A DNA stretch of 64,000 nt from Candidatus Bathyarchaeota archaeon (lineage in GTDB: Archaea > Thermoproteota > Bathyarchaeia > Bathyarchaeales > Bathycorpusculaceae). Every line of letters starts with the position of its first letter. Positions within the stretch are counted from its first letter, which is position 1. Below are positions 1-64,000 of the stretch, one piece after another. A model generated the notes under the pieces. That model worked only from the letters and a program-made list of their open reading frames with translations, was not told where the DNA came from and did no database searches. Made by a program: the position numbers and the translations under genes. The stretch is taken from assembly GCA_963733095.1 (NCBI GenBank), contig CAVTBV010000013.1:224001-288000 (forward strand), given 5' to 3'.

Positions 1-100
1 GTAACTGAGCACCCGACGTTAATGTTGCACTACTCGCGCCCATACTATGTTTTTACACTACAAGTCTGTAGAGGAGGAAAGCTATGTTTGAAGCTGTCAA

Positions 101-319
101 TCACGGCTTAAAAATAATGCAAAAACCTTTTTCGTTATTTTCTTCCATTGCCAAGTTGCGGTTTTGAAGAAATGTGGCTAATAAGGAACGTTCGCAATAT
201 CCTTTAAATTTTAGCTCGAAGCTGTCAGGCTTCCTTTTCTCAAGTGATAGCCAATTTGTTTGAATCAAATTATTACCAACCAACTCCCTCACAAGAGCCA
301 CCGCTTGTTCCCTTCTCAT
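101..319 (-). CDS. Small hypothetical protein (~72 aa), paralog of 39745..40011
   Basis: ORF track 101..334; the in-frame ATG at 319 gives MRREQAVALVRE..., which aligns by eye with MNRTEAVNYLKE... at 39745..40011. Confidence 0.7.
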   Translation of the reverse strand: MRREQAVALVRELVGNNLIQTNWLSLEKRKPDSFELKFKGYCERSLLATFLQNRNLAMEENNEKGFCIIFKP

Positions 320-454
320 GTTTTCCCTTCCCAAATCCTTGAAAATCGAACAAATCTAATAACCCTTTAGTGCTTCCAAACAGTTTAGAGCTTGAAACCC
401 AGTTGAGCTGTTTTAATCACAAAGACTACAATATTTTTCATCGAGTGGGCAGTG

Positions 455-684
455 CTATATTTGCTCGCTTACGTTTTGCTCTTTCAATTGCGGTATTTTC
501 CGCTTGTTCAAGTTATAGTAATTTGTCATCCTAAAGTTTCATACAATTGGTCTGTTTCTTCCAAGGTTGGAACCCAATTTGCTTCCCCTGTCTCTGCGTC
601 AATCCTAAAATTAGTTGTTGGCTGAAACCTAACCAATAGTTTTAAACGCCTATCAGGGAAACGCTTAAGTTCAAACCTTGTCAT
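455..684 (-). pseudogene. Small hypothetical gene, apparently split by a frameshift near 528 (or two tiny coupled ORFs)
   Basis: ATG684 MTRFELKRFPDRRLKLLVRFQP...NWVPTLEETDQLYETLG* (stop 526-528) overlaps ATG529 MTNYYNLNKRKIPQLKEQNVSEQI* (stop 455-457); not in the ORF track. Confidence 0.35.
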
Positions 685-840
685 TTAAGTCACTAATACG
701 TTTTTGTAGCGAGGCGTCTTAAATTTTTATTTCTTCTTGATCAACAATAGTAGCCATTCCCATCTTAGGATAACTAGCATAAAAAAAAGCTAAGTTACCT
801 GACCTGAAAAGCCTTTAATGACTGCCCAAATAGGACTAAA

Positions 841-1242
841 TTAAAGGTCTTTGAGAGTTTCGTTAATTCGTTCAAGTTCTTCTTTTCTTTTTCTTTCCAA
901 CTCAAGAAGGGTTTTTTCTTCAAGCAACTCCTCGGCTTTCTTTCTGTTATAACCATCATTTGCTTGCTGTATGTATTTGTCCATCCACTCAACATTAGCC
1001 TTAATATCAGACTCAAATGATACAAAAATAATGGTGCCGTTTTCTACAAATACGCTGCTGGGATGTACTCCACTAGCCGCATTAGATAATGGGTGCCTAA
1101 AATAGTCTTGAACCCAAATATAGTCAGGATAGCCATTAAGAGAAATTTCAACAGTGAGGAACCCGTTTACATCTTTGGCTTTGACTCTAGGTGGTCCAAC
1201 CCGTTTAAACTCCGCTTTTTCATTGCTCATTCGAAATCCCAT
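841..1242 (-). CDS. Hypothetical protein with C-terminal coiled coil
   Basis: 133-aa ORF with protein-like composition and a charged helical tail (KKAEELLEEKTLLELERKRKEELER). Confidence 0.65.
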   Translation of the reverse strand: MGFRMSNEKAEFKRVGPPRVKAKDVNGFLTVEISLNGYPDYIWVQDYFRHPLSNAASGVHPSSVFVENGTIIFVSFESDIKANVEWMDKYIQQANDGYNRKKAEELLEEKTLLELERKRKEELERINETLKDL

Positions 1243-1393
1243 TTTATAATTTGTGCCAATTGCTTATTACTGGATACTGTTATTAACAGTTACAAAAAGA
1301 CTTTCTGTGCTGGGTAACTTTAAAGTATCTACTAAATCAAGGGTTTAACAGTCTAAAACACAGAAGTGTTTTTGGGGGTTAACTGATTCGGGC

Positions 1394-1516
1394 TCAGCAA
1401 GGCTCGCGTGTCTTGAAAGTAAACTGAGGGCTTTTCTGGTAAACCTTATTGTGTTTTCGCTTGCCACAGTCAAAGCTAAGTAGCCAAGCTTCAATACTGT
1501 CAGTCATCTTACTCAA
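1394..1516 (-). CDS. Putative small protein (40 aa)
   Basis: GAGGTG Shine-Dalgarno then TTG: MSKMTDSIEAWLLSFDCGKRKHNKVYQKSPQFTFKTREPC*; TATA-like TTTTTAAC upstream. Confidence 0.4.
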   Translation of the reverse strand: MSKMTDSIEAWLLSFDCGKRKHNKVYQKSPQFTFKTREPC

Positions 1517-1647
1517 ACATCACACCTCATAGCGTTAAAAACTTTTGATGAGGGTTTTTGATTGTTTTTTTAATACTCGCATCGGTGGGGCATGCTAAAG
1601 ATAAATAGTTGTTATGCAATTTCGTTACATTATTGGAGAAATAAAAG

Positions 1648-2076
1648 TTGTCTGTAGCGCAAAGAAAGTACTTTACTGATGTGGCAGCGTTGGCAGATAA
1701 AACTGTCGCTGTCGTTACCACTAACGGAAAAACCTTCAACGGCACACTCATCGGCATAAACCCTGACAACCTAAGCCTAAGCTTAACCGACGTAAAAGAC
1801 GAATCTGGAAAACTCCTCAACCGCCTAGTCCTCAACGGATCCATCGTTATGTCAATATCAAGCGCAGAAAAACCCTTCGACCTCAAAGCACTCGCAAACC
1901 GACTTGAAAAAGTGTTCCCAACCATGGTTAAACTCTACGATGATAAGGGTTTCATCTGGGTTATGGATAAAGTGAAACTAACTGAGAAAGGTGTCGTGGA
2001 AGGTTCAGGTCCAGCCGCCGACCGCGTCCAGAAAGTTTACGATGCCTTCATGAGCGAAGCCAAAGCCTCAGCTTAG
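1648..2076 (+). CDS. Lsm/Sm-like RNA-binding protein with C-terminal extension (SmAP3 type)
   Basis: Sm fold (KTVAVVTTNGKTFNGTLIGINPDNLSLSLTD...LVLNGSIV) plus a ~65-aa C-terminal domain; SmAP3 genes are known to lie near tgtA. Confidence 0.88.
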   Translation: MSVAQRKYFTDVAALADKTVAVVTTNGKTFNGTLIGINPDNLSLSLTDVKDESGKLLNRLVLNGSIVMSISSAEKPFDLKALANRLEKVFPTMVKLYDDKGFIWVMDKVKLTEKGVVEGSGPAADRVQKVYDAFMSEAKASA

Positions 2077-2822
2077 ATAAACCAGCGTAGTTGCTGCTCC
2101 TCTTTCTTCTTTTCTTCTGTTATACTTCGAATAACTCCAAAGGACTCTAGCATCTTTTTGATTTCGTCACCTGTAGCTTCCAGTCCCGACAAGTCAACTT
2201 CTAAGTAGAGGTATTTGCCCAGTGTAAGCAGTGCGTAGCGTGCTGCATTCACGTCAGGGTTCATACCCGGCGTATCCACCAGAAGTGAGAAACCCTTCAT
2301 ATCCCGAATCCGCGCCATACCTATCGACAAGCCAGCAATTCCAAAGACATGCCCAACCATAACTTTAGTGCCTAAATCCAGCGCCTGCTGCATCGTCTCC
2401 AAATCCGTCGCGGTACTGTAAATGCCCGGCACAGGTTGCGCCTCGTCTTTTTTGAAGCCTCCGATGGAAATAACGAATCGACAGCCAAACTCTTGGGCAA
2501 TATCCAGCACTTTGCCAACTAACTCATACTGCCCAACCGTAGTTAACGCCTGAGTATTCCCATACCAAATGATAAGGTCCCGTTCACCATCCCGTTTGGC
2601 ATAGTAGAGTTCATTTATTGGGGTTCGGGCTCCTCCATCATCCGTGGTTATGGCAAAATCTTGGAAAGATGACGAAAAGATCTGGACAAACCGCGTTGCC
2701 TTGAGTTCTTTAATCAGATGCAGGGCGGCAATGTTGGCTACGTAGCCAATGCCTGGTAAACCTTCGATTAGGATGGGGTCGTTTAAGACTGGTCTTTCGC
2801 TTATGTCGATTGAGCAAACCAT
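2073..2822 (-). CDS. Proteasome assembly chaperone (PAC2) family protein
   Basis: PILIEGLPGIGYVANIAA, VISIGG, GIAGL, PDVNAAR motifs. Confidence 0.9.
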   Translation of the reverse strand: MVCSIDISERPVLNDPILIEGLPGIGYVANIAALHLIKELKATRFVQIFSSSFQDFAITTDDGGARTPINELYYAKRDGERDLIIWYGNTQALTTVGQYELVGKVLDIAQEFGCRFVISIGGFKKDEAQPVPGIYSTATDLETMQQALDLGTKVMVGHVFGIAGLSIGMARIRDMKGFSLLVDTPGMNPDVNAARYALLTLGKYLYLEVDLSGLEATGDEIKKMLESFGVIRSITEEKKKEEQQLRWFI

Positions 2823-2925
2823 GACAGTGCCTTCTTGGGTATTTAGAGATACATTGTGATATAAGGATGCCTAAGGAAGGCGATGTTTTTTATAATCGAG
2901 CAGTGTTTCATGTTTAGGTTTCACC

Positions 2926-4558
2926 TTGAGCTTTGAAATTAAAGAAAAAGATTTGCTGGGCAGAATCGGCAAACTAAAAACCAAAAGCGGCACAGTGGAA
3001 ACCCCGCTCCTGTTCCCCGTCATAAACCCCAGCATCCAACCCATCCCACCCCAAAAACTCAAGGACACCTTCGGCTTCCAAGCCGTCATCACAAACTCAT
3101 ACATAATCAAAAAACGGTTTGACAACAAACCCATAGAGTTGGGATTGCACAAATTCCTCAACTATGACGGCGCAGTAATGACCGATTCGGGTGCTTACCA
3201 AATTCTTGTTTACGGCGACATCGATGTTACCCAAAAAGAAATCGTCGCCTACCAAGAGGGTATCGGCAGCGACATCGCTACCATCCTCGACATCCCCACA
3301 GGCTGGAAAGTCACCAAAGAGCAAGCAGAAGTCACTGTGGCAGAAACCCTACGCCGCGCCAAAGCGTTCTTTAAAGAAAAAACCCGCGACGACATCCTCT
3401 GGGTTGGTCCCGTGCAGGGCGGAAAACACCTTGATCTCGTCGCCAACTCAGCCATAGAAATGGGAAAACTCCCCTTCCAAATACACGCGCTGGGCAGCCC
3501 AACCGAAGTTATGGAAAGCTACCGCTACGATGTCCTCGCAGACATGATATTAACTTGCAAGAAAGGCATTCCAATGGAACGTCCGTTGCACCTATTTGGC
3601 GCTGGACACCCCTCAATGTTCTCGTTGGCAGTCGCTTTGGGCTGTGACCTATTCGACTCCGCAGCTTATGCCCTTTACGCTCGGGAAAACCGTTACATGA
3701 CCGAAAACGGCACCTGGCGCCTAAACGAACTTGACTATTTCCCATGCAGCTGCCCCAGATGCAGCGCAGAAACGCCCCGGGGCTTAGAGAAAAAATCGCC
3801 CAAAGAACGCGAAATCTTCCTCGCTGAACATAACCTCTACGTTTGCCTCGCCGAACTAAAACGCATAAAACAAGCCATACGCGACGGCCGACTCTGGGAA
3901 CACACCGAAATGCGCGTCCACGCCCACCCAGCCCTGCTCTCAGCCCTTAAACACATCCGCAACCACGCAGAATTCCTCGAAAAATTCAGCCCAACAGCAA
4001 AAACCAGCGGCTTCTTCTACTTCGACTCTGTGGGGCTTGCACGACCAGAAATCACCCACTACCGCAAACGCCTAACCGAACGGTTCACGTACCACCCGCT
4101 GGATGCGAAGGTGCTTTTACTTGTGCCACAAACCCGAAACAAACCTTTCCATAAAGCGCCCGAATTCAAGAAAATCCGCCAATTGTTCAGAAGCTTAGGC
4201 AAGGAACTTGGCTGTCAAGTTCATATTTGTGTTTATTCGGCTCCGTTCGGGGTGGTTCCCTTGGAGCTCGATGAGGTTTACCCGCTTGTCTCAGCATGAA
4301 ACTGTACACCCATTTGATAGTGAAACAATAGACTATGTTGCAAACCAAACTGCAGAATACATAAAACGCTCAACTTACAAGAGCGTCGTCTTATTAAATG
4401 ACCCTAAAAACTGGAAGGACATTATCAAAAAAATCTGCTCAAAAACCTGCAAGACTGCGGATTTAGCGTTTAATTCTGTAGATGCCGATGTGCAGGGAAG
4501 CAGAGAAATTTTCAGCCGCTTAGAGACTATTTTAAAGGAGCAGTTAAGAAAAGTCTGA
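2926..4558 (+). CDS. tgtA: tRNA-guanine(15) transglycosylase (archaeosine TGT); one apparent +1 frameshift near 4286
   Basis: ETPLLFPVINP, MTDSGAYQ, HLFGAGHP, GCDLFDSAAY, zinc site CSCPRC...H; the expected YPL-SQHE continues in the 4208..4558 frame after an extra base in ccgcttgtctcag. Confidence 0.93.
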
Positions 4559-4774
4559 TGCCAGTTTGCGAGTTTCCAACATTGGTAATTACTCTAAAGT
4601 ATTTTTCTTGATTTCAGTTGCCTTCCTACTCAAAGTCAGGCATCTGAAAACCTCTAAATAGACTTTTTCAAAAGTAAAGTTACTCCTTAAAAAATGGTCT
4701 TGGCAAACTTTTTTTTACTTCAGCCACCGAAGTATATTTAGTAAACTCGCGTTAGTATTCATGGAGATGTAACT

Positions 4775-5387
4775 ATAGAACCCCTTTACGCCGACTTCCA
4801 TATTCACACGATTTATTCAGCGGATTCCGTCATTCAACCTAAACTGCTCGTTAATATGCTTGCTGAGCACAGTTTTATTAAGGTTGCAGCAGTCACCGAC
4901 CATGACAGCGTACGCGGTTGCAGGGTAACAGTTGAGTTGGCTTCGGCTTATCCAGACATCCTCATAATTCCAGGAGTGGAAATCAGCACTTCGCAAGGTG
5001 ATGTGGTGGTTTTGGGCACCTTCGAGTTGCCGCCTAAGCCTTGGACGCCTGAAATTGTAGTTGACTTCGCCAAATCCGTCGGCGGCGTTTCCATCGTTGC
5101 CCATCCATTTCAGGACATATGGAATGGGTGAACGTGCCAGAAACTACAAAGTCGACGCCATCGAAGTCCTAAACGGTGGCTCAAGTCATGAAGCAAATAA
5201 CGAGGCGAAAGAGTTCGCTAAAAGCGTGGGCTTGCCAGGGACTGCAGGCAGCGACGCACATCAGGTTTCAGAATTATTCAGCGTCTACAACAAAGTCGAA
5301 GCCTCACTCGACATAGATGCAGTTTTGCGAGCTATTAAGAGGGGTTTCGTGTCCGCGCAAATGAATCGAGGGTCAATACGTTTTTAA
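4775..5387 (+). CDS. PHP-domain metal-dependent phosphoesterase; apparent +1 frameshift near 5108; probable ATA start
   Basis: In-frame upstream ADFHIHTIYSADS, then VTDHD, IPGVEI, AHPF|R, DAIEVLNG, GSDAH; the two halves are ORFs 4856..5131 and 5061..5387. Confidence 0.85.
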
Positions 5388-5440
5388 AACAGCATAGGTT
5401 CCTTTTTAGTCGTTAACATTAACAATGGGATTGATTCTGA

Positions 5441-6700
5441 TTGGTGCAAGTTGGATTTTTAGGTGGAGCGCGAGAAGTCGGCAGAATTGGAGTATCAGTT
5501 AAGACAGAGAAGACGCAGGTTGTTTGCGATTACGGGGTTATGCTTGATAATGAGCCTGGATTCCCTATGCATGTTCCTCCAAAAGACGTTAACGCCGTCA
5601 TTTTAACCCATAGTCACCTTGACCATTCCGGCGCTGTCCCCATTTTCTACATCAACGACAAAAAACCCCTCTACACCAACAAACTCAGCCTTGAATTAAC
5701 TCAGCTTCTTGTGCAAGACTTCATACACCTATCCAGCTATTACCTGCCCTTTGAGTACCTTGAATTAAAAACCATGATGAACAACAACAGGCACCTAGAC
5801 TTTGGCGTTGAAGAAACCATCGGTGACATGAAAATAAAACTTTTCAACGCAGGCCATACTCCAGGAAGCTCACAGGTGCTAATGGAAGCAGAAGGCAAAC
5901 GCATACTCTACACAGGCGACTTCAACTTGGAGGATAGCAAACTCTTGGCAGGCGCCCCAATGAATTACGGCGATTTGGATGCAGTCGTCATTGAAAGCAC
6001 ATATGCAGATGCTGACCATACAGAACGTTTAGAGCTTGAGAGGCAGTTTGTGGAGGCTTGCACGATTGCGGTTGAAGCAGGAGGAACCGTGCTTGTTCCT
6101 GCATTTGGTGTGGGGCGTTCACAGGAGATAGCTTGTGTCCTAGCAGCCCACCATTTTGAGTACCCTGTAACTTTGGATGGTATGGCTCGTGAAGCAAGCC
6201 GAGTTATAATGAATTACAAAGAATTCCTAAAAGACCCCAAACTATTCATGAATGCCATGCACTCCGCCGATTGGGTGGAAGGTTGGCGCGACAGGCGAAA
6301 CGCTCTCAAATCACCCGGTGTGATAATTTCCACGGCAGGAATGCTGAAAGGCGGACCAGCAGCATTCTACATTTCTAAGCTGGGCAAAAAAGCAATCAAT
6401 GCCGTTTTCCTAGTCAGCTACCAAATTCCAGGCACACCAGGACGTGAACTAATGGAGAAAGGTGTCTGCACCATCGATGGCCAAGTACGCAAGATTAAAG
6501 CCCAATATCGACACTTCGATTTCTCTTCACACTGTGGCGCAAGCAAACTCAAAGAAGCCCTGACTCGACTAGGCGGCAAACCCAAAGTCTTCGTCGTTCA
6601 CGGCGCCGAAGGCAACTGTGAACTCTTCGCAAACTGGGCAAAAACCGAGTTAGGTTTGGATGCTGTGGCTCCGCGAACAGGAGAAACTTACCAAATATAG
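5441..6700 (+). CDS. MBL-fold beta-CASP ribonuclease (archaeal CPSF-like, no KH domains)
   Basis: FLGGAREVGR, THSHLDHSG, AGHTPGS, YTGD, ESTY, PAFGVGRSQE, FSSH, VHG. Confidence 0.92.
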   Translation: MVQVGFLGGAREVGRIGVSVKTEKTQVVCDYGVMLDNEPGFPMHVPPKDVNAVILTHSHLDHSGAVPIFYINDKKPLYTNKLSLELTQLLVQDFIHLSSYYLPFEYLELKTMMNNNRHLDFGVEETIGDMKIKLFNAGHTPGSSQVLMEAEGKRILYTGDFNLEDSKLLAGAPMNYGDLDAVVIESTYADADHTERLELERQFVEACTIAVEAGGTVLVPAFGVGRSQEIACVLAAHHFEYPVTLDGMAREASRVIMNYKEFLKDPKLFMNAMHSADWVEGWRDRRNALKSPGVIISTAGMLKGGPAAFYISKLGKKAINAVFLVSYQIPGTPGRELMEKGVCTIDGQVRKIKAQYRHFDFSSHCGASKLKEALTRLGGKPKVFVVHGAEGNCELFANWAKTELGLDAVAPRTGETYQI

Positions 6701-6710
6701 GCAGTAGAGT

Positions 6711-7262
6711 ATGAAGATTGGGATTTTACCGGTTGGGCAAGTTGCCCCCGAGGTTTTGGTTGGGGTACAGGATGGATTAGCGAAGACTTTTCCCGACACA
6801 TCTGCCTCCGTAATAAAAGAAGCCTTGCCCCTACCTGAACATGCCTTTGACAAGAAACGTAACCAATACAACTCCAACATCATGCTAAATGAAATCAGAG
6901 CCTATGCCGCTAAACCAACTGATTTTCACCGCGTACTGGGTGTAGTTGACGTTGACATTTTCACGTCTGGCCTAAACTACGTTTTTGGCGAAGCCTACAC
7001 CCCGGGAAACGCAGCACTTGTTTCGCTTTGGCGCCTCAAACCCGAATTCTACAAAGACAAACCCGACCTCGCACTCTACATTCTGCGGGCACTCAAAGAA
7101 GCCGTTCATGAAGTAGGGCACACCCTGGGAGTTAGGCATTGTCCACGGTCGCTGTGCGTTATGCATTTCTCCAACTCGATTTTTGACACAGATCGGAAGC
7201 AAAACTTATTGTGCGACGAATGCTATTTGCAAGCAGCAATAGCTATAGCCAATTTAGGGTAA
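6711..7262 (+). CDS. Archaemetzincin (M54) Zn-dependent metalloprotease
   Basis: LNYVFGEA, HEVGHTLGVRHC...CVMHFS...LCDEC. Confidence 0.93.
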   Translation: MKIGILPVGQVAPEVLVGVQDGLAKTFPDTSASVIKEALPLPEHAFDKKRNQYNSNIMLNEIRAYAAKPTDFHRVLGVVDVDIFTSGLNYVFGEAYTPGNAALVSLWRLKPEFYKDKPDLALYILRALKEAVHEVGHTLGVRHCPRSLCVMHFSNSIFDTDRKQNLLCDECYLQAAIAIANLG

Positions 7263-7267
7263 CAGAC

Positions 7268-8173
7268 GTGACTGAGCAACCAAAACCTGAACCGCCTAAA
7301 CCAGTGGAGAAAGAGCAGGACAACTTCAAATTCCAAATCGTCTACTTAGTTCCCATATTAGCTAGCATGCTCTTCGGTTTAGCCTGCGCTTACCTTATTG
7401 CACCCCAGCAGGCAGAAGCTATACCCGTCACACCAATCCCCGAAACCACCCCGGGAGCACCATATGGCAACGCACTGTACTTTGTGGTCTTAATCGCAAT
7501 AAGCGCCACAATATTCTATTTCCTGCTTAAAAGAAAAAGCAAAAATATAATTAAAGGCTTAATCATAGTCGCGTTGACGACGGCGTCACTGCTGTTGTCG
7601 CTGGTTTACCTGTCCGCGATTTTACCGTACTTCCCATTTGTAGATAATTTGTGGGTGCTGATTGCTTTATCAATTGCTGTGGCGGTGCTCTTTGACCTCG
7701 CCATCTTCCGATTGGGCAGCATAGCCCGAAATGTGGCCGTCGTTGCTATAGGCGGCGCACTAGGTATCTTCTTTGGGTTCTCTATCCCCCTCTACAGCGG
7801 AGTCATCATCTTGGCATTCCTCGCAATCTACGATGTCATCGCAGTCTACAAGGGTCCAGTGGGAAAGATTGCTGCCTCGGGACTTGACCAGCTGCAGGGT
7901 TTGAGTTTCTCGTTTAAGGACATCCAGATGGGACTAGGAGATTTAGTATTCTACTCCATGCTCATGGGCATCATGTTCTTTGGTTTTCCCCAAAGTGTCC
8001 TGCCAACGATCATGGCTATAGTCGGTATCCTGGCAGGTTCAATAATAACTTTCTTTGCGCTGGAGAAAAAAGGGATTTTTCCAGGGTTGCCTTTTCCAAT
8101 CATGCTAGGGCTAGCAGTTGGGCTAATAACCGTGCTCCTTTTGGGACTACCTTTTCCCACCTCGCTGATTTAG
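7268..8173 (+). CDS. Presenilin-family intramembrane aspartyl protease (A22)
   Basis: Multiple TM helices, catalytic YD (LAIYDVIAV), GLGD and PGLP (PAL-equivalent); GTG7268 chosen just after the upstream stop. Confidence 0.88.
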   Translation: MTEQPKPEPPKPVEKEQDNFKFQIVYLVPILASMLFGLACAYLIAPQQAEAIPVTPIPETTPGAPYGNALYFVVLIAISATIFYFLLKRKSKNIIKGLIIVALTTASLLLSLVYLSAILPYFPFVDNLWVLIALSIAVAVLFDLAIFRLGSIARNVAVVAIGGALGIFFGFSIPLYSGVIILAFLAIYDVIAVYKGPVGKIAASGLDQLQGLSFSFKDIQMGLGDLVFYSMLMGIMFFGFPQSVLPTIMAIVGILAGSIITFFALEKKGIFPGLPFPIMLGLAVGLITVLLLGLPFPTSLI

Positions 8174-8240
8174 GTAACCACCAGTATGTTAATCATAAAC
8201 GTTTAAACCACCCAACCAACCATAAACAGCAGGTGTCTTT

Positions 8241-9074
8241 ACGGAAAAATCAACAGTGGCAATCGTGAAGGGTGAACGTGGGCTTGATCCCGTGTTTAAA
8301 GCCCTAGATTTAATCGATTACGAATCGGCTTTGGCTGGTTTTAAGAAGGTTCTCATAAAAGTTAACTTCATCACCACTATGACTTGGGATACAGGCGCAA
8401 CAACCGACCCCATCGTGGTTGAAGCGATAATTCAGCGCATAAAGAAACTGCCCGTTGAAATCTTCGTTGTGGAATCCGACGCAACAATGACAAACGCCGA
8501 CAAAGCCTTTGAAGCTACAGGTATGGCAGAGATGTGTAAGAAATACGACATCGAGTGCATTAACCTGCGTCATATCAAGGACAAAGTTAAAATCAAGATT
8601 CCTAGCGGTGAATGCCTAAACGATATAACTGTGCCCCGTATCGTAACTGAATCCGCAATCATTAGTGCCGCCAAAATGAAAACCCACATGGCAACCAAAG
8701 TCACCTTGGGCATGAAAAACATGTTCGGGCTCCTTCCAGACAAAATGAAGTTCAAATACCACGCCCGCGGCATAAGCAAAGTCATAGTTGACATAAACAC
8801 AGTCATAAAGCCACACTTGACCATTATTGACGGCTTCGTAGCTATGGAGGGACGCGGACCAACCGATGGGTCACCCCTCAAAATGGACCTAATACTCGCA
8901 GGCAAAGACCCTGTTGCAACCGACGCCACATGTGCACGCATAATGGGGTTAGACCCCCACGAAATCAGTCACATACGCACCGCTAACCAGAAAGGCATAG
9001 GTCAAATTGACGAAATAGAAACCGTGGGCTTAAATGTTGATGATGTGAAGCGTCCATTCAAGAAGGGTTGGTAG
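8241..9074 (+). CDS. DUF362 domain-containing protein
   Basis: KVLIKVN, TTDPIVVEA, AKMKTH, TLGMKNMFG, IIDG...EGRGP, DPVATD; track start GTG8256, possible ACG8241 start behind AGGTG. Confidence 0.88.
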   Translation, partial: TEKSTVAIVKGERGLDPVFKALDLIDYESALAGFKKVLIKVNFITTMTWDTGATTDPIVVEAIIQRIKKLPVEIFVVESDATMTNADKAFEATGMAEMCKKYDIECINLRHIKDKVKIKIPSGECLNDITVPRIVTESAIISAAKMKTHMATKVTLGMKNMFGLLPDKMKFKYHARGISKVIVDINTVIKPHLTIIDGFVAMEGRGPTDGSPLKMDLILAGKDPVATDATCARIMGLDPHEISHIRTANQKGIGQIDEIETVGLNVDDVKRPFKKGW

Positions 9075-9199
9075 TTCCCCTTCTTTTGTTTTCAGTACCG
9101 TGTTGATATGGCAGTGGAGCATTGGCGGATTTTTTGTTTAGGCAAGCGCAAGGATAATATATCTTGTCTTGGAATCATGTCTGCGAGGGTGCCGTTGCT

Positions 9200-10354
9200 A
9201 TCAAAAGCAAAATCAGTTCTATTGGTTACGTGAATAAGATCCAAGAAAATGTCATGGGTATAAGAAAGAAGGAGTTGGCGCCTCTATACGAGGACCTTAA
9301 AGCCGCGGACTGCGTTATCTGCGGTGGGTCAGGTCGTTCGCTTTATTCACTTAACGCGGCTATGAGCCAGATTGCGCTTAGCCAAGCGGGTTGGCGAAAC
9401 AAAGTTGTCTTAACACCCGACGACCCGGGGTTTCCCGGTAAAAGCATGTATGATGCCGCCGCTGATCTAGAACGTCGCTACAAAAAAACCCTGCTCCTCA
9501 TGAATAGTGGCAGCGGCTACAGCGACGACCCCCTCGTCATGGCACAGGACCTAGCCAAATATATCGAAGAAAAGAAAAGCACCCATTTCTCCATGGGTCT
9601 CTTCACATCCGCTCCAGAGTCGCCATTATCAGAAATCACCCAAAAATACGGGCAAGTGGTTCAGCTAAAAGGACGCGGCAAATCCAAACCCGGCACCGAA
9701 TATGCCGAAACCGGCATGATGGGCGACATCTTCGAACTTGGCACCCTTGAAATCCTCAACAGCATGATTGAAGCCATATTCCGCAACCTTGAAGTAAATG
9801 ACGTCTTCCGACTGTGTGAAGAAGAATTTGAAAAAGTTGGCGATATGATAGACGACAACGTTAACAGCGAAACCTACACCCGACTCGTCGACATCATGGA
9901 AAAACGCACAAATGTGTTCCTCGGTGGAAAAGGCACAGGAAACGAAATCGCCAAAATGACTGGAGTGAGGCTCTTTCACATCAAAAGTTTCCTTGGTGAC
10001 AACGTTTACATTACACGGGGCGTCAACACGCCTCATCCAAGGGCGGGCGACTTGGAAATTCTGCTCTCGTTCTCAGGTGAAACAAGACCGGTAATCATTT
10101 GGGCTGATGTGCTCAAAAAGTTTGGCGGGACTGTCTTTGCAATAACTGGCAACAATGAGTCAACGCTCGCCAAAAAAGCTGACCTCAAAATCATCCTGCC
10201 CGAAAAAGTCAAGCCATCTACGCCACGACGCTTCTACACACGGGCAGCTTATGTTTTGAGCCCCCTGCCAGTGAAGCTTGCAGAACGCCTTGGTGAGCGA
10301 GGACTAAACCTGCCCGAATATATCATCAGCTGGTACCACTCCGTAACACAATAA
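9200..10354 (+). CDS. Tandem SIS-domain protein, 6-phospho-3-hexuloisomerase (HxlB/PHI)-like duplication
   Basis: Two SIS repeats: GGSGRS...MNSGSG...MGDIFE and LGGKG...LSFSGET...AITGNNESTLAKKADLKIILP; track start TTG9164. Confidence 0.75.
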   Translation: MKSKISSIGYVNKIQENVMGIRKKELAPLYEDLKAADCVICGGSGRSLYSLNAAMSQIALSQAGWRNKVVLTPDDPGFPGKSMYDAAADLERRYKKTLLLMNSGSGYSDDPLVMAQDLAKYIEEKKSTHFSMGLFTSAPESPLSEITQKYGQVVQLKGRGKSKPGTEYAETGMMGDIFELGTLEILNSMIEAIFRNLEVNDVFRLCEEEFEKVGDMIDDNVNSETYTRLVDIMEKRTNVFLGGKGTGNEIAKMTGVRLFHIKSFLGDNVYITRGVNTPHPRAGDLEILLSFSGETRPVIIWADVLKKFGGTVFAITGNNESTLAKKADLKIILPEKVKPSTPRRFYTRAAYVLSPLPVKLAERLGERGLNLPEYIISWYHSVTQ

Positions 10355-10382
10355 CCAATAAAGAGAGGTTAAAGCCCCATTT

Positions 10383-11807
10383 TTACTGGTTTTTTAGCCA
10401 GAAGGGTTTGCCCAAGAGGAAATCGGTTAAGAACTCGGCAAAATCCCCGTTTTCCCCGTATATTTCAAGGGCCTCACTGTTGACGAGAACTTGAAGATTT
10501 TTTTGGATAGTTTTTGCAACTAAATCTGCAACGCCAACGTTCTTTCCCCCGTCCACCAATTTTTCTTTAAGAAGTACAATGGCATCAGTTGTTTTGCGAG
10601 GCAACTCAACCATCCAGCGCCCATCTTCTATATAGGGACCAGAAATCACCCTTTGGTTGTTGCTGTATTTGGATAAGTATTTTTTGCATTCGGCTTCTCG
10701 TTCTAGCGGCGGTCCCACATGCTTCTTTATGTTGGGCAATACTTGCTGCTCCAGCTTAAAAGCGAAAATGCTTTGGAATTTCTCGTTGCTCCAAACTGCG
10801 TCTTTGAGAACCCTAAAATCATTTAACTCAAGCAATGTTCGCAGCGAACGCTTGGACCTGAAGAGTTGCCCCCAAAGAACATCAGGGACAGCCTTCAACT
10901 CGCCTAAAACCAAAAATAAAATGGAATAGTTACGACTGCTCAGCTGTGTCTTTAGTGCTTCATGAGACAAAACTGTGGGTTTAGGCGGATAGAAGAATTC
11001 TTCGGAAGGCTTTTTCAAAAATTCCCGTGATGCTCCGACGAATGTGTAGAGTTTTTGGGGTTGCACCGCTGAAGCCACATTTCTTCCCTTATCAACAGGG
11101 TCAACGATTGCCAAGGGCTCTGGAAAAAGCAAGGTAAGCTCGTTTTCTCGATTTGTGTAGTAACCTTCAAGGTCAATTACTACCCGACAATTATACTGGG
11201 CAAAGGCACTTATGGTTTCAGCAAAGGAACCGTACTTCATTACTAAAAGTTCACAGAGATAACCGCTAAAACCTCCCACCTTAATTTCTGCACCGTAAAC
11301 GTCGATGGCTGCCATGAACTTTTTGAGAAGCCGAACCTCCCCATGCATCTCAGCGCTCAAACGTGATTTAATGTAGTCTGTGTGGTAGGGTGTCCGGTCT
11401 GTTGCGCTTTGCCATTTACCCGGTTTGGTATCGTAGCATGGAACAATGTCTATTCGGTGGCCTTCTGAGAAGATTTCAAGGTAAGGATGTTCAGCGAAAC
11501 GTTCAATCTGCTCTGCGCCCTCAGCGGCTTTTTTCGCGATTTTTAAGCCTACATCGCCTAGGTTTTTGCGTGGTATTGAGGTAGGTAGGCGTATGAAAAT
11601 GTCGATGTCAAGACTATCGCGTAGCCATGTGTCCTTGGCAACTGAACCTTCAACGCGGACGACTGCGCTTATGCCTTCTTGCTGGCAAACCAAAGTGATT
11701 TTATTTTCTAACTCTTTGGTTAAAACCTCAACTGTTGCATAATCCTTCTCTTTAGGCGTGATTTTTTCAAGAATCCGCTTAGTCAACGAATCTAATTCGT
11801 TTTCCAT
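10383..11807 (-). CDS. cca: CCA-adding enzyme (archaeal class I tRNA nucleotidyltransferase)
   Basis: EGSVAKDTWL..DIDIF, FAEHPY, DIVPCY, SATDRTPYHT, GGFSGYLCELL, DPVDKGRNVASA. Confidence 0.96.
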   Translation of the reverse strand: MENELDSLTKRILEKITPKEKDYATVEVLTKELENKITLVCQQEGISAVVRVEGSVAKDTWLRDSLDIDIFIRLPTSIPRKNLGDVGLKIAKKAAEGAEQIERFAEHPYLEIFSEGHRIDIVPCYDTKPGKWQSATDRTPYHTDYIKSRLSAEMHGEVRLLKKFMAAIDVYGAEIKVGGFSGYLCELLVMKYGSFAETISAFAQYNCRVVIDLEGYYTNRENELTLLFPEPLAIVDPVDKGRNVASAVQPQKLYTFVGASREFLKKPSEEFFYPPKPTVLSHEALKTQLSSRNYSILFLVLGELKAVPDVLWGQLFRSKRSLRTLLELNDFRVLKDAVWSNEKFQSIFAFKLEQQVLPNIKKHVGPPLEREAECKKYLSKYSNNQRVISGPYIEDGRWMVELPRKTTDAIVLLKEKLVDGGKNVGVADLVAKTIQKNLQVLVNSEALEIYGENGDFAEFLTDFLLGKPFWLKNQ

Positions 11808-11816
11808 GGTTATCAG

Positions 11817-12389
11817 TTAGGGGCAATATTCTTTGAGTGTTGAGTAAGTTGGACCTTTGGGCGATAGCTGGCTTTTTTTCAGCCGCAAACAATCTGCCCG
11901 TATGTTGCCAAAGTCATAATTAGCCTGTTTAGTTACGAGGTCCACTAATCTTTGTTTATTGGCGCCTGACCGAACACGCGCGATGGTTAAATGTGGGGTA
12001 AATCCGTTGGGGTCTGGCGCGAAACCTAACTCGTGGATTTGAGGCTCAAGCTGCTCAAAGATGCTCTTTAGTTGTTCAGCCCCATCAGTTATTCCTGCCC
12101 AAACCACCCGTGGATAATTAAGTGTTGGAAAAACCCCTAACCCAGCCAACTGGATGTTAAAAGGACTAAACTTCACGTTCTTCATTACTTCATAAACTTT
12201 CTCTATCTGTCCAAGGCTGATTCCGCCGAGAAAACGCAGAGAAATATGAATGTTTTTTGGTTCAACAAGTTTTAGATCTGCATTTGTTTGAATCAACATC
12301 TTTTGCGCAGCGGCAAGCCTGTTTAACACGTTGTCGTTTTTTATATCGAAAGCGATGAAGCTTCTAATTTGTGGTACTGGTTCTGACAT
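11817..12389 (-). CDS. thpR: RNA 2',3'-cyclic phosphodiesterase (2H phosphoesterase)
   Basis: RSFIAF, HISLRFLG, PRVVWAG, FTPHLTIAR, GPTY; directly upstream of cca. Confidence 0.94.
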   Translation of the reverse strand: MSEPVPQIRSFIAFDIKNDNVLNRLAAAQKMLIQTNADLKLVEPKNIHISLRFLGGISLGQIEKVYEVMKNVKFSPFNIQLAGLGVFPTLNYPRVVWAGITDGAEQLKSIFEQLEPQIHELGFAPDPNGFTPHLTIARVRSGANKQRLVDLVTKQANYDFGNIRADCLRLKKSQLSPKGPTYSTLKEYCP

Positions 12390-12462
12390 GGTGCATCTTC
12401 ACTGTTTTTAACACATAACCCTCATAAATGCTTTTTAATCTATTCGTTTTACACATTCTCGA

Positions 12463-13221
12463 TTATTTTTGCTCTCTTGATTTTTGAGTAGCTGAAAAGT
12501 CTTTTTGGAAATAGTTGGGTAAATCTGATTTAGCAGGTTTAGGTTTCTCTGAGGGTTCTTTCATTTCTAACACTTTGTCTGTGCACAGTTTTGCTTCGTC
12601 ATTTCTGCCAAGTTTTGTCAAAATAACTCCTTTAACAATCAACGCCTCGGCGAAATTTGGCTTCAACCTTAAAGCTTGATCAATCGATTCGAGTGCTGTT
12701 TGATAATTGCCTTTGTTTCCTTGGGTTATTCCGATCAAGTAGTGGATTTGGGAGTTATTAGGTTTTTGTATTAGCAGGTCTTCGTAGCATTTTTGGGCTT
12801 CTTCAAACTTTTTTAGTTTTTGATAGAACGCTGCTAAGCGTAAGTAAAAGTCTATGTTGTCGGGTTCCAACTCGATCGCTTTAAGCTCGCACTCGACGGC
12901 TTGGTCATAGCGGTTCATCAGGCTGTAGGTGGCTCCCTTTAGATGCCACGCGTTTGCAAAATGGGGGGATAGCTCGATTATTTTATCGTAGCACTTTAAC
13001 GATTCAGCGCATCTGCCCAACTGACCTAAAATTACACCTTTCATTACCCATGCGTCTACATAGTTTTCTTGCAGTTTAAGGGCTTCATCGATGGACATTA
13101 AAGCGCTTTCATATTTACCTGCATCTTTACAAGAAATTCCGTTCTTCAGTTTAGCAGCAGCGTTGAACTGCCCTTTTGTATCAATATTTGGTTCTCTTTC
13201 AACCATGCCCTTAACCTTCAA
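12463..13221 (-). CDS. Tetratricopeptide repeat protein
   Basis: About 6 TPR units (AWVMKGVILGQLG, AWHLKGATYSLMNRY, ALIVKGVILTKLGRNDEA). Confidence 0.9.
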   Translation of the reverse strand: MKVKGMVEREPNIDTKGQFNAAAKLKNGISCKDAGKYESALMSIDEALKLQENYVDAWVMKGVILGQLGRCAESLKCYDKIIELSPHFANAWHLKGATYSLMNRYDQAVECELKAIELEPDNIDFYLRLAAFYQKLKKFEEAQKCYEDLLIQKPNNSQIHYLIGITQGNKGNYQTALESIDQALRLKPNFAEALIVKGVILTKLGRNDEAKLCTDKVLEMKEPSEKPKPAKSDLPNYFQKDFSATQKSREQK

Positions 13222-13548
13222 AGTACGACTTGAAATTAGCCCGTTGTTCTTAAATGATAAAACAAGGATTCTTAATTTATAATTAATCGCTTGGAAAAAT
13301 ACAATACATTTGCATAGGTTGAGCTAATTTTTTGAGTATTTGTATAAGTTATGACTTTCCATGCTTTAAATCGATGAAGCCGTGCTTGTATTATAGTAGC
13401 TTGAACAATTTTGGCTTAAATAGTCATTTACTCCTTATCTGCTTAAATTCCTTTATGGTTATCTCGGAAATACAAACAAGCGCTTTTGTAAAACAAACGC
13501 TTTTAATTGAGACGCTTGCTAATATGAACCAAAAAAAGGGTAACTTAC

Positions 13549-14115
13549 GTGAACGCTGACAAATTGGTTATTGGTTTAGCAGGGATGCCTGGTTCAGGGA
13601 AATCATTGGTTGTTAATACTGCGCGCGAGCTGGGTTACGATGTTGTGGTAATGGGTGATGTGGTTAGAAACGAAACCCTCGACCGCGGTTTGGAGTTGAA
13701 TCCCCAGAACGTTGGAAAAGTTATGCTTCGTCTTCGGGAAGAGGGCGGGAACTTTGTTATTGCCCAGAAATGCATCCCTAAAATTGAGGAACAAACAAGC
13801 CCAAAAGTCCTCATAGATGGACTGAGAAGCCTGCATGAAGCTGACATCTTCAAAGAGCACTTCGCCAAATTCAGTCTCGTGGCAATCCACGCTTCTCCCG
13901 AAACCCGCTTTAACCGCCTATCAAACCGCCATCGAAGCGACGACCCTGCGGAATGGAAGGTCTTCAACGAACGGGACATGCGGGAACTAGGCGTTGGTTT
14001 AGGTAATGTTATAGCGATGGCTCAGCAGATAATAGTGAACGATAATAGCTTCGAACATGTTAAGGCTAAAGTGAAAGAATCACTTGCGAGGGTTGAGGAG
14101 AAATGGTTGAAGTAA
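13549..14115 (+). CDS. UPF0200 P-loop kinase (dephospho-CoA/nucleotide kinase-like)
   Basis: GLAGMPGSGKS, MGDVVR, IDGLRS, RDMRELGVG. Confidence 0.88.
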   Translation: MNADKLVIGLAGMPGSGKSLVVNTARELGYDVVVMGDVVRNETLDRGLELNPQNVGKVMLRLREEGGNFVIAQKCIPKIEEQTSPKVLIDGLRSLHEADIFKEHFAKFSLVAIHASPETRFNRLSNRHRSDDPAEWKVFNERDMRELGVGLGNVIAMAQQIIVNDNSFEHVKAKVKESLARVEEKWLK

Positions 14116-14501
14116 CAGTTTTTGTTGAAACCGAAATTAATCCAACGGAAAGTGAAGAAAAAGTTAAACAAGCGGTCAATAACTTTTTGGATGACGCAAC
14201 CATAGCGGTCAAGCCCGCAGTCAAGGGCAGCAGTTTAACTGCAGTAGCTAAAGGGCAAAATTCACTGCTTAAACTACGCAATATGCTACGCAACGACCGA
14301 ATCCGCGATGCGTCACGACGTTTGCTTTTCAAGTCAATACGAGGAAACATGATTTCATTTTGCTTAAACAAGCAGGTGGCTTTTGCAGGACACATCTCCT
14401 TCTCTGAACAAACCGCTGAGTCGCCGTTGGGTCCCATAAGAGTCAACATTGAGACTGATAATACAGAACAGCTAATCGATTGGCTTGCAGAAAAAACTTA
14501 G
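14103..14501 (+). CDS. UPF0201/DUF54 RNA-binding-domain protein
   Basis: PTESEEKVKQAV, IRDASR, LNKQVAFAG, SPLGPI, LIDWLA. Confidence 0.9.
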   Translation: MVEVTVFVETEINPTESEEKVKQAVNNFLDDATIAVKPAVKGSSLTAVAKGQNSLLKLRNMLRNDRIRDASRRLLFKSIRGNMISFCLNKQVAFAGHISFSEQTAESPLGPIRVNIETDNTEQLIDWLAEKT

Positions 14502-14514
14502 CAGGAAGATAAGG

Positions 14515-15534
14515 TTGGCTGAAAGGGCACTGGTAACTAAGAGCGGCGCGGTTTTGTTAGGTGACAGCGTAGCATGCGATGCCCACGATGCTTCACGACC
14601 TATGCGGGTTGTTACTCACGCACATGCAGATCACCTCTATGGTTTGCGAAGCAGCCTGAAAGGTTGCGAAAAAGTTTTGATGACCAAAGCCACCCGCGAC
14701 CTCACAGAAACCCTCAACGAATCACTCAAACTCAAAGACTCCTCTGCAGTAAAAACCTTAGAGTACGGCAAGGTATTCAAGTACGGCAAAGAAAAAATCA
14801 GCTTCATCAAAGCCGACCACATCTTGGGTGCTTGCCAAGTTTTGGTTGAGGATGAAGGCGGCATACGCATCGTTTGGACGGGCGATTTCAGGCTTGAAGG
14901 CACCGCCGTCGTGGACTGTGATGTTTTGGTTGTGGAAGCCACGTATGGGAGCCCATCATGCAGACGCAACTTTGACGTTGACGTACGCGAACTCTTAGTT
15001 TCCATGATAGAGAAACGTCTGCGCGGCGGCACAGTTTACGTGTTCGGCTACCATGGCAAACTCCAAGAAGTCATGCAAATCCTGCGCAAAGCCGACGTTG
15101 AAGTGCCCTTTGTTATGCCTGAACGCGTTTACGAGGTTACCAAGGTTTGTGAAAAACACGGGATGGATCTTGGTTGTCTCTCTCTGTCTACCGACCATGA
15201 CGGACATGAGCTTTTAGATGGCAACCTGCCCTGCGTGGCATTCTACCATATGAATCAGCGCCAGCACGTGGGTCTGCGGAATGCGCGGATTTGTGTGAGT
15301 GGTTGGGAGTTTCGTAATCCTTGCAGGCAAATCGGCGACCGCGAACACCTCGTAGCCCTCAGCGACCACTCAGACTTTGACGGCTTAATCGAATATGTTA
15401 AACGCTCCAAAGCAAAGCAGGTTATCACTGACAATTACCGCAGCAACGGTGATGCGTTAGCTCAGGAAATCAGCAAGCGCTTAGGCGTATCCGCCGTCGC
15501 CATGCCCAGAGCCAACGGTCAAACTACCCTCTAA
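14515..15534 (+). CDS. MBL-fold metallo-hydrolase / putative exonuclease
   Basis: VTHAHADH, ADHILGA, WTGDF, VEATYG, LSDHSDF; TTG14515 follows an AGGAAG motif (track start 14485). Confidence 0.88.
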   Translation: MAERALVTKSGAVLLGDSVACDAHDASRPMRVVTHAHADHLYGLRSSLKGCEKVLMTKATRDLTETLNESLKLKDSSAVKTLEYGKVFKYGKEKISFIKADHILGACQVLVEDEGGIRIVWTGDFRLEGTAVVDCDVLVVEATYGSPSCRRNFDVDVRELLVSMIEKRLRGGTVYVFGYHGKLQEVMQILRKADVEVPFVMPERVYEVTKVCEKHGMDLGCLSLSTDHDGHELLDGNLPCVAFYHMNQRQHVGLRNARICVSGWEFRNPCRQIGDREHLVALSDHSDFDGLIEYVKRSKAKQVITDNYRSNGDALAQEISKRLGVSAVAMPRANGQTTL

Positions 15535-15607
15535 CTACAAGATTTTGAGGACTGGGTTGGTTAAAGTTTAAAAGCTAAGAGCCAAACACACATGCAAGTG
15601 AAATAGC

Positions 15608-16879
15608 ATGGCTAAATCATCTGTAATCTCGGGTTTCTACAAGCTGCCGCCCAAAGAGCGGTTAGCAATCATTAAAGATTTTGCCAATTTAACAGAAGAT
15701 GAAGTGCGTCTATTGGAGAACACTGGTTCTTTACCCATGGATGTGGCTGATCGCATGGTTGAAAACGTCATTGGCGTCTTTCCCGAGCCAATGGGCATAG
15801 GCGTTAACTTCCAAATCAACGGCAAAGACTACCTGATTCCCATGGCTACCGAAGAGCCAAGCGTAATTGCCGCAGCCAGCTACGCCGCAAAGATGGTTCG
15901 CGACGGCGGAGGCTTCCACACTAGCAGCACTGCGCCAGTGATGATTGGGCAAATCCAACTTGTCAACCTAAAAGACGCGAAAACCGCTCAAAAACAGGTT
16001 TTCGACGCAAAAGTAGACCTTCTTAAGAAAGCAAACGACCAAGACCCCGTCCTCAACCAATTCGGCGGCGGAGCCAAAGACCTCGATGCCCGAGTAATCG
16101 AAACAACCATGGGACAAATGCTCATCGTCCACTTGTTTGTTGACTGCCGAGACGCAATGGGCGCTAACGCCGTTAATACGATGGCAGAGGCAATTGCGCC
16201 CGTGATTGAGAAGCTAACAGGCGGGCATGTCTACCTCAGAATAATCTCTAACCTTGCAGTAAAGCGTCTCGCTAAAGCATGGTGCACCCTTCCCAAAGAA
16301 TCGTTGGGCGGAGAAGGAGTTGTCGACGGCATCGCTTATGCGTCGGCTTTTGCAGCAGCTGACCCCTACCGTGCAGCAACCCACAACAAAGGCGCCCTAA
16401 ACGGCATTATCGCAGTGGTTTTAGCCACAGGCAACGACCATCGTGCCATCGAAGCAGGAGCTCACGCCTACGCCGCATTCAACGGACCATATACATCTAT
16501 ATCTAAATGGGCCAAAAACGCCAACGGCGACCTAGAAGGCACCATTGAGTTGCCTATGGCTGTTGGCTTAATCGGCGGTGCAGTCAAAACCCACCCAATC
16601 GCCAGAATCGCCATGAAAATCTTAGGCGTCAAATCTGCAAATGAATTCGGCGAAGTCTTAGCCGCTGTCGGATTAGCCCAAAACCTCGGTGCCCTCCGCG
16701 CCCTTTCAAATGAAGGCATCCAGCGGGGCCATATGTCTCTGCACGCACGCAACATCGCAGTAACCGCAGGTGCCAAAGACAACCAAATCGACATTGTGGC
16801 GGAACGTATGGTTAAGGAACGTAAAGTTCGCGTGGACCGCGCCACAGAAATACTTGAAGATTTGACGAAAAAACAGTAA
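15608..16879 (+). CDS. mvaA: Hydroxymethylglutaryl-CoA reductase, class II (degradative type)
   Basis: ENVIG, PMATEEPSVIAAAS, DAMGANAVNT, RIISNL, RAATHNKG, GNDHRAIEAG, GLAQN, GIQRGHMSLH. Confidence 0.95.
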   Translation: MAKSSVISGFYKLPPKERLAIIKDFANLTEDEVRLLENTGSLPMDVADRMVENVIGVFPEPMGIGVNFQINGKDYLIPMATEEPSVIAAASYAAKMVRDGGGFHTSSTAPVMIGQIQLVNLKDAKTAQKQVFDAKVDLLKKANDQDPVLNQFGGGAKDLDARVIETTMGQMLIVHLFVDCRDAMGANAVNTMAEAIAPVIEKLTGGHVYLRIISNLAVKRLAKAWCTLPKESLGGEGVVDGIAYASAFAAADPYRAATHNKGALNGIIAVVLATGNDHRAIEAGAHAYAAFNGPYTSISKWAKNANGDLEGTIELPMAVGLIGGAVKTHPIARIAMKILGVKSANEFGEVLAAVGLAQNLGALRALSNEGIQRGHMSLHARNIAVTAGAKDNQIDIVAERMVKERKVRVDRATEILEDLTKKQ

Positions 16880-17038
16880 GGGTACGTTTAACTTTTTTTT
16901 ATCTTCTTCTATTATTAATCCATAGGTGTAGCAACTTTTAGCGCTACCTTTTGAAATCCAAAAAGCTCGAACGGAAAAATCACCATTTTAAGATGTGCAT
17001 ACTGAGTGAAACGGCTCTTCAGTGTTTCCATCTCTGGT

Positions 17039-18712
17039 CTATAGGTAGGCGTCGATTACATAGCGTCGCATCATTCGGTGGCTGTTAAAGTAATAGGCAA
17101 TTTTGCCAATCGAGTTCTTCATCATCCCAATCCATTCATCGTGCCTGTCATAGAACATTGGAGCAATAACGTATTCTATTTTGTTGTAGATGTCTTCTGC
17201 TTCTTTGGTTACGTAGTCTTGGTCGTCTACGTTTTCAGTTGAGTGGGAACCGATTGCCCAGCCCGTCAGGTTTTCTATCCAGCCTTCAATCCACCAGCCG
17301 TCTAAAACGCTGAAGTTAATGCCTCCGTTGTGGGCAGCTTTCATGCCGCTGGTTCCAGAAGCCTCCATCGGCCTTAGCGGTGTATTGAGCCAAACATCCA
17401 CGCCTCCAACCATCTTGGCAGCAATGTCCATGTTGTAATCTTCCAAATAAACAATTTCAATGTCCCCTTTAAGTTGCCTACCGTAACTGTAGATTTGTTC
17501 TATGAGTCGTTTGCCTCCATCATCACGAGGATGCGCTTTGCCTGCAAATATTGCTTGGAACTTCCCCTTGTGGCTGATTGAGCGTAATCTCTCAAGGTTC
17601 GAGAACAGCAAAGCGGGTCTTTTGTATTCGGTTGCTCTTCTGGCAAAACCAAACGTTAACACATCAGTGCTCAGATTCGCGTTTGACGCTTGGTTCGCGT
17701 AGTCTATTAGCACCTTTTTTTGTTCTTCGTGCGCTTGCCAGATTTCACAATCTGGAATAATGTCAACTTTCGCGAGCAACTCAGGCTCAATTGCCCAGCC
17801 TGCCAAGTACTTGTCAAAGACTTTCCGGTAACTCTTACCCGTCCATGTGAACGAGTGAACTCCGTTGGTTACGGCGTGGATTTTGTAGCCAGCAAACATT
17901 TTACTTGAAATTTCTTGGTGCCGTTTGGCAACGCCGTTAACGTAGTTGCTTAAGTTCAATGCTAAGGAAGTCATGTTTAATCTGTCGTGGCCACCAAATT
18001 CTTTTAACGTAGCAAAATCGGAATTGTCCAGTATTTCTGCAACTAATTCATAATTGAATTTGTCATGTCCAGCTTCTACAGGGGTATGTGTGGTGAAAAC
18101 GCAGAGTTCTCGCACCTTTTCGGCGTCTCCTGCGTGTTTGCGAAGGAGCTCTACTGATAGAAGGCTTGAGTGTCCCTCGTTCATGTGATATTTTCTAACC
18201 TTAAAACCCAAGGAATCAAGCATCCGCACGCCGCCAAAACCCAAAATCGCCTCCTGTTTGAGTCGGTACCTTTCGTTTCCGCCGTAGAGGTAGAAGGTTA
18301 TTTCCCTGTCTTGGGGGGTGTTTGCTTCGCAATATGTATCAAGAAACAGAACAGGAACGGAGCCACCGGTGACGCTTATGTATTTGTAGAGCCATGCCCT
18401 CACTTTAACGGTGCGTCCTTCGATTTGGACGTAGACTTCGTTTGGGAGGAGGGTCATTGTTTTTTCTGGGTTCCATTCTCTTGGCTGTTCGGATTGTCTT
18501 CCGTTTTGGTCGAGTTTTTGTTTAAAATAGTTTCTTTTGCTGATTAGAGTAATGGCGATGAGGGGGAGTTTTAGGTCGGCGCTTGAACGGATGGCGTCTC
18601 CTGCCAATGTGCCTAAGCCGCCAGCGTATGTTGGTATCTCGCTTGTTAAGCCTACTTCCATGGAGAAATAGGCTATTTTCTGTCCTTTCAGTACACCCTC
18701 TAATTCGCTCAT
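17039..18712 (-). CDS. glgP: Alpha-glucan phosphorylase (short form)
   Basis: AYFSME, YAGGLGTLAGD, HMNEGH, FTTHTPV, TNGVH, ARRATEYKR, AGKAHP, EASGTSGMK (PLP lysine). Confidence 0.95.
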   Translation of the reverse strand: MSELEGVLKGQKIAYFSMEVGLTSEIPTYAGGLGTLAGDAIRSSADLKLPLIAITLISKRNYFKQKLDQNGRQSEQPREWNPEKTMTLLPNEVYVQIEGRTVKVRAWLYKYISVTGGSVPVLFLDTYCEANTPQDREITFYLYGGNERYRLKQEAILGFGGVRMLDSLGFKVRKYHMNEGHSSLLSVELLRKHAGDAEKVRELCVFTTHTPVEAGHDKFNYELVAEILDNSDFATLKEFGGHDRLNMTSLALNLSNYVNGVAKRHQEISSKMFAGYKIHAVTNGVHSFTWTGKSYRKVFDKYLAGWAIEPELLAKVDIIPDCEIWQAHEEQKKVLIDYANQASNANLSTDVLTFGFARRATEYKRPALLFSNLERLRSISHKGKFQAIFAGKAHPRDDGGKRLIEQIYSYGRQLKGDIEIVYLEDYNMDIAAKMVGGVDVWLNTPLRPMEASGTSGMKAAHNGGINFSVLDGWWIEGWIENLTGWAIGSHSTENVDDQDYVTKEAEDIYNKIEYVIAPMFYDRHDEWIGMMKNSIGKIAYYFNSHRMMRRYVIDAYL

Positions 18713-18857
18713 GCTTGTTCCCCCTTACAACTGCTAACGAATCCGCTCACAAAGCAGTGTTAAATCTATCCTTGAACTGGTTTGCCTTTATCTACTTTTC
18801 CATGATCCAATTTTGATCAGTCAGCACTTTTTGAAAAATTAAAAGTTAAAAAATAGT

Positions 18858-20045
18858 TTAGGGTGTTGCTGGAGGGCGTGTTCCCAAGACTACGGTTACA
18901 GGAATCTGGTTGTTTCCCCTAACAACAGTCAAAACTAAGCTATCGCCTGGCAATGTGTTTTGTTCTAAGTAGCTTGCTAAGTTTTCGTTGTTTTTGATGG
19001 TTTGCTGGTTTGTTAAGGTTCCCTTTGGTCCTTGGAGTCCCATTGCGATTATGATGTCGCCGACTTGCAGTTTACCTGCTGAGGGTCCGTTGGGAGTTAT
19101 CGAGGATAGTCTCCAGCCGTAAGTGACACTTGCGCCTATATTTTGGGCTGTTGTGTAATCCATGTCTGTTCCTACAACTCCTAGATAGGAGTGTCCTTTG
19201 TAGCAGCCCGTGCTGATTAAGTCTGAGACTTCTCTTAGAATGGTGTCTGAGGGGATGGCAAAGCCTAAGCCTTGAGAGTCAGTAACTATAGCTGTTGTTA
19301 TGCCTACGACGTTTCCAACTGCATTAAGCAGAGGACCGCCTGAGTTTCCGGGGTTTATGGGTGTGCTGGTTTGGATGATGTTGGCAATTGAATATGCTCC
19401 AGCTGTATCCTCAGTTATTGTTCGTCCAGTAGCACTTACAACACCTGTCGTTAATGAACCAACGAGTCCATAGGGGTTTCCTATAGCTATGACTGGTTCA
19501 CCTACACTCAATTGTGATGAGCTCACGATTGTTAAGGGTTTAAACTCTGAAGCAGGCGCATTAGAGGAAACAGATACAACCGCTAAATCAGAGTACGGGT
19601 CGGTTCCAAGCACAGAAGCTGAGTAGCCATTTCCATCAGAAAATGTTACGCTTAAATTGGTTGTGCCATCGACGACATGGAAATTGGTTAACACCACGGT
19701 GCGGTCAGCGAACGTGTAGACAAACCCTGAGCCCTGCACGTTTGAGTCACTGGTGTCTCCCTGAACTAAAACAACTGAAGATTGCACATTGGCATAAATG
19801 TCCTCGAGTGAGGTTCCGTTTTGCAGGATGGTGATGTTTTGGGTAGTTGCGTTTTGGAATCCTCTGAGGTCTGAAACTTGACTTTGCAGGTCAGAAATTT
19901 GGCTATTCAGATTCGTTGTGGACGGATAGGTAACAAGGAAAATCAGCAGTCCCCCAACGAGTAATCCTGAAACGAAAAGCAAAATTAGGATAACTGCCGA
20001 GACTTTATGGGTTGTGCTGGGTGGGTTTGGTGGGGGTGGATACAT
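18858..20045 (-). CDS. Membrane-anchored HtrA/DegP-like trypsin serine protease with PDZ domain
   Basis: N-terminal TM, GSGF, LTNFHVV, DPYSDLAV, AIGNPYG, INPGNSGGPL, C-terminal PDZ. Confidence 0.93.
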   Translation of the reverse strand: MYPPPPNPPSTTHKVSAVILILLFVSGLLVGGLLIFLVTYPSTTNLNSQISDLQSQVSDLRGFQNATTQNITILQNGTSLEDIYANVQSSVVLVQGDTSDSNVQGSGFVYTFADRTVVLTNFHVVDGTTNLSVTFSDGNGYSASVLGTDPYSDLAVVSVSSNAPASEFKPLTIVSSSQLSVGEPVIAIGNPYGLVGSLTTGVVSATGRTITEDTAGAYSIANIIQTSTPINPGNSGGPLLNAVGNVVGITTAIVTDSQGLGFAIPSDTILREVSDLISTGCYKGHSYLGVVGTDMDYTTAQNIGASVTYGWRLSSITPNGPSAGKLQVGDIIIAMGLQGPKGTLTNQQTIKNNENLASYLEQNTLPGDSLVLTVVRGNNQIPVTVVLGTRPPATP

Positions 20046-20095
20046 CAGATTCGCCTTAAAAAAGAAGTGCTGCTTGTGGAAATAAAAGTTTGCTT

Positions 20096-21097
20096 TTAGC
20101 GGCGGTCGATAAGATCCAAGGCTTCAGGCCCTGTTCCGATAAATGTGACGGGTACGCCTGTTCGCGTTTCTACCTCTTGTATGAAGTCTTTGGCGTCCTT
20201 TGATAGGTCCTCGTATTTTCTTGCTCCCTTGCAAGATGGGTAGATTACGTCGAGTTTTGTCATAGCAGACATGGTTGCTCCATTAATCTTGGCTGTTTTT
20301 TTTGCTAAGTCAAAATCAAAGGGTGCACTTCGCCGGTCGCGTCCCGTTCCAGCGGCCACCTCGAACCACCCGCGTTTTAGTGCTTCTTCTTTGGTAATTT
20401 CCCCTGGCAAAGGTCCAGCACCCACCCGAGTCATGAACGACTTGTAAACTATAATTACCTCATCTACACGTGTCGGTCCAACACCTGCTTCTGAGGCAAT
20501 GGCTGATGCACCTGTATCTCTGCTAGTCACATATGGGTAGCCGCCTCCTAAAAATAGTGACAGCATGAAACCTTGAGTGCCTTCAAGCAAAACACTTTTG
20601 CCTGCATCCAAGCCATCATTAATTTCCATTGTTCCGTCTGTAACATAGGGTTTAAGTTCAGGAATGTCCCTTGCAAGTTTGGCGGTGCGCCTAACGCGCT
20701 CTTCAAGAGCTGGCCCAACGCCTCTGCCCGTGGTTCCAATTCCTTTGTTGATTGCGCTTGCCTTGTCTTGTTCTGCGTGTTTCTGTTCAATTATAGATGC
20801 GTTTTGGTCTATTCCCATCCTTTTTTGGTCAACTTGGGTGAGTGCTACTTCGTCGAAGAATGTTTTAACATCGACGTTTGCGCCCGCAGCGATGAGAAGA
20901 CGCGTTTTAGGGTTAATGAAGGCGGCAGGAACCATATGTAAGGCGTATTTTTTGCCTTCAAACCAAACTGTATGAGCGGCGTTCACTGAGCCAGTTCGGA
21001 CACAGAAATCAAGGTTGTCTTTTAGCGCTAAATAAGAAATAATTTTTCCTTTGCCTTCGTCTCCCCAGAAGGCACCAACGATTACTGAGCAAGGCAT
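20096..21097 (-). CDS. purA: Adenylosuccinate synthetase (short archaeal form)
   Basis: GAFWGDEGKGK, NAAHT, IGTTGRGVGP, EGTQG, YPYVTSRD, TKLD, IGTGP. Confidence 0.96.
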   Translation of the reverse strand: MPCSVIVGAFWGDEGKGKIISYLALKDNLDFCVRTGSVNAAHTVWFEGKKYALHMVPAAFINPKTRLLIAAGANVDVKTFFDEVALTQVDQKRMGIDQNASIIEQKHAEQDKASAINKGIGTTGRGVGPALEERVRRTAKLARDIPELKPYVTDGTMEINDGLDAGKSVLLEGTQGFMLSLFLGGGYPYVTSRDTGASAIASEAGVGPTRVDEVIIVYKSFMTRVGAGPLPGEITKEEALKRGWFEVAAGTGRDRRSAPFDFDLAKKTAKINGATMSAMTKLDVIYPSCKGARKYEDLSKDAKDFIQEVETRTGVPVTFIGTGPEALDLIDRR

Positions 21098-21406
21098 AAC
21101 TTTTCACCTCTGCTAAGTCAGTTTAAGACTTATTTAAAGTTGTAGTGAAATTCTGGGATTTATTCTTTGGAGGTTTTTTTGTCTTCGTTTATTAGCTTTG
21201 CTAAAAAGTAAGTGATGTAAGCTGAGAAGCTGTGTATTCCTTTTTTATGGAATAATCATCTTTGACTTTAAGCCATTCGTTAAAAAAGTAGTCGTAAACC
21301 TCGGACTTGTCAGTGATACTTTTATAACCTTTTTTCGGCGTTTGTGTTTCCCTCTCTTCAATCGTAGTAACCGAACGTACATTTATTTAAGGTTTAAGAG
21401 TGTTAG

Positions 21407-21425
21407 CGTTAATTTACCGTTAATT
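21407..21425 (+). promoter_or_regulatory. Direct repeat CGTTAATT x2 (11-bp period), candidate operator
   Basis: Copies at 21407-21414 and 21418-21425, just downstream of TATA-like TTTATTTAAG and upstream of the small RHH-like gene. Confidence 0.4.
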
Positions 21426-21429
21426 ATTT

Positions 21430-21612
21430 ATGCCTGAGTACTGTAAAGTACGGAAGGAGATGGGTCTTTTGCCACGAAAAGGATACAAATGCATAACGGT
21501 TACCGACGAACTTCACGAAGCCATTAAAAAAAGATCAAACGAAACAAACCGGACAATGAAGGAATATATAGAATACTTAGTGGCACACGAAAAAGCTAAC
21601 AAAGGAAAGTAA
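21430..21612 (+). CDS. Small ribbon-helix-helix-like DNA-binding protein
   Basis: PRKGYKCITVTDELHEAIKKRSNETNRTMKEYIEYLV: beta-strand plus two helices; likely TTG start at ~21469 behind AAGGAG. Confidence 0.65.
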   Translation: MPEYCKVRKEMGLLPRKGYKCITVTDELHEAIKKRSNETNRTMKEYIEYLVAHEKANKGK

Positions 21613-21790
21613 CTTTTTGCCATTAAAGGTCTTCAAGACAATCAACGCCTAGCTGAAGTCCAGTTTATTTGCGATTCATGTGGCAAACTGGTAAGGACAA
21701 GTTGGTTCCAAAAAAAGATGACGAACATCAAAAAAGAATAGCTGTTATATATTGGCAATGCAAACAAGCCGACTCGGCAAACAAAAGTAT

Positions 21791-22189
21791 CTACGAAATC
21801 CTCTCTAAGGCTTCAGAATCAATTCTTTCCAGAAGCTTAATGACTTTTTTGCCTTTGACATTTTTTTCTTCTTGAGTTATCGTATTTCTTGATTGACAAA
21901 TATCATCCAGAATTATCCCTGTATCTTCATCCAATATAACTGGGTACACTCTGCAACCAGATGGTCTATCAGCATAAACCCCGCACTGACGATTTTTGAG
22001 GTCGTAAAAGACGCAGTAGCCCTCACGATTTTTAAGCACTGCGTAGCCTTGTTTGTCGAAGTTAACGAATTGGTTTTGGCTGAAACCCTTCTTTTCCAAG
22101 CGTTTAATGTCTTTTTTGGAGAGCAGCATTTCTGTTTCTGTGCAGCAGACTCCGCAGTTTGAGCAGCGCATAAAATTGATGAATGCCAT
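21791..22189 (-). CDS. YkgJ-family cysteine-cluster protein
   Basis: CSNCGVCC, CVFYD...CGVYADRPSGCRVYP. Confidence 0.9.
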   Translation of the reverse strand: MAFINFMRCSNCGVCCTETEMLLSKKDIKRLEKKGFSQNQFVNFDKQGYAVLKNREGYCVFYDLKNRQCGVYADRPSGCRVYPVILDEDTGIILDDICQSRNTITQEEKNVKGKKVIKLLERIDSEALERIS

Positions 22190-22225
22190 GGCGGGTATTT
22201 GTGTTTTTATCCAGTAATTTTGGTT

Positions 22226-22465
22226 TTAGGCGGGATTTTTCATAAAGTTAATGTTAAGCATCTCAGCCCATGCAACGTTTTTGAGCGGTACGCGTGTAGC
22301 TTTACGGTTGTTTGATGGAGAATACTCAATTAGGTTGTTGTTTTTTCCTACGCCTCGATGAATTTTCGTAAGTTGCACATTTACTATAACTGCGCCATCT
22401 TTTAGGTGCAGGTTAACGTTTCTTCCAATGAACGATCTTGCACTGTTAGCGCTGAAGCTTTCCAT
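22226..22465 (-). CDS. Small hypothetical protein, Sm/Hfq-like beta fold
   Basis: FIGRNVNLHLKDGAVIVNV...VPLKNVAWAE resembles an Sm-like barrel. Confidence 0.65.
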   Translation of the reverse strand: MESFSANSARSFIGRNVNLHLKDGAVIVNVQLTKIHRGVGKNNNLIEYSPSNNRKATRVPLKNVAWAEMLNINFMKNPA

Positions 22466-22468
22466 TTT

Positions 22469-22606
22469 TTACCATTCCTCTTCTTGGTTGGCGATTTTGA
22501 TCCAGCATTGTTGACATATGGGTAGGTTTTCGCCTTTTACTTGGATGTAGAGTTTGATGTTTTCGCTTGTGCAGGTGTCTTTCCAAGGATTTTTACAATG
22601 TTCCAT
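22469..22606 (-). CDS. Small Cys4 zinc-finger protein (45 aa), missed by the ORF track
   Basis: MEHCKNPWKDTCTSENIKLYIQVKGENLPICQQCWIKIANQEEEW*; GAGG upstream; the stop lies 3 nt before the next ATG (22465). Confidence 0.75.
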   Translation of the reverse strand: MEHCKNPWKDTCTSENIKLYIQVKGENLPICQQCWIKIANQEEEW

Positions 22607-22730
22607 TCTTTTTGCCTCATGCTCTCTGTTGGTGTTCTTTGCTTTTAAAGCGGTCGAAGAAACATAAGTTTGGTTCTGGAGAGGGGTGAGTGAAAGTGAA
22701 GCTTTATAGTCTTATTCTTGAATTATAGCA

Positions 22731-23192
22731 ATGGCGTCAATGAGTCTCTTAAACAACCCTGTTGCACTTACAATCACAGTCAGTTTAGTGATTCAAATAA
22801 TTGTCTTATTTTTGCTCGTTTACGGTTACTATTTGATGAAAAAACTAAAGTTTAGAAACCACGGAATAACGATGGCTACAGCCGTTATTCTACATCTCTC
22901 CATGGTTCTTTATGTGATGATTCCTTCTTTTGTACTGGCAGTTGTTCCTGAATATATTGTTTCAGCTCCTTTGGCATTGCCTTCTGTTGTAGGACTAATT
23001 CACGGAATCCTTGGAAGCGTAGCATTATCAATTGGTGTTTGGATAGTTGCTTCTTGGCGATTCCAAAAGAACCTTAAAGGATGCTTTAACAGGAAAAAAA
23101 ACATGCTAATAACCCTCATTGTTTGGGGCTTTTCTTTAGTCTTCGGAATCATTCTTTATGCAATATTTATCGGACCTCTTTTGAAGAGTTAA
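22731..23192 (+). CDS. Four-TM membrane protein (DUF420-like)
   Basis: Four hydrophobic helices with His residues (HGITMATAVILH, IHGILG). Confidence 0.75.
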   Translation: MASMSLLNNPVALTITVSLVIQIIVLFLLVYGYYLMKKLKFRNHGITMATAVILHLSMVLYVMIPSFVLAVVPEYIVSAPLALPSVVGLIHGILGSVALSIGVWIVASWRFQKNLKGCFNRKKNMLITLIVWGFSLVFGIILYAIFIGPLLKS

Positions 23193-23731
23193 AAGTCGAT
23201 TATTTCCGGAGCTATGATTTCCCTGCTGATTTTTAGCAATCCCACTGAAGGCTTATTCATAGGGGACGACGGGTCTGTTGCGCTCCCCGGATTAATGTAA
23301 AGGATTCTTCCTTCCCACTTAATGTCCGGAACATGTGTATGCCCATAAACAAAAACGTCAAACCCATTCTTCTCTGCAACCTCATTAGGCTTATTTAATC
23401 CTAAGAAAAAGCTCGGGTCATGCGTAACGCCAATTTTCCAATTGAAAACTTTTAGTGAGTTAATTTTGGGAAGCGCATTAGCAGCTTCTAAACTATCCAT
23501 ATTGCCATGAACCGCTAGAACTGGCGCAATCTGCTCCAACTCATCCACCACTGATAGATCCACCAAGTCGCCTGCGTGTATGATGTATTCTACTTTTTCA
23601 AAGATTTCGAAAACTTTTTTAGGAATACATTGGGCTCTTTTTGGGATGTGCGTGTCAGAGATTAGGCCGACGGTTTTGGTGACCACAAAGTTTGGGGGGT
23701 CTTTATTTATTAGTGCTTGTCCACTGAACAT
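23189..23731 (-). CDS. Metallophosphoesterase, YfcE/MJ0936 family
   Basis: LISDTH, IHAGD, VHGNMD, THD, GHTH, INPGS. Confidence 0.92.
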   Translation of the reverse strand: MFSGQALINKDPPNFVVTKTVGLISDTHIPKRAQCIPKKVFEIFEKVEYIIHAGDLVDLSVVDELEQIAPVLAVHGNMDSLEAANALPKINSLKVFNWKIGVTHDPSFFLGLNKPNEVAEKNGFDVFVYGHTHVPDIKWEGRILYINPGSATDPSSPMNKPSVGLLKISREIIAPEIIDF

Positions 23732-23824
23732 TTTTTAGGTTGCCTCTTAAGCAGGCGGATCTTAGGAATACTATGATGTTTAGCAATAAAAATTAGACTG
23801 TTTAAAAAGAAAAAATGTGGGCGG

Positions 23825-25183
23825 TTAAGTCATGAATCTCTTTACTGCCTCGTAGAAGATGCTTGTTCCAAAAACAAGGTTCTCCACAGTTATGCGTTCA
23901 TCAATGCCATGCATACGTTTTTCCAGAAGGTCATTGGGTTCGTCGGGGCGCATCGGGTGAAAACCGTAGCATACACTGCCCGTTTCTCTAAAAAAGCGTG
24001 AATCAGTTCCGCCTGTCGTTAATGTTGGTGTTATACCGCAGTTGGGCTCGAACTCTCTTAAAACATCTGTGATTGCGTTATAGAGTGGGGTTTGAGTAGT
24101 TGACTCGTTACCGTTATGCATTTGGATGATTTCAAAGCTCAACTTGTCGGTACCTACATCTTGCAGCAAACCCTTGATTAGATTGAGCGTTGCTTCGACG
24201 CTTTGTCCGGGCAAAACACGGCAGTCGAAAACGGCTTCACACTCCGAAGGTATGATGTTTTCTTTTACTCCTCCGTGAATTATGGTTGGGGTGATGGTTG
24301 CTTTGGTTCGGGGTCTGATTTCTTCGGCTAATGCCTTGTCTATTTTGGCTAGTTCGTCGAGGATCTGTTCGCTCTGTTTAGGGTTCGCGAGTAGGCATGA
24401 AAACTGCGGTTCAAGGTCAGGGTTGATTTTAGCTATCTCGGTTAAGTACCGTTTAAGAGTTGGTACATAGACCGTTTCTGGCTGGTATTCTTCCAGTTTA
24501 GTTATGACTTTGTTCATGCGTAAAATGGCGTTGTCAGCCATGTTTGGGGTGGAGCCGTGTCCCGGGCTTCCTTTGGCTTTTATTTTGAACCACAGGATGC
24601 CTTTTTCTGCAGTTTGTATGGGGTAGATATTGCCTTTTTTCTGTGGAATCGCTAATCCTCCGCCCTCATTTAAGACGTAGGGACACCAAACCTTCTCTTT
24701 ATAGTTCCTCAATAGGTAGCCTGCGCCTTCTTCGCCGCCTTTTTCCTCATCAGCGGTGGCCGCTAGAACGATGTCGCCTTTAAGTGGGACGTTGTTTCTT
24801 TTGAGGAGCAAGAGAGTTAGAACTTCGACGGCGGTCATGCCTTTCATGTCGTAGGCGCCTCTGCCGTAGACATAGCCGTCTTTTACTGTGCCAGCAAATG
24901 GGTCAATGCTCCATTCAGATGGGTTTGCAGCTACAACATCGATGTGGGAGAGTAAGAGTACGTTGGGTTTTTCTCCTGAGCCCTTGAGCCGAGTGATTAT
25001 GCTGCCCCTGCCGGGAGCTGATTCTATAACTTCTGTTTTAAACCCTTCCTTTGCTAGGTAATTGGCGATAAAGTTGGCTGCTGCCGTCTCGTTACCTGGG
25101 GGATTGGTTGTGTTTATTCGTATTAAATCGCTAAGGAAACGTGTAATTTCCTCTTCAATCTCTTTTAGCATTTGGATCGGCAT
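23825..25183 (-). CDS. M20/M25/M40 family metallopeptidase (ArgE/DapE-like)
   Basis: NPPGNE, LSHIDVV, GRGAYDMKG, ADEEKGG, GHGS, GGTDSR, HGIDER. Confidence 0.93.
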   Translation of the reverse strand: MPIQMLKEIEEEITRFLSDLIRINTTNPPGNETAAANFIANYLAKEGFKTEVIESAPGRGSIITRLKGSGEKPNVLLLSHIDVVAANPSEWSIDPFAGTVKDGYVYGRGAYDMKGMTAVEVLTLLLLKRNNVPLKGDIVLAATADEEKGGEEGAGYLLRNYKEKVWCPYVLNEGGGLAIPQKKGNIYPIQTAEKGILWFKIKAKGSPGHGSTPNMADNAILRMNKVITKLEEYQPETVYVPTLKRYLTEIAKINPDLEPQFSCLLANPKQSEQILDELAKIDKALAEEIRPRTKATITPTIIHGGVKENIIPSECEAVFDCRVLPGQSVEATLNLIKGLLQDVGTDKLSFEIIQMHNGNESTTQTPLYNAITDVLREFEPNCGITPTLTTGGTDSRFFRETGSVCYGFHPMRPDEPNDLLEKRMHGIDERITVENLVFGTSIFYEAVKRFMT

Positions 25184-25335
25184 TTTTTGGAGGCTCCTGC
25201 ATGCTTAGGGGTGTTTTTTCTCTTAAGAGTATCTGTTGCTGTGTCCCTGTTGTGGTGGGAGGGTTTTATGGTTATTCAACAATGATGTTTATATATGATG
25301 TCAAAAAATGCTATGGATAGCAAAAATCGTTTAAG

Positions 25336-25857
25336 TTGATCGTAATGAAAGAGCTAAAACCAATAGACTACAAAATTCTCTTTGAGCTTATGAAGGACTC
25401 ACATCGAAGCGACAGACAACTTGCAAAAGCCTTAGGCGTCTCACAGCCAACAGTAACCCGCAGACGAGCTATGCTGGAAGAAAACTATATCGAAGGGTAC
25501 ACTGTAATTCCTAAATTTGGCCAAATCGGGTTTGAGATTGCAGCTATAACCTTTTTGAAGAGCAAACTAAAGTATGCAACAGGCCACGAGAAAACTCAGG
25601 CATTACAGAAAATGAAGGAATGGTATATGAAGCAAACCAACGTGATTCTAGCTTTAGATGGTAGAGGTATGGGTTGGGATACAGTTTGCATTTCGCTTCA
25701 TGAAAACTTTGAGAACTTCGCCGGGTTTATTCGGGCTCTTGATTCAGAAATGTCCGATTGGGTGGTTGAAAGCCAAACTTTCAACGCTGACTTGAAGGGC
25801 GGCATCGTCATTAAGCCATTCCACCTCAAGTACCTTGCCTCTGCAAAACAGCAGTAG
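25336..25857 (+). CDS. Lrp/AsnC family transcriptional regulator
   Basis: DYKILFELMKDSHRSDRQLAKALGVSQPTVTRRR...IEGYT. Confidence 0.88.
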   Translation: MIVMKELKPIDYKILFELMKDSHRSDRQLAKALGVSQPTVTRRRAMLEENYIEGYTVIPKFGQIGFEIAAITFLKSKLKYATGHEKTQALQKMKEWYMKQTNVILALDGRGMGWDTVCISLHENFENFAGFIRALDSEMSDWVVESQTFNADLKGGIVIKPFHLKYLASAKQQ

Positions 25858-26248
25858 ATAACCCAAAAAATTTTATTTTTTTTTACATCCTAATCTTTTT
25901 TGAAAGAAATTCTTACAGCTGTATCTTCGTAAAATTGATGTGTGAAAGGTTAAAGGCACCTTATTTTCGGCTAATCTTCTTTAGCAATTTTTTTGGGCGC
26001 TTTAGCTTTTTTTGTCCTAGTTGCGTTAGCAGTCAAACAATTCAACATGACGTCACTAAGGATATGTGGTCCAGACATATGGTGCTGGGGGTTTCTTGAA
26101 AAAAGTTTCATTCTAATGGGTACTTGACAAAGGTTAGTCGCCCATTTCATTGTTTTCAAAGGTTCAAAGCCAAAACCCAAAGGTAAAAACATATATCTGA
26201 TAACTTTCCCTTCTTACTTTTCACGTTTAACCCCGAACAGGCGAAAAC

Positions 26249-27160
26249 ATGGCTTTATCGGACAAAATCCTAAAACTCAAGAAAGAAAAAAAAGCCGTCA
26301 TACTGGCACATAACTATCAGCGACCAGAAATCCAAGACATAGCCGACTACGTCGGCGACAGCATAGAGCTTAGTCGAAAAGCAGTTGAGGAAAAAGAAGC
26401 TGAAATAATCGTTTTTTCGGCGGTGGATTTTATGGCAGAATCCGCGTCGATTTTGAACCCCAACAAAAAGGTGCTTTTGCCCTGTTTAGGTGCGCGTTGC
26501 CCGATGGCGCAGATGCTAACAGTTGACGAGATTAAACGCGCAAAAAAGCAGTACCCCGGTGCACCTGTGGTCCTCTATGTTAATACTTTGGCTTCCTGCA
26601 AAGCTGAATGCGATGTTTGCTGCACAAGCGCCAACGCCGTGGAAGTTATAAAATCACTCGACGCTGACACTATCCTGTTTGGTCCCGACAAAAATCTGGC
26701 AGAATACGTCAGCGAAAAAACAGGCAAAAAACTAATCTCGATTCCCTCAAACGGTTTCTGCCCAACCCACCTATTATTCCAGCCAGAAGACATCAAAGTC
26801 CTAAAGATGCAGAATCCAAATGCCTTAGCTATGGCTCATCCTGAATGCAGCTCCGAAATGCGCAAAGCCGCAGACTTCATCGGCAGCACCTCAAAAATGT
26901 GCCGCTTCGCCAAAGAATCCTCGGCCAAAGACTTCATCGTTGGGACCGAAGAAGGTATTCTGCATCGCTTGCGCAAAGAGAACCCGGAGAAAAACTTTTA
27001 CCTCGCCTACGAAGGCGCAATATGTCCAAACATGAAGCTAACAACGCTTGACAGACTCTATACTGCGCTAAAAGAAGAAAAGAACGTGGTTCAGGTTCCG
27101 GAAGCGGTCGCCAAAAGAGCCCGTGCTTCGTTGGAACGTATGTTTGAAGTGAAGAGTTAA
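26249..27160 (+). CDS. nadA: Quinolinate synthase
   Basis: ILAHNYQRPEIQDIAD, FMAE, CPMA, YVNT, CTSANA, CPTH, AHPEC, GSTS, CPNMK. Confidence 0.96.
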   Translation: MALSDKILKLKKEKKAVILAHNYQRPEIQDIADYVGDSIELSRKAVEEKEAEIIVFSAVDFMAESASILNPNKKVLLPCLGARCPMAQMLTVDEIKRAKKQYPGAPVVLYVNTLASCKAECDVCCTSANAVEVIKSLDADTILFGPDKNLAEYVSEKTGKKLISIPSNGFCPTHLLFQPEDIKVLKMQNPNALAMAHPECSSEMRKAADFIGSTSKMCRFAKESSAKDFIVGTEEGILHRLRKENPEKNFYLAYEGAICPNMKLTTLDRLYTALKEEKNVVQVPEAVAKRARASLERMFEVKS

Positions 27161-27564
27161 ACTGAGACTATCATTGACTTGAGGATTTTTACGCCTCTTC
27201 TTGTGGCTAAATGGTCGCTTAGGTGCCTGATTTCTGATCCCTTACCTTTTACTGCTATGACTTCGAGACAGTCGTGTTCACCTAGGTGTATGTGCATGGT
27301 TGAGGAAATGAGTTCGGTATGGTGGTGTTGTTCTTCTGTTAAGTCACTTTCTAAGCCTTTTGTATCGTGGTTATAAACCATCAGTAGGACGCCTGTTTGT
27401 TGGGCGTCTGCTTCTTTGACCCATTTGCGTTCGGAAACGTAGAGTCTTACCGCGTCTTGTATTGCTTTGCTGCGGCTTTCGTAGCCCATTTTGGCGGTGA
27501 TTTCGTCGAAGTCTTTGAGGAGTTCGGGTGGGAAGGTTACGCCTATTCGTGTTACCTTTGACAT
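27157..27564 (-). CDS. nikR: Nickel-responsive transcriptional regulator
   Basis: RHH N-terminus (RIGVTFPPELL...SRSKAIQDA), YNH, QHHH, HIHL..HDCLE. Confidence 0.93.
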   Translation of the reverse strand: MSKVTRIGVTFPPELLKDFDEITAKMGYESRSKAIQDAVRLYVSERKWVKEADAQQTGVLLMVYNHDTKGLESDLTEEQHHHTELISSTMHIHLGEHDCLEVIAVKGKGSEIRHLSDHLATRRGVKILKSMIVSV

Positions 27565-27617
27565 TGGTTATCCCATGTAGAATGCGTTTGTTGTGCCTAA
27601 AAGCTTTTATATGCACG

Positions 27618-27645
27618 GTAACACGTTTTTGTTGAAAGGTGTTAC
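27618..27645. promoter_or_regulatory. Putative NikR operator GTAACAC-N14-GTGTTAC
   Basis: Perfect 7-bp inverted repeat spanning 28 bp, between the TATA box TTTTATAT (27605-27612) and the NiCoT GTG start; same 6-16-6 geometry as the E. coli NikR operator. Confidence 0.75.
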
Positions 27646-27649
27646 TGGC

Positions 27650-28720
27650 GTGGGCAACCAATCAATAATAACGCTTTCACGTAGCGAAAAAATCAGAATC
27701 GCCATAATCTTCTCCGTACTCCTAACCATAACCGTCATCGGTTTCTCAGCAGCCTTCGTCATCGGACAAATCGCGGTGGTCTTAGGCGGCTTAGGTATAG
27801 TAGCCTACGTTTTCGGTCTACGCCATGGCGTCGATGCTGACCACATAGCCGCCATCGACAACACAACCCGCAAACTCATGCAGGAAGGAAAACGCCCCTA
27901 CACCGTTGGCATGTGGTTCTCGCTGGGACACTCAACCGTAGTTGTCGCCCTAATCATTGCACTTATATTCGCCACAAGAGCCGTCGCGGCTGATATTCCT
28001 GTCCTGCAAAGCACAGGCACAATCGTCGGCACACTGGTTTCGGGAAGCTTCCTCTGGATTATCGGCTTCATCAACGCAGTCATCGTAATCGGCATCTACA
28101 AAATCTTCCAAACCCTAAAACAGGGCAAACTCAACCAAGAAGAACTAGACAAACTCCTCGAAAACCGCGGCTTCATGAACCGCTTCTTCCGACCCCTCTT
28201 CCGAGTCATAAACAAACCCTGGCACATCTACCCAGTCGGCGTGCTCTTTGGTTTAGGATTCGACACCGCAAGCGAAGTTGCCCTCATAGCCATAAGCGTA
28301 GGCATCGGTGTCTCCACAAGCATCCCACTTTACTACATCCTTGTTCTTCCATTGCTATTCACCTGTGGCATGGTCACAGTCGACACCGCCGATGGTGTAG
28401 CAATGCGACTGGCATACGGCTGGGCTTTCCTCAACCCCGTTAGAAAAATCTACTACAACCTAACCGTCACAGTCATATCCGTACTGGTTGCCTGGGCAAT
28501 AGGCACCATAGAACTCCTGCAAGTGCTCTCCACAGAACTCAACCTCAGCGGATTATTCTGGAGCTGGCTAAATGCCATAAACTTTGAAATGATAGGCTTT
28601 GGAATAATCGGTGTATTCATCGCATCCTGGATAGCTTCCTTTGGCTACTGGCGATACAAAAAATACGACAAGCTCGAACAATTCAAACAGAACCTCCGAG
28701 CTCCGATAAACACCAACTAA
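27650..28720 (+). CDS. HoxN/HupN/NixA (NiCoT) high-affinity nickel/cobalt transporter
   Basis: GLRHGVDADHIAAID, FSLGHSTVV, LFGLGFDTASE, YYNLTVT; track start 27593 lies upstream of the TATA box. Confidence 0.95.
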   Translation: MGNQSIITLSRSEKIRIAIIFSVLLTITVIGFSAAFVIGQIAVVLGGLGIVAYVFGLRHGVDADHIAAIDNTTRKLMQEGKRPYTVGMWFSLGHSTVVVALIIALIFATRAVAADIPVLQSTGTIVGTLVSGSFLWIIGFINAVIVIGIYKIFQTLKQGKLNQEELDKLLENRGFMNRFFRPLFRVINKPWHIYPVGVLFGLGFDTASEVALIAISVGIGVSTSIPLYYILVLPLLFTCGMVTVDTADGVAMRLAYGWAFLNPVRKIYYNLTVTVISVLVAWAIGTIELLQVLSTELNLSGLFWSWLNAINFEMIGFGIIGVFIASWIASFGYWRYKKYDKLEQFKQNLRAPINTN

Positions 28721-28773
28721 ACCTCGCGGTCGCTTTGAAAAGTTTTTATCACTGAATTAATCATCTAACGCTG

Positions 28774-29664
28774 ATGTCGGGCAAAGAATTTTTCACAGAC
28801 CGCTACAAACGGTTGGGTTGGCAATATCAAGAGGTGACGTTAAAGCAAGCTATCCGCGTCAACAACACCAACGCGAAAGGAAAAAAACTCTTACAAAGGC
28901 TCTCAGACTTAGGTGTTCACCTACAAAAAATCCCTTTCCTCGAATCAGGCTACTGGGTGATGGACTCCAAAGTTTCCGCTGGCGCAACCGCCGAATACCT
29001 GCTCGGGTTGTATTCAATTCAGGAAGCAGCAGCCCAAATCCCTGTCTCCGTTTTCACTCATCTAAAGGGCAAAAAAGTGCTTGATGTAGCTGCGGCTCCA
29101 GGCGGCAAAACTGTGCATTTGGCTGATTTGATGGAGAACACGGGAGCAATTGTGGCTTTGGATGTAGATAAGTGGCGGTTGAATGCGTTAGTTAACCATT
29201 TGGAACGCTGCCGCGTTAGCAACGCGCTGGTTTACATGTTGGATGCGCGGCAAGTTTCCACGTTAAACATAAATTTTGACAAGATATTAGTCGATGCGCC
29301 TTGCTCAGGAAATTTCGCGGCAGACAAAAACTGGTTCTCAAATCGAACCCTAAAAGACGTGGAGCGCAATGCTGGTTTGCAGCGGGAAATTTTAACAAAA
29401 GCAGCTGAATGCCTCAGCGACGATTGTGAAATGGTTTACTCCACCTGTTCGCTTGAACCTGAAGAGAACGAATTGAATATGGACTGGGCAGTAAAAAACC
29501 TCAACCTCCAAATTGAAGAAATATACTGTGAAGGCGAAAAGGGTTTAACCAACATTTTCGGCAAACAGCTAGACCCGTCGATTAAGCATTGCAGGCGTCT
29601 ATGGCCTGGTGAAACGCAGGGCTTCTTTGTTTGTAAACTGAAAAAACGGAGTCAAAAACCATGA
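28774..29664 (+). CDS. RsmB/NOP2 family RNA cytosine-C5 methyltransferase
   Basis: IQEAAA, LDVAAAPGGKT, ILVDAPCSG, VYSTCSLEPEENE, QGFFVC. Confidence 0.93.
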   Translation: MSGKEFFTDRYKRLGWQYQEVTLKQAIRVNNTNAKGKKLLQRLSDLGVHLQKIPFLESGYWVMDSKVSAGATAEYLLGLYSIQEAAAQIPVSVFTHLKGKKVLDVAAAPGGKTVHLADLMENTGAIVALDVDKWRLNALVNHLERCRVSNALVYMLDARQVSTLNINFDKILVDAPCSGNFAADKNWFSNRTLKDVERNAGLQREILTKAAECLSDDCEMVYSTCSLEPEENELNMDWAVKNLNLQIEEIYCEGEKGLTNIFGKQLDPSIKHCRRLWPGETQGFFVCKLKKRSQKP

Positions 29665-30134
29665 ACACAAGGGCAATAACAGATTTTGCCTCCCAATTCG
29701 GGGTACAAATCGCTTTAAATTTGGATTTAATGGTTGAGAACGCTGGGCGTTTTTACCTTGTAAATCCTACTCTGAAACCCTTAGTTCGGCAGGCTTTCTT
29801 TTCCGCTGGAGTTTATTTGGGGAAAGCTAAGGAGGGAAAGTTCTTTCCAAGTTTTTACTTGCTTGGGATGCTTGCGAAAAAAGAGGCTTATCGAATTATC
29901 TTGGATAGGAAGGCAGCTTGGCTTTTTATCTGTGGCAGGGATGTTTTGAGGAAAAGTATTGTGCGTGTTCAGGGTCCAGGCAAGAAGGATACGAATACTT
30001 TGATGTTCAACGAGTTTGGCGAATGTTTAGGTTTTGGTAGAATTGTTGAAAACCTGCGCGATTCCGTTGTTGGTAATGAAATTGTGGTTAGAAACGTGTT
30101 GGATATCGGTGATTATCTGCGCAGAGAGCGATAA
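29661..30134 (+). CDS. NIP7-like ribosome biogenesis protein (PUA domain)
   Basis: SAGVYLG, FFPS, AWLFICGRDV, ECLGFG, DIGDYLRRE; coupled to the NOP2 homolog. Confidence 0.8.
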   Translation: MNTRAITDFASQFGVQIALNLDLMVENAGRFYLVNPTLKPLVRQAFFSAGVYLGKAKEGKFFPSFYLLGMLAKKEAYRIILDRKAAWLFICGRDVLRKSIVRVQGPGKKDTNTLMFNEFGECLGFGRIVENLRDSVVGNEIVVRNVLDIGDYLRRER

Positions 30135-30302
30135 TGGTGAAATTTGGTTATTTGACTAGTTAACTGGTGTTTTTCAACATTTTTTTACAGTGCATAAAGC
30201 AAGTAGTTGTTCGGACATTATTTCAGTGATTTGTGTACTTACTGGACATTTATCTATAATTGCGGAGCGATAAATTTATATATGTTTACGTTTAATCTGA
30301 TT

Positions 30303-30317
30303 TCCATAACATATGGA
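30303..30317. promoter_or_regulatory. Inverted repeat TCCATA-ACA-TATGGA at the glnA transcription start
   Basis: Perfect 6-bp arms about 20-35 nt downstream of TATA TTTATATA (~30275). Confidence 0.4.
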
Positions 30318-30353
30318 GACTAAAGCCAAGCCTCACAAGGAGAAAAATAGAAA

Positions 30354-31718
30354 ATGAAAAATTTCAAAAACCCCGTGTGGAAAGAAGCAGTATCCAAAGT
30401 CATCCAACAAATTCAAGAGCAAGAAATAAAATTTGTTAGACTACAATTCACCGACATAAACGGTATGCTAAAGAACATAGCTGTCAGCTCAAAAAACATG
30501 GAAAGCATCTTTGAAAACGGCCAATCCTTCGACGGATCCTCAATTACCGGTTACCGGCCAATCGAAGAATCAGACATGGTTCTCTTCCCAGACCCATCTA
30601 CCTTTGCAGTTTTACCCTGGAGGCCAAAAGAGAAATCTTCATGCAGACTGCTCTGCGACATTTACACTCCACAGAACAAACGTTTTGAAGGCGACCCGCG
30701 TTATGTCCTTGAAAGAACAATAGAAAAAGCGGCCAAAGCAGGTTACACTTTCATCTGCGCTCCGGAACTAGAGTTCTTCATAGTAAAAGAAAGCGAAACA
30801 GGCGGCCTACCAACACCCATCGACTTAGCAGGTTACTTTGATTTTCACCCAAGCGACCTAACAGACGACTTACGACGCGAAATTGCAGATACTGCTGAAG
30901 CTTTCGGCATAGAAATAGAGCTCAGCCACCACGAAGTCGCATTAGGACAGAACGAAATTGACTTCAAATACGGTGAAGCCCTCGAAACAGCCGACCGCGC
31001 AATAACAATGAAGATGTGCGGCAAAGTTGTGGCTGCACGCGCAGGCTACGTCACTACCTACATGCCTAAACCATTCCAAGGAATCAACGGCAGCGGCATG
31101 CACGTTCACCAAAGCTTATGGAACAAAGACGTAACTCAAAACATGTTCTACTCAGACGACACCAAAAACGGTTACCTCTCAGACATCGCCCGAAACTTCA
31201 TCGGCGGACAACTCGCCCACGGACGAAAGATGGCGGCGATCCTTGACTCATGGCCAAACAGCTACAAACGCTTAGTTCCTGGATACGAAGCCCCAGTCTA
31301 CCTCGCTTGGGCACACAAAAACCGCAGCCCGCTCATCCGCGTGCCCAACTTCGGAGGAAGAAAAGGCGCAGCTAGATGCGAAATCCGCTGTCCAGACGGC
31401 GCAGGAAACCCATACTTACAATTCGCAGTGCTCTTGGCAACAGGTTTAGATGGAATCAAGAATAAGATTGATCCAGGCGATCCAATTGAACTAAACGTAT
31501 ACCACATGACCTACGACGAACGCAAAGCACGCGGCATCGTTTCACTACCCGAATCACTCAAAGAATCACTCGACGAACTCGAAACCAGCGAACTAATGCG
31601 CGAAACACTCGGACAAACAGCCTTTGAGAACTTCCTCAAAGAAAAACGCAACGAATGGGACCTATACCGCACCCAAGTCACCGAGTGGGAAGTTAACCGG
31701 TACATCAAGCGACTCTAA
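30354..31718 (+). CDS. glnA: Glutamine synthetase type I
   Basis: LQFTDING, FDGSSI, APELEFF, HHEVA, MPKPFQGINGSGMHVHQSL, NSYKRLVPGYEAP, NRSPLIRVP, EIRCPD. Confidence 0.97.
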   Translation: MKNFKNPVWKEAVSKVIQQIQEQEIKFVRLQFTDINGMLKNIAVSSKNMESIFENGQSFDGSSITGYRPIEESDMVLFPDPSTFAVLPWRPKEKSSCRLLCDIYTPQNKRFEGDPRYVLERTIEKAAKAGYTFICAPELEFFIVKESETGGLPTPIDLAGYFDFHPSDLTDDLRREIADTAEAFGIEIELSHHEVALGQNEIDFKYGEALETADRAITMKMCGKVVAARAGYVTTYMPKPFQGINGSGMHVHQSLWNKDVTQNMFYSDDTKNGYLSDIARNFIGGQLAHGRKMAAILDSWPNSYKRLVPGYEAPVYLAWAHKNRSPLIRVPNFGGRKGAARCEIRCPDGAGNPYLQFAVLLATGLDGIKNKIDPGDPIELNVYHMTYDERKARGIVSLPESLKESLDELETSELMRETLGQTAFENFLKEKRNEWDLYRTQVTEWEVNRYIKRL

Positions 31719-31722
31719 ACCC

Positions 31723-31743
31723 AAAAAAGCCTCTTTTGAGGCT
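31723..31743. terminator. Hairpin terminator between convergent glnA and hisS
   Basis: AGCCTC-TTTT-GAGGCT with an adjacent A-run (U-tract on the minus strand). Confidence 0.6.
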
Positions 31744-31759
31744 CAAACTTATATTCTTT

Positions 31760-33034
31760 TTAGTTCTTGATTTTTTCAATTAGTTTATCGATTGAAATTA
31801 TGCTTTGCTGTCGATTAGCTAAATCCTTGAGTACCACTGCGTCTTCTTTCAGCTCTCGCTCACCAACGATAACTGCGAAATCTACTTTGCGTTTGTCCGC
31901 ATCTTCGAGGGCTTTCGCGATTTTTCTTCCCATAACCTCAAACTCTACAGTAACCCCACCAGCGCGCAAACGCTGCGTAATCTTGAGTGCTTCAGACTTC
32001 ATTGCTTCTGTGACGGGTAAGACTGCAACTTTTCTCTCCGTCCTTGCCCCGAGGGCTGTTTTCTGCGTTTGCAGGGCAATGGCGACGCGGTCGATTCCAT
32101 GGGCGCAGCCGACTGCAGGTGTAGGTTCACCGCCGAAGGTTTCGATGAGCTTGTCGTATCTTCCACCGCCACCCAAAGCAATGTCTAAGCCGGGCATGTA
32201 GATTTCAAAAATCATTCCAGTGTAGTACTCTAAGCCTCGGGCAAACGCAGGTTCAACTGCAAGAGTTAGGTCGGCACTTTCCGTTACGAGTTTGAGAATT
32301 TCCGTTAAGTTTTCCACTGCCACCCTTGCTTTTTCGTAGCCTGTAAGGTAGCTTTGAAGTTGCTCAACTACGTCAAGCCAATCGTTGCCCCTTATGGCGA
32401 TTAACCCTTCTAACATGTCTCGACATTTTTTGGATTCCACAAGTTTGAGTGCGGCATCGTACTCTTTTTTGTCCATGCGCTGCAGCACAGCGTTTTGGGT
32501 TTTCTCGTCCACGCCATCTTGGCTTAGAATCCCGCGAATCACGCCTATGTGACCGATTTTGAATGAGTAACCATGCAGTCCCAACGACTTCATCAAATTA
32601 TTTGTCAATAAAACCACTTCGGCATCTGCCTCGGGTTTGGCGGAGCCCATCAGTTCAAAGTTTGATTGCCAAAACTCTCGGTAGCGTCCACGCTGAGGCT
32701 CATCGTAACGGTAAACAGTGCCTACAGAGAACATGCGTAGCGGCTTTGGCTCATTCTTAAGAGAAGTTGTAGCTAACCGCGCGATTGATGCGGTAAACTC
32801 GGGGCGTAGCGCCACTTGACGCTCACCCAAGTCTTTGAATATGAACATGCGCTGCCGAATTTCCTCCCCCGACTTGGCGCTTAAAAGTTCCAGCGGTTCA
32901 ACGTGGGGTGTTATGACTTCTTTGTAGCCGTAAAGCGCTGCGTTTTCTCTTGCTTTACTTATGATGAAGGTGAAGGTTTGGGCTTCTTCGCCGACTAAGT
33001 CTCTCATTCCGCGTACGGGTTGGAAAGCTGGCAT
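31760..33034 (-). CDS. hisS: Histidine--tRNA ligase
   Basis: RGMRD, LRPEFTASIAR, YRYDEPQRGRYREFWQ, RGLEYYTG, GGGGRYD, GIDR; ATG33034 (track 33067). Confidence 0.97.
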   Translation of the reverse strand: MPAFQPVRGMRDLVGEEAQTFTFIISKARENAALYGYKEVITPHVEPLELLSAKSGEEIRQRMFIFKDLGERQVALRPEFTASIARLATTSLKNEPKPLRMFSVGTVYRYDEPQRGRYREFWQSNFELMGSAKPEADAEVVLLTNNLMKSLGLHGYSFKIGHIGVIRGILSQDGVDEKTQNAVLQRMDKKEYDAALKLVESKKCRDMLEGLIAIRGNDWLDVVEQLQSYLTGYEKARVAVENLTEILKLVTESADLTLAVEPAFARGLEYYTGMIFEIYMPGLDIALGGGGRYDKLIETFGGEPTPAVGCAHGIDRVAIALQTQKTALGARTERKVAVLPVTEAMKSEALKITQRLRAGGVTVEFEVMGRKIAKALEDADKRKVDFAVIVGERELKEDAVVLKDLANRQQSIISIDKLIEKIKN

Positions 33035-33196
33035 GCATTTAGCTCCTAAACAAGCTAAATGGTGCAATTATTCTATTAAACTCTCGCTCACCGAGAATCG
33101 GCATATTTGGATCCTATTAGTGGATCTATGTTGAAACGATAGTGGTAGGCGGGGGAATTTTTTTAATTCAAGTGTGTTTAAATTGAGCAGTAATGT

Positions 33197-34000
33197 TTAG
33201 GGTTTGCATGCTTCAACTTCAAGGCGCATCATGCCTAAGTGGACGATTCCGTCGGTGTCGGCTGGGTGGTTTTTGAGGTATCTGCCAGCGATTTCTTTAA
33301 CGAACAAATCCCGTTTTTCCAAGGGTAGCTTTTCCGTGTAGGGTAGCCACGTGGTTCTTATCCACCCCGCCAACCCTTCTTCGCCAGCATGTTTCATGTC
33401 TCTGGGAAAAAGCTCTACCCGTACCGGCTTCAAACCAGCCGCAGCAAGAAAAGCGGAGTATTCTTTTGTATCGAAAAATCCGTAGGGAAACTTTAAGCTG
33501 TCAAAATATTGTTTCCATGGGATTTCGGTTAGTAGGTCGCTTAGGATGATGATGATGTCTTGAGCGTTGCCCCTTCCCGCCATCTGAACGATGAGTCGAC
33601 CTTTAGGTTTTAGGCTCCTGCGCACGCCTTCCAAGACGGGTTTCTGGTCAACAATCCAATGCAACGCAGCATTAGAAAAAACTATGTCAAATTCTTCTCT
33701 AAATGTGAGGTTTCGAGCATCCATCCCTTGGAAGCTTAAGTTTGGATAATCTTCAGTTGAAAAAGTGTTTTTTGCCAACTTTATCATTTGAGCGGAGGAA
33801 TCTACGCCGACTGCTCTGCCCTTTGTCAGGCACTTTGCAAGTCCAGCGGTGATTTTGCCGTCGCCACATCCAATGTCTAGTAGAGCTTCATTTTCTTGCA
33901 ATTTTAACTTGGGTATAAGTTCTTTTGCCCATTGAAACTGGTTCTGGGAGTTTCTAGCGTAATCTTTTGCATCCCACGAGTAGTTCTTGGGTTTACTCAT
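33197..34000 (-). CDS. Class I SAM-dependent methyltransferase (trans-aconitate MTase-like)
   Basis: WDAKDY, LLDIGCGDG, GVDSSAQMI, FDIVFSNAALHW. Confidence 0.9.
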   Translation of the reverse strand: MSKPKNYSWDAKDYARNSQNQFQWAKELIPKLKLQENEALLDIGCGDGKITAGLAKCLTKGRAVGVDSSAQMIKLAKNTFSTEDYPNLSFQGMDARNLTFREEFDIVFSNAALHWIVDQKPVLEGVRRSLKPKGRLIVQMAGRGNAQDIIIILSDLLTEIPWKQYFDSLKFPYGFFDTKEYSAFLAAAGLKPVRVELFPRDMKHAGEEGLAGWIRTTWLPYTEKLPLEKRDLFVKEIAGRYLKNHPADTDGIVHLGMMRLEVEACKP

Positions 34001-34571
34001 CTTCGTCTTGGTCATTCCCGATTTTGTTGAAGCTCAATGGAGAAACTGAGTAATGTACCACTTCGCCCCGCCGGTTTGTGACGGCTAGAATTAGTTCCTT
34101 TTTTTGACTGGTGCATTTGGTTAACGCGTCGGCAAGGTCGTTTACTGGGAGGGGTCTGCCTTCTTGTGTAACCATGATTAGGTAGGGTGCGGTGTCTTTA
34201 CCGTAGGTGCCCCGTTCGTAGATTCGGAAGTCTATTCCGCCGCCGAAGCCTTCTCTGACTACATAGCCTCGGCTTCTGAGGTCCCGGTAAACGAGATAGT
34301 TGACCCATGCGTTGTCATTTTTTGCTTCATAGCAGTGTAGAAGATTCTGGAAATCGATAGCTTTGCCTTTGGGGTCTTTGATTTCAAGCATACCCTTGTC
34401 CAAAAGGTACAGCGACTCGTAGAAAGTAAGGGTGAAGACTTTGTTTTCTAGTGTTCCGTAGCCACGGGAAGAGAGTGCATCAATGTTACTTTGCTCTGAA
34501 ACGATGACGCCTTTGTTTGCGAGAACGCCGCTGGTTCGAAACTCCACTAGAGCTTTTTTGTTTTCACTCAT
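33993..34571 (-). CDS. endA: tRNA-splicing endonuclease subunit, probably the structural (non-catalytic) subunit
   Basis: YESLYLL, YLVYRDLRSRGYVVREG, DFRIY, KKELILAV; lacks the GxKFG and catalytic His motifs. Confidence 0.85.
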   Translation of the reverse strand: MSENKKALVEFRTSGVLANKGVIVSEQSNIDALSSRGYGTLENKVFTLTFYESLYLLDKGMLEIKDPKGKAIDFQNLLHCYEAKNDNAWVNYLVYRDLRSRGYVVREGFGGGIDFRIYERGTYGKDTAPYLIMVTQEGRPLPVNDLADALTKCTSQKKELILAVTNRRGEVVHYSVSPLSFNKIGNDQDEDE

Positions 34572-34597
34572 CCCGTAACCACATCTTCCTGTTGATA

Positions 34598-35626
34598 CTA
34601 TAATTTTCCTTTTCTGAATTGGCCAAAATCTTTGGCGTAGATGACCCGATCTTCGGTGATGATTGCTGTGACGTATTTTAGCGGTGTCGGGTCGAAGGCA
34701 GGGTTCATGACGTTGACGCCGTTAGGAGCAATTTGTACGCCTCCAACGTGGGTAACTTCCTCGGGCTTTCTTTCCTCTATCTCGACATCGGCGGCTTTTC
34801 GGGTTAAGTCAAAGGTTGATTTCGGCGCGGCAACGTAGAAAGGAATTTTGTGTTCATGTGCTAGAACTGCGACGCTGTATGTGCCGATTTTATTAAACAC
34901 AGCATCTTGCACGATACGGTCAGCACCTACAATCACCAAGTTTATTTGGCCTTTGCTCATAACGTAGCCCGCCATGTTGTCGGTAATTAGGGTAACTGGG
35001 ATGCCATCGCGTTTAAGCTCGTAGGTTGTGAGTCTTGCACCTTGCAGAAGGGGTCTTGTTTCGTCGGCGATGACTTTGATTTTTTTGCCTTCTTCCCAAG
35101 CTGCACGGACCACACCTAAGGCGGTTCCGTATTCGACGGTTGCGAGTTCGCCTGCGTTGCAGTGGGTTAAGATTGTGTCGCCGTCTTTGATGAGGACTGA
35201 GCCGTTCTTGCCGATTGCGTGGTTTTGTGCGGCGTCTTCGTCGGCGATTGCCTGTGCTTCCGAAATGACGGCTGCCTTGATTTCGTCTACGCCTCCTGAA
35301 ACGCTCTTCGCTTTGGTAAGAACGCGGTCAACACCCCAGAACAGGTTCACTGCGGTGGGTCTTTGGCGTTTGATAATGGTTCCGGCAGTTTTCAGTTCAG
35401 CCAAAAATTTATCTTTGGTTTTTGCATTTGAGTGGTAAGCTGCCAATGCCACACCGAAACCTGCGGCTGCACCCAAAAGTGGAGCGCCTCGGACGCGTAG
35501 GACTTTTATGGCTTCTGCCATTTGGTCGACCGTTTTGATCTCTAAGGTGACTTCTTGGAGGGGAAGTTTGGTTTGGTCGGGTGTTATGACTGAGCCGTTT
35601 TGCCACTTAATCATCCGCATATGCAT
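34598..35626 (-). CDS. mtnA: S-methyl-5-thioribose-1-phosphate isomerase (eIF-2B-related family)
   Basis: DQTKLP, VRGAP, RPTAVNL, LTHCNAG.LAT..YGTALG, ETRPLLQGARLT, NKIGTY, NPAFD. Confidence 0.92.
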   Translation of the reverse strand: MHMRMIKWQNGSVITPDQTKLPLQEVTLEIKTVDQMAEAIKVLRVRGAPLLGAAAGFGVALAAYHSNAKTKDKFLAELKTAGTIIKRQRPTAVNLFWGVDRVLTKAKSVSGGVDEIKAAVISEAQAIADEDAAQNHAIGKNGSVLIKDGDTILTHCNAGELATVEYGTALGVVRAAWEEGKKIKVIADETRPLLQGARLTTYELKRDGIPVTLITDNMAGYVMSKGQINLVIVGADRIVQDAVFNKIGTYSVAVLAHEHKIPFYVAAPKSTFDLTRKAADVEIEERKPEEVTHVGGVQIAPNGVNVMNPAFDPTPLKYVTAIITEDRVIYAKDFGQFRKGKL

Positions 35627-35689
35627 GTCCTCAAACGTGACTGTAATACCGCTATTGTGCGGGCGGGTTATGTTAAAGATTTTCTATCC

Positions 35690-36091
35690 TCAATGCTTGA
35701 AACGTTGCACTAAATCGAGGAGGTTGCCGTAGAGGTCCTCTAAAACCACATCGACACCCCATGATTGCACCTCGGGTTTTCCATAGAACTTTATGCCTTT
35801 TGCCTTGAGTGCTTTGTATTCTTTTCTGCAATCATCGGTCTCTAGTGTGAGGAAAACGTGGTCGCCTGCTTGCCTTCCTACTGCTTTGCGTTTTTCTTCG
35901 GTTGCAGCCACCACAAACGTTAGCGATAGGTCCGGTTGGTCTTTTGGCGAGACTGTGACCCATCTCATTTTTTCTGCGATGACGACGTCTTGGCGTTTTT
36001 GGAATCCGAGTTTTTCGGTGTAAAATTTTAGGGCTTCATCTTGGTCTTTGACTAGGAGGGTTATGTGGCCTATTTTGTTCATTGTCTTCAC
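35690..36091 (-). CDS. VOC/glyoxalase family protein
   Basis: ITLLVKDQDEALKFYTEKLGF, RWVTV, WG...EDLYGN. Confidence 0.9.
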   Translation of the reverse strand: MKTMNKIGHITLLVKDQDEALKFYTEKLGFQKRQDVVIAEKMRWVTVSPKDQPDLSLTFVVAATEEKRKAVGRQAGDHVFLTLETDDCRKEYKALKAKGIKFYGKPEVQSWGVDVVLEDLYGNLLDLVQRFKH

Positions 36092-36133
36092 TTACTTTTG
36101 TTAACAAAATGGAAAAGAATGCTTAAGTTTTGC

Positions 36134-36886
36134 TTAGGGGGAAGTGTCGAATGGGGATTTTAGGTGGGTAACGACTTCGACTGGGCTGTCTGCGCCTGAT
36201 TTTAGGCGTTTTTTCCATTCTTCGCCGACGGCGATGAGTGAGAATATCCCTGAAACCTCAGCTTTAGACTTTTTCACAAGGTTCACTAGCGCTTCTTGGG
36301 TTTCGCCGCTCTTAATCATGTCATCTACTACCAGCACCGAGTCACGTTTTTTGATGGATTCTTTGGGAATGTACATGGTGACTGTGACGCCTGAGTCTCT
36401 TCCGAGAATGTAGGTTTCTTCAAGGAAGGCTTTGACGCCGACTTCTTTGTTGCGTTTTGCGACGATGAGGTTTACACCTAGTGAGTTGGCGACCATGGTG
36501 GCTAGTGGGACGCCGTCGACTGCTGCCGTTAAAATCTTGGTTACACGTTTACCAGCGAAGTTGGCGAGCGCGTGGTTTGCGGCTTGCTGAAGGATGTTGT
36601 AGTCGCCGACTATTTCGGTGTTGTCAAAGTAGCCGATATCGTCAAATTTTATTCTGCTACGAAGTTCAGCTTCTAAGCCGACGAGTTTGGTGAGGACGCG
36701 CCAGAGTTGTTTGGCTCGTGTTGTGTTTGGCAGCACGTGGCCTTTGGCATAGCGGCTTAGTACGGTGACGGGTAACCCGGTTTTTGAGGCTAGTTCCCGA
36801 TAGGTGATGTTTCGTTTGTACTTTGCAGTACGTAAAAGTTCAATGGTCATTAAGCGAAGTTTCAAATCTTCTGCATGAGTGCTCAA
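36134..36886 (-). CDS. HTH plus phosphoribosyltransferase-domain protein (PurR-like PRPP-binding regulator)
   Basis: N-terminal HTH TYRELASKTGLPVTVLSRYAKGHVLP; PRPP motif VLVVDDMIKSGET. Confidence 0.88.
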   Translation of the reverse strand: MSTHAEDLKLRLMTIELLRTAKYKRNITYRELASKTGLPVTVLSRYAKGHVLPNTTRAKQLWRVLTKLVGLEAELRSRIKFDDIGYFDNTEIVGDYNILQQAANHALANFAGKRVTKILTAAVDGVPLATMVANSLGVNLIVAKRNKEVGVKAFLEETYILGRDSGVTVTMYIPKESIKKRDSVLVVDDMIKSGETQEALVNLVKKSKAEVSGIFSLIAVGEEWKKRLKSGADSPVEVVTHLKSPFDTSP

Positions 36887-37020
36887 TTTTTCCTTTAGCT
36901 CCCTGCCTTATACACATATGAATCAATATTAAATGTTTACTCATATTGTTGCTTGACAATTTATAACTTTCCATTAAAATTTAAGCCACACTTACGAAAG
37001 GACCTTGAACAACTTATATG

Positions 37021-37392
37021 TCAGGCTGAAAATTTTGCGAAGTACACAACATCGCTCTCTTTAAACGCCCTAAGAAGTTCACAGTGACGCAGGACCGCGA
37101 ATTCGCGCTCCATCTCATGGGGCGTCATGTTCAAGCAGCTTGTCAGTTCTTCTCGGCTAATTTTTCCCCGCTCAGAAACCGTGTCGTAAATCTTTTTTTG
37201 AAGCTCAGTCAAGCCTTCGGTGCCCGTCTGCCCCAGCTGTTTGCGAACCGTTAGGGTAGCTGAAACTGCGAGGGGGTCGCATACTTTGGGTGGATTCATA
37301 AGGTCAAAGCAGCAGTCTTCACACAAAACCTTGCCTTGGAACTGGTTAACTTGGTTTTCTTCAAGGTCTACTCCGCATTGTTCACACTTCAT
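37021..37392 (-). CDS. Hypothetical protein: N-terminal Zn finger plus C-terminal winged-helix
   Basis: MKCEQC...LCEDC...CDPLAV, then LTELQKKIYD...ISREEL...EREFAVLRHCELL; internal ATG preferred to track start 37452. Confidence 0.75.
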   Translation of the reverse strand: MKCEQCGVDLEENQVNQFQGKVLCEDCCFDLMNPPKVCDPLAVSATLTVRKQLGQTGTEGLTELQKKIYDTVSERGKISREELTSCLNMTPHEMEREFAVLRHCELLRAFKESDVVYFAKFSA

Positions 37393-37525
37393 GATTGTCC
37401 CTCGAGGCAGAAATAACCTTCCACGCTTATGTTTCTTTCGCAGGCATAACAACGGTTTTACTCTTGTAAAAATTAAGGTTTTTTAAATGGAACCGTAACT
37501 CCTATAGCTAAAAGGAGGACAGCCG

Positions 37526-38068
37526 ACGCAGAAACTTCAGCGACTATTCATAATTGCACTCTTCGGTTCAATAATCTTCGTAACCAATGTGTTTTTGCCC
37601 TCCCCACTAAACTACCTCATGATAATAGTCCAAGCTGTACTGCTCGCATTGAGTGCGCTTTTCATTCCAAAAGGGGGCGCCATGTACGTTGGCGCCGTCG
37701 GCGGACTCTTAACCGCGCTAGTCAGTCCCGCCCTAGGACCCTTTACATTCTTCTTCGCTTTCCTCTTCGGCGTCTTCGTAGACCTATTCCTCTTCATATT
37801 CAAAATCAAAGGCTCCCATCAAGGCGTAAACCGCAACCGACTAATCGCCGCCATGGCGCTAAGCACCCTACTCATCGCAGTCTCAAGCTACTCAGCCTTC
37901 GCCATATTCCCGCAGTACATAAACGGATTTTCCTACATCAGCCTGTTCGTCCAGAGAAGCACCATGCTCGACGCTCTAGTCCTGTTCATGGGGCCAGTTA
38001 CCGGCGGAGTTGCAGGCTATGCAGCATCCTATTTGTGGAACAAGTACCTGCGCCACATCAGCGTCTAA
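37526..38068 (+). CDS. Membrane protein, ECF transporter S-component-like
   Basis: 5-6 TM helices, GGAMYVGAVGGLL; the reading frame extends upstream of GTG37589 with a hydrophobic helix; ACG37526 lies 7 nt after GGAGG. Confidence 0.65.
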   Translation, partial: TQKLQRLFIIALFGSIIFVTNVFLPSPLNYLMIIVQAVLLALSALFIPKGGAMYVGAVGGLLTALVSPALGPFTFFFAFLFGVFVDLFLFIFKIKGSHQGVNRNRLIAAMALSTLLIAVSSYSAFAIFPQYINGFSYISLFVQRSTMLDALVLFMGPVTGGVAGYAASYLWNKYLRHISV

Positions 38069-38070
38069 AA

Positions 38071-38334
38071 TCACAAATCCCTGATTTTTTGATCAACCAA
38101 CTTGGCAACTATCAAACTAGAAATAAAAACACACCGAACCCCAAGCAGCTCGGCGAGTTCAGCGGGCTTCTGGTCCTGAGTTACCAAAACCAACTTGTGC
38201 TTACCAGCGTACTCTACCACGTCGCGGTCTTTAGCGCCCTTCAAACCACCCTCCTGTGCCGTCAAAACCTCGTAGCCTAACATCTCAAGGTACTCCTTTA
38301 AGCCAGTGTACATTTCGTCAAGCAGAATTTTCAT
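38071..38334 (-). CDS. DUF5615/Mut7-C PIN-like protein
   Basis: MKILLDEM...LEMLGYEV...GAKDRDV...LVTQD. Confidence 0.85.
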   Translation of the reverse strand: MKILLDEMYTGLKEYLEMLGYEVLTAQEGGLKGAKDRDVVEYAGKHKLVLVTQDQKPAELAELLGVRCVFISSLIVAKLVDQKIRDL

Positions 38335-38385
38335 GACTGTGAGTTGGTGACTAAATTATTTAGCCTTTACCTGAACTGCAACTGC

Positions 38386-39021
38386 TTAATCTATGAGTAA
38401 GATTGCAAAGGATTCAGGGTTCTTCGCAAACGGAAACGTAACCTCAATTCCGGCGTTAGCAGCTGTTTTCTTCACGTTAACTCCAACCGCATCCTCCGAC
38501 CAACGCGCAAGATTGGGGTGGACACAGATCTTTGTTTCCGTGCTGCATTTTTCGCAGAGTTGGCAGTGCCCAGAAACAAACGATATTGCTAAGCTGTAGC
38601 CTTTGTTCATCGCAGCTTTTTCCAAATCCACAACCGATTGGAGCATGTTGCGTTTGTCATCTTTCCAATCCTGCCAGAACTTGGCTGCTTTCTCCTTGAT
38701 TTCTTTAGAAACGGTTGGATCATTTTCCGCAACCATAAGCTTCGAGAGCACCTCAGGTTCAGCCTGCGCATTCGAAGTATACTTCATAAACATGGCGTAG
38801 CTGTATTCAGATACGATTTTTCGGAATTGCTCAGCCGACGGCGTGTAGGGTGGGCAGGCGAGGGTTTTGCCATAGTGGTTGCAGCCGACCTTGCATTTGA
38901 GCACCACGCGGTCTTCGACGACGACTTTGCTGGTGGGGATAATTTTGGCGTCGGCAGCCCCATTTTCGAGGGCCAATTTGACGAGGAACTGGAATTTTTC
39001 TGCGCCCCTATCAGTAGACAT
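38386..39021 (-). CDS. DUF2284 metal-binding protein
   Basis: RVVLKCKVGCNHYGKTLACPP, GHCQLCEKC, CVHPNLARWSEDAVGVNV. Confidence 0.88.
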   Translation of the reverse strand: MSTDRGAEKFQFLVKLALENGAADAKIIPTSKVVVEDRVVLKCKVGCNHYGKTLACPPYTPSAEQFRKIVSEYSYAMFMKYTSNAQAEPEVLSKLMVAENDPTVSKEIKEKAAKFWQDWKDDKRNMLQSVVDLEKAAMNKGYSLAISFVSGHCQLCEKCSTETKICVHPNLARWSEDAVGVNVKKTAANAGIEVTFPFAKNPESFAILLID

Positions 39022-39372
39022 ACATATATCACTTACCTTTCAGCCTGATACCTTCTTTTGATATAAACATTTAAGGTGAACCCTAAAAAAACCACAATGC
39101 GTTCACTGTTGCAGAAACTGGGAAGATGAACTCGAGATGCCAAGAATTTATAACTCACAATTACCAACCTATTTGGTGTCAATAGGAGATCCTTACGGTT
39201 CTATGCGGAAACTATGATCGGGGTCGAGAACCCTAAAAGAGGTAGGTATCAACTCAAAAAAACTCATCAGCGTTAGAAGTTAAATTTAATTAGCAATGTG
39301 TTTTCTTACTCAAATAAAATATTTAATATCGACAAAATGGCGAAAAAAACAGCATAAAACAAAAAGTTTCTA

Positions 39373-39546
39373 TTATCTTATGGCTTCGTCTATACTTGAG
39401 TGACGTTTGGTTCTTGTGACTTCTTTGAATAGTTCAAGGCATTCATCTTTAGTTGGTGCTTCTACACCTATGCTGCCATAAGCGCCTATGTCTATTCGGT
39501 AGTTTTTTCTTTCTCTATTTTCTAATCTCTCTTCTTGACTACTCAT
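39373..39546 (-). CDS. Small hypothetical protein (57 aa), missed by the ORF track
   Basis: GAGG SD then MSSQEERLENRERKNYRIDIGAYGSIGVEAPTKDECLELFKEVTRTKRHSSIDEAIR*; TATA-like CTTATAAA upstream. Confidence 0.6.
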   Translation of the reverse strand: MSSQEERLENRERKNYRIDIGAYGSIGVEAPTKDECLELFKEVTRTKRHSSIDEAIR

Positions 39547-39744
39547 GTTGATTTTTCCTCTCTCTTCCAGTCCAGGAGCTTTGGCTAAGGGACATAGACT
39601 GCTAACAGCGGTGTTTTTTATAAGGTTACTGAGGGTTTAGCGGTAGGTCTATTATCGGGTTTATTCAGTCGGTGTCATATTTTTTCGAATTCGAATAATT
39701 AGCTGTGTTGAGGAATCTTTTTAGAAACTTGACTTGAAAATAAA

Positions 39745-40011
39745 CTAGATATCGCTGTTTTGCGGGGTTGCGGGATCTTTGGACCTGTAAACTATAATTC
39801 TGTTCTCATCTTCTTGCATTGCTAAATTATGTTTTTTTGCAAGGGCTCTTAATTTTTCTCGGTCTGGCTCGTAGATGGTGCCTTTAATGTATACTCGATA
39901 GCCTTCAGATTGGGTGTCTTTGTAGTTTTCAAAACAGACCGATGTTGGGGATAGTTCTTCGCATTGGCTTAAGACTTCTTTGAGGTAGTTAACTGCCTCA
40001 GTTCTATTCAT
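39745..40011 (-). CDS. Small hypothetical protein, paralog of 101..319
   Basis: MNRTEAVNYLKE...GYRVYIKG...KHNLAMQEDENRIIVYR; TTTTATAT promoter upstream. Confidence 0.75.
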   Translation of the reverse strand: MNRTEAVNYLKEVLSQCEELSPTSVCFENYKDTQSEGYRVYIKGTIYEPDREKLRALAKKHNLAMQEDENRIIVYRSKDPATPQNSDI

Positions 40012-40254
40012 TGGCATCCCCAAGTAGGTTTCTTACCTTTTGCTATATAAAAGCTTGCAATAATACTGTATTTTAGATAAACCTGCATCATGTATATTTT
40101 TTACTACCCTGATTGTTAAATATATGTCGAAGTCTCAGTCTTGAACTACATATTTGATGTAACCAAACTTCTCAAAAGAGGCTGTTTACCGAAGGTTGTA
40201 GCATCAAGCTGCAACCACAACGCCTTATATTTTTCGGCGAGTTACCTGTAAGTA

Positions 40255-40405
40255 GGAATGCAAGGGATAGCCAACAAAAGTTGAGCGGATCCGGCTGTTG
40301 ACATGGAGAAGGCTTCTGCCCAATTCCCTTTTGGGCCTTATCCGGTTAACGCATGGCTTGGTCCGCTTAACTCTCCTTTTGGGCTAAAATCAAGCCGACA
40401 TTTTT
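40255..40405 (+). ncRNA. Candidate structured non-coding RNA (unknown family)
   Basis: TATA CTTATATT at 40224-31; nested helices with G-U pairs on the plus strand; U-tract at 40401-05; trpS has its own promoter at ~40441-52. Confidence 0.6.
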
Positions 40406-40481
40406 CCTTAATTTTCTAGAATAGTATTTTTTGAGTGTGAAAAAGCATATATCATCAAACGCAAACCTCTTTGTTAAAGGC

Positions 40482-41633
40482 TTGGTGAACACGACGGCAT
40501 CCGCTGAAGAAAACAACAATGAAATGGTAGTTACGCCTTGGGAAGTTAAGGGCAAAGTTGACTATGAACGTCTCATAAAAGAATTCGGCACCCAACCCCT
40601 AACGCCCCAGTTGCTTGAACGAGTGGAGGAACACACTAACAAACTGCACCTGCAACTTGAACGCAAGATTTTCTTTAGCCATCGAGACCTTGACACAGTG
40701 CTTGACCTTTACGACAAGGGCACAAAATTCGTCTTGTATACAGGCAGAGGACCAAGCGGACCTGTCCACATCGGACACCTCGTTCCCTGGATTTTTACTC
40801 TCCACATCCAACAAAAATTTAAAACCCGGCTTTACTTCCAAATCACAGACGACGAAAAATACCTAATCAGCGACAACACAAACCTTGAAAAAACGGCAAA
40901 GTGGAGCTACGAAAATGCCCTGGACCTGGTCGCGCTGGGGTTCAAGCCGGAAGACACATTCATTATCTACGACACAAAAGATATCGACCTTCTCTATCCC
41001 ATCACATTGGAAGTAGCCAAACATATAACTTATAGCACAGCACGCAGTAGCTTTGGCTTCCAAGATAGCACTAACATCGGCTGGGTCTACTGGCCCGCCA
41101 TCCAAGCTGCACCCTGCTTCATACACAAAAAACTTACAGGTGAAAATGTCCCGGCCCTAATCCCGGCGGCCATTGATCAAGACCCCTACTGGCGAGTAAC
41201 TAGAGATGTAGCTCAAAAACTCGGCTACTACAAACCAGCTCAGATTCACTGTCGTTTCCTCCCCGGACTTGGTGCAGGAGGAAAAATGAGTGCCTCTCAA
41301 CCTGAAACAAGTATATTTACAACCGACCAACCCGATGTGGTCAAGAAGAAAATTTGGAATGCCTTCACAGGCGGCAAAGGCACGGCAGCAGAGCAACGTA
41401 AAGAAGGCGCGAATCCAACTATATGCAGCATATTTCAATACTACTTTTTCCTATTCGAAGAAGACAACCAAAAACTTGCTGAACGTGAACGCCGATGCCG
41501 CGGAGGAGAAATGTTGTGCGGCGAATGCAAAAAAGACATAGCGGAAAAACTCAATGTGTTCCTTCAAGAGCATCAGAAACGAAGGGAAGAAGCAAAAGGC
41601 ACCCTTGAACAATATCATATAAAGCGTGAATGA
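40482..41633 (+). CDS. trpS: Tryptophan--tRNA ligase (archaeal/eukaryotic type)
   Basis: VTPWEV, YTGRGPS..HIGH, QITDDEK, IDQDPYWR, KMSAS, CGECK; track start 40431 lies upstream of the TATA box. Confidence 0.97.
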   Translation: MVNTTASAEENNNEMVVTPWEVKGKVDYERLIKEFGTQPLTPQLLERVEEHTNKLHLQLERKIFFSHRDLDTVLDLYDKGTKFVLYTGRGPSGPVHIGHLVPWIFTLHIQQKFKTRLYFQITDDEKYLISDNTNLEKTAKWSYENALDLVALGFKPEDTFIIYDTKDIDLLYPITLEVAKHITYSTARSSFGFQDSTNIGWVYWPAIQAAPCFIHKKLTGENVPALIPAAIDQDPYWRVTRDVAQKLGYYKPAQIHCRFLPGLGAGGKMSASQPETSIFTTDQPDVVKKKIWNAFTGGKGTAAEQRKEGANPTICSIFQYYFFLFEEDNQKLAERERRCRGGEMLCGECKKDIAEKLNVFLQEHQKRREEAKGTLEQYHIKRE

Positions 41634-41751
41634 GTAATTAGTTTTAGCACTAAACTCAGCCAGAGAAACTTTTTCTGATCCGGAATTTATGCCCAACTAA
41701 GTTGCCAAATGCCTAAGTTTGTTGAGGTGTGGAACCTAAACCGGTTGAGGG

Positions 41752-41943
41752 CTACTTTTTTTTAAGCCACTCTTTGACTTCACGGTTGATTAATTCAAGG
41801 AAAGCAGCATCATTTTCTAACTTAAGGAAAGCGGCTCTATCTACGCCTTCAGGCATCGGTATTTTGATTGTCAAGTAGGGGTTTATTGTCTTTTCTATTT
41901 TTGATTGAACTTTTTCATATTTTTCAGGCGGCTTCTCACTCAT
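41752..41943 (-). CDS. Small hypothetical protein, last gene of the permease operon
   Basis: 63 aa; ATGA overlap with the permease stop. Confidence 0.65.
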   Translation of the reverse strand: MSEKPPEKYEKVQSKIEKTINPYLTIKIPMPEGVDRAAFLKLENDAAFLELINREVKEWLKKK

Positions 41944-43232
41944 GATAAAATCACCGATAAAACCGCAACATACACGGTTGCAATAATTAACAGCAATACG
42001 GCGAATGGAGCAACTTTATGAAGCCATTCCGACCAGCTTATGGTTTTTCCCTGCTTTTTAAGTATACCCAGCCCTATTATGTTTGACGCAGACCCAATGG
42101 GCGTCAAGTTTCCACCCAAGTTGGCACCAAAAACAATAGCCCAGCCTAATACACGCAACGAATAACCGGTCAGGGCGGAAACCTGTTGCATCACTGGTAT
42201 GAGTGTCAAAGTCATTGGAATGTTGTCAATAACCGCAGATGGCACTCCACTTACCCAGACGTTAAGTACTGGAGTAAGATGTGGGTTAAGGCTTGAAATA
42301 CTCACTATACCATTAGCAAATGCAGAAATCACGCCGCTGGCTTGTAGCCCACCGACTACCACATAGAAAGATGTCAAGAAAAAAACTGTGCCCCAATCAA
42401 TCCCTGAAAAAATAGCTTCAGGCTCCTGCCCACCAACCACAAGGATAGTTATGGCTCCCCCCATTGCTATTAGACCAATCGGAACGTTGAGGTAGCCTTC
42501 AAAAATAAAAAGGACTATAACGACCACAAAGACGGCTGCCGCCCGAAAGAAAAGACTCCTGCTCTCAACCACTGACCAAGGATTGACATCGATTTCCATG
42601 GGGCGTTCTCCACTGAACTCTTTTTTTGTCCAACGAAAAATAAAAGCCATTGAAACCACCGTCAAAATCAAAGTCAAGGGCAAACTTATCGCCAGAAAAT
42701 CTGTAAAGTTAATCTTGAGTTGAGCAGCTAAGATCAAATTGGGGATGGAACTGATGAGAAGAGCCAATCCGCCGACATTAGTCATTAAAATTTCATAAAT
42801 GATTACGTTGGTGGGGTCGAAACGAAATTTCTTTGCCAACGAAATCGTTAACGCTCCAATAATAATTATTGTCGTGATATTGGATAAGATGGCGCTAAAC
42901 AGGACAGTTAAAAGGATAAACACAAGGGAAATTCTGCGGAATCCACCGCCTACAGTTTGGGCTAGTTTTAACCCGATGAATTCAAAGAATCCTGAGCGGG
43001 TAACCGCTTCAACAAGAATCATGATGCCGACGACCAGAAGCACCGTGTTTACGTCTATGAAGCCGATTATGCTGTTTAGAATGTTTGGTCCTGTGAAAAG
43101 GTTGTATTCAATTGCAAAAAGAACCGTAAGGAGCGCTCCGAGCAAAGCAGCTACGCTTCGATGACGGCGACCTGTGACTAGAATTATGAGAATAAGTGCG
43201 AAAAGCAGGGCAAAAATTATGGTCGTGTTCAT
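41940..43232 (-). CDS. ArsB/NhaD/SLC13-type ion permease
   Basis: About 12 TM helices, SAILSNITT, NVGG...SIPNLI, IDWGTVFF, SAVIDNIP, GANLGGNLTPIGSASN. Confidence 0.9.
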   Translation of the reverse strand: MNTTIIFALLFALILIILVTGRRHRSVAALLGALLTVLFAIEYNLFTGPNILNSIIGFIDVNTVLLVVGIMILVEAVTRSGFFEFIGLKLAQTVGGGFRRISLVFILLTVLFSAILSNITTIIIIGALTISLAKKFRFDPTNVIIYEILMTNVGGLALLISSIPNLILAAQLKINFTDFLAISLPLTLILTVVSMAFIFRWTKKEFSGERPMEIDVNPWSVVESRSLFFRAAAVFVVVIVLFIFEGYLNVPIGLIAMGGAITILVVGGQEPEAIFSGIDWGTVFFLTSFYVVVGGLQASGVISAFANGIVSISSLNPHLTPVLNVWVSGVPSAVIDNIPMTLTLIPVMQQVSALTGYSLRVLGWAIVFGANLGGNLTPIGSASNIIGLGILKKQGKTISWSEWLHKVAPFAVLLLIIATVYVAVLSVILS

Positions 43233-43774
43233 GGTATTGGCTCTTCAGCTTTCTTTGTGTGGTGGCTGGTTCTGAACTGCTTGGTTTCAAGGATTAACTT
43301 TTCAATTTCCTTTTTTAAAAGACCATAGATTTGGTTAGCAATATGATAAACCATGAACAGCCCGACCGCTAAGAGTATGATGTTAACGACTTTTGCACCC
43401 GATGCACCGAGACCTTGAATGGAAACTACAACGGGCGTCAGAAGGAATGAGGCTAAGACCAGCGAAATCAAGACCGCAACATCGTAAGTGATGTGTTGAA
43501 GGTTTCCTTGGTCTTTTTGACCAAACCGCTTTGAGGATAGGTCCAAGAAATATTTTACGTCAACAAGAATGAAATAGCCAAAATAAACAACAAACAAGAG
43601 AATGATGATGTTTAAAATTAAGGTTGACTGAATAAGGTCTCCCACTGTAAAATTAATAAGAGCCACAAGCTCGGGGCTAAGTAGGTTGAAGAAAACCAGT
43701 AAGAAACCGAGTGTTAACCCGTTTTTGATTAAACGAAAAATTCTCTTTCTAACGTCGCTGACCTCATCGCTCAT
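43229..43774 (-). CDS. Hypothetical 4-TM membrane protein
   Basis: Hydrophobic helices; ATGA overlap with the permease start; internal ATG (MSDEVS) behind GGGG. Confidence 0.7.
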   Translation of the reverse strand: MSDEVSDVRKRIFRLIKNGLTLGFLLVFFNLLSPELVALINFTVGDLIQSTLILNIIILLFVVYFGYFILVDVKYFLDLSSKRFGQKDQGNLQHITYDVAVLISLVLASFLLTPVVVSIQGLGASGAKVVNIILLAVGLFMVYHIANQIYGLLKKEIEKLILETKQFRTSHHTKKAEEPIP

Positions 43775-43912
43775 GTCAACAACCCCTAAAAAATCTCGCA
43801 CTTCGAGGTTAATAAACATGAAATGGTGAAACTCAAATGCATTAAACGTTGCAAACCTTCACATGAGGGTTCAAGGAAAAAAAGTTTTTGGATTTAACTT
43901 TTAGAAATATAA

Positions 43913-44466
43913 TTAAAGCATATCTGTTCTCCCATGAATGAAGCGTTTGTAATGCTTATTCTTGCTTTTTACTTCTCTATTCTTAAAAGCAAAAGTTGAA
44001 ATTGCCTCCCACAGAAAAACCCATCCGATTATAGTGACACCTTCCAAGGCTGTGCCTGCAATTATATCCTGACCCGCAAGATTCCTCAAAGAATAGGCGG
44101 CTAAGAGAAGAATAAATGCTATTCCTACATAGAAAACACTTTTGATAAGATTCACTATTCTGACGTTTAAATTGTCTTTGAACAAAAAAACGTTTTCAAC
44201 CCAAAGGTTATTCGTTCTTCTCTTTTCAAATCTTGGCTTTCATCTAGGACGTTAAACTGAAGAATGATGCTATACTTGAAGGGCATATCTGAGGAAGAAT
44301 CTTCAAGGTAAACCCTAAGCTCATGATTAAGGTCTCTGCTTTTGAAAGGGGCAGGTTTAATTCATTAAAAATATCAATGTATTTTTCTATAGCGACAGCT
44401 ATGATAAAGCTGTTGTGGAGGGGTCTTTTTCATAGATTTTTCCAGCGCGGCATAGTTTCGCTTCAT
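43913..44466 (-). pseudogene. Degraded gene for a 2-TM membrane protein (several frameshifts)
   Basis: Fragments in different frames join to MKRNYAALEK/IYEKDPST/SFIIAVAIEKYIDIFNEL/PAPFKSRDLNHELRVYLEDSSSDMP...GLKTFF/...EGVTIIGWVFLWEAIS. Confidence 0.65.
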
Positions 44467-44730
44467 GATTTAATTCTAGGTGGAGAAGATATTTATTCAT
44501 ATGTTCAAGAGGCTAACACTATAATTATAAAAGCTATAATGATGCTCTGCTTTCAAAAGCTTGGTTAGATAGCCTAAAAAGTATTGGATAAGCTTACTTC
44601 GGTGATATTAAACTATAAATAATCAAGAAAGATTATAGACTCATGAAAATCAAGCTTAGGCCAACAAGCTTAAAATTTTTAGCACCCAAAAAACCAATAT
44701 TTGACCTACTAAATGCATGGAGCCCTCTGA

Positions 44731-46908
44731 ATGGATATTCCGGAAGAAGCAATCATACAGCTTGTTCCTAAAAGGATTGGAAGACTAGCTGAGCTTGCAA
44801 ATAACCTCTGGTGGAGCTGGGACGAAGAGGGACGACAAGTTTTTCGCTCACTTGATTATGAACTTTGGAGAGCAAGCGGACATAACCCCGTCAAACAACT
44901 CCGCGATATTGACCCACTTAAACTTGCGGAAGCAGCAAAAGATCCTTCCTTTCTCGAACTTTATGACTCAGTGATTTCAAAATTTGATAATTACATGGTA
45001 AGCAAGAAGGATTGGTGCGGAAAAAAAGTTCCAACTGATTTTGATGGTCAAATCGCTTATTTTTCAGCTGAATACGCCATCCACAATTCTCTTCCCATCT
45101 ACGCAGGCGGATTAGGGGTTTTGGCGGGCGATATTTGCAAACAATCCTCAGACAGCGGATTACCTCTGGTTGCGGTAGGGTTCATGTATCCCCAAGGATA
45201 TTTCCGCCAACACGTCTCCGCTGATGGGTGGCAAGAAGAAGCCTACACCCAACTAGATTTCAGCGAAGCACCAATTTCCCCCTGTGCCTGGCCCCAAGGA
45301 TGCGGCCCATACATCTCTGTTCCGCTTGGAGACCGCGAAATATTCCTTCAAGTTTGGCAAGTCCGCGTGGGGCGAGTAAATCTGTATTTGCTTGACACAA
45401 ACATCAGCGATAACCGAGCCGAAGATAGAGGACTCTCAGCAAGACTTTATACGGCTAACCAAGAGGACCGGCTAAGGCAGCTTATAGTGTTAGGCATAGG
45501 TGGAGTACGGGCACTTCGAGAGTTGCATATTAAACCGGTTGTTTGGCATGCCAACGAAGACCACACAGCGTTTATGATGCTTGAACGTCTCAGAGAAGAA
45601 CGTGCCAAAGGAACCCCAATAGACGATGCCATAGAAAAGGTACGGAAAAGCACGGTTTTCACAACCCACACCCCAGTTGCAGCAGGACAACATATTTTTC
45701 CTTATCAACTGATGGATTATTACTCACGCAACTTTTGGGAGCCCCTTGGAATTGACCGTCAGAGCTTTTTGAACCTTGGAAAGTATGAAGGGTTAGGTGC
45801 AGAAAAATTTAGTCTCACAGCTTTTGCACTTCGGTTAGCAGGCCAATCCAACGCTGTGAGCAAACTACATGGTACGGTAGCCCGCAAAATGTGGAGTCCA
45901 CTCTATCCAGGAAAGCCTGTGGATGATATTCCGATTTTAAGTATAACTAATGGTGTTCATTCGCCGAGTTGGCGAGCTGTAGAAATTTCGGAGCTTTTCG
46001 AAAAACAACTTGAAGGCGAACTTTTGTCTCACGAGTATGAAGAACCGTTCTGGAAAAATGTCAATGCCATACCCGATGAGGTGTTCTGGTCTGTGCATCA
46101 ACTTATGAAGAGTCGGCTTATCCGCGCCATCCAAGACCGAGCTCAACTGCGTTTGGTCAGGGATGGCATTTCCACCCAGCAAGTGCTTGCAATGGGTGCC
46201 TTACTTGACCCTTACGCTTTAACCATCGCGTTTACCCGTCGATTTACCCAGTACAAGCGACCCCAACTGATTCTAAGCGACAGCGAACGCCTTAAAAAAT
46301 TAGTCACGGATCCGCTGCGGCCTGTACAGATTATTTTCGGTGGTAAATCTCATCCTGCTGATTACGCCTCAAAAGAGCTCCTCAAGAGTGTTTACAACGT
46401 GGCTTTGGATAAGCGGTTTCAGGGGCGAGTTGTCTTTGTGGAAGACTATGACATGAGCCTTGCCCGAGAATTAGTTAGGGGCGTTGATGTTTGGCTAAAC
46501 AATCCTAGGCGTTTGCAGGAAGCCTGTGGAACCAGCGGTATGAAAGCTTCCATGAATGGGGTTATTAACCTGAGTATACGTGATGGATGGTGGGATGAAG
46601 CTTACAACGGTATTAACGGGTGGGCAATTGACACCTTTAAGGGAGGAAGTCCCGAAGATGAAGACCGAGCAGATGCTGAAGCACTATATAGTCTGCTGGA
46701 AAACAATATAGTGCCCCTCTATTACGATCGCGACCGAAAAGGAATCCCCCACAACTGGATTCAAGTCGCCAAAGAAGCCATCAAAACCATTAACCCAGTC
46801 TTTAACGCCTGCCGAATGATGAAAGAATACGTCGAGCGCATGTATATGCCTGTTGTCTTTCCCCAAGAATCTAAAGATAATCCCTTAACAGTAAAGGAGA
46901 AAGTATAA
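44731..46908 (+). CDS. glgP: Alpha-glucan phosphorylase (long form with N-terminal DUF3417-type region)
   Basis: LAELANNLWWSW, AYFSAEY, YAGGLGVLAGD, TTHTPV, ITNGVH, RRFTQYKR, GKSHP, EACGTSGMK, DGWWDE. Confidence 0.95.
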   Translation: MDIPEEAIIQLVPKRIGRLAELANNLWWSWDEEGRQVFRSLDYELWRASGHNPVKQLRDIDPLKLAEAAKDPSFLELYDSVISKFDNYMVSKKDWCGKKVPTDFDGQIAYFSAEYAIHNSLPIYAGGLGVLAGDICKQSSDSGLPLVAVGFMYPQGYFRQHVSADGWQEEAYTQLDFSEAPISPCAWPQGCGPYISVPLGDREIFLQVWQVRVGRVNLYLLDTNISDNRAEDRGLSARLYTANQEDRLRQLIVLGIGGVRALRELHIKPVVWHANEDHTAFMMLERLREERAKGTPIDDAIEKVRKSTVFTTHTPVAAGQHIFPYQLMDYYSRNFWEPLGIDRQSFLNLGKYEGLGAEKFSLTAFALRLAGQSNAVSKLHGTVARKMWSPLYPGKPVDDIPILSITNGVHSPSWRAVEISELFEKQLEGELLSHEYEEPFWKNVNAIPDEVFWSVHQLMKSRLIRAIQDRAQLRLVRDGISTQQVLAMGALLDPYALTIAFTRRFTQYKRPQLILSDSERLKKLVTDPLRPVQIIFGGKSHPADYASKELLKSVYNVALDKRFQGRVVFVEDYDMSLARELVRGVDVWLNNPRRLQEACGTSGMKASMNGVINLSIRDGWWDEAYNGINGWAIDTFKGGSPEDEDRADAEALYSLLENNIVPLYYDRDRKGIPHNWIQVAKEAIKTINPVFNACRMMKEYVERMYMPVVFPQESKDNPLTVKEKV

Positions 46909-48458
46909 TGTCAGAAAAAAAGAAAAACCAAAACCTCGACCTCAATATAGAAGACCTAATGATAGTTTTTGTGGGAAAAGACGAGAAAGTTGTTGATATT
47001 AACCCGAAAGGCTGCGAATTACTAGAGTACACTAAAGACGAGGTTGTGGGCAAGAACTGGTTCGATGTTTTTGTTCCTCAAAATGTACGGGAAGAAACAC
47101 GGCTTTCTTTTCACCAGTTGTTAGAAGGGACAAATCAGAAAGGGTATGCGGAGAAACCGGTTTTAACAAAGAGCGGCCAAGAACGTATCATCAGCTGGTA
47201 CACTTTGGCCGTTAAGGATGAAAGAGATGAAATTGCATGCACAGTTTTGTCTGGTCACGACATTACCGACCGCAAGCTATTCGAAGAAAGATACATCCGG
47301 CTGGCATCTTTTCCAGCCTTCGACCCCAACCCTATAGTCGAGGTAGACTTTGACGGAACAATAACCTATAAGAATCCAGCCACAAAAAAAGTGTTCCCAA
47401 ATCTTGAGCAAAAAGGCTTAAAGCAACCCTTCTTCGCAGATTGGGAAAATGTTTCTTCGGCGTTCAAGGGCAAAATTTCAGGCGAATACTCGTTTGGAAG
47501 GGAAATACGTCTGGGCGAACACTGGTATCTCCAACAGTTCTCTTTTATGCCTATAGGTCCCCGAATCAGAATCTATGTTGTAAACGTTGACGAAAAGAAA
47601 AAAGCTGAACAAGCCCTTGTGGAAAGTGAAGAAAAATATCGCTCCTTGTTTGAAAATATGATTAATGGCTACGCCTACTGCAGGATGGTATATGACGAAA
47701 AAAACTTACCTGCAGATTTTGTATACTTGGAAATCAACGCCGCTTTTGAGAGAATAACCGGTTTAAAACGTGAAGCCATAGTTGGAAGAAAAGTCTCTGA
47801 GGCTATTCCAGGAACCAAAGAGGCTAACCCTGAAATCTTTGAAATATACGGCAGAGTGGCCCTGACAGGAAACTCTGAAACTTTTGAGGTTTTCTTCAAA
47901 CCCCTCAACATCTGGCTAAACATTTCTGTGTATGGCCCAAAAAAAGACCATTTTGTAGCAATTTTCGAAAACATCACCAAACGCAAAGAGCTAGAGCGGG
48001 AGCTGAACAGTTACAATCAGCGGCTTGAAGAAGTGGTGGCGCAACGCACGGCTGAGTATGCGCAGACAAACCAGAAATTGACAGGGGAAATTATGGAGCG
48101 CCGCAAGATTGAAGAGAGTTTGTTGTTTAGGGCTATGGTGCTGGATAACTTGAGCGAAGCTATCTTTTTAGCGAATTTTAGTGGCTCATTTGTTTATGCA
48201 AACCTTGCGGCTTGTGAGTTGTTCGGTTATCCCTGTGATGAATTCTTGACCCTGAATTTGATGGCTGTTCTGCAAATTCCCGAGGCTGTCAAGAGTACGC
48301 TTATGGAAAACCTGCAAAAGACTGAGCAAATCGATTACCACACGGTTTATTCCACGAAAAAAGGCGAGAAAGTTCCGATTCATCTGCGGATGGGTTTGGT
48401 GAAGACGGCTCATGGAAAACTGATAATCAGCGTAATACATAAGGTTAGAACTCCCTAA
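46908..48458 (+). CDS. Multi-PAS domain sensor protein with no output domain
   Basis: Four PAS-like units (INPKGCELLEY...DITDRK; DPNPIVEV; SEEKYRSLFE...NITKRK; YANLAACELFGY) and a coiled coil; no HisKA/HATPase/GGDEF motifs; TAATG overlap with glgP. Confidence 0.88.
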   Translation: MSEKKKNQNLDLNIEDLMIVFVGKDEKVVDINPKGCELLEYTKDEVVGKNWFDVFVPQNVREETRLSFHQLLEGTNQKGYAEKPVLTKSGQERIISWYTLAVKDERDEIACTVLSGHDITDRKLFEERYIRLASFPAFDPNPIVEVDFDGTITYKNPATKKVFPNLEQKGLKQPFFADWENVSSAFKGKISGEYSFGREIRLGEHWYLQQFSFMPIGPRIRIYVVNVDEKKKAEQALVESEEKYRSLFENMINGYAYCRMVYDEKNLPADFVYLEINAAFERITGLKREAIVGRKVSEAIPGTKEANPEIFEIYGRVALTGNSETFEVFFKPLNIWLNISVYGPKKDHFVAIFENITKRKELERELNSYNQRLEEVVAQRTAEYAQTNQKLTGEIMERRKIEESLLFRAMVLDNLSEAIFLANFSGSFVYANLAACELFGYPCDEFLTLNLMAVLQIPEAVKSTLMENLQKTEQIDYHTVYSTKKGEKVPIHLRMGLVKTAHGKLIISVIHKVRTP

Positions 48459-48538
48459 AAGCGACTTAAAGAAATGTTGTTGCTCAATTGATGAATAAAA
48501 AATAAAAAAAGGGAGATTGTGTTTTTATTCTTTGTTTT

Positions 48539-51187
48539 TTACGGTCGTTTTCTCAGGACTAGTATGATTGCTAGTCCGATGATTGCCATAAAGACAAATA
48601 GGCCTGCGATTGCTGGGATGAAGTATGTGTCTGCCATCGATGGTGCTGTTGTTGGAGCAGTGGTTGCGGTTGGCGCTGGGTTTCCGACTGTGAATGATGT
48701 TTCAGAAGATGAACCATAGTAGGATTGTGAGCCTGCGAAGTTAGCTACGACAGTGTAGTCGCCTGTAATGTCTGGAGTCCATGTGTAGGTAAACATGCCG
48801 CTTCCGTCGCTTGTTGCGGTACCGATTTGTCGGAAGTTGCCGTTTGAGTCAAGAACACTGATCGTTACTGGAACACCCGTTGTGTTTGTTGGCATAGGTT
48901 GTTGCATATAGACGGCTTCCATGAATGGAGTCATGCTGTCGTCAGAAACTGCTGGCAGACCGTTGGGGAAGTTTGCTGCTACTGCTTCTTGCTGTGAACC
49001 AGCGGAAATGTCGGTTACTGTACCTCTAATTACTATGTCTGAACCGAATGCTTGAGCGTCGACTGTGAGTTTGGTTGGTCCCATGCCGTAGCCGTAGATT
49101 TGGTTGTCGTAGGCGTTGAGTGTTGTCATGACGCCGTCAGAAATTGCTGGTGCGCTAGTAACGTCGAATGCATCAATGCTCCATACGACTGATCCGTCGG
49201 TGGTGTTCAAAGCCAGTTGTTGTGCGTTGTGGAATAGTGGTGGACTGTACATGTGGCCTTCTGGCACGAACAGCTTGCCGTCAGCGACTGATCCCACGGT
49301 GAAGGTCCATATTGGTTCTACACCGTAAGGTGACTCGTAGCCGCCGGATGGAGTGTGATATTGCCATTTGAGTTCACCAGTCAAGATATTGAATGCATAG
49401 ACGTCTCCTCCATAGCCCCATATGTAGATTGTGCCGTCAGCAACGACTGCGTTTGCGCCAAGCGAACTGAATGGACTCACGTTTGGTAGTGCAATTGGTC
49501 CCCATAGTTTTTCGCCTGTTGTGAGGCTGTAGCCGGTGACTGATAATGCAGATTCCGTTAGTTCCACGTAAGCGCCACTTCCTGACCAAACTCCGCCGCT
49601 GTATACGATGGAGTATGGCACTTGGGTTCGGTTAACTGCGCCCCATAGTTGATGTCCATCTATTGCACTGAAGCCTGCTTCTTCTTGCCATCCAGATGTG
49701 AAGAACATACCTCCGCTGCCTGAGTCATATCCTGTCATTAGCACTGTACCGCTTTGAACTGCGGAAATGCTTAGCAGATACATTGGGAATCCGTATGCCA
49801 TTGATACTAGTGGTTTACCGTCTTTGTCAGTGGTGGGTAATGGTGTTGACCATTGTACGCCTGCTTGGAAGTTGAGTTGTGCACCTTGTGGTGGTCTCCA
49901 CATCCACTGATCTGCAACGGCGCTGCCGCCGCCATAGTTACCGACTGCCATGTTGATGCATACGGTTGAGTTCCACATGCTTAGTGAAGCTGAAACTTTA
50001 CCTGTTGCAAAGTTTGTAGTTGAGTTGACGTAATAGCCGACTAAGTTGCCATGTTCATCTTCGGTTAGTGTTAAAGCCGACGCGGGAACATTTGTTATGT
50101 TAAGTATCCATTGACCAGTCATTGCATCGTACATGGACAGGTATGAAGGTGTACCCATAAAGCCTGCCCCAGCAACGGGTATGCTCCACAAGTATGCGAG
50201 CGCACCGTACTGGTTTGGTGTAATCATGTTGAGTATTTGTCCGCATTTTAGAACTTCATTGTTAACTTGTGCTTCGGTCTTTGTCCATATTGTCTGTCCT
50301 GTATGTAGGTTCACTGCGACCCAACCTTCGGGGTAAGTTGATGCACCTGGATAAAGTGTGTAGTAGAGTATACCGTTCATGATTATTGGCGCGAACTTTG
50401 GTTCATACTGTGATGTTGAGTAGTAGTTGCTTGTTTCGCTGTTGCCGAATTCTCCGCCGATTATGCCGCCGAACGCTTCTGGTTTTGTCCATAAAATGTG
50501 GGCGGTGTTAGGGGCGGTTGTGAAGGGGTTGTAGTTTCCTGTTGCATTGTACATTCCTGTTGCTGCAAAGGTAGATGCTGCAAGCCCTAACCAGTTGCCG
50601 CTAATAACGTTCCAGTTGTTGTTTTCACCGTAAATTGGGCGCGTCCAATAGTTTGATGGTAAGGGGTTTGCGCCAGCAATGCTTATTGGTTCTTCTTGTA
50701 CATTTAAGGTAAATACGTTGCTTTCGCTGGGTTCATAATAGTCGCCAACGCTTGGGTTGGTTGATGGTTGTCCGTTGGGTGTGTTAAGGCCTGGTAGTAC
50801 TTCTCCGCCGAATTTCATTTGGAAGGTGTAATTGCCGGTTACTGTTGGGGTGTAGGTTGTGTGCGATCCGCCGGTTGCGTCAGATGTGAATGGTCCTAGT
50901 GTTTCTTTGGTTCCATCTGGATGCGTGACTATCAAAGTCATATTTGTCCATCTGTCACCGTATTGTGCACTTGCAGTTGGTGGTGGAAGGTTAACCCAGA
51001 AGTTGACGTTGACTGTTTGTCCAACTCCGATTGGGTTGGGTGAGACACTGCAGAAGGTGTATGTTGGAATGTTCCATCCAGGGGTGTGTGCATTAGCGTT
51101 TGGTATTAATATCGCTGAAGCTCCCATCGAAATCATTAACAAAGCTGCAATCAAAATAGTCAAACTTTGGTTTTTTAACACTTGCAA
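48539..51187 (-). CDS. Large secreted PQQ-like beta-propeller surface protein with C-terminal TM anchor
   Basis: Signal peptide, Ig-like N-terminal domain, W-containing PQQ repeats (TGQTIW, TGEKLW, TGELKW, DGSVVW), PT linker, TM plus RKRP tail. Confidence 0.88.
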   Translation of the reverse strand: MQVLKNQSLTILIAALLMISMGASAILIPNANAHTPGWNIPTYTFCSVSPNPIGVGQTVNVNFWVNLPPPTASAQYGDRWTNMTLIVTHPDGTKETLGPFTSDATGGSHTTYTPTVTGNYTFQMKFGGEVLPGLNTPNGQPSTNPSVGDYYEPSESNVFTLNVQEEPISIAGANPLPSNYWTRPIYGENNNWNVISGNWLGLAASTFAATGMYNATGNYNPFTTAPNTAHILWTKPEAFGGIIGGEFGNSETSNYYSTSQYEPKFAPIIMNGILYYTLYPGASTYPEGWVAVNLHTGQTIWTKTEAQVNNEVLKCGQILNMITPNQYGALAYLWSIPVAGAGFMGTPSYLSMYDAMTGQWILNITNVPASALTLTEDEHGNLVGYYVNSTTNFATGKVSASLSMWNSTVCINMAVGNYGGGSAVADQWMWRPPQGAQLNFQAGVQWSTPLPTTDKDGKPLVSMAYGFPMYLLSISAVQSGTVLMTGYDSGSGGMFFTSGWQEEAGFSAIDGHQLWGAVNRTQVPYSIVYSGGVWSGSGAYVELTESALSVTGYSLTTGEKLWGPIALPNVSPFSSLGANAVVADGTIYIWGYGGDVYAFNILTGELKWQYHTPSGGYESPYGVEPIWTFTVGSVADGKLFVPEGHMYSPPLFHNAQQLALNTTDGSVVWSIDAFDVTSAPAISDGVMTTLNAYDNQIYGYGMGPTKLTVDAQAFGSDIVIRGTVTDISAGSQQEAVAANFPNGLPAVSDDSMTPFMEAVYMQQPMPTNTTGVPVTISVLDSNGNFRQIGTATSDGSGMFTYTWTPDITGDYTVVANFAGSQSYYGSSSETSFTVGNPAPTATTAPTTAPSMADTYFIPAIAGLFVFMAIIGLAIILVLRKRP

Positions 51188-51387
51188 TTTTTTCTTCTCC
51201 TAAAAGTTTATGGAAACCCTGTTAATTCATTTTGTTTATAAGATTTTCGTATTTCCGCCCTAAAAAAGAAATATTTTGAAGTATGTGTGGCTCAAAACTA
51301 TAAAAAAAAGACTTGCCTCTATAAAAAAGAAAGAAGTGGCCCGAATTCCACGGGTTTTACCTTTGAATTGAGCACTTCACATCAGTA

Positions 51388-51582
51388 TTATGTAGGCTGG
51401 CGCGTCAGGTTTATGGAGTTGTGTTCCGGGTCGGGTGTGTTCTGGTTGAAGTGGGCATCGCTGTTTAGGGCGGATATGCATTTTATGTACTCTACTTTGC
51501 TTTGCAGTTTTTTGTAAACAACAAAGTAATCTAGGAGTTTGGATGCTTCTTCGTTTTCGAATACTTCTATTGGGTGGGACAT
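51388..51582 (-). CDS. Small hypothetical protein (64 aa)
   Basis: GAGG 8 nt upstream of ATG; no recognisable motif. Confidence 0.45.
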   Translation of the reverse strand: MSHPIEVFENEEASKLLDYFVVYKKLQSKVEYIKCISALNSDAHFNQNTPDPEHNSINLTRQPT

Positions 51583-51830
51583 ATGTTGTTCCTCTATGGT
51601 TGAGAGTATTGAGTGTTACGACATAACCCTTACTAACATGTGTGTATATCGCTCGCAACTAAAACCGCTTCAAAACAAACCAACATAAACATCAACGATT
51701 AAACCAAAAAAGCAAACAAGCAAGCCTGCAAACACATTTTTTAATTAAACAACTATATTGCGATACCATACAGCTGATGGAAAAGCAAAATAACAACGCC
51801 ACACTCGCATAATATGAATAAGTGACCTAA

Positions 51831-52385
51831 ATGTCCGCAAAAACAACTGTAAACAATAACTCCGCATACAGGCTCCTTCACCCAATGCACACCGTCTTAG
51901 TTTCTTGTGTTGGAAAAGCCAACAAACCCAACGTAACCACGGTCGCATGGGCAATGCCCACCAGCATCAACCCACCCCTATTGGCCATAAGCCTCGCCCC
52001 AACCCGGCACACCCACACCCTCATAGAAGAATCAGGCGAATTCACCGTAAACATCCCAACAATGGAAATACTGCAAGCAGTTTACTCCTGCGGCAGCCTA
52101 ACAGGCAGAAGCTTTGACAAATTTAAAAAAGCCAACCTTACCCAAATGCCGGGCAAAAAAGTCAAATCTCCAGCCATCCGCGAATGCATTGCTCACCTCG
52201 AATGCGAAGTCGACGGACAATTCACGACGGGTGACCACACGATATTCGTAGGCAAAATCCTCGAAGCCTACGCAGATATGGGCGTCTTCACAGAAGCAGG
52301 CTACGACCTCAAACGGGCACGAGTCCTCTACCATGCAGGTGGAAACAACTTTGCACTCTTAGACCCCAAACTCTACAAATCCTAA
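51831..52385 (+). CDS. Flavin reductase (DIM6/NTAB) family protein
   Basis: YRLLHP, AWAMP.S.NPP, EFTVNIP, CGS.TGR..DKF, LEC, GDHTIFVG. Confidence 0.92.
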   Translation: MSAKTTVNNNSAYRLLHPMHTVLVSCVGKANKPNVTTVAWAMPTSINPPLLAISLAPTRHTHTLIEESGEFTVNIPTMEILQAVYSCGSLTGRSFDKFKKANLTQMPGKKVKSPAIRECIAHLECEVDGQFTTGDHTIFVGKILEAYADMGVFTEAGYDLKRARVLYHAGGNNFALLDPKLYKS

Positions 52386-52669
52386 CAAAAATTCCGCCCT
52401 TTTATAACCTAACACGCAAACAAAATGACGATGGCGGAATAAGCACAAGGTATACACAACTTATAAAACGCTAATAAATTATTAGGGTTGCCTATGACAA
52501 ACAAAAAGAAAAAAAAATACCAGCTGACCCAAAAAACTGTCCCAAGAGAAACCACAGTAACATTTAGGGAAATAACTGAATAAGCTAATCTCCAAATAAT
52601 GTTTGTATCACAAACAACAAAATAAGATGTATCGATTAATTTTGGAAAACCCCTTAAGAGACAAACCAG

Positions 52670-52684
52670 TTATCACAGTGATAA
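52670..52684. promoter_or_regulatory. Palindrome TTATCAC-A-GTGATAA, candidate operator
   Basis: Perfect 7-1-7 inverted repeat, imperfectly extended by CAG...CTG. Confidence 0.4.
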
Positions 52685-52746
52685 ACTGAAACACTTGGAA
52701 TGTATATGATCGTTTGAGCCTATTTTAATTCTAATATTGTTTCTAT

Positions 52747-52855
52747 GCAGCAACGATAAAGAGGGTCGTAGCGAATTCCCCCCCGGCAATAGCATGTTGA
52801 AAACCTGCGCTTAAAGACACGGTAACGAGCCGCCGCACATGCAAGTCAGCGCTGC
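52747..52855 (-). ncRNA. Candidate structured RNA upstream of (probably divergent from) 5S rRNA
   Basis: GC-rich island in an AT-rich spacer; closing GCAGC/GCTGC helix enclosing two arms; strand uncertain. Confidence 0.4.
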
Positions 52856-52942
52856 TTTCCATGCAAAACCGCTATTAAACATCCTTCTTTCAAGAATAAA
52901 AGCGAAGGTATATATGGTATTGTTGAACAGTTATGTTTCGTC

Positions 52943-53057
52943 TGCCGGTCAAAGGGCCCGGGTTCCACCTGATCCCATTCCGAACTCAGAAGTTAAACCG
53001 AGCTCCGTTTCCAGCTGTAGTGTGGTCTTAGGCCACGTGAACCTGGGAAAGCTGGCA
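52943..53057 (+). rRNA. rrf: 5S ribosomal RNA (stand-alone)
   Basis: Helix I TGCCGG/CTGGCA, conserved CACCTGATCCCATTCCGAACTCAGAAGTTAAAC, GGGAAAGCT 3' end; TATATA at 52909-14. Confidence 0.96.
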
Positions 53058-53126
53058 ACATTTCTATTCACACCTACGTTTTCAAGTGAGATTTAGCATA
53101 GCTTTATAACTGTCTTTTAATAGTTT

Positions 53127-54260
53127 TTGAAAAGAAGTGGTGTCTTTAAAGTGAGTCTTATTCCCGGAAGCGATTCAATTACTCAGATTATCAGCTTACT
53201 CTCTTACGTGTTCTTCATAGTTCTCATTTTCTACGGTCAACGTATTCAGATGTACGTTATGATCCGTGAAGTCGAAAACTCTTTGCATAAGCTGCGGCAC
53301 ATCAAAGAGGAAGGTAGAAAAACTGCCATTGAAACCCTTAAAGAAATCGGCAAACCCACAAGCGACCCCTCCGCACGTGTTGACCGATACCTCGACTACT
53401 TCACCATAGGACCCCAAAATATGGATCCAGCTGGCATCGTCAACAAACTCGACCACATCTTGGATGTTCGAGACGAACGCCTAAAAGAAGAAGTCAAACT
53501 CATGGCTCCCGCAGTCCAAAACGATGAAGTTCAAATTAACAACCTTGAAAACACCCTCGAGGCAGCAATGGCCCTCAATTTCATCTACAAAGTTATACGC
53601 CACTACTACATCCAAGGCAAAAAAACCCTCAGCCTCTACGTCATCATGCAAATCCAAATGATCCTGCCCATGGTTATGAAAGAAGCAGACGCCTACTCAA
53701 GCGCTCTCAAAGCCTTTGCGTATGGTCAACCCATCGGCGATGGAGCAGGACCCTTGGTTGCGGGAAAACTTATGCATGGATACGAAATCCGCAAACTGCC
53801 CAAAGACTGCGTTATGGCATCTGTTCCAATCGAAGGTCGCACAGCTTTAATTATCAAAGCTGAAGGTCCCGGCGGAAACGTTGGCAAACCAGGCGAGGCC
53901 GTTGTAGCAGCCATTGAAGAGAACGAAGGCAAAATCGGCTGCCTCATCATGATCGATGCAGGTCTCAAACTTGAAGGCGAACTCGTCGGAGAAGTCTCCG
54001 AAGGCATCGGCGCAGCCATCGGTGGACCAGGCGTAGACGCATTCAAGATAGAAGAACAACTAACCAAATACAAGATACCCAACTACGCAGTAATCATCAA
54101 ACAAGACATAGGCGACGCCGTATCCCCTATGCGCAAAGAAATTAACGATGCAACCGACAAAGTCATCGAACGTGTCAAATCAGTCATCTTAGAACGCACC
54201 AAAGAAGGCGACAAAGTCATAATCGTCGGAGTCGGCAACTCTATCGGAGTTGGACAATAA
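53127..54260 (+). CDS. DUF1512 family protein
   Basis: N-terminal TM, DPAGIV.KL.H, PIGDGAGP, KAEGPGG.VG.PG, IDAGLKLEGE, GVGNSIGVGQ; probable start GTG53151. Confidence 0.9.
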   Translation: MKRSGVFKVSLIPGSDSITQIISLLSYVFFIVLIFYGQRIQMYVMIREVENSLHKLRHIKEEGRKTAIETLKEIGKPTSDPSARVDRYLDYFTIGPQNMDPAGIVNKLDHILDVRDERLKEEVKLMAPAVQNDEVQINNLENTLEAAMALNFIYKVIRHYYIQGKKTLSLYVIMQIQMILPMVMKEADAYSSALKAFAYGQPIGDGAGPLVAGKLMHGYEIRKLPKDCVMASVPIEGRTALIIKAEGPGGNVGKPGEAVVAAIEENEGKIGCLIMIDAGLKLEGELVGEVSEGIGAAIGGPGVDAFKIEEQLTKYKIPNYAVIIKQDIGDAVSPMRKEINDATDKVIERVKSVILERTKEGDKVIIVGVGNSIGVGQ

Positions 54261-54700
54261 TGAGGCTGAAAAACATGACGCAAAACCAAACCCGATCTGC
54301 AAACACCAACAAAAAAATCTCTACATACCTTACCATGATAGTTCTAATCGTCATGGCTCTCGCCGTAACAGCGTTGCTCATAGCAGGTGAAACCTACCTT
54401 GCAGGCGACCAACTAGCCGCCGGAGTTTTAGCAGGCATAGGCTTCATCGCATTGGTTCTCTCAGTGTTCCTACTCTACCAGTCCAAACTGCAATCTGCAC
54501 AGGTAAAAATTGAACCACCTAAAGTCATGACCACAATTGGATGTGTAAAGAACTGCGATTCAAAAAATGTCCGTGAATTCCAACGTGGCGATTACGTCTA
54601 TAAAGAACTCGACTCCGGCTGCCAAAAATGCGGCGGCAAACAAATGATAACAGCCATCTACAAAGAAGTCAAAGAAAAAGAAAAAACCTACAACGTCTAA
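54260..54700 (+). CDS. Membrane protein with C-terminal Zn ribbon (DUF1512-associated)
   Basis: Two TM helices then CVKNC...REFQRGDYV...CQKCGG..MITAIY. Confidence 0.8.
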   Translation: MRLKNMTQNQTRSANTNKKISTYLTMIVLIVMALAVTALLIAGETYLAGDQLAAGVLAGIGFIALVLSVFLLYQSKLQSAQVKIEPPKVMTTIGCVKNCDSKNVREFQRGDYVYKELDSGCQKCGGKQMITAIYKEVKEKEKTYNV

Positions 54701-54713
54701 TTTTTTAGACGTT
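54692..54713. terminator. Hairpin between convergent genes
   Basis: AACGTCTAA-TTTT-TTAGACGTT flanked by T/A runs. Confidence 0.55.
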
Positions 54714-54731
54714 TTAAAATTTTCTATTTTT

Positions 54732-55634
54732 TTAAGTTAAAACTTCGCAGCCCTCATCTTTTATCAGCAATGTATGTTCGGCTTGAGCCACTGGTTTTTT
54801 GCTTGCTTCAACAAAAACTGGGTACCCCATGATTGCTTTTGATGTGAATAGTTCTTTGAAGGCAGCTTTATGCTGTTCGGCGGATACGGTGTCGATGAGC
54901 CAGCGTTCTGCAAAGGGGAGGGTTCTGAAGTTGGTTTCGATGTGTTTGAGCATTTTTTTTGCTGCTTCGGTTTTAGTGGATTTGGCTTTTAGTAAGCGGT
55001 AAATGGTGATTTGTGGGGAGTCGTCTACTCGGCCTATTGCATCGGGCAACGTAACGAATGGTTCTATGGCGTACACTTCACCCGTCCGCACCTTATTTAG
55101 TGAAACTAGGGAGACGTTGGGGATGGATGTTCCAGCATGGATTAGGTACCGCCCAACCGAATGCCCTGTAAGGTTGCTGATGGGTTTGAAGCCGCGGTTT
55201 TTTATAGTTGTCTCGATTAATGCACCTATTTTTCCTAGTCCCATATCGCCGTGGATGTTGTCTATCGCCGTTTTGAGTGCAAGTTCAGCGGTGTTTGCCA
55301 TGCTTCTGCCTTCAGGGTTAAAAGAGACGGTAAATGCAGTGTCGGTTACGTAGCCATTAACGTGAACGCCAAGGTCTACCTTAACTGTGGAGCCTTCAGG
55401 AATCAGCGACTTATCTCCTGGTGGTGAGGTGTAATGTGCCGCGACCTCGTTTATGCTGACGTTGCAGGGAAACGCAGGTTTGCCGCCCTTAGCACGTATG
55501 AGTCCTTCTGCTTTTTCGCAGATATCAATAACTGGCATGTTTTCCTCTACGAAACTGCGCATTTCTTCACGTGTTTCACGTAGAATCTTGCCCGATAAAC
55601 GGAATGTTTCGAGTTCTTCTTTGTCGTACGGCAT
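54732..55634 (-). CDS. map: Methionine aminopeptidase type II
   Basis: AFPCNVSINEVAAHY, KVDLGVHVNGYVTDTA, NLTGH, IHAG, AIEPF, AQAEHT. Confidence 0.96.
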   Translation of the reverse strand: MPYDKEELETFRLSGKILRETREEMRSFVEENMPVIDICEKAEGLIRAKGGKPAFPCNVSINEVAAHYTSPPGDKSLIPEGSTVKVDLGVHVNGYVTDTAFTVSFNPEGRSMANTAELALKTAIDNIHGDMGLGKIGALIETTIKNRGFKPISNLTGHSVGRYLIHAGTSIPNVSLVSLNKVRTGEVYAIEPFVTLPDAIGRVDDSPQITIYRLLKAKSTKTEAAKKMLKHIETNFRTLPFAERWLIDTVSAEQHKAAFKELFTSKAIMGYPVFVEASKKPVAQAEHTLLIKDEGCEVLT

Positions 55635-55719
55635 AGCGTTTCACTGTGTATAAAACGGATTGCCTTTGACACTTAAATTCATAACCACAAAGAAGAGGCT
55701 CAAACAAGATAAAAGAAAC

Positions 55720-56532
55720 TTATTTGGCGGTTTTTCTGCGCAAGAGTACAATTAAGGAAACTGTCAGGACAGCAACAAGCACAGCCAAAATTATTAGCGC
55801 AGTTTGCATCCAGTCTAAACTAGAAAGTGCGCCTGTTAGTATGTTTGGTGGGTTTGGGGTTTGGGTTGGGGTTGTATTGGGAAGGTATGGGTTGAAGGTT
55901 GGGTTTGCTGTAGGGTTCGGCGTTGATATGGGCTGCTGGGTTGGGGTTGAAATGATTGGGTTTCCGATTGTGATTGTTTGTGCGGGGCTCCAATCGCTTT
56001 GTGCAACGATGATTGTTTGGGACCCGGTGAAACAGCTGCCAGAATAGGTACTATTTGTATAGCTTATAACAGCTTGGGCTTCAAAATCGATTTGGCCGCC
56101 TTGAGGTATATTCCAGTATTGGATTTCAAAGGAGACCGCTGTGTTAGCGGAGGTTGAAGCTTGAAGACCGTTCTGGCCGTGGCCGCTATTTGCGTTGGTC
56201 CAGTCTTCGAAGTGTCCCTTGGAGCGGACATTGAAGTATAGGTTGACTTGTTGGCCACTGGCTGGATCAGTGTAGGGTGTGAATGGTTGATTCTTAATCG
56301 TGACATCGATGGTTCGGTTATCAACATGGTAACCGCCGCTGACTACGATGGTTTGTCCCGTGTAGGGGTCTGTTCCATACGTTGGAGGGACATCGTAGGA
56401 GTGGTCGACGTATTGAACAGTGAATTCAGGTACAGCTGGGTTAGAAGCCGCTGTTGCGGGGTAAACTGTTAAAGTTGAGGAAGCTGCTAAGACAAAAATT
56501 ATCAGCAACGGGAATATCTTTTTGGATTCCAT
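55720..56532 (-). CDS. Secreted, C-terminally anchored surface protein (PT linker)
   Basis: Signal peptide, PAVPEFTVQYVDHSYDVP, LYFNVRSKGHFEDW, WSPAQTITI, PT-rich linker, TM plus RRK. Confidence 0.85.
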   Translation of the reverse strand: MESKKIFPLLIIFVLAASSTLTVYPATAASNPAVPEFTVQYVDHSYDVPPTYGTDPYTGQTIVVSGGYHVDNRTIDVTIKNQPFTPYTDPASGQQVNLYFNVRSKGHFEDWTNANSGHGQNGLQASTSANTAVSFEIQYWNIPQGGQIDFEAQAVISYTNSTYSGSCFTGSQTIIVAQSDWSPAQTITIGNPIISTPTQQPISTPNPTANPTFNPYLPNTTPTQTPNPPNILTGALSSLDWMQTALIILAVLVAVLTVSLIVLLRRKTAK

Positions 56533-56648
56533 ACTCTACCCTTAGGGCTGTCTTGATAAAAAGCTTCCAGTAAAGAAATCTTGACTAATAACGAGTCAAA
56601 GTTTCTTTACGAACAACCTTTTATGCAGATACCTCTTGATAGAGAAGT

Positions 56649-57221
56649 ATGCGAACCAAAACTACCCTGTTACTCATCTTCCTCATATTAGTTTCAGGTC
56701 TGATTGCAATCGCGCCTGCCTTCACACAAATCAGCCCCAACGTTCCACGGTTCACATTGAAAATCGAAGATGACTCTCACAATATAACAAACGCCACAGG
56801 AACCTACCACGTGCAGATAAAATTCATTGACGTTGTCATAAATAACACTGGGGACCTGTCAAATTATGCTGTTGTTAACGAAACCCTTGTTAAACTGTAC
56901 TATAACATCCGCGTTAAAGATCACGCGCAAGACTGGTCAACGGCATTAGTTACTCCTAACCTTGCCCCATCAACTACAGGTTATACGACTGTGAAGTTTG
57001 GACTCGGCAGCACTAACCCAGACCCAGGCGGTTGGAGCATCTGGATTGGCAACATTACCAAGAGCAGCCAAGTAGATATTCAAGTACTGGGAATCGACGG
57101 GTTTTACACAAAACTCATAGATAATCCACCCTGCTGGCGAATACCCGAATTCAGCGTCTTTAACGAAACAGGACGAAGCGCTTGGAGTGCCACGCAAACA
57201 ATAACAATACCAAGCAACTAA
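56649..57221 (+). CDS. Secreted protein, anchor-less paralog of 55720..56532
   Basis: Signal peptide, PNVPRFTL, LYYNIRVKDHAQDW, WSATQTITI; ends without linker or TM. Confidence 0.82.
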   Translation: MRTKTTLLLIFLILVSGLIAIAPAFTQISPNVPRFTLKIEDDSHNITNATGTYHVQIKFIDVVINNTGDLSNYAVVNETLVKLYYNIRVKDHAQDWSTALVTPNLAPSTTGYTTVKFGLGSTNPDPGGWSIWIGNITKSSQVDIQVLGIDGFYTKLIDNPPCWRIPEFSVFNETGRSAWSATQTITIPSN

Positions 57222-57424
57222 ACCTCACAATCTGTTGCCGAAACTTCTGCTATCTCTAAACATGCCCTATAATTTCTAATAGAATCCAAAATATGCAAAG
57301 TGCTAATCAGCAAGAGTACCGCTTTGGGCATGATTATTTTTTTTGTGACATATTGTGTCAGACGAAATATGCCTTTTATGACAAAGTGAGGTTTGGTTGT
57401 TTGAGGAGTAAAGGAGAAGGCCAT

Positions 57425-57456
57425 CGGACCGAAAAACCCTCTAATGAGGCGGTCCG
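57425..57456. other. Strong GC-rich hairpin in intergenic DNA (candidate sRNA element or terminator)
   Basis: CGGACCG/CGGTCCG outer stem with CCTC-TAAT-GAGG inner stem. Confidence 0.5.
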
Positions 57457-57529
57457 TATTACCTAATTTTACGTGATTTCCAGGCAATGTAGATCGCAGA
57501 CTAAATAAGGAATGATTTTTCAGCACTAA

Positions 57530-58186
57530 CTAAGTAATCCGCGTGGCAGTTTCAATAATGAACCCTTTCCTACCCAAAGTGTAAGTTAACCTGCGCGTCG
57601 GAATAATTGTACCTGACATCTTCCGGATAATCAAATGTCTCATAGTCACATCAGCGGACCACGTCAGCGCGAAGTTTACTGCGCCTTCTGCGAAGTGGTT
57701 CATTGTGGTTTCAGCTAGCGGGTCTTGCATACCTTCGGTGAGAAGGAGTAGTTGGAAATTATCGCTTTTTCTGTTCTGATGAGTCATGGACGTAACAAGA
57801 TCAACTATATTTTCTATTTTTTGGGTGAGCAGCAACTCTGAGATGGAGTCGATGGCGACTGTTCTTAATTGTTTCATTTCATCCAAAACTGTATCCTGCA
57901 GTACACTTGGAGTGACATTTTTTAAGCTCTTGAACCTCCACGTTTCATTTTCCTCAAACGCTGCAGTGTCCCATCCATAGGCGGCCATATCTTCTCTGAT
58001 ACTTTCTGCCGTGGTGCTAACTGAAAAGTAGGTTACAGGGCACGTTTTTATCCTGTTGAACAAGACTTGTCTTGCGAAGACTTCGTTCCCTGACCCAGGT
58101 AACCCTGTAAGAAGTATGATTCGTGGTGGCAACCCGCCCATTAGAAACTCATCAAGGCCTGCAATTCCTGTCTTAACAATCTTCAA
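57530..58186 (-). CDS. RAD55/KaiC-like RecA-superfamily protein with degenerate Walker A
   Basis: KTGIAGLDEFLMGGLP, GLPGSGNE (Lys replaced), AIDSISEL, RHLIIRKM.G, ETATRI. Confidence 0.88.
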   Translation of the reverse strand: MKIVKTGIAGLDEFLMGGLPPRIILLTGLPGSGNEVFARQVLFNRIKTCPVTYFSVSTTAESIREDMAAYGWDTAAFEENETWRFKSLKNVTPSVLQDTVLDEMKQLRTVAIDSISELLLTQKIENIVDLVTSMTHQNRKSDNFQLLLLTEGMQDPLAETTMNHFAEGAVNFALTWSADVTMRHLIIRKMSGTIIPTRRLTYTLGRKGFIIETATRIT

Positions 58187-58433
58187 GAGTAGTCACTTTT
58201 TGGATATCAATATCTTATGGCTTAGTTATAACTTTTGTATTATTGAAGTATTGATTACTCATACAACTCTTGTTATATTAACTACTTGAATTTGTATCAT
58301 TTTAAAATCTAAGTAATTACATATTCTATTATTTGACACATATCGGAATTCGATAGAAGATTAATCCAACATACTTTTAAAGACCTGGAGCTAAGTAGAA
58401 AGTCAATCAACCAATATAGGAGAAAAAAACCAA

Positions 58434-58886
58434 ATGAATATTGGAAAAACAATAAGAAAATTCCGTAGAAACACACGCGCAATCTCACCAGTAATAGCTA
58501 CTCTACTCATGATCGCCATCGCAGTCGTAGCTTCTTTGGTTACATATGCTTGGGTTATGGGATACATGAACTTCACAACAGAGAAGACTGGCAAAGCAAT
58601 ACAAATCCAAAGTGTTACTTATTCAGGTCCAACTCCCGGTACATTTACAATATATGTGCAAAACGTCGGTTCTTCAGATGTTATGTTGTCTTCTGTATTT
58701 ATAAATGGAGCAGCGGCCACAACAACCTTTAACCCAGTTTCAGGAAGCTTGGACACAACCACTACATCAACAATTACTGCAACGACAAACGCATTAACTA
58801 CTCCCGGTGTGCAACAAGTAACTATCAAAGTCACAACTACCGACGGAACATTCAGCCAAGTAACTCAGCAATTCACAATCCAGTAA
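58434..58886 (+). CDS. Archaeal type IV pilin (major pilin candidate)
   Basis: Class III signal peptide RNTRA|ISPVIATLLMIAIAVVA; IYVQNVG. Confidence 0.9.
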   Translation: MNIGKTIRKFRRNTRAISPVIATLLMIAIAVVASLVTYAWVMGYMNFTTEKTGKAIQIQSVTYSGPTPGTFTIYVQNVGSSDVMLSSVFINGAAATTTFNPVSGSLDTTTTSTITATTNALTTPGVQQVTIKVTTTDGTFSQVTQQFTIQ

Positions 58887-58932
58887 GAGTGAATTGTTTG
58901 AGCTTTTTCTTTTCATATTTTTTTAAGTTTAT

Positions 58933-60642
58933 ATGCAAAAAAAGAATATGTACGAGTGGGGCATCGCTAAGTTGACATCTAACCGGAAACTGTTTTCTCG
59001 CAAAAAACCAGTAGAGGTTTCGGACTCTGCAAAAGATTTGCAAACAAAAATAAAGAAGAAAAAGAGTTCATCCCCAAGAAAGCTGTCTTTGTTCACTAAA
59101 AAAGCCACACTTGAAGTTCCTGTTACTCTGGTTCCAGAGGTAGCGACACCAGTTTGTGAACCAGTTAACGAGAAAGTGCTCGAAACTTACTCGCTTATCG
59201 AGCCTTATTGCCGGGTAAGTATCGTTAAGGATTTGGACAGAGGAAACATCAAATATATGGTTGAGGAACCCAAACTCACAATTGAAGATGAAGCTAACCT
59301 TAAGCGGCTAAAAGAAATCCTCAATCAAATAATAACCCTGAAGCCGTCAGATTTGCAGACAAAAGAGGCGGCTGGAAAATACCTTGTAGCCAAGAGTAAA
59401 GAAATTTTTAATGACTACGATTTCAAAATCGATGAAGCCACTCAAAATAGGCTGCTCTATTGCATAGTTAGAGATAATCTTGGCTTTGGAAAAATAGATT
59501 CACTAATGCATGACCAATTAATAGAGGACCTCTCCTGCGATGGGGTCAACGTTCCACTTTTCGTTTGGCACCGCAAATCTGAGTCCATTCCAACTAACAT
59601 CCGATTTGAAACAGAAGAGGAACTTGACTCGTTCGCTCTTCGACTCGCCTATATGTGTGGAAGTCACGTATCGATCGCTCAACCACTATTAGATGCAAGT
59701 TTGCCCGATGGCAGCAGAATCAACCTTACCTACGGCAAAGAAGTCACCCGAAAAGGATCAACATTCACAATAAGAAAATTCAAACTTGACCCATTCACAG
59801 TAACGGATCTAATCACTTTTGGCACGATTTCTGCTGATATGGCTGCCTTCTTATGGTACGCCGTCGAAAACCGAGTATCTATCCTAGTAGCTGGTGGCAT
59901 TGCTGCAGGCAAAACTACATTACTAAACTGCCTTAGCATGTTCATTAAAGCTGACTTAAAAGTTGTTTCAATCGAAGATACTCCAGAAATCAATCTTCCG
60001 CACGAAAACTGGATTCCAGCAACCACTAGGTCACATTTTGGTATAGCCACCGATTCAGCAGATGTAACACTATTCGATTTGCTTAAAGCCTCTTTGAGAC
60101 AAAGACCTGACTACATCATCGTAGGCGAAATCAGGGGAACTGAAGCCTACACACTTTTCCAAGCCGTAAGCACAGGGCACCTTGGGATGTCAACTGTCCA
60201 CGCGGAGTCAGTTGAATCGGCAGTTTACCGTTTAGAATCAGCGCCAATGAACATTCCCCGCACTCTCATCGCCGGCATCGACATTATTCTGGTTCAAAAG
60301 CGAGTTGAAATTAAAGGCAAACCTATGCGAAAGACTGTTGCTGCCTCAGAAATCGTCGGTTTAGATCCTCGTTCAGGAGAAATTTTAACAAACGAAGTTT
60401 ATCGTTGGAACGCGACAGATGAGACTTTTGATTATACTGGTCGAAGTTATATTCTTGAGAAAATTGCTGAAAAAACAGGCTTAAGTATTGAACAAGCTGA
60501 AGAAGAACTCAAAAACAGAAAGAAAGTAATTACCTGGATGGCTGAGAAGAATATTCGCAATTACAAGGACGTATCCAACATTATTCGATCATATATGGAG
60601 AATCCTGAACGCATACTCGCGGAGGCTTTGAAAGACGAATAG
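58933..60642 (+). CDS. Type IV pilus/archaellum assembly ATPase (PilB/ArlI family)
   Basis: IEDLSCDG, LPDGSRI, FTIRKF, GGIAAGKTT, SIEDTPE, LRQRPDYIIVGEIRG, TGHLGMSTVHA. Confidence 0.95.
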   Translation: MQKKNMYEWGIAKLTSNRKLFSRKKPVEVSDSAKDLQTKIKKKKSSSPRKLSLFTKKATLEVPVTLVPEVATPVCEPVNEKVLETYSLIEPYCRVSIVKDLDRGNIKYMVEEPKLTIEDEANLKRLKEILNQIITLKPSDLQTKEAAGKYLVAKSKEIFNDYDFKIDEATQNRLLYCIVRDNLGFGKIDSLMHDQLIEDLSCDGVNVPLFVWHRKSESIPTNIRFETEEELDSFALRLAYMCGSHVSIAQPLLDASLPDGSRINLTYGKEVTRKGSTFTIRKFKLDPFTVTDLITFGTISADMAAFLWYAVENRVSILVAGGIAAGKTTLLNCLSMFIKADLKVVSIEDTPEINLPHENWIPATTRSHFGIATDSADVTLFDLLKASLRQRPDYIIVGEIRGTEAYTLFQAVSTGHLGMSTVHAESVESAVYRLESAPMNIPRTLIAGIDIILVQKRVEIKGKPMRKTVAASEIVGLDPRSGEILTNEVYRWNATDETFDYTGRSYILEKIAEKTGLSIEQAEEELKNRKKVITWMAEKNIRNYKDVSNIIRSYMENPERILAEALKDE

Positions 60643-60646
60643 ACGG

Positions 60647-61513
60647 TTGCTGGCACTCTTTTTAAGAGTGTCCAAGTTTGTTCCTTCATCCTTTGTTAAA
60701 GAATTCAAGAGTTTGGAGGAAAACCTATCTAAGGCGGCTGTAAAAATTACCTTTGAAGCCTACTTAGGTTTAATGGCGTTCTCTACGCTTTTGGCAACAA
60801 TAGTGGGCTTTGTGTTTTCTCTTCTGATTTTTTCAGTCCGACTTCCCTTTGCTCCGGCATTTATATTTTCAATAATAGCTGCAATGATCACAGGTATAAC
60901 GGTTTTCGGATTTTGTTATGTTTACCCTGTTCTTGCTATATCTTCTAAAGTTCGAAAGATCGACTCAAATTTACCCTTAACCGCCAACTTCATGGCCGTG
61001 TTGGCAAGTTCAGGTATGCCTCCCGAACGTATTTTCAGATCCTTAGCCAATGTGGGCGACGAATTCGGGGTTGGAGATGAAATGCGGCGAGCAATTGCTG
61101 ACACCGAATTGATGGGTTTAGATTTAAACGATGCTTTGAGGCGGGCATCTTTAAGGTCTGCTTCAAGAAAGTTTGGTGCCATGTTAGATGGAATTGTTAC
61201 CACTTCTCACATGGGTGGTGACTTAGCTTCTTATCTCCGAGATGAGTCCGAAAAAGCTAAAAAGTTAAGGGTTACCTCAATGAAAAGTTTCTTGGATAGT
61301 CTTGCAGGCATGGCTGAAGTCTATGTCAGTTTTATGATTGCGCTTCCTTTGGTCCTTGTTGTTATGTTATCCGTAATGTCTTTCTTAGGCGGCGGATCAA
61401 TGCTTGCTGGCATGGATCCTCAAACCGTTTTGCTTCTCATGACCTTTGTAGTGACTCCTGCAGGTGTGGGAATAATGATGCTGATGGTCGATTCAATGAC
61501 TCCTCCGAGGTAA
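60647..61513 (+). CDS. Type II secretion system F family membrane platform protein (TadC/ArlJ-like)
   Basis: IDSNLP...MAVLASSGM, LMGLDLNDAL, GGDLASYL, TM helices. Confidence 0.9.
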   Translation: MLALFLRVSKFVPSSFVKEFKSLEENLSKAAVKITFEAYLGLMAFSTLLATIVGFVFSLLIFSVRLPFAPAFIFSIIAAMITGITVFGFCYVYPVLAISSKVRKIDSNLPLTANFMAVLASSGMPPERIFRSLANVGDEFGVGDEMRRAIADTELMGLDLNDALRRASLRSASRKFGAMLDGIVTTSHMGGDLASYLRDESEKAKKLRVTSMKSFLDSLAGMAEVYVSFMIALPLVLVVMLSVMSFLGGGSMLAGMDPQTVLLLMTFVVTPAGVGIMMLMVDSMTPPR

Positions 61514-61518
61514 TATAA

Positions 61519-62373
61519 ATGGGTAAAGTGACAACCAAGAAAAAGCAATTGACTGTTGGGATTTCGATAATTGCAGTAATCGTAGCTGTAGCAATTATTG
61601 CTGCTATATCCTTCTCAGCTTTAACAACTTACATCAATGAAATCTTTTTCGTCAGCCTACTTGTAATATTAGTTCCTTCGGCTATTCTCGACTTGAAACA
61701 TCAAAGATGGATATCCTCAATAGAAAATCAAATGCCTTTGCTTGTCCGAGGTGTTGCAGAATCTCAAGAAACCGGCATGACTCTAATTAGAGCTTTAGAA
61801 AAAGTTGTCGATAACAAAATGGTTAGCGGTCCCCTTTCAAAAGAAGTAAAGCAGTTAGTTATCGAAATGTCCTGGGGAACCTCCTTTGAAGATGCACTAA
61901 CCAACTTCAAAAACCGCATAAACTCACCTATCGTAAATCGCTTCTGTGTGCTAGTTTTGGAAGCAAGCCGATCAGGGGGTACAATCAAAAAAGTCTTTAC
62001 GGCTACAGCTGGTTTCATGGAAGAAATGAAAGACATCGATAGGGAAACAGACTCGCAAATGAAACCTTACATAATAGTAATTTACGCTGCCTTTGCAGTG
62101 TTTATCGTTACCGCAATTCTGCTAGTGCGTTCATTTTTTGCTCCGATGTCTGGGTCTCAACAAATATCAGGCTCAGGAAATGCTGTAATTGGTGGGGTGG
62201 GCGGTCTAAAGGACTTCTTCTACCAAGACATGCTTGTTTCAGCCTTAACTGGGGGATTAATGGCGGGAAAAATTGGGGAACGCAGAGTAGCCGGAGGCAT
62301 GAAACATTCAATCCTACTTGTTATAGTTGGATATGCCGTATTCCTTGCAGGTATACCTCCCAACTGGATGTGA
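61519..62373 (+). CDS. Type II secretion system F family membrane platform protein (second subunit)
   Basis: IENQMP, ETGMTLIRAL, MSWGTSFEDAL, MKPYIIVIY, GLMAGKI...GMKH. Confidence 0.9.
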   Translation: MGKVTTKKKQLTVGISIIAVIVAVAIIAAISFSALTTYINEIFFVSLLVILVPSAILDLKHQRWISSIENQMPLLVRGVAESQETGMTLIRALEKVVDNKMVSGPLSKEVKQLVIEMSWGTSFEDALTNFKNRINSPIVNRFCVLVLEASRSGGTIKKVFTATAGFMEEMKDIDRETDSQMKPYIIVIYAAFAVFIVTAILLVRSFFAPMSGSQQISGSGNAVIGGVGGLKDFFYQDMLVSALTGGLMAGKIGERRVAGGMKHSILLVIVGYAVFLAGIPPNWM

Positions 62374-62801
62374 AAAAAATGAAAAGAAACCTATTCAGAA
62401 ACGAAAAAGGTGTCTCAACCGTCATCGGGACAATTCTAATGATATTGGTTGTTATGGCGGGCATGAGCATACTTTTTGGTGCTCTAATAGTTTACTCTGA
62501 TGATTTCCATTCAGGCAGTGGAAGCTCAGTGTTAGAATCCATAACCGTTGAAGATGTTTATTTCATCAACCAAAATACTGTTCAGCTTTCAATTTATAAC
62601 ACTGGCAAAGTGCAATTAACAATTAGCAACGTTTACATAAATGGGGATTTGGCAACAATTAATGCTGAGTTAACGCTCGATGAGGGTGCCCATGGAGTTA
62701 TTGTTGTAACTCCATCTCCTGCTTTCAGTATCGGTTCAGGTTATGACTTCAAAATTGTCACTTTAAGGGGAAGTGGCTTCGAGGGAACATACATATGGTA
62801 A
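62370..62801 (+). CDS. Archaeal type IV pilin (minor pilin)
   Basis: Class III signal NEKG|VSTVIGTILMILVV; IYNTG, IVTLRG. Confidence 0.88.
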   Translation: MKKMKRNLFRNEKGVSTVIGTILMILVVMAGMSILFGALIVYSDDFHSGSGSSVLESITVEDVYFINQNTVQLSIYNTGKVQLTISNVYINGDLATINAELTLDEGAHGVIVVTPSPAFSIGSGYDFKIVTLRGSGFEGTYIW

Positions 62802-63871
62802 AAAAGAATACTCCCAACTTTCTAAAACGCTTCAAGACAAACCGTAAAGGAACCGCAGAGGTTATAGGCACAGTCCTCTTTATTATAATCCTACTTTTTG
62901 CGTTTAGCAACATCTATCTTTGGCATGATACTCAAATCAAAACAATGAACAACCTACTATCAGACAAACTAAACTCCCAAATAGAAGTTCACTGGCTACT
63001 TGACGAAAATGGCAAGGATACTTCTACCCTAGCTGTTACAAATACTGGTGGCACAAGTACCACATTATCTAGACTTTGGATAGTTACTAATTCAGGCATC
63101 CATCGATATGCTGATCTGGAGAGTACAAGCGGAAATTCTTTTAGCATTGGCGCTGGAAATACAGCGACAATCCTTTTAAGTGGAACTACATCACAAATTG
63201 ATCCCATCCCTACATCTTGGAGTGGCTCAACCGCTACCGTGTCCTTAAATAAAGCTGACGGAGAGACATTTACCGTTCTTACAACTCTTGGGAATATGGC
63301 ATCTCCTCAAGGAACTTTAAAAGTCATTAACCAAATTGGAGGCGATGGCGGACCTGGAAACGATATATCTCCAGTTGGATCAGTAATTGTGGCGGATTTT
63401 TCATCATTTACCTATTATCCGGTCACTTCGTCCTCAATAGGTTCCCCTACGAACGGATACAACATTGATTCAAACGCGGCAAATGTTGCTTTCAGTGTCG
63501 TTCTTACTAACCATGACGAGAACCAACGAAATATAGCCTTAAACTATAATAGTCAAATGTTTTTCATCAACACAAAGAACCCGAACAATGTTGGATACCT
63601 TATTTTCTACACTGTTAACGTAAATAACGGCGTCATCTCACCCACTTATTCAAACGTGAATTTGGAATATGGCAAACCAACCACTGTATATTTTGCTTCC
63701 GCAAATGCTATTGTCGGGTCTTCACATTATACGGCTAAAAACTTGGTAACCTCGGGAAGCAAAGCCGACCCAGGTGTTTATCCGTTAAATCTTGCATTGC
63801 TTGGATCTTTCAGTGATGGTAGCGTTTTAGGACAGAATATACCCTTTGTGTCTGTTTATGTAAACAGTTAA
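62795..63871 (+). CDS. Large pilin-like protein / putative adhesin
   Basis: Class III signal NRKG|TAEVIGTVLFIII; pilin domain (VTNTGG, LTTLGN) plus an extra Asn/Ser/Thr-rich beta domain. Confidence 0.82.
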   Translation: MVKKNTPNFLKRFKTNRKGTAEVIGTVLFIIILLFAFSNIYLWHDTQIKTMNNLLSDKLNSQIEVHWLLDENGKDTSTLAVTNTGGTSTTLSRLWIVTNSGIHRYADLESTSGNSFSIGAGNTATILLSGTTSQIDPIPTSWSGSTATVSLNKADGETFTVLTTLGNMASPQGTLKVINQIGGDGGPGNDISPVGSVIVADFSSFTYYPVTSSSIGSPTNGYNIDSNAANVAFSVVLTNHDENQRNIALNYNSQMFFINTKNPNNVGYLIFYTVNVNNGVISPTYSNVNLEYGKPTTVYFASANAIVGSSHYTAKNLVTSGSKADPGVYPLNLALLGSFSDGSVLGQNIPFVSVYVNS

Positions 63872-64000
63872 CATTTTTTCCTTTTTATTCTCGGCAAAAT
63901 TTTAACGCTGATTAAATTCAGTGTTTGAATTAAATCTTATTTGTGTTTTTGCTTTCGTCGTTTCCAAAAATAGAATGCTTGATACCCTAAAGTTTCTGAC

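Follow-up and report, generated by a model that had tools for sequence, protein, structure and literature searches.

A predicted family of rod-shaped non-coding RNAs with a shared putative palindromic promoter in a genus of Bathyarchaeia

Judged by covariation and by gene-family evidence, positions 40251–40380 on the plus strand of the window (the whole 64,000-nucleotide stretch of DNA analysed here), upstream of trpS, are a gene for a folded non-coding RNA of about 128–130 nucleotides. The element is very probably a member of an expressed family of structured RNA genes and, on comparison of genomes, that family is lineage-restricted and consists of paralogous gene copies in a Bathyarchaeia genus of peat and soil archaea. 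The predicted features of the locus are as follows.

40194..40231, + strand: putative family-type promoter, an imperfect palindrome followed by ACAACGCC and a TATA box
40194–40202 and 40208–40216, + strand: arms of the imperfect palindrome, GGTTGTAGC and GCTGCAACC
40225–40230, + strand: TATA box TTATAT, within CTTATATT (40224–40231)
40251..40279, + strand: single-stranded 5′ tail, its start placed near 40251–40256 from the distance to the TATA box
40280..40371, + strand: rod hairpin, by covariation in 94 homologues
40280–40291 with 40360–40371, + strand: P1, 12 bp
40292 with 40359, + strand: 1 × 1 mismatch between P1 and P2
40293–40296 with 40355–40358, + strand: P2 (GGCT/GGCT), 3–4 bp, with G–U pairs
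40351–40354, + strand: one-sided bulge GCAT on the 3′ side, CNNG in its family form
40297–40302 with 40345–40350, + strand: P3, 6–7 bp
40305–40313 with 40335–40343, + strand: P4, about 9 bp, with a small internal loop between P3 and P4
40314..40334, + strand: C/U-rich apical loop (TTCTGCCCAATTCCCTTTTGG), of the family composition
40372..40380, + strand: 3′ tail TCTCC and T-run TTTT (40377–40380), the probable end of the RNA
40381..40405, + strand: spacer with a second T5 run (40401–40405), not alignable in nine orthologues
40440..40453, + strand: putative promoter-like box AAAAAGCATATATC for trpS, read from the sequence
40524..41633, + strand: trpS, tryptophanyl-tRNA synthetase (Pfam tRNA-synt_1b, E 3.6e-23), in the open reading frame 40431–41633

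The probable start of trpS is the in-frame ATG at 40524, which would give a protein of 369 amino acids, similar to the 368–386 amino acids of its orthologues.

The preliminary description of this DNA had proposed a highly structured RNA with two mutually exclusive folds, a long rod (fold A) and a set of three hairpins (fold B). On re-reading the sequence, every string from which these folds were drawn was found in place, including TAGCC (40268–40272), AGTTGAGCGGA (40279–40289), GGAGAAGGC (40305–40313), GCCTTATCC (40335–40343), GTTAAC (40345–40350), TCCGCTTAACT (40362–40372), GGCTA (40382–40386), TCAAGCCG (40390–40397) and ACA-TTTTT (40398–40405). The plus strand of 40255–40405 folds as a rod with a predicted energy of −52.8 kcal/mol (z −2.37), a value matched by 2 of 200 dinucleotide shuffles, and the fold of the minus strand does not stand out (z −0.65).

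Covariation among homologues strongly supported a rod-shaped, highly structured RNA. In an alignment of 94 members (A4), made with the covariance model R2 and with the structure supplied beforehand, so that it leans towards that structure, 90.5% of 2,874 pair cells held standard pairs and two-sided changes occurred in 23 of 31 pairs (192 cells). The covariation score of A4 was 0.293, compared to 0.177 ± 0.005 in shuffles, with none of 500 shuffles as good. As a control, sliding the 3′ partners by 1–3 columns lowered pairing to 25–46%. An alignment of 25 copies made with MAFFT only gave 22 pairs, 7 of them with compensatory changes. The rod is about 35 bp long in each copy. The sequence of its lower two thirds (P1–P3, including the asymmetric CNNG bulge) is maintained in every class of the family, and the bulge positions C and GG are kept in 89–94 of the 94 rows. 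At the edge of the bulge, pairing of U40296 with G40351 is better supported than pairing with G40355 (UA 36, UG 36 and GC 8 at the first bulge position). Conserved G–U pairs, present for example in 88 and 72 of the 94 rows at two pairs of A4, fix the strand of the rod as plus, which bears out the earlier argument that G–U pairs favour this strand and agrees with the z-scores of the two strands.

Of fold A itself, the core P1–P4 covaries in the 94 homologues and stands, and the pairings proposed for its two ends do not. The outermost TAGCC/GGCTA pairing is 71% paired in nine orthologues and shows no covariation, with 65% still paired after a slide of +1; the apical CCAA/TTGG pairing is specific to the genome of the window (hereafter the own genome), and the same segment is an open C/U-rich loop in other members. 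Fold B gave no conservation signal, and the proposal of two mutually exclusive folds is not supported. Its third hairpin (40354–40361 with 40390–40397) is 46.7% paired in nine orthologues, with 52 of 500 shuffles as good. Its first hairpin (GATAGCC with GGCTGTT) is 73% paired in 94 sequences, with 58 of 500 shuffles as good, and the complementarity arises because the conserved motifs AGCC and GGCU happen to match. A switch through this 4-bp AGCC/GGCU contact is conceivable, but nothing supports it.

Both flanks of the rod suggest an independent transcription unit, as had been proposed from the window alone. Upstream, a TTATAT-like box lies 41–65 nucleotides from P1 in 88 of 90 copies; of the two copies that lack it, one sits at a locus cut by a contig end and the other has TTTATA. 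The box belongs to a block of about 50 nucleotides that is conserved in all classes (consensus TtgTtg.ttcA..ttgtgacaACAttattTTATAT) and contains an imperfect palindrome, TGTTG...CAACA, both arms of which have changed in concert in the trpS class to TTGTGG...CCACAA. Across the 2.84 Mb of the own genome, the combination of palindrome and TATA box matches exactly the four family genes, and all three occurrences of GACAACAT-N3-5-TTATAT fall in family genes. The 42 tRNA genes that ARAGORN found in this genome lack the combined pattern, except for one partial match: a tRNA-Lys(CUU) gene located at the end of its contig has 14 nucleotides (CATCAAGCTGCAAC) in common with the window copy. The long, family-specific promoter that every copy carries makes it probable that the copies are switched on together; the palindrome could also reflect something besides a regulator site.

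Downstream of the rod, a T-run was located in 86 of the 90 copies, and in 75 of these 86 a 3′ tail of 4–6 nucleotides leads into a run of 4–5 T. The letters that follow the run are G, C, C and C in 54, 51, 60 and 60 of the 86, respectively. In the window, the DNA past 40380 is not conserved among nine orthologues and the alignment breaks down there, which, together with the family-wide T-run, points to an RNA of about 128 nucleotides and not of about 145–150. The preliminary description had placed the end of a ~145-nucleotide RNA at 40401–40405; the conserved end is the T-run at 40377–40380, and the second T5 run may be a back-up stop in the own genome only. The length of the model match across the family has a median of 133 nucleotides and a range of 124–143.

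The extent of the family was established by several searches. A covariance model (R1) built on 25 copies identified four strong copies in the own genome, together with one weaker and longer relative, and nhmmer recovered the same four copies. Besides the window copy, these are C6:135936–136073 (minus strand), C16:97485–97612 (plus strand) and C12:67325–67450 (plus strand). A DNA search of 40 relatives gave full-length matches, with 75–83% identity, in eight genomes of the same genus, several of which held partial second copies; on reading, copies from same-genus genomes had a common layout. We also scanned one genome per species, about 185,000 species in all, with an IUPAC pattern for the two strands of the rod. 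This returned 77 loci, 72 of which carry Bathyarchaeota or Bathyarchaeia in their record titles. Model R1 confirmed 75 of the 77, with one locus (L065) being an exact duplicate of another (L047), and the two that it did not confirm, both with bacterial titles, are taken as chance matches to the pattern. Three of the confirmed loci are labelled otherwise (Methanocella sp., Acidoferrum sp. and Nitrososphaerota); the Acidoferrum label is probably a binning error because the contig encodes archaeal eIF6 and L31e. In a search of sequencing runs, no RNA run contained the stretch; the contigs of one run included a 167-nucleotide piece of a relative that was DNA-like, with its promoter included, and so carries no information on transcripts.

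Within the own genus, the improved model R2 detected the family in 33 of 41 sampled genomes, at 1–11 copies each and roughly 150 matches in total, with scores continuous down to about 30 bits. In the own order, R1 was positive for 8 of 13 genomes of the own genus and for none of 138 genomes from 62 other genera, in a scan with strict filters that left few candidates to be scored. A class-wide scan with R2, also under strict filters and with few candidates scored, yielded outside the own genus one weak match (31 bits), in another genus of the same family. On reading, this match shares the promoter type and rod layout of the RNA family and contains a GAAGCCAUC motif, which suggests that the RNA family extends past the genus and diverges fast.

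The RNA had been put forward as undescribed, and comparison with Rfam upheld this. At the gathering score, Rfam 15 matched only the 5S rRNA at 52941–53060 in the whole window and nothing at the element. With E up to 10, the 601 bases around the element (39950–40550) gave chance matches only, all with E ≥ 5, the best being to the aspC motif RF04313 (E 6.2), at 17.7 bits where the gathering score is 100. ARAGORN found no tRNA in the window, and a literature search found no paper describing small RNAs of Bathyarchaeia.

The fifth match in the own genome (C12:101109–101271) represents a class of about 165 nucleotides with strong conservation of the 5′ region UUGCGAGAAAUAGCCAUCCAAGAGGUACACCCA and an additional hairpin within the loop. 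By BLAST, 73 of 89 genus genomes carry a single copy of this longer class, with one genome having two matches; no match came from 312 genomes in 116 other genera. The longer class is located between LonB and a DUF559 gene and has an AUAGCCA motif in common with the trpS class. Four loci of the longer class, compared to Rfam 15 with E up to 10, gave chance matches only.

The segments that the predicted fold leaves exposed are conserved within classes. The 5′ tails are 66% purine across the family and specific to each class, usually ending in RAGCCAAC (AGCC in 61 of 90 copies, AGCCAAC in 37 of 90). In the trpS class, the block GGAATGCAAGGGATAGCCAAC (40255–40275) is the most conserved part of the whole element, with 18 of 21 positions invariant in nine orthologues that are 75–83% identical overall. 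The apical loops of the family measure 10–28 nucleotides, are 75% pyrimidine and typically read U(U)CCCC...UUUUU, with CCCC in 37 and UUUU in 71 of 90 copies; in the trpS class, five loop positions (T-G-.-C-C-A, 40317–40322) are invariant in the nine orthologues. The tails gave no signal of pairing within the RNA: cognate pairing of 5′ tail and loop was predicted at −6.74 kcal/mol, compared to −6.50 kcal/mol for non-cognate combinations, and that of 5′ tail and 3′ tail at −3.01 compared to −3.38 kcal/mol.

To describe the chromosomal setting, we collected the nearest open reading frames of at least 90 amino acids that flank 79 copies, 153 in all, and scanned 149 of them against Pfam, the four left out being those of the duplicate loci L065 and L084. 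Each class keeps its own chromosomal neighbours, mutually unrelated housekeeping genes, across species, and no neighbour is common to all classes. About a dozen loci occupy the interval that separates L31e from eIF6, on the opposite strand. Other classes lie near Cdc6 and histidine kinases, a radical-SAM/DUF3463 gene, CitG, ParA with PQQ-repeat proteins, or NrdD with Nop5. None of the neighbouring proteins is constant across classes, and they were set aside as candidate partners. The preliminary description had tied the RNA to trpS; this tie does not hold for the RNA as a type, which also occurs beside eIF6/L31e, Cdc6, radical-SAM, LonB and other genes. The lack of a common neighbour argues against a trpS leader and against membership of a mobile element.

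With moderate confidence, we read the family as co-regulated sibling sRNAs that share a promoter type, are probably bound by a protein and act in trans; that they work by base-pairing is a more tentative proposal, possible rather than probable. What the comparison of copies shows is the gene family, its strand, fold and promoter signature and its independence of trpS; action in trans, protein binding and the start and end of transcription are inferred. In the proposed mechanism, one DNA-binding regulator would switch on all copies together through the palindromic promoter, the conserved rod and the U-tracts would bind a common protein that stabilizes the RNA, and the exposed 5′ tail and loop would engage, in trans, partners specific to each class. 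The argument is one of architecture: the shared, dedicated promoter suggests co-regulation, the sequence-conserved scaffold with its invariant bulge nucleotides suggests a common protein, and the tails, class-specific and at the same time invariant among orthologues, suggest class-specific partners. U-tracts are a known preference of archaeal Sm-like proteins, and an Sm-like protein would be the obvious candidate for the stabilizing role.

Searches for targets, which short seeds could escape, gave no signal. The longest antisense matches in the own genome were 13–17 nucleotides, which is chance level, and complements of the 5′ motifs showed no excess around start codons (in one case 18 compared to 22.6 expected, over 2,156 crude gene calls). 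Pairing of the loop with Shine–Dalgarno sequences was no better than that of shuffled loops, with CCUCC in none of 90 copies, and a Shine–Dalgarno-like character of the tail was likewise no stronger than in shuffles. Complements of the GTTGGCT type were absent from 5S and SRP RNA, and 16S rRNA held only the 6-mers TTGGCT and GGCTAT.

These negative searches are among the points in favour of a structural or sequestering ribonucleoprotein RNA that has no base-pairing targets, in which the RNA would serve a protein complex as scaffold or decoy and its paralogues would supply dosage or slightly different binding surfaces. Such a role would also suit the conservation in sequence of P1–P3 and the bulge nucleotides in all classes, as well as the longer relative, which, being single-copy in most genomes of the genus, resembles a core component. 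The RAGCCAAC motif beside P1, common to several classes, is more easily understood as a shared binding site than as a seed specific to one class. However, the near invariance of class-specific 5′ tails among orthologues suggests class-specific partners, and no repeated short protein-binding motif is evident, unlike in known decoy RNAs; we regard a purely structural role as rather unlikely, if well worth keeping in view. A bolder reading makes the family the RNA component of an archaeal system, RNA-guided or RNA-scaffolded, that has yet to be described, in which the rod would dock one trans-encoded protein, the orthologue-invariant, class-specific tail of about 20–30 nucleotides would be a built-in guide for conserved cellular RNAs, and the palindromic promoter would be a single switch; we hold this to be improbable. 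More narrowly, the trpS-class copy could pair with 16S rRNA or its precursor through the invariant 5′ block and help in assembly or modification. A discontinuous duplex of 18 bp is predicted between 40251–40274 and 16S positions ~398–422, with nine contiguous pairs (GGGAUAGCC/GGCUAUCCC), the paired nucleotides lying inside the invariant block, and its energy of −26.4 kcal/mol was reached by none of 100 shuffled tails (mean −19.8, s.d. 2.1). One match among several tests is nonetheless weak, and the three other paralogues of the own genome gave no such signal, with 12–13 of 40 shuffles as good. Moreover, in one genome (G012) the RNA has changed from G to A inside the 9-bp core, and its 16S segment shows 100% identity across 111 nucleotides and hence no compensation, which makes a role of the trpS-class copy at 16S rRNA very unlikely.

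The position of the window copy, on the same strand as trpS and 143 nucleotides upstream of its ATG, raises the question of control in cis by a leader or attenuator of trpS, comparable in an archaeon to a T-box-like or tRNA-mimic element, that would be read through into the gene. Here the T-run has only four Ts, and the loop of most orthologues contains CCA, the letters of the Trp anticodon. Thirteen scanned copies carry the trpS-class 5′ motif, and in 7 of them trpS is the next same-strand open reading frame, at distances that vary from 51 to 388 nucleotides; it is not next in the other 6, and the same type of RNA lies beside unrelated genes, often convergent or antisense to them. As trpS also appears to have a promoter-like box of its own, and no T-box or riboswitch model of Rfam 15 matched, a leader function is highly improbable. 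Multiple copies, some with identical scores and only a few kilobases apart in the same genome, together with the rod-like self-complementarity, might instead indicate a repeated DNA element, either MITE-like or a palindromic repeat. This we find scarcely credible: the conserved G–U pairs are A–C mismatches on the other strand, compensatory changes keep the pairing, each class retains its synteny across species, and promoter and T-run frame the copies in one orientation. Finally, an atypical H/ACA-like pseudouridylation guide, as had been suggested, is favoured by a hairpin RNA in an archaeon with an ACA just before a T-run (40398–40405) in this genome, but it is contradicted on its defining features and now seems close to negligible. 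That ACA (40398–40400) lies past the conserved end, in DNA that is not conserved, and ACA stands between P1 and the T-run in only 9 of 90 tails and in 1 of the 17 with the trpS-class 5′ motif. The rod is nearly continuous, interrupted by a 1 × 1 mismatch, a one-sided bulge of 3–4 nucleotides and a small internal loop, and thus offers no two-sided pocket; the hairpins of fold B are at shuffle level. No conserved GA/AG tandem of a K-turn or K-loop was apparent on reading a 78-row alignment, and no H/ACA model of Rfam 15 matched.

Several other kinds of element were considered and set aside. A C/D box sRNA was rejected with RUGAUGA followed by CUGA in none of 90 copies and UGAUGA anywhere in 2 of 90. 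For miRNA-like processing, the own genome (95% complete) showed no RNase III and no Piwi domain. On reading the alignment, bulges occur on one strand only, unlike in a BHB intron; there is no central bubble as in 6S RNA; and substitutions follow the pairing rather than the pattern of a small open reading frame.

Bathyarchaeia are among the most abundant archaea of sediments, peat and soils. The family is a clean candidate for a new Rfam entry, with strong covariation support and up to 11 copies per genome. Its shared promoter points to a dedicated regulator, which the motif could be used to find, and the set of RNAs lends itself to tests of binding by Sm-like and other RNA-binding proteins. 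If the 5′ tails are guides or seeds, the family would be one of few multigene sRNA regulons known in archaea; should the RNA-guided system be real, the 18-bp match between the trpS-class tail and 16S rRNA would be its first candidate target.

Among systems already described, the aspC motif RF04313 has nothing in common with the family beyond a chance alignment and comes from another group of organisms and another context. Archaeal H/ACA sRNAs resemble the family in being hairpin RNAs of similar size with a short 3′ tail. Lineage-specific regulatory sRNAs of archaea, for example in Methanosarcina or Haloferax, are mostly single-copy and defined by RNA-seq, and Sm-like proteins are known sRNA binders in archaea. 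The present RNAs are like them in being genus-restricted, non-coding, apparently independently transcribed and terminated by an oligo-U end, but differ in forming a multigene family, here defined by covariation. The csrB sibling sRNAs are treated in PMC6262261.

On our analysis, the closest kind would be the sibling sRNA families of bacteria, as a functional kind and not as a homology family. Such families of trans-acting sRNAs include LhrC1–5, Qrr1–5 and OmrA/B. The Bathyarchaeia RNAs differ from them in their archaeal promoter (TATA box and palindrome), in a much longer rod (about 35 bp), in the absence of any sequence relationship and in showing no anti-Shine–Dalgarno signal in the loop beyond composition. 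Like UCCC-motif sRNAs, they have C-rich loops. Like the bacterial siblings, they occur in a genome as several copies that have diverged, each under its own promoter of a common type and with an oligo-U end, and they present conserved single-stranded segments on a conserved scaffold.

The longer, related class of RNA has one locus in the genome from which the window comes (G000, the source genome; C2, C3, C11 and C12 are among its contigs), between LonB and a DUF559 gene.

G000:C12:101109-101271, + strand, outside the window: longer relative of the RNA family, about 165 nt (locus L134/L138)

Its 5′ region is strongly conserved (UUGCGAGAAAUAGCCAUCCAAGAGGUACACCCA), and its loop holds an additional inserted hairpin. 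BLAST recovered this relative as a single copy in 73 of 89 genomes from the genus, whereas 312 genomes representing 116 other genera gave no match.

Within the family itself, some genomes carry identical or equal-scoring copies within a few kilobases of each other, a pattern suggesting that family members were duplicated locally and recently.

Loci L047 and L065, on one contig of a relative: close family copies
G001:C2:3323-3454 and 8975-9106, in another genome: close family copies
Genome G147: three family copies of equal score

At the probable 3′ end of the RNA, the terminal T-run is followed in most classes by letters resembling G-C-C-C, found position by position in 54, 51, 60 and 60 of 86 copies. 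These letters represent either a termination context or an RNA that extends a few nucleotides past the T-run.

Window 40381-40384, and the equivalent place in 86 family copies: G-C-C-C-like letters after the T-run

Beside the RNA gene of the window lies a divergent ORF.

Window 39745-40023, − strand: 92-amino-acid ORF

Its single Pfam match, to the 2-hydroxyglutaryl-CoA dehydratase D-component, is weak and sub-threshold (E = 0.0033), and the ORF may be a gene fragment.

The archaeal LSU model found no 23S rRNA in the source genome, the sarcin-ricin-loop motif is absent from the entire assembly and the DNA 3′ of the 16S gene is unlike a spacer running into 23S. The rRNA genes appear to be unlinked, or the 23S gene to be unassembled.

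G000:C11:37629-39122: 16S rRNA
Window 52941-53060: 5S rRNA gene, standing alone

The archaeal RNase P RNA model gave no match above its cut-off in this 95% complete genome; the best match (G000:C3:91550-91710), just 161 nt long, reached 24.5 bits where the gathering score is 84, and could reflect a reduced RNase P RNA or absence of the gene from the assembly. ARAGORN listed 42 tRNA genes across all contigs, with none for Trp or Tyr, which may have unusual introns or be unassembled.

One tRNA gene shares an upstream sequence with the RNA gene of the window.

G000:C2:142517-142663, at a contig end outside the window: tRNA-Lys(CUU) gene preceded by CATCAAGCTGCAAC

These 14 nt are identical to part of the upstream palindrome, the imperfect inverted repeat ahead of the TATA box of the window's RNA gene, and the tRNA-Lys(CUU) site is their sole other occurrence in the source genome. 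It is therefore possible that the RNA family does not have this upstream element entirely to itself.
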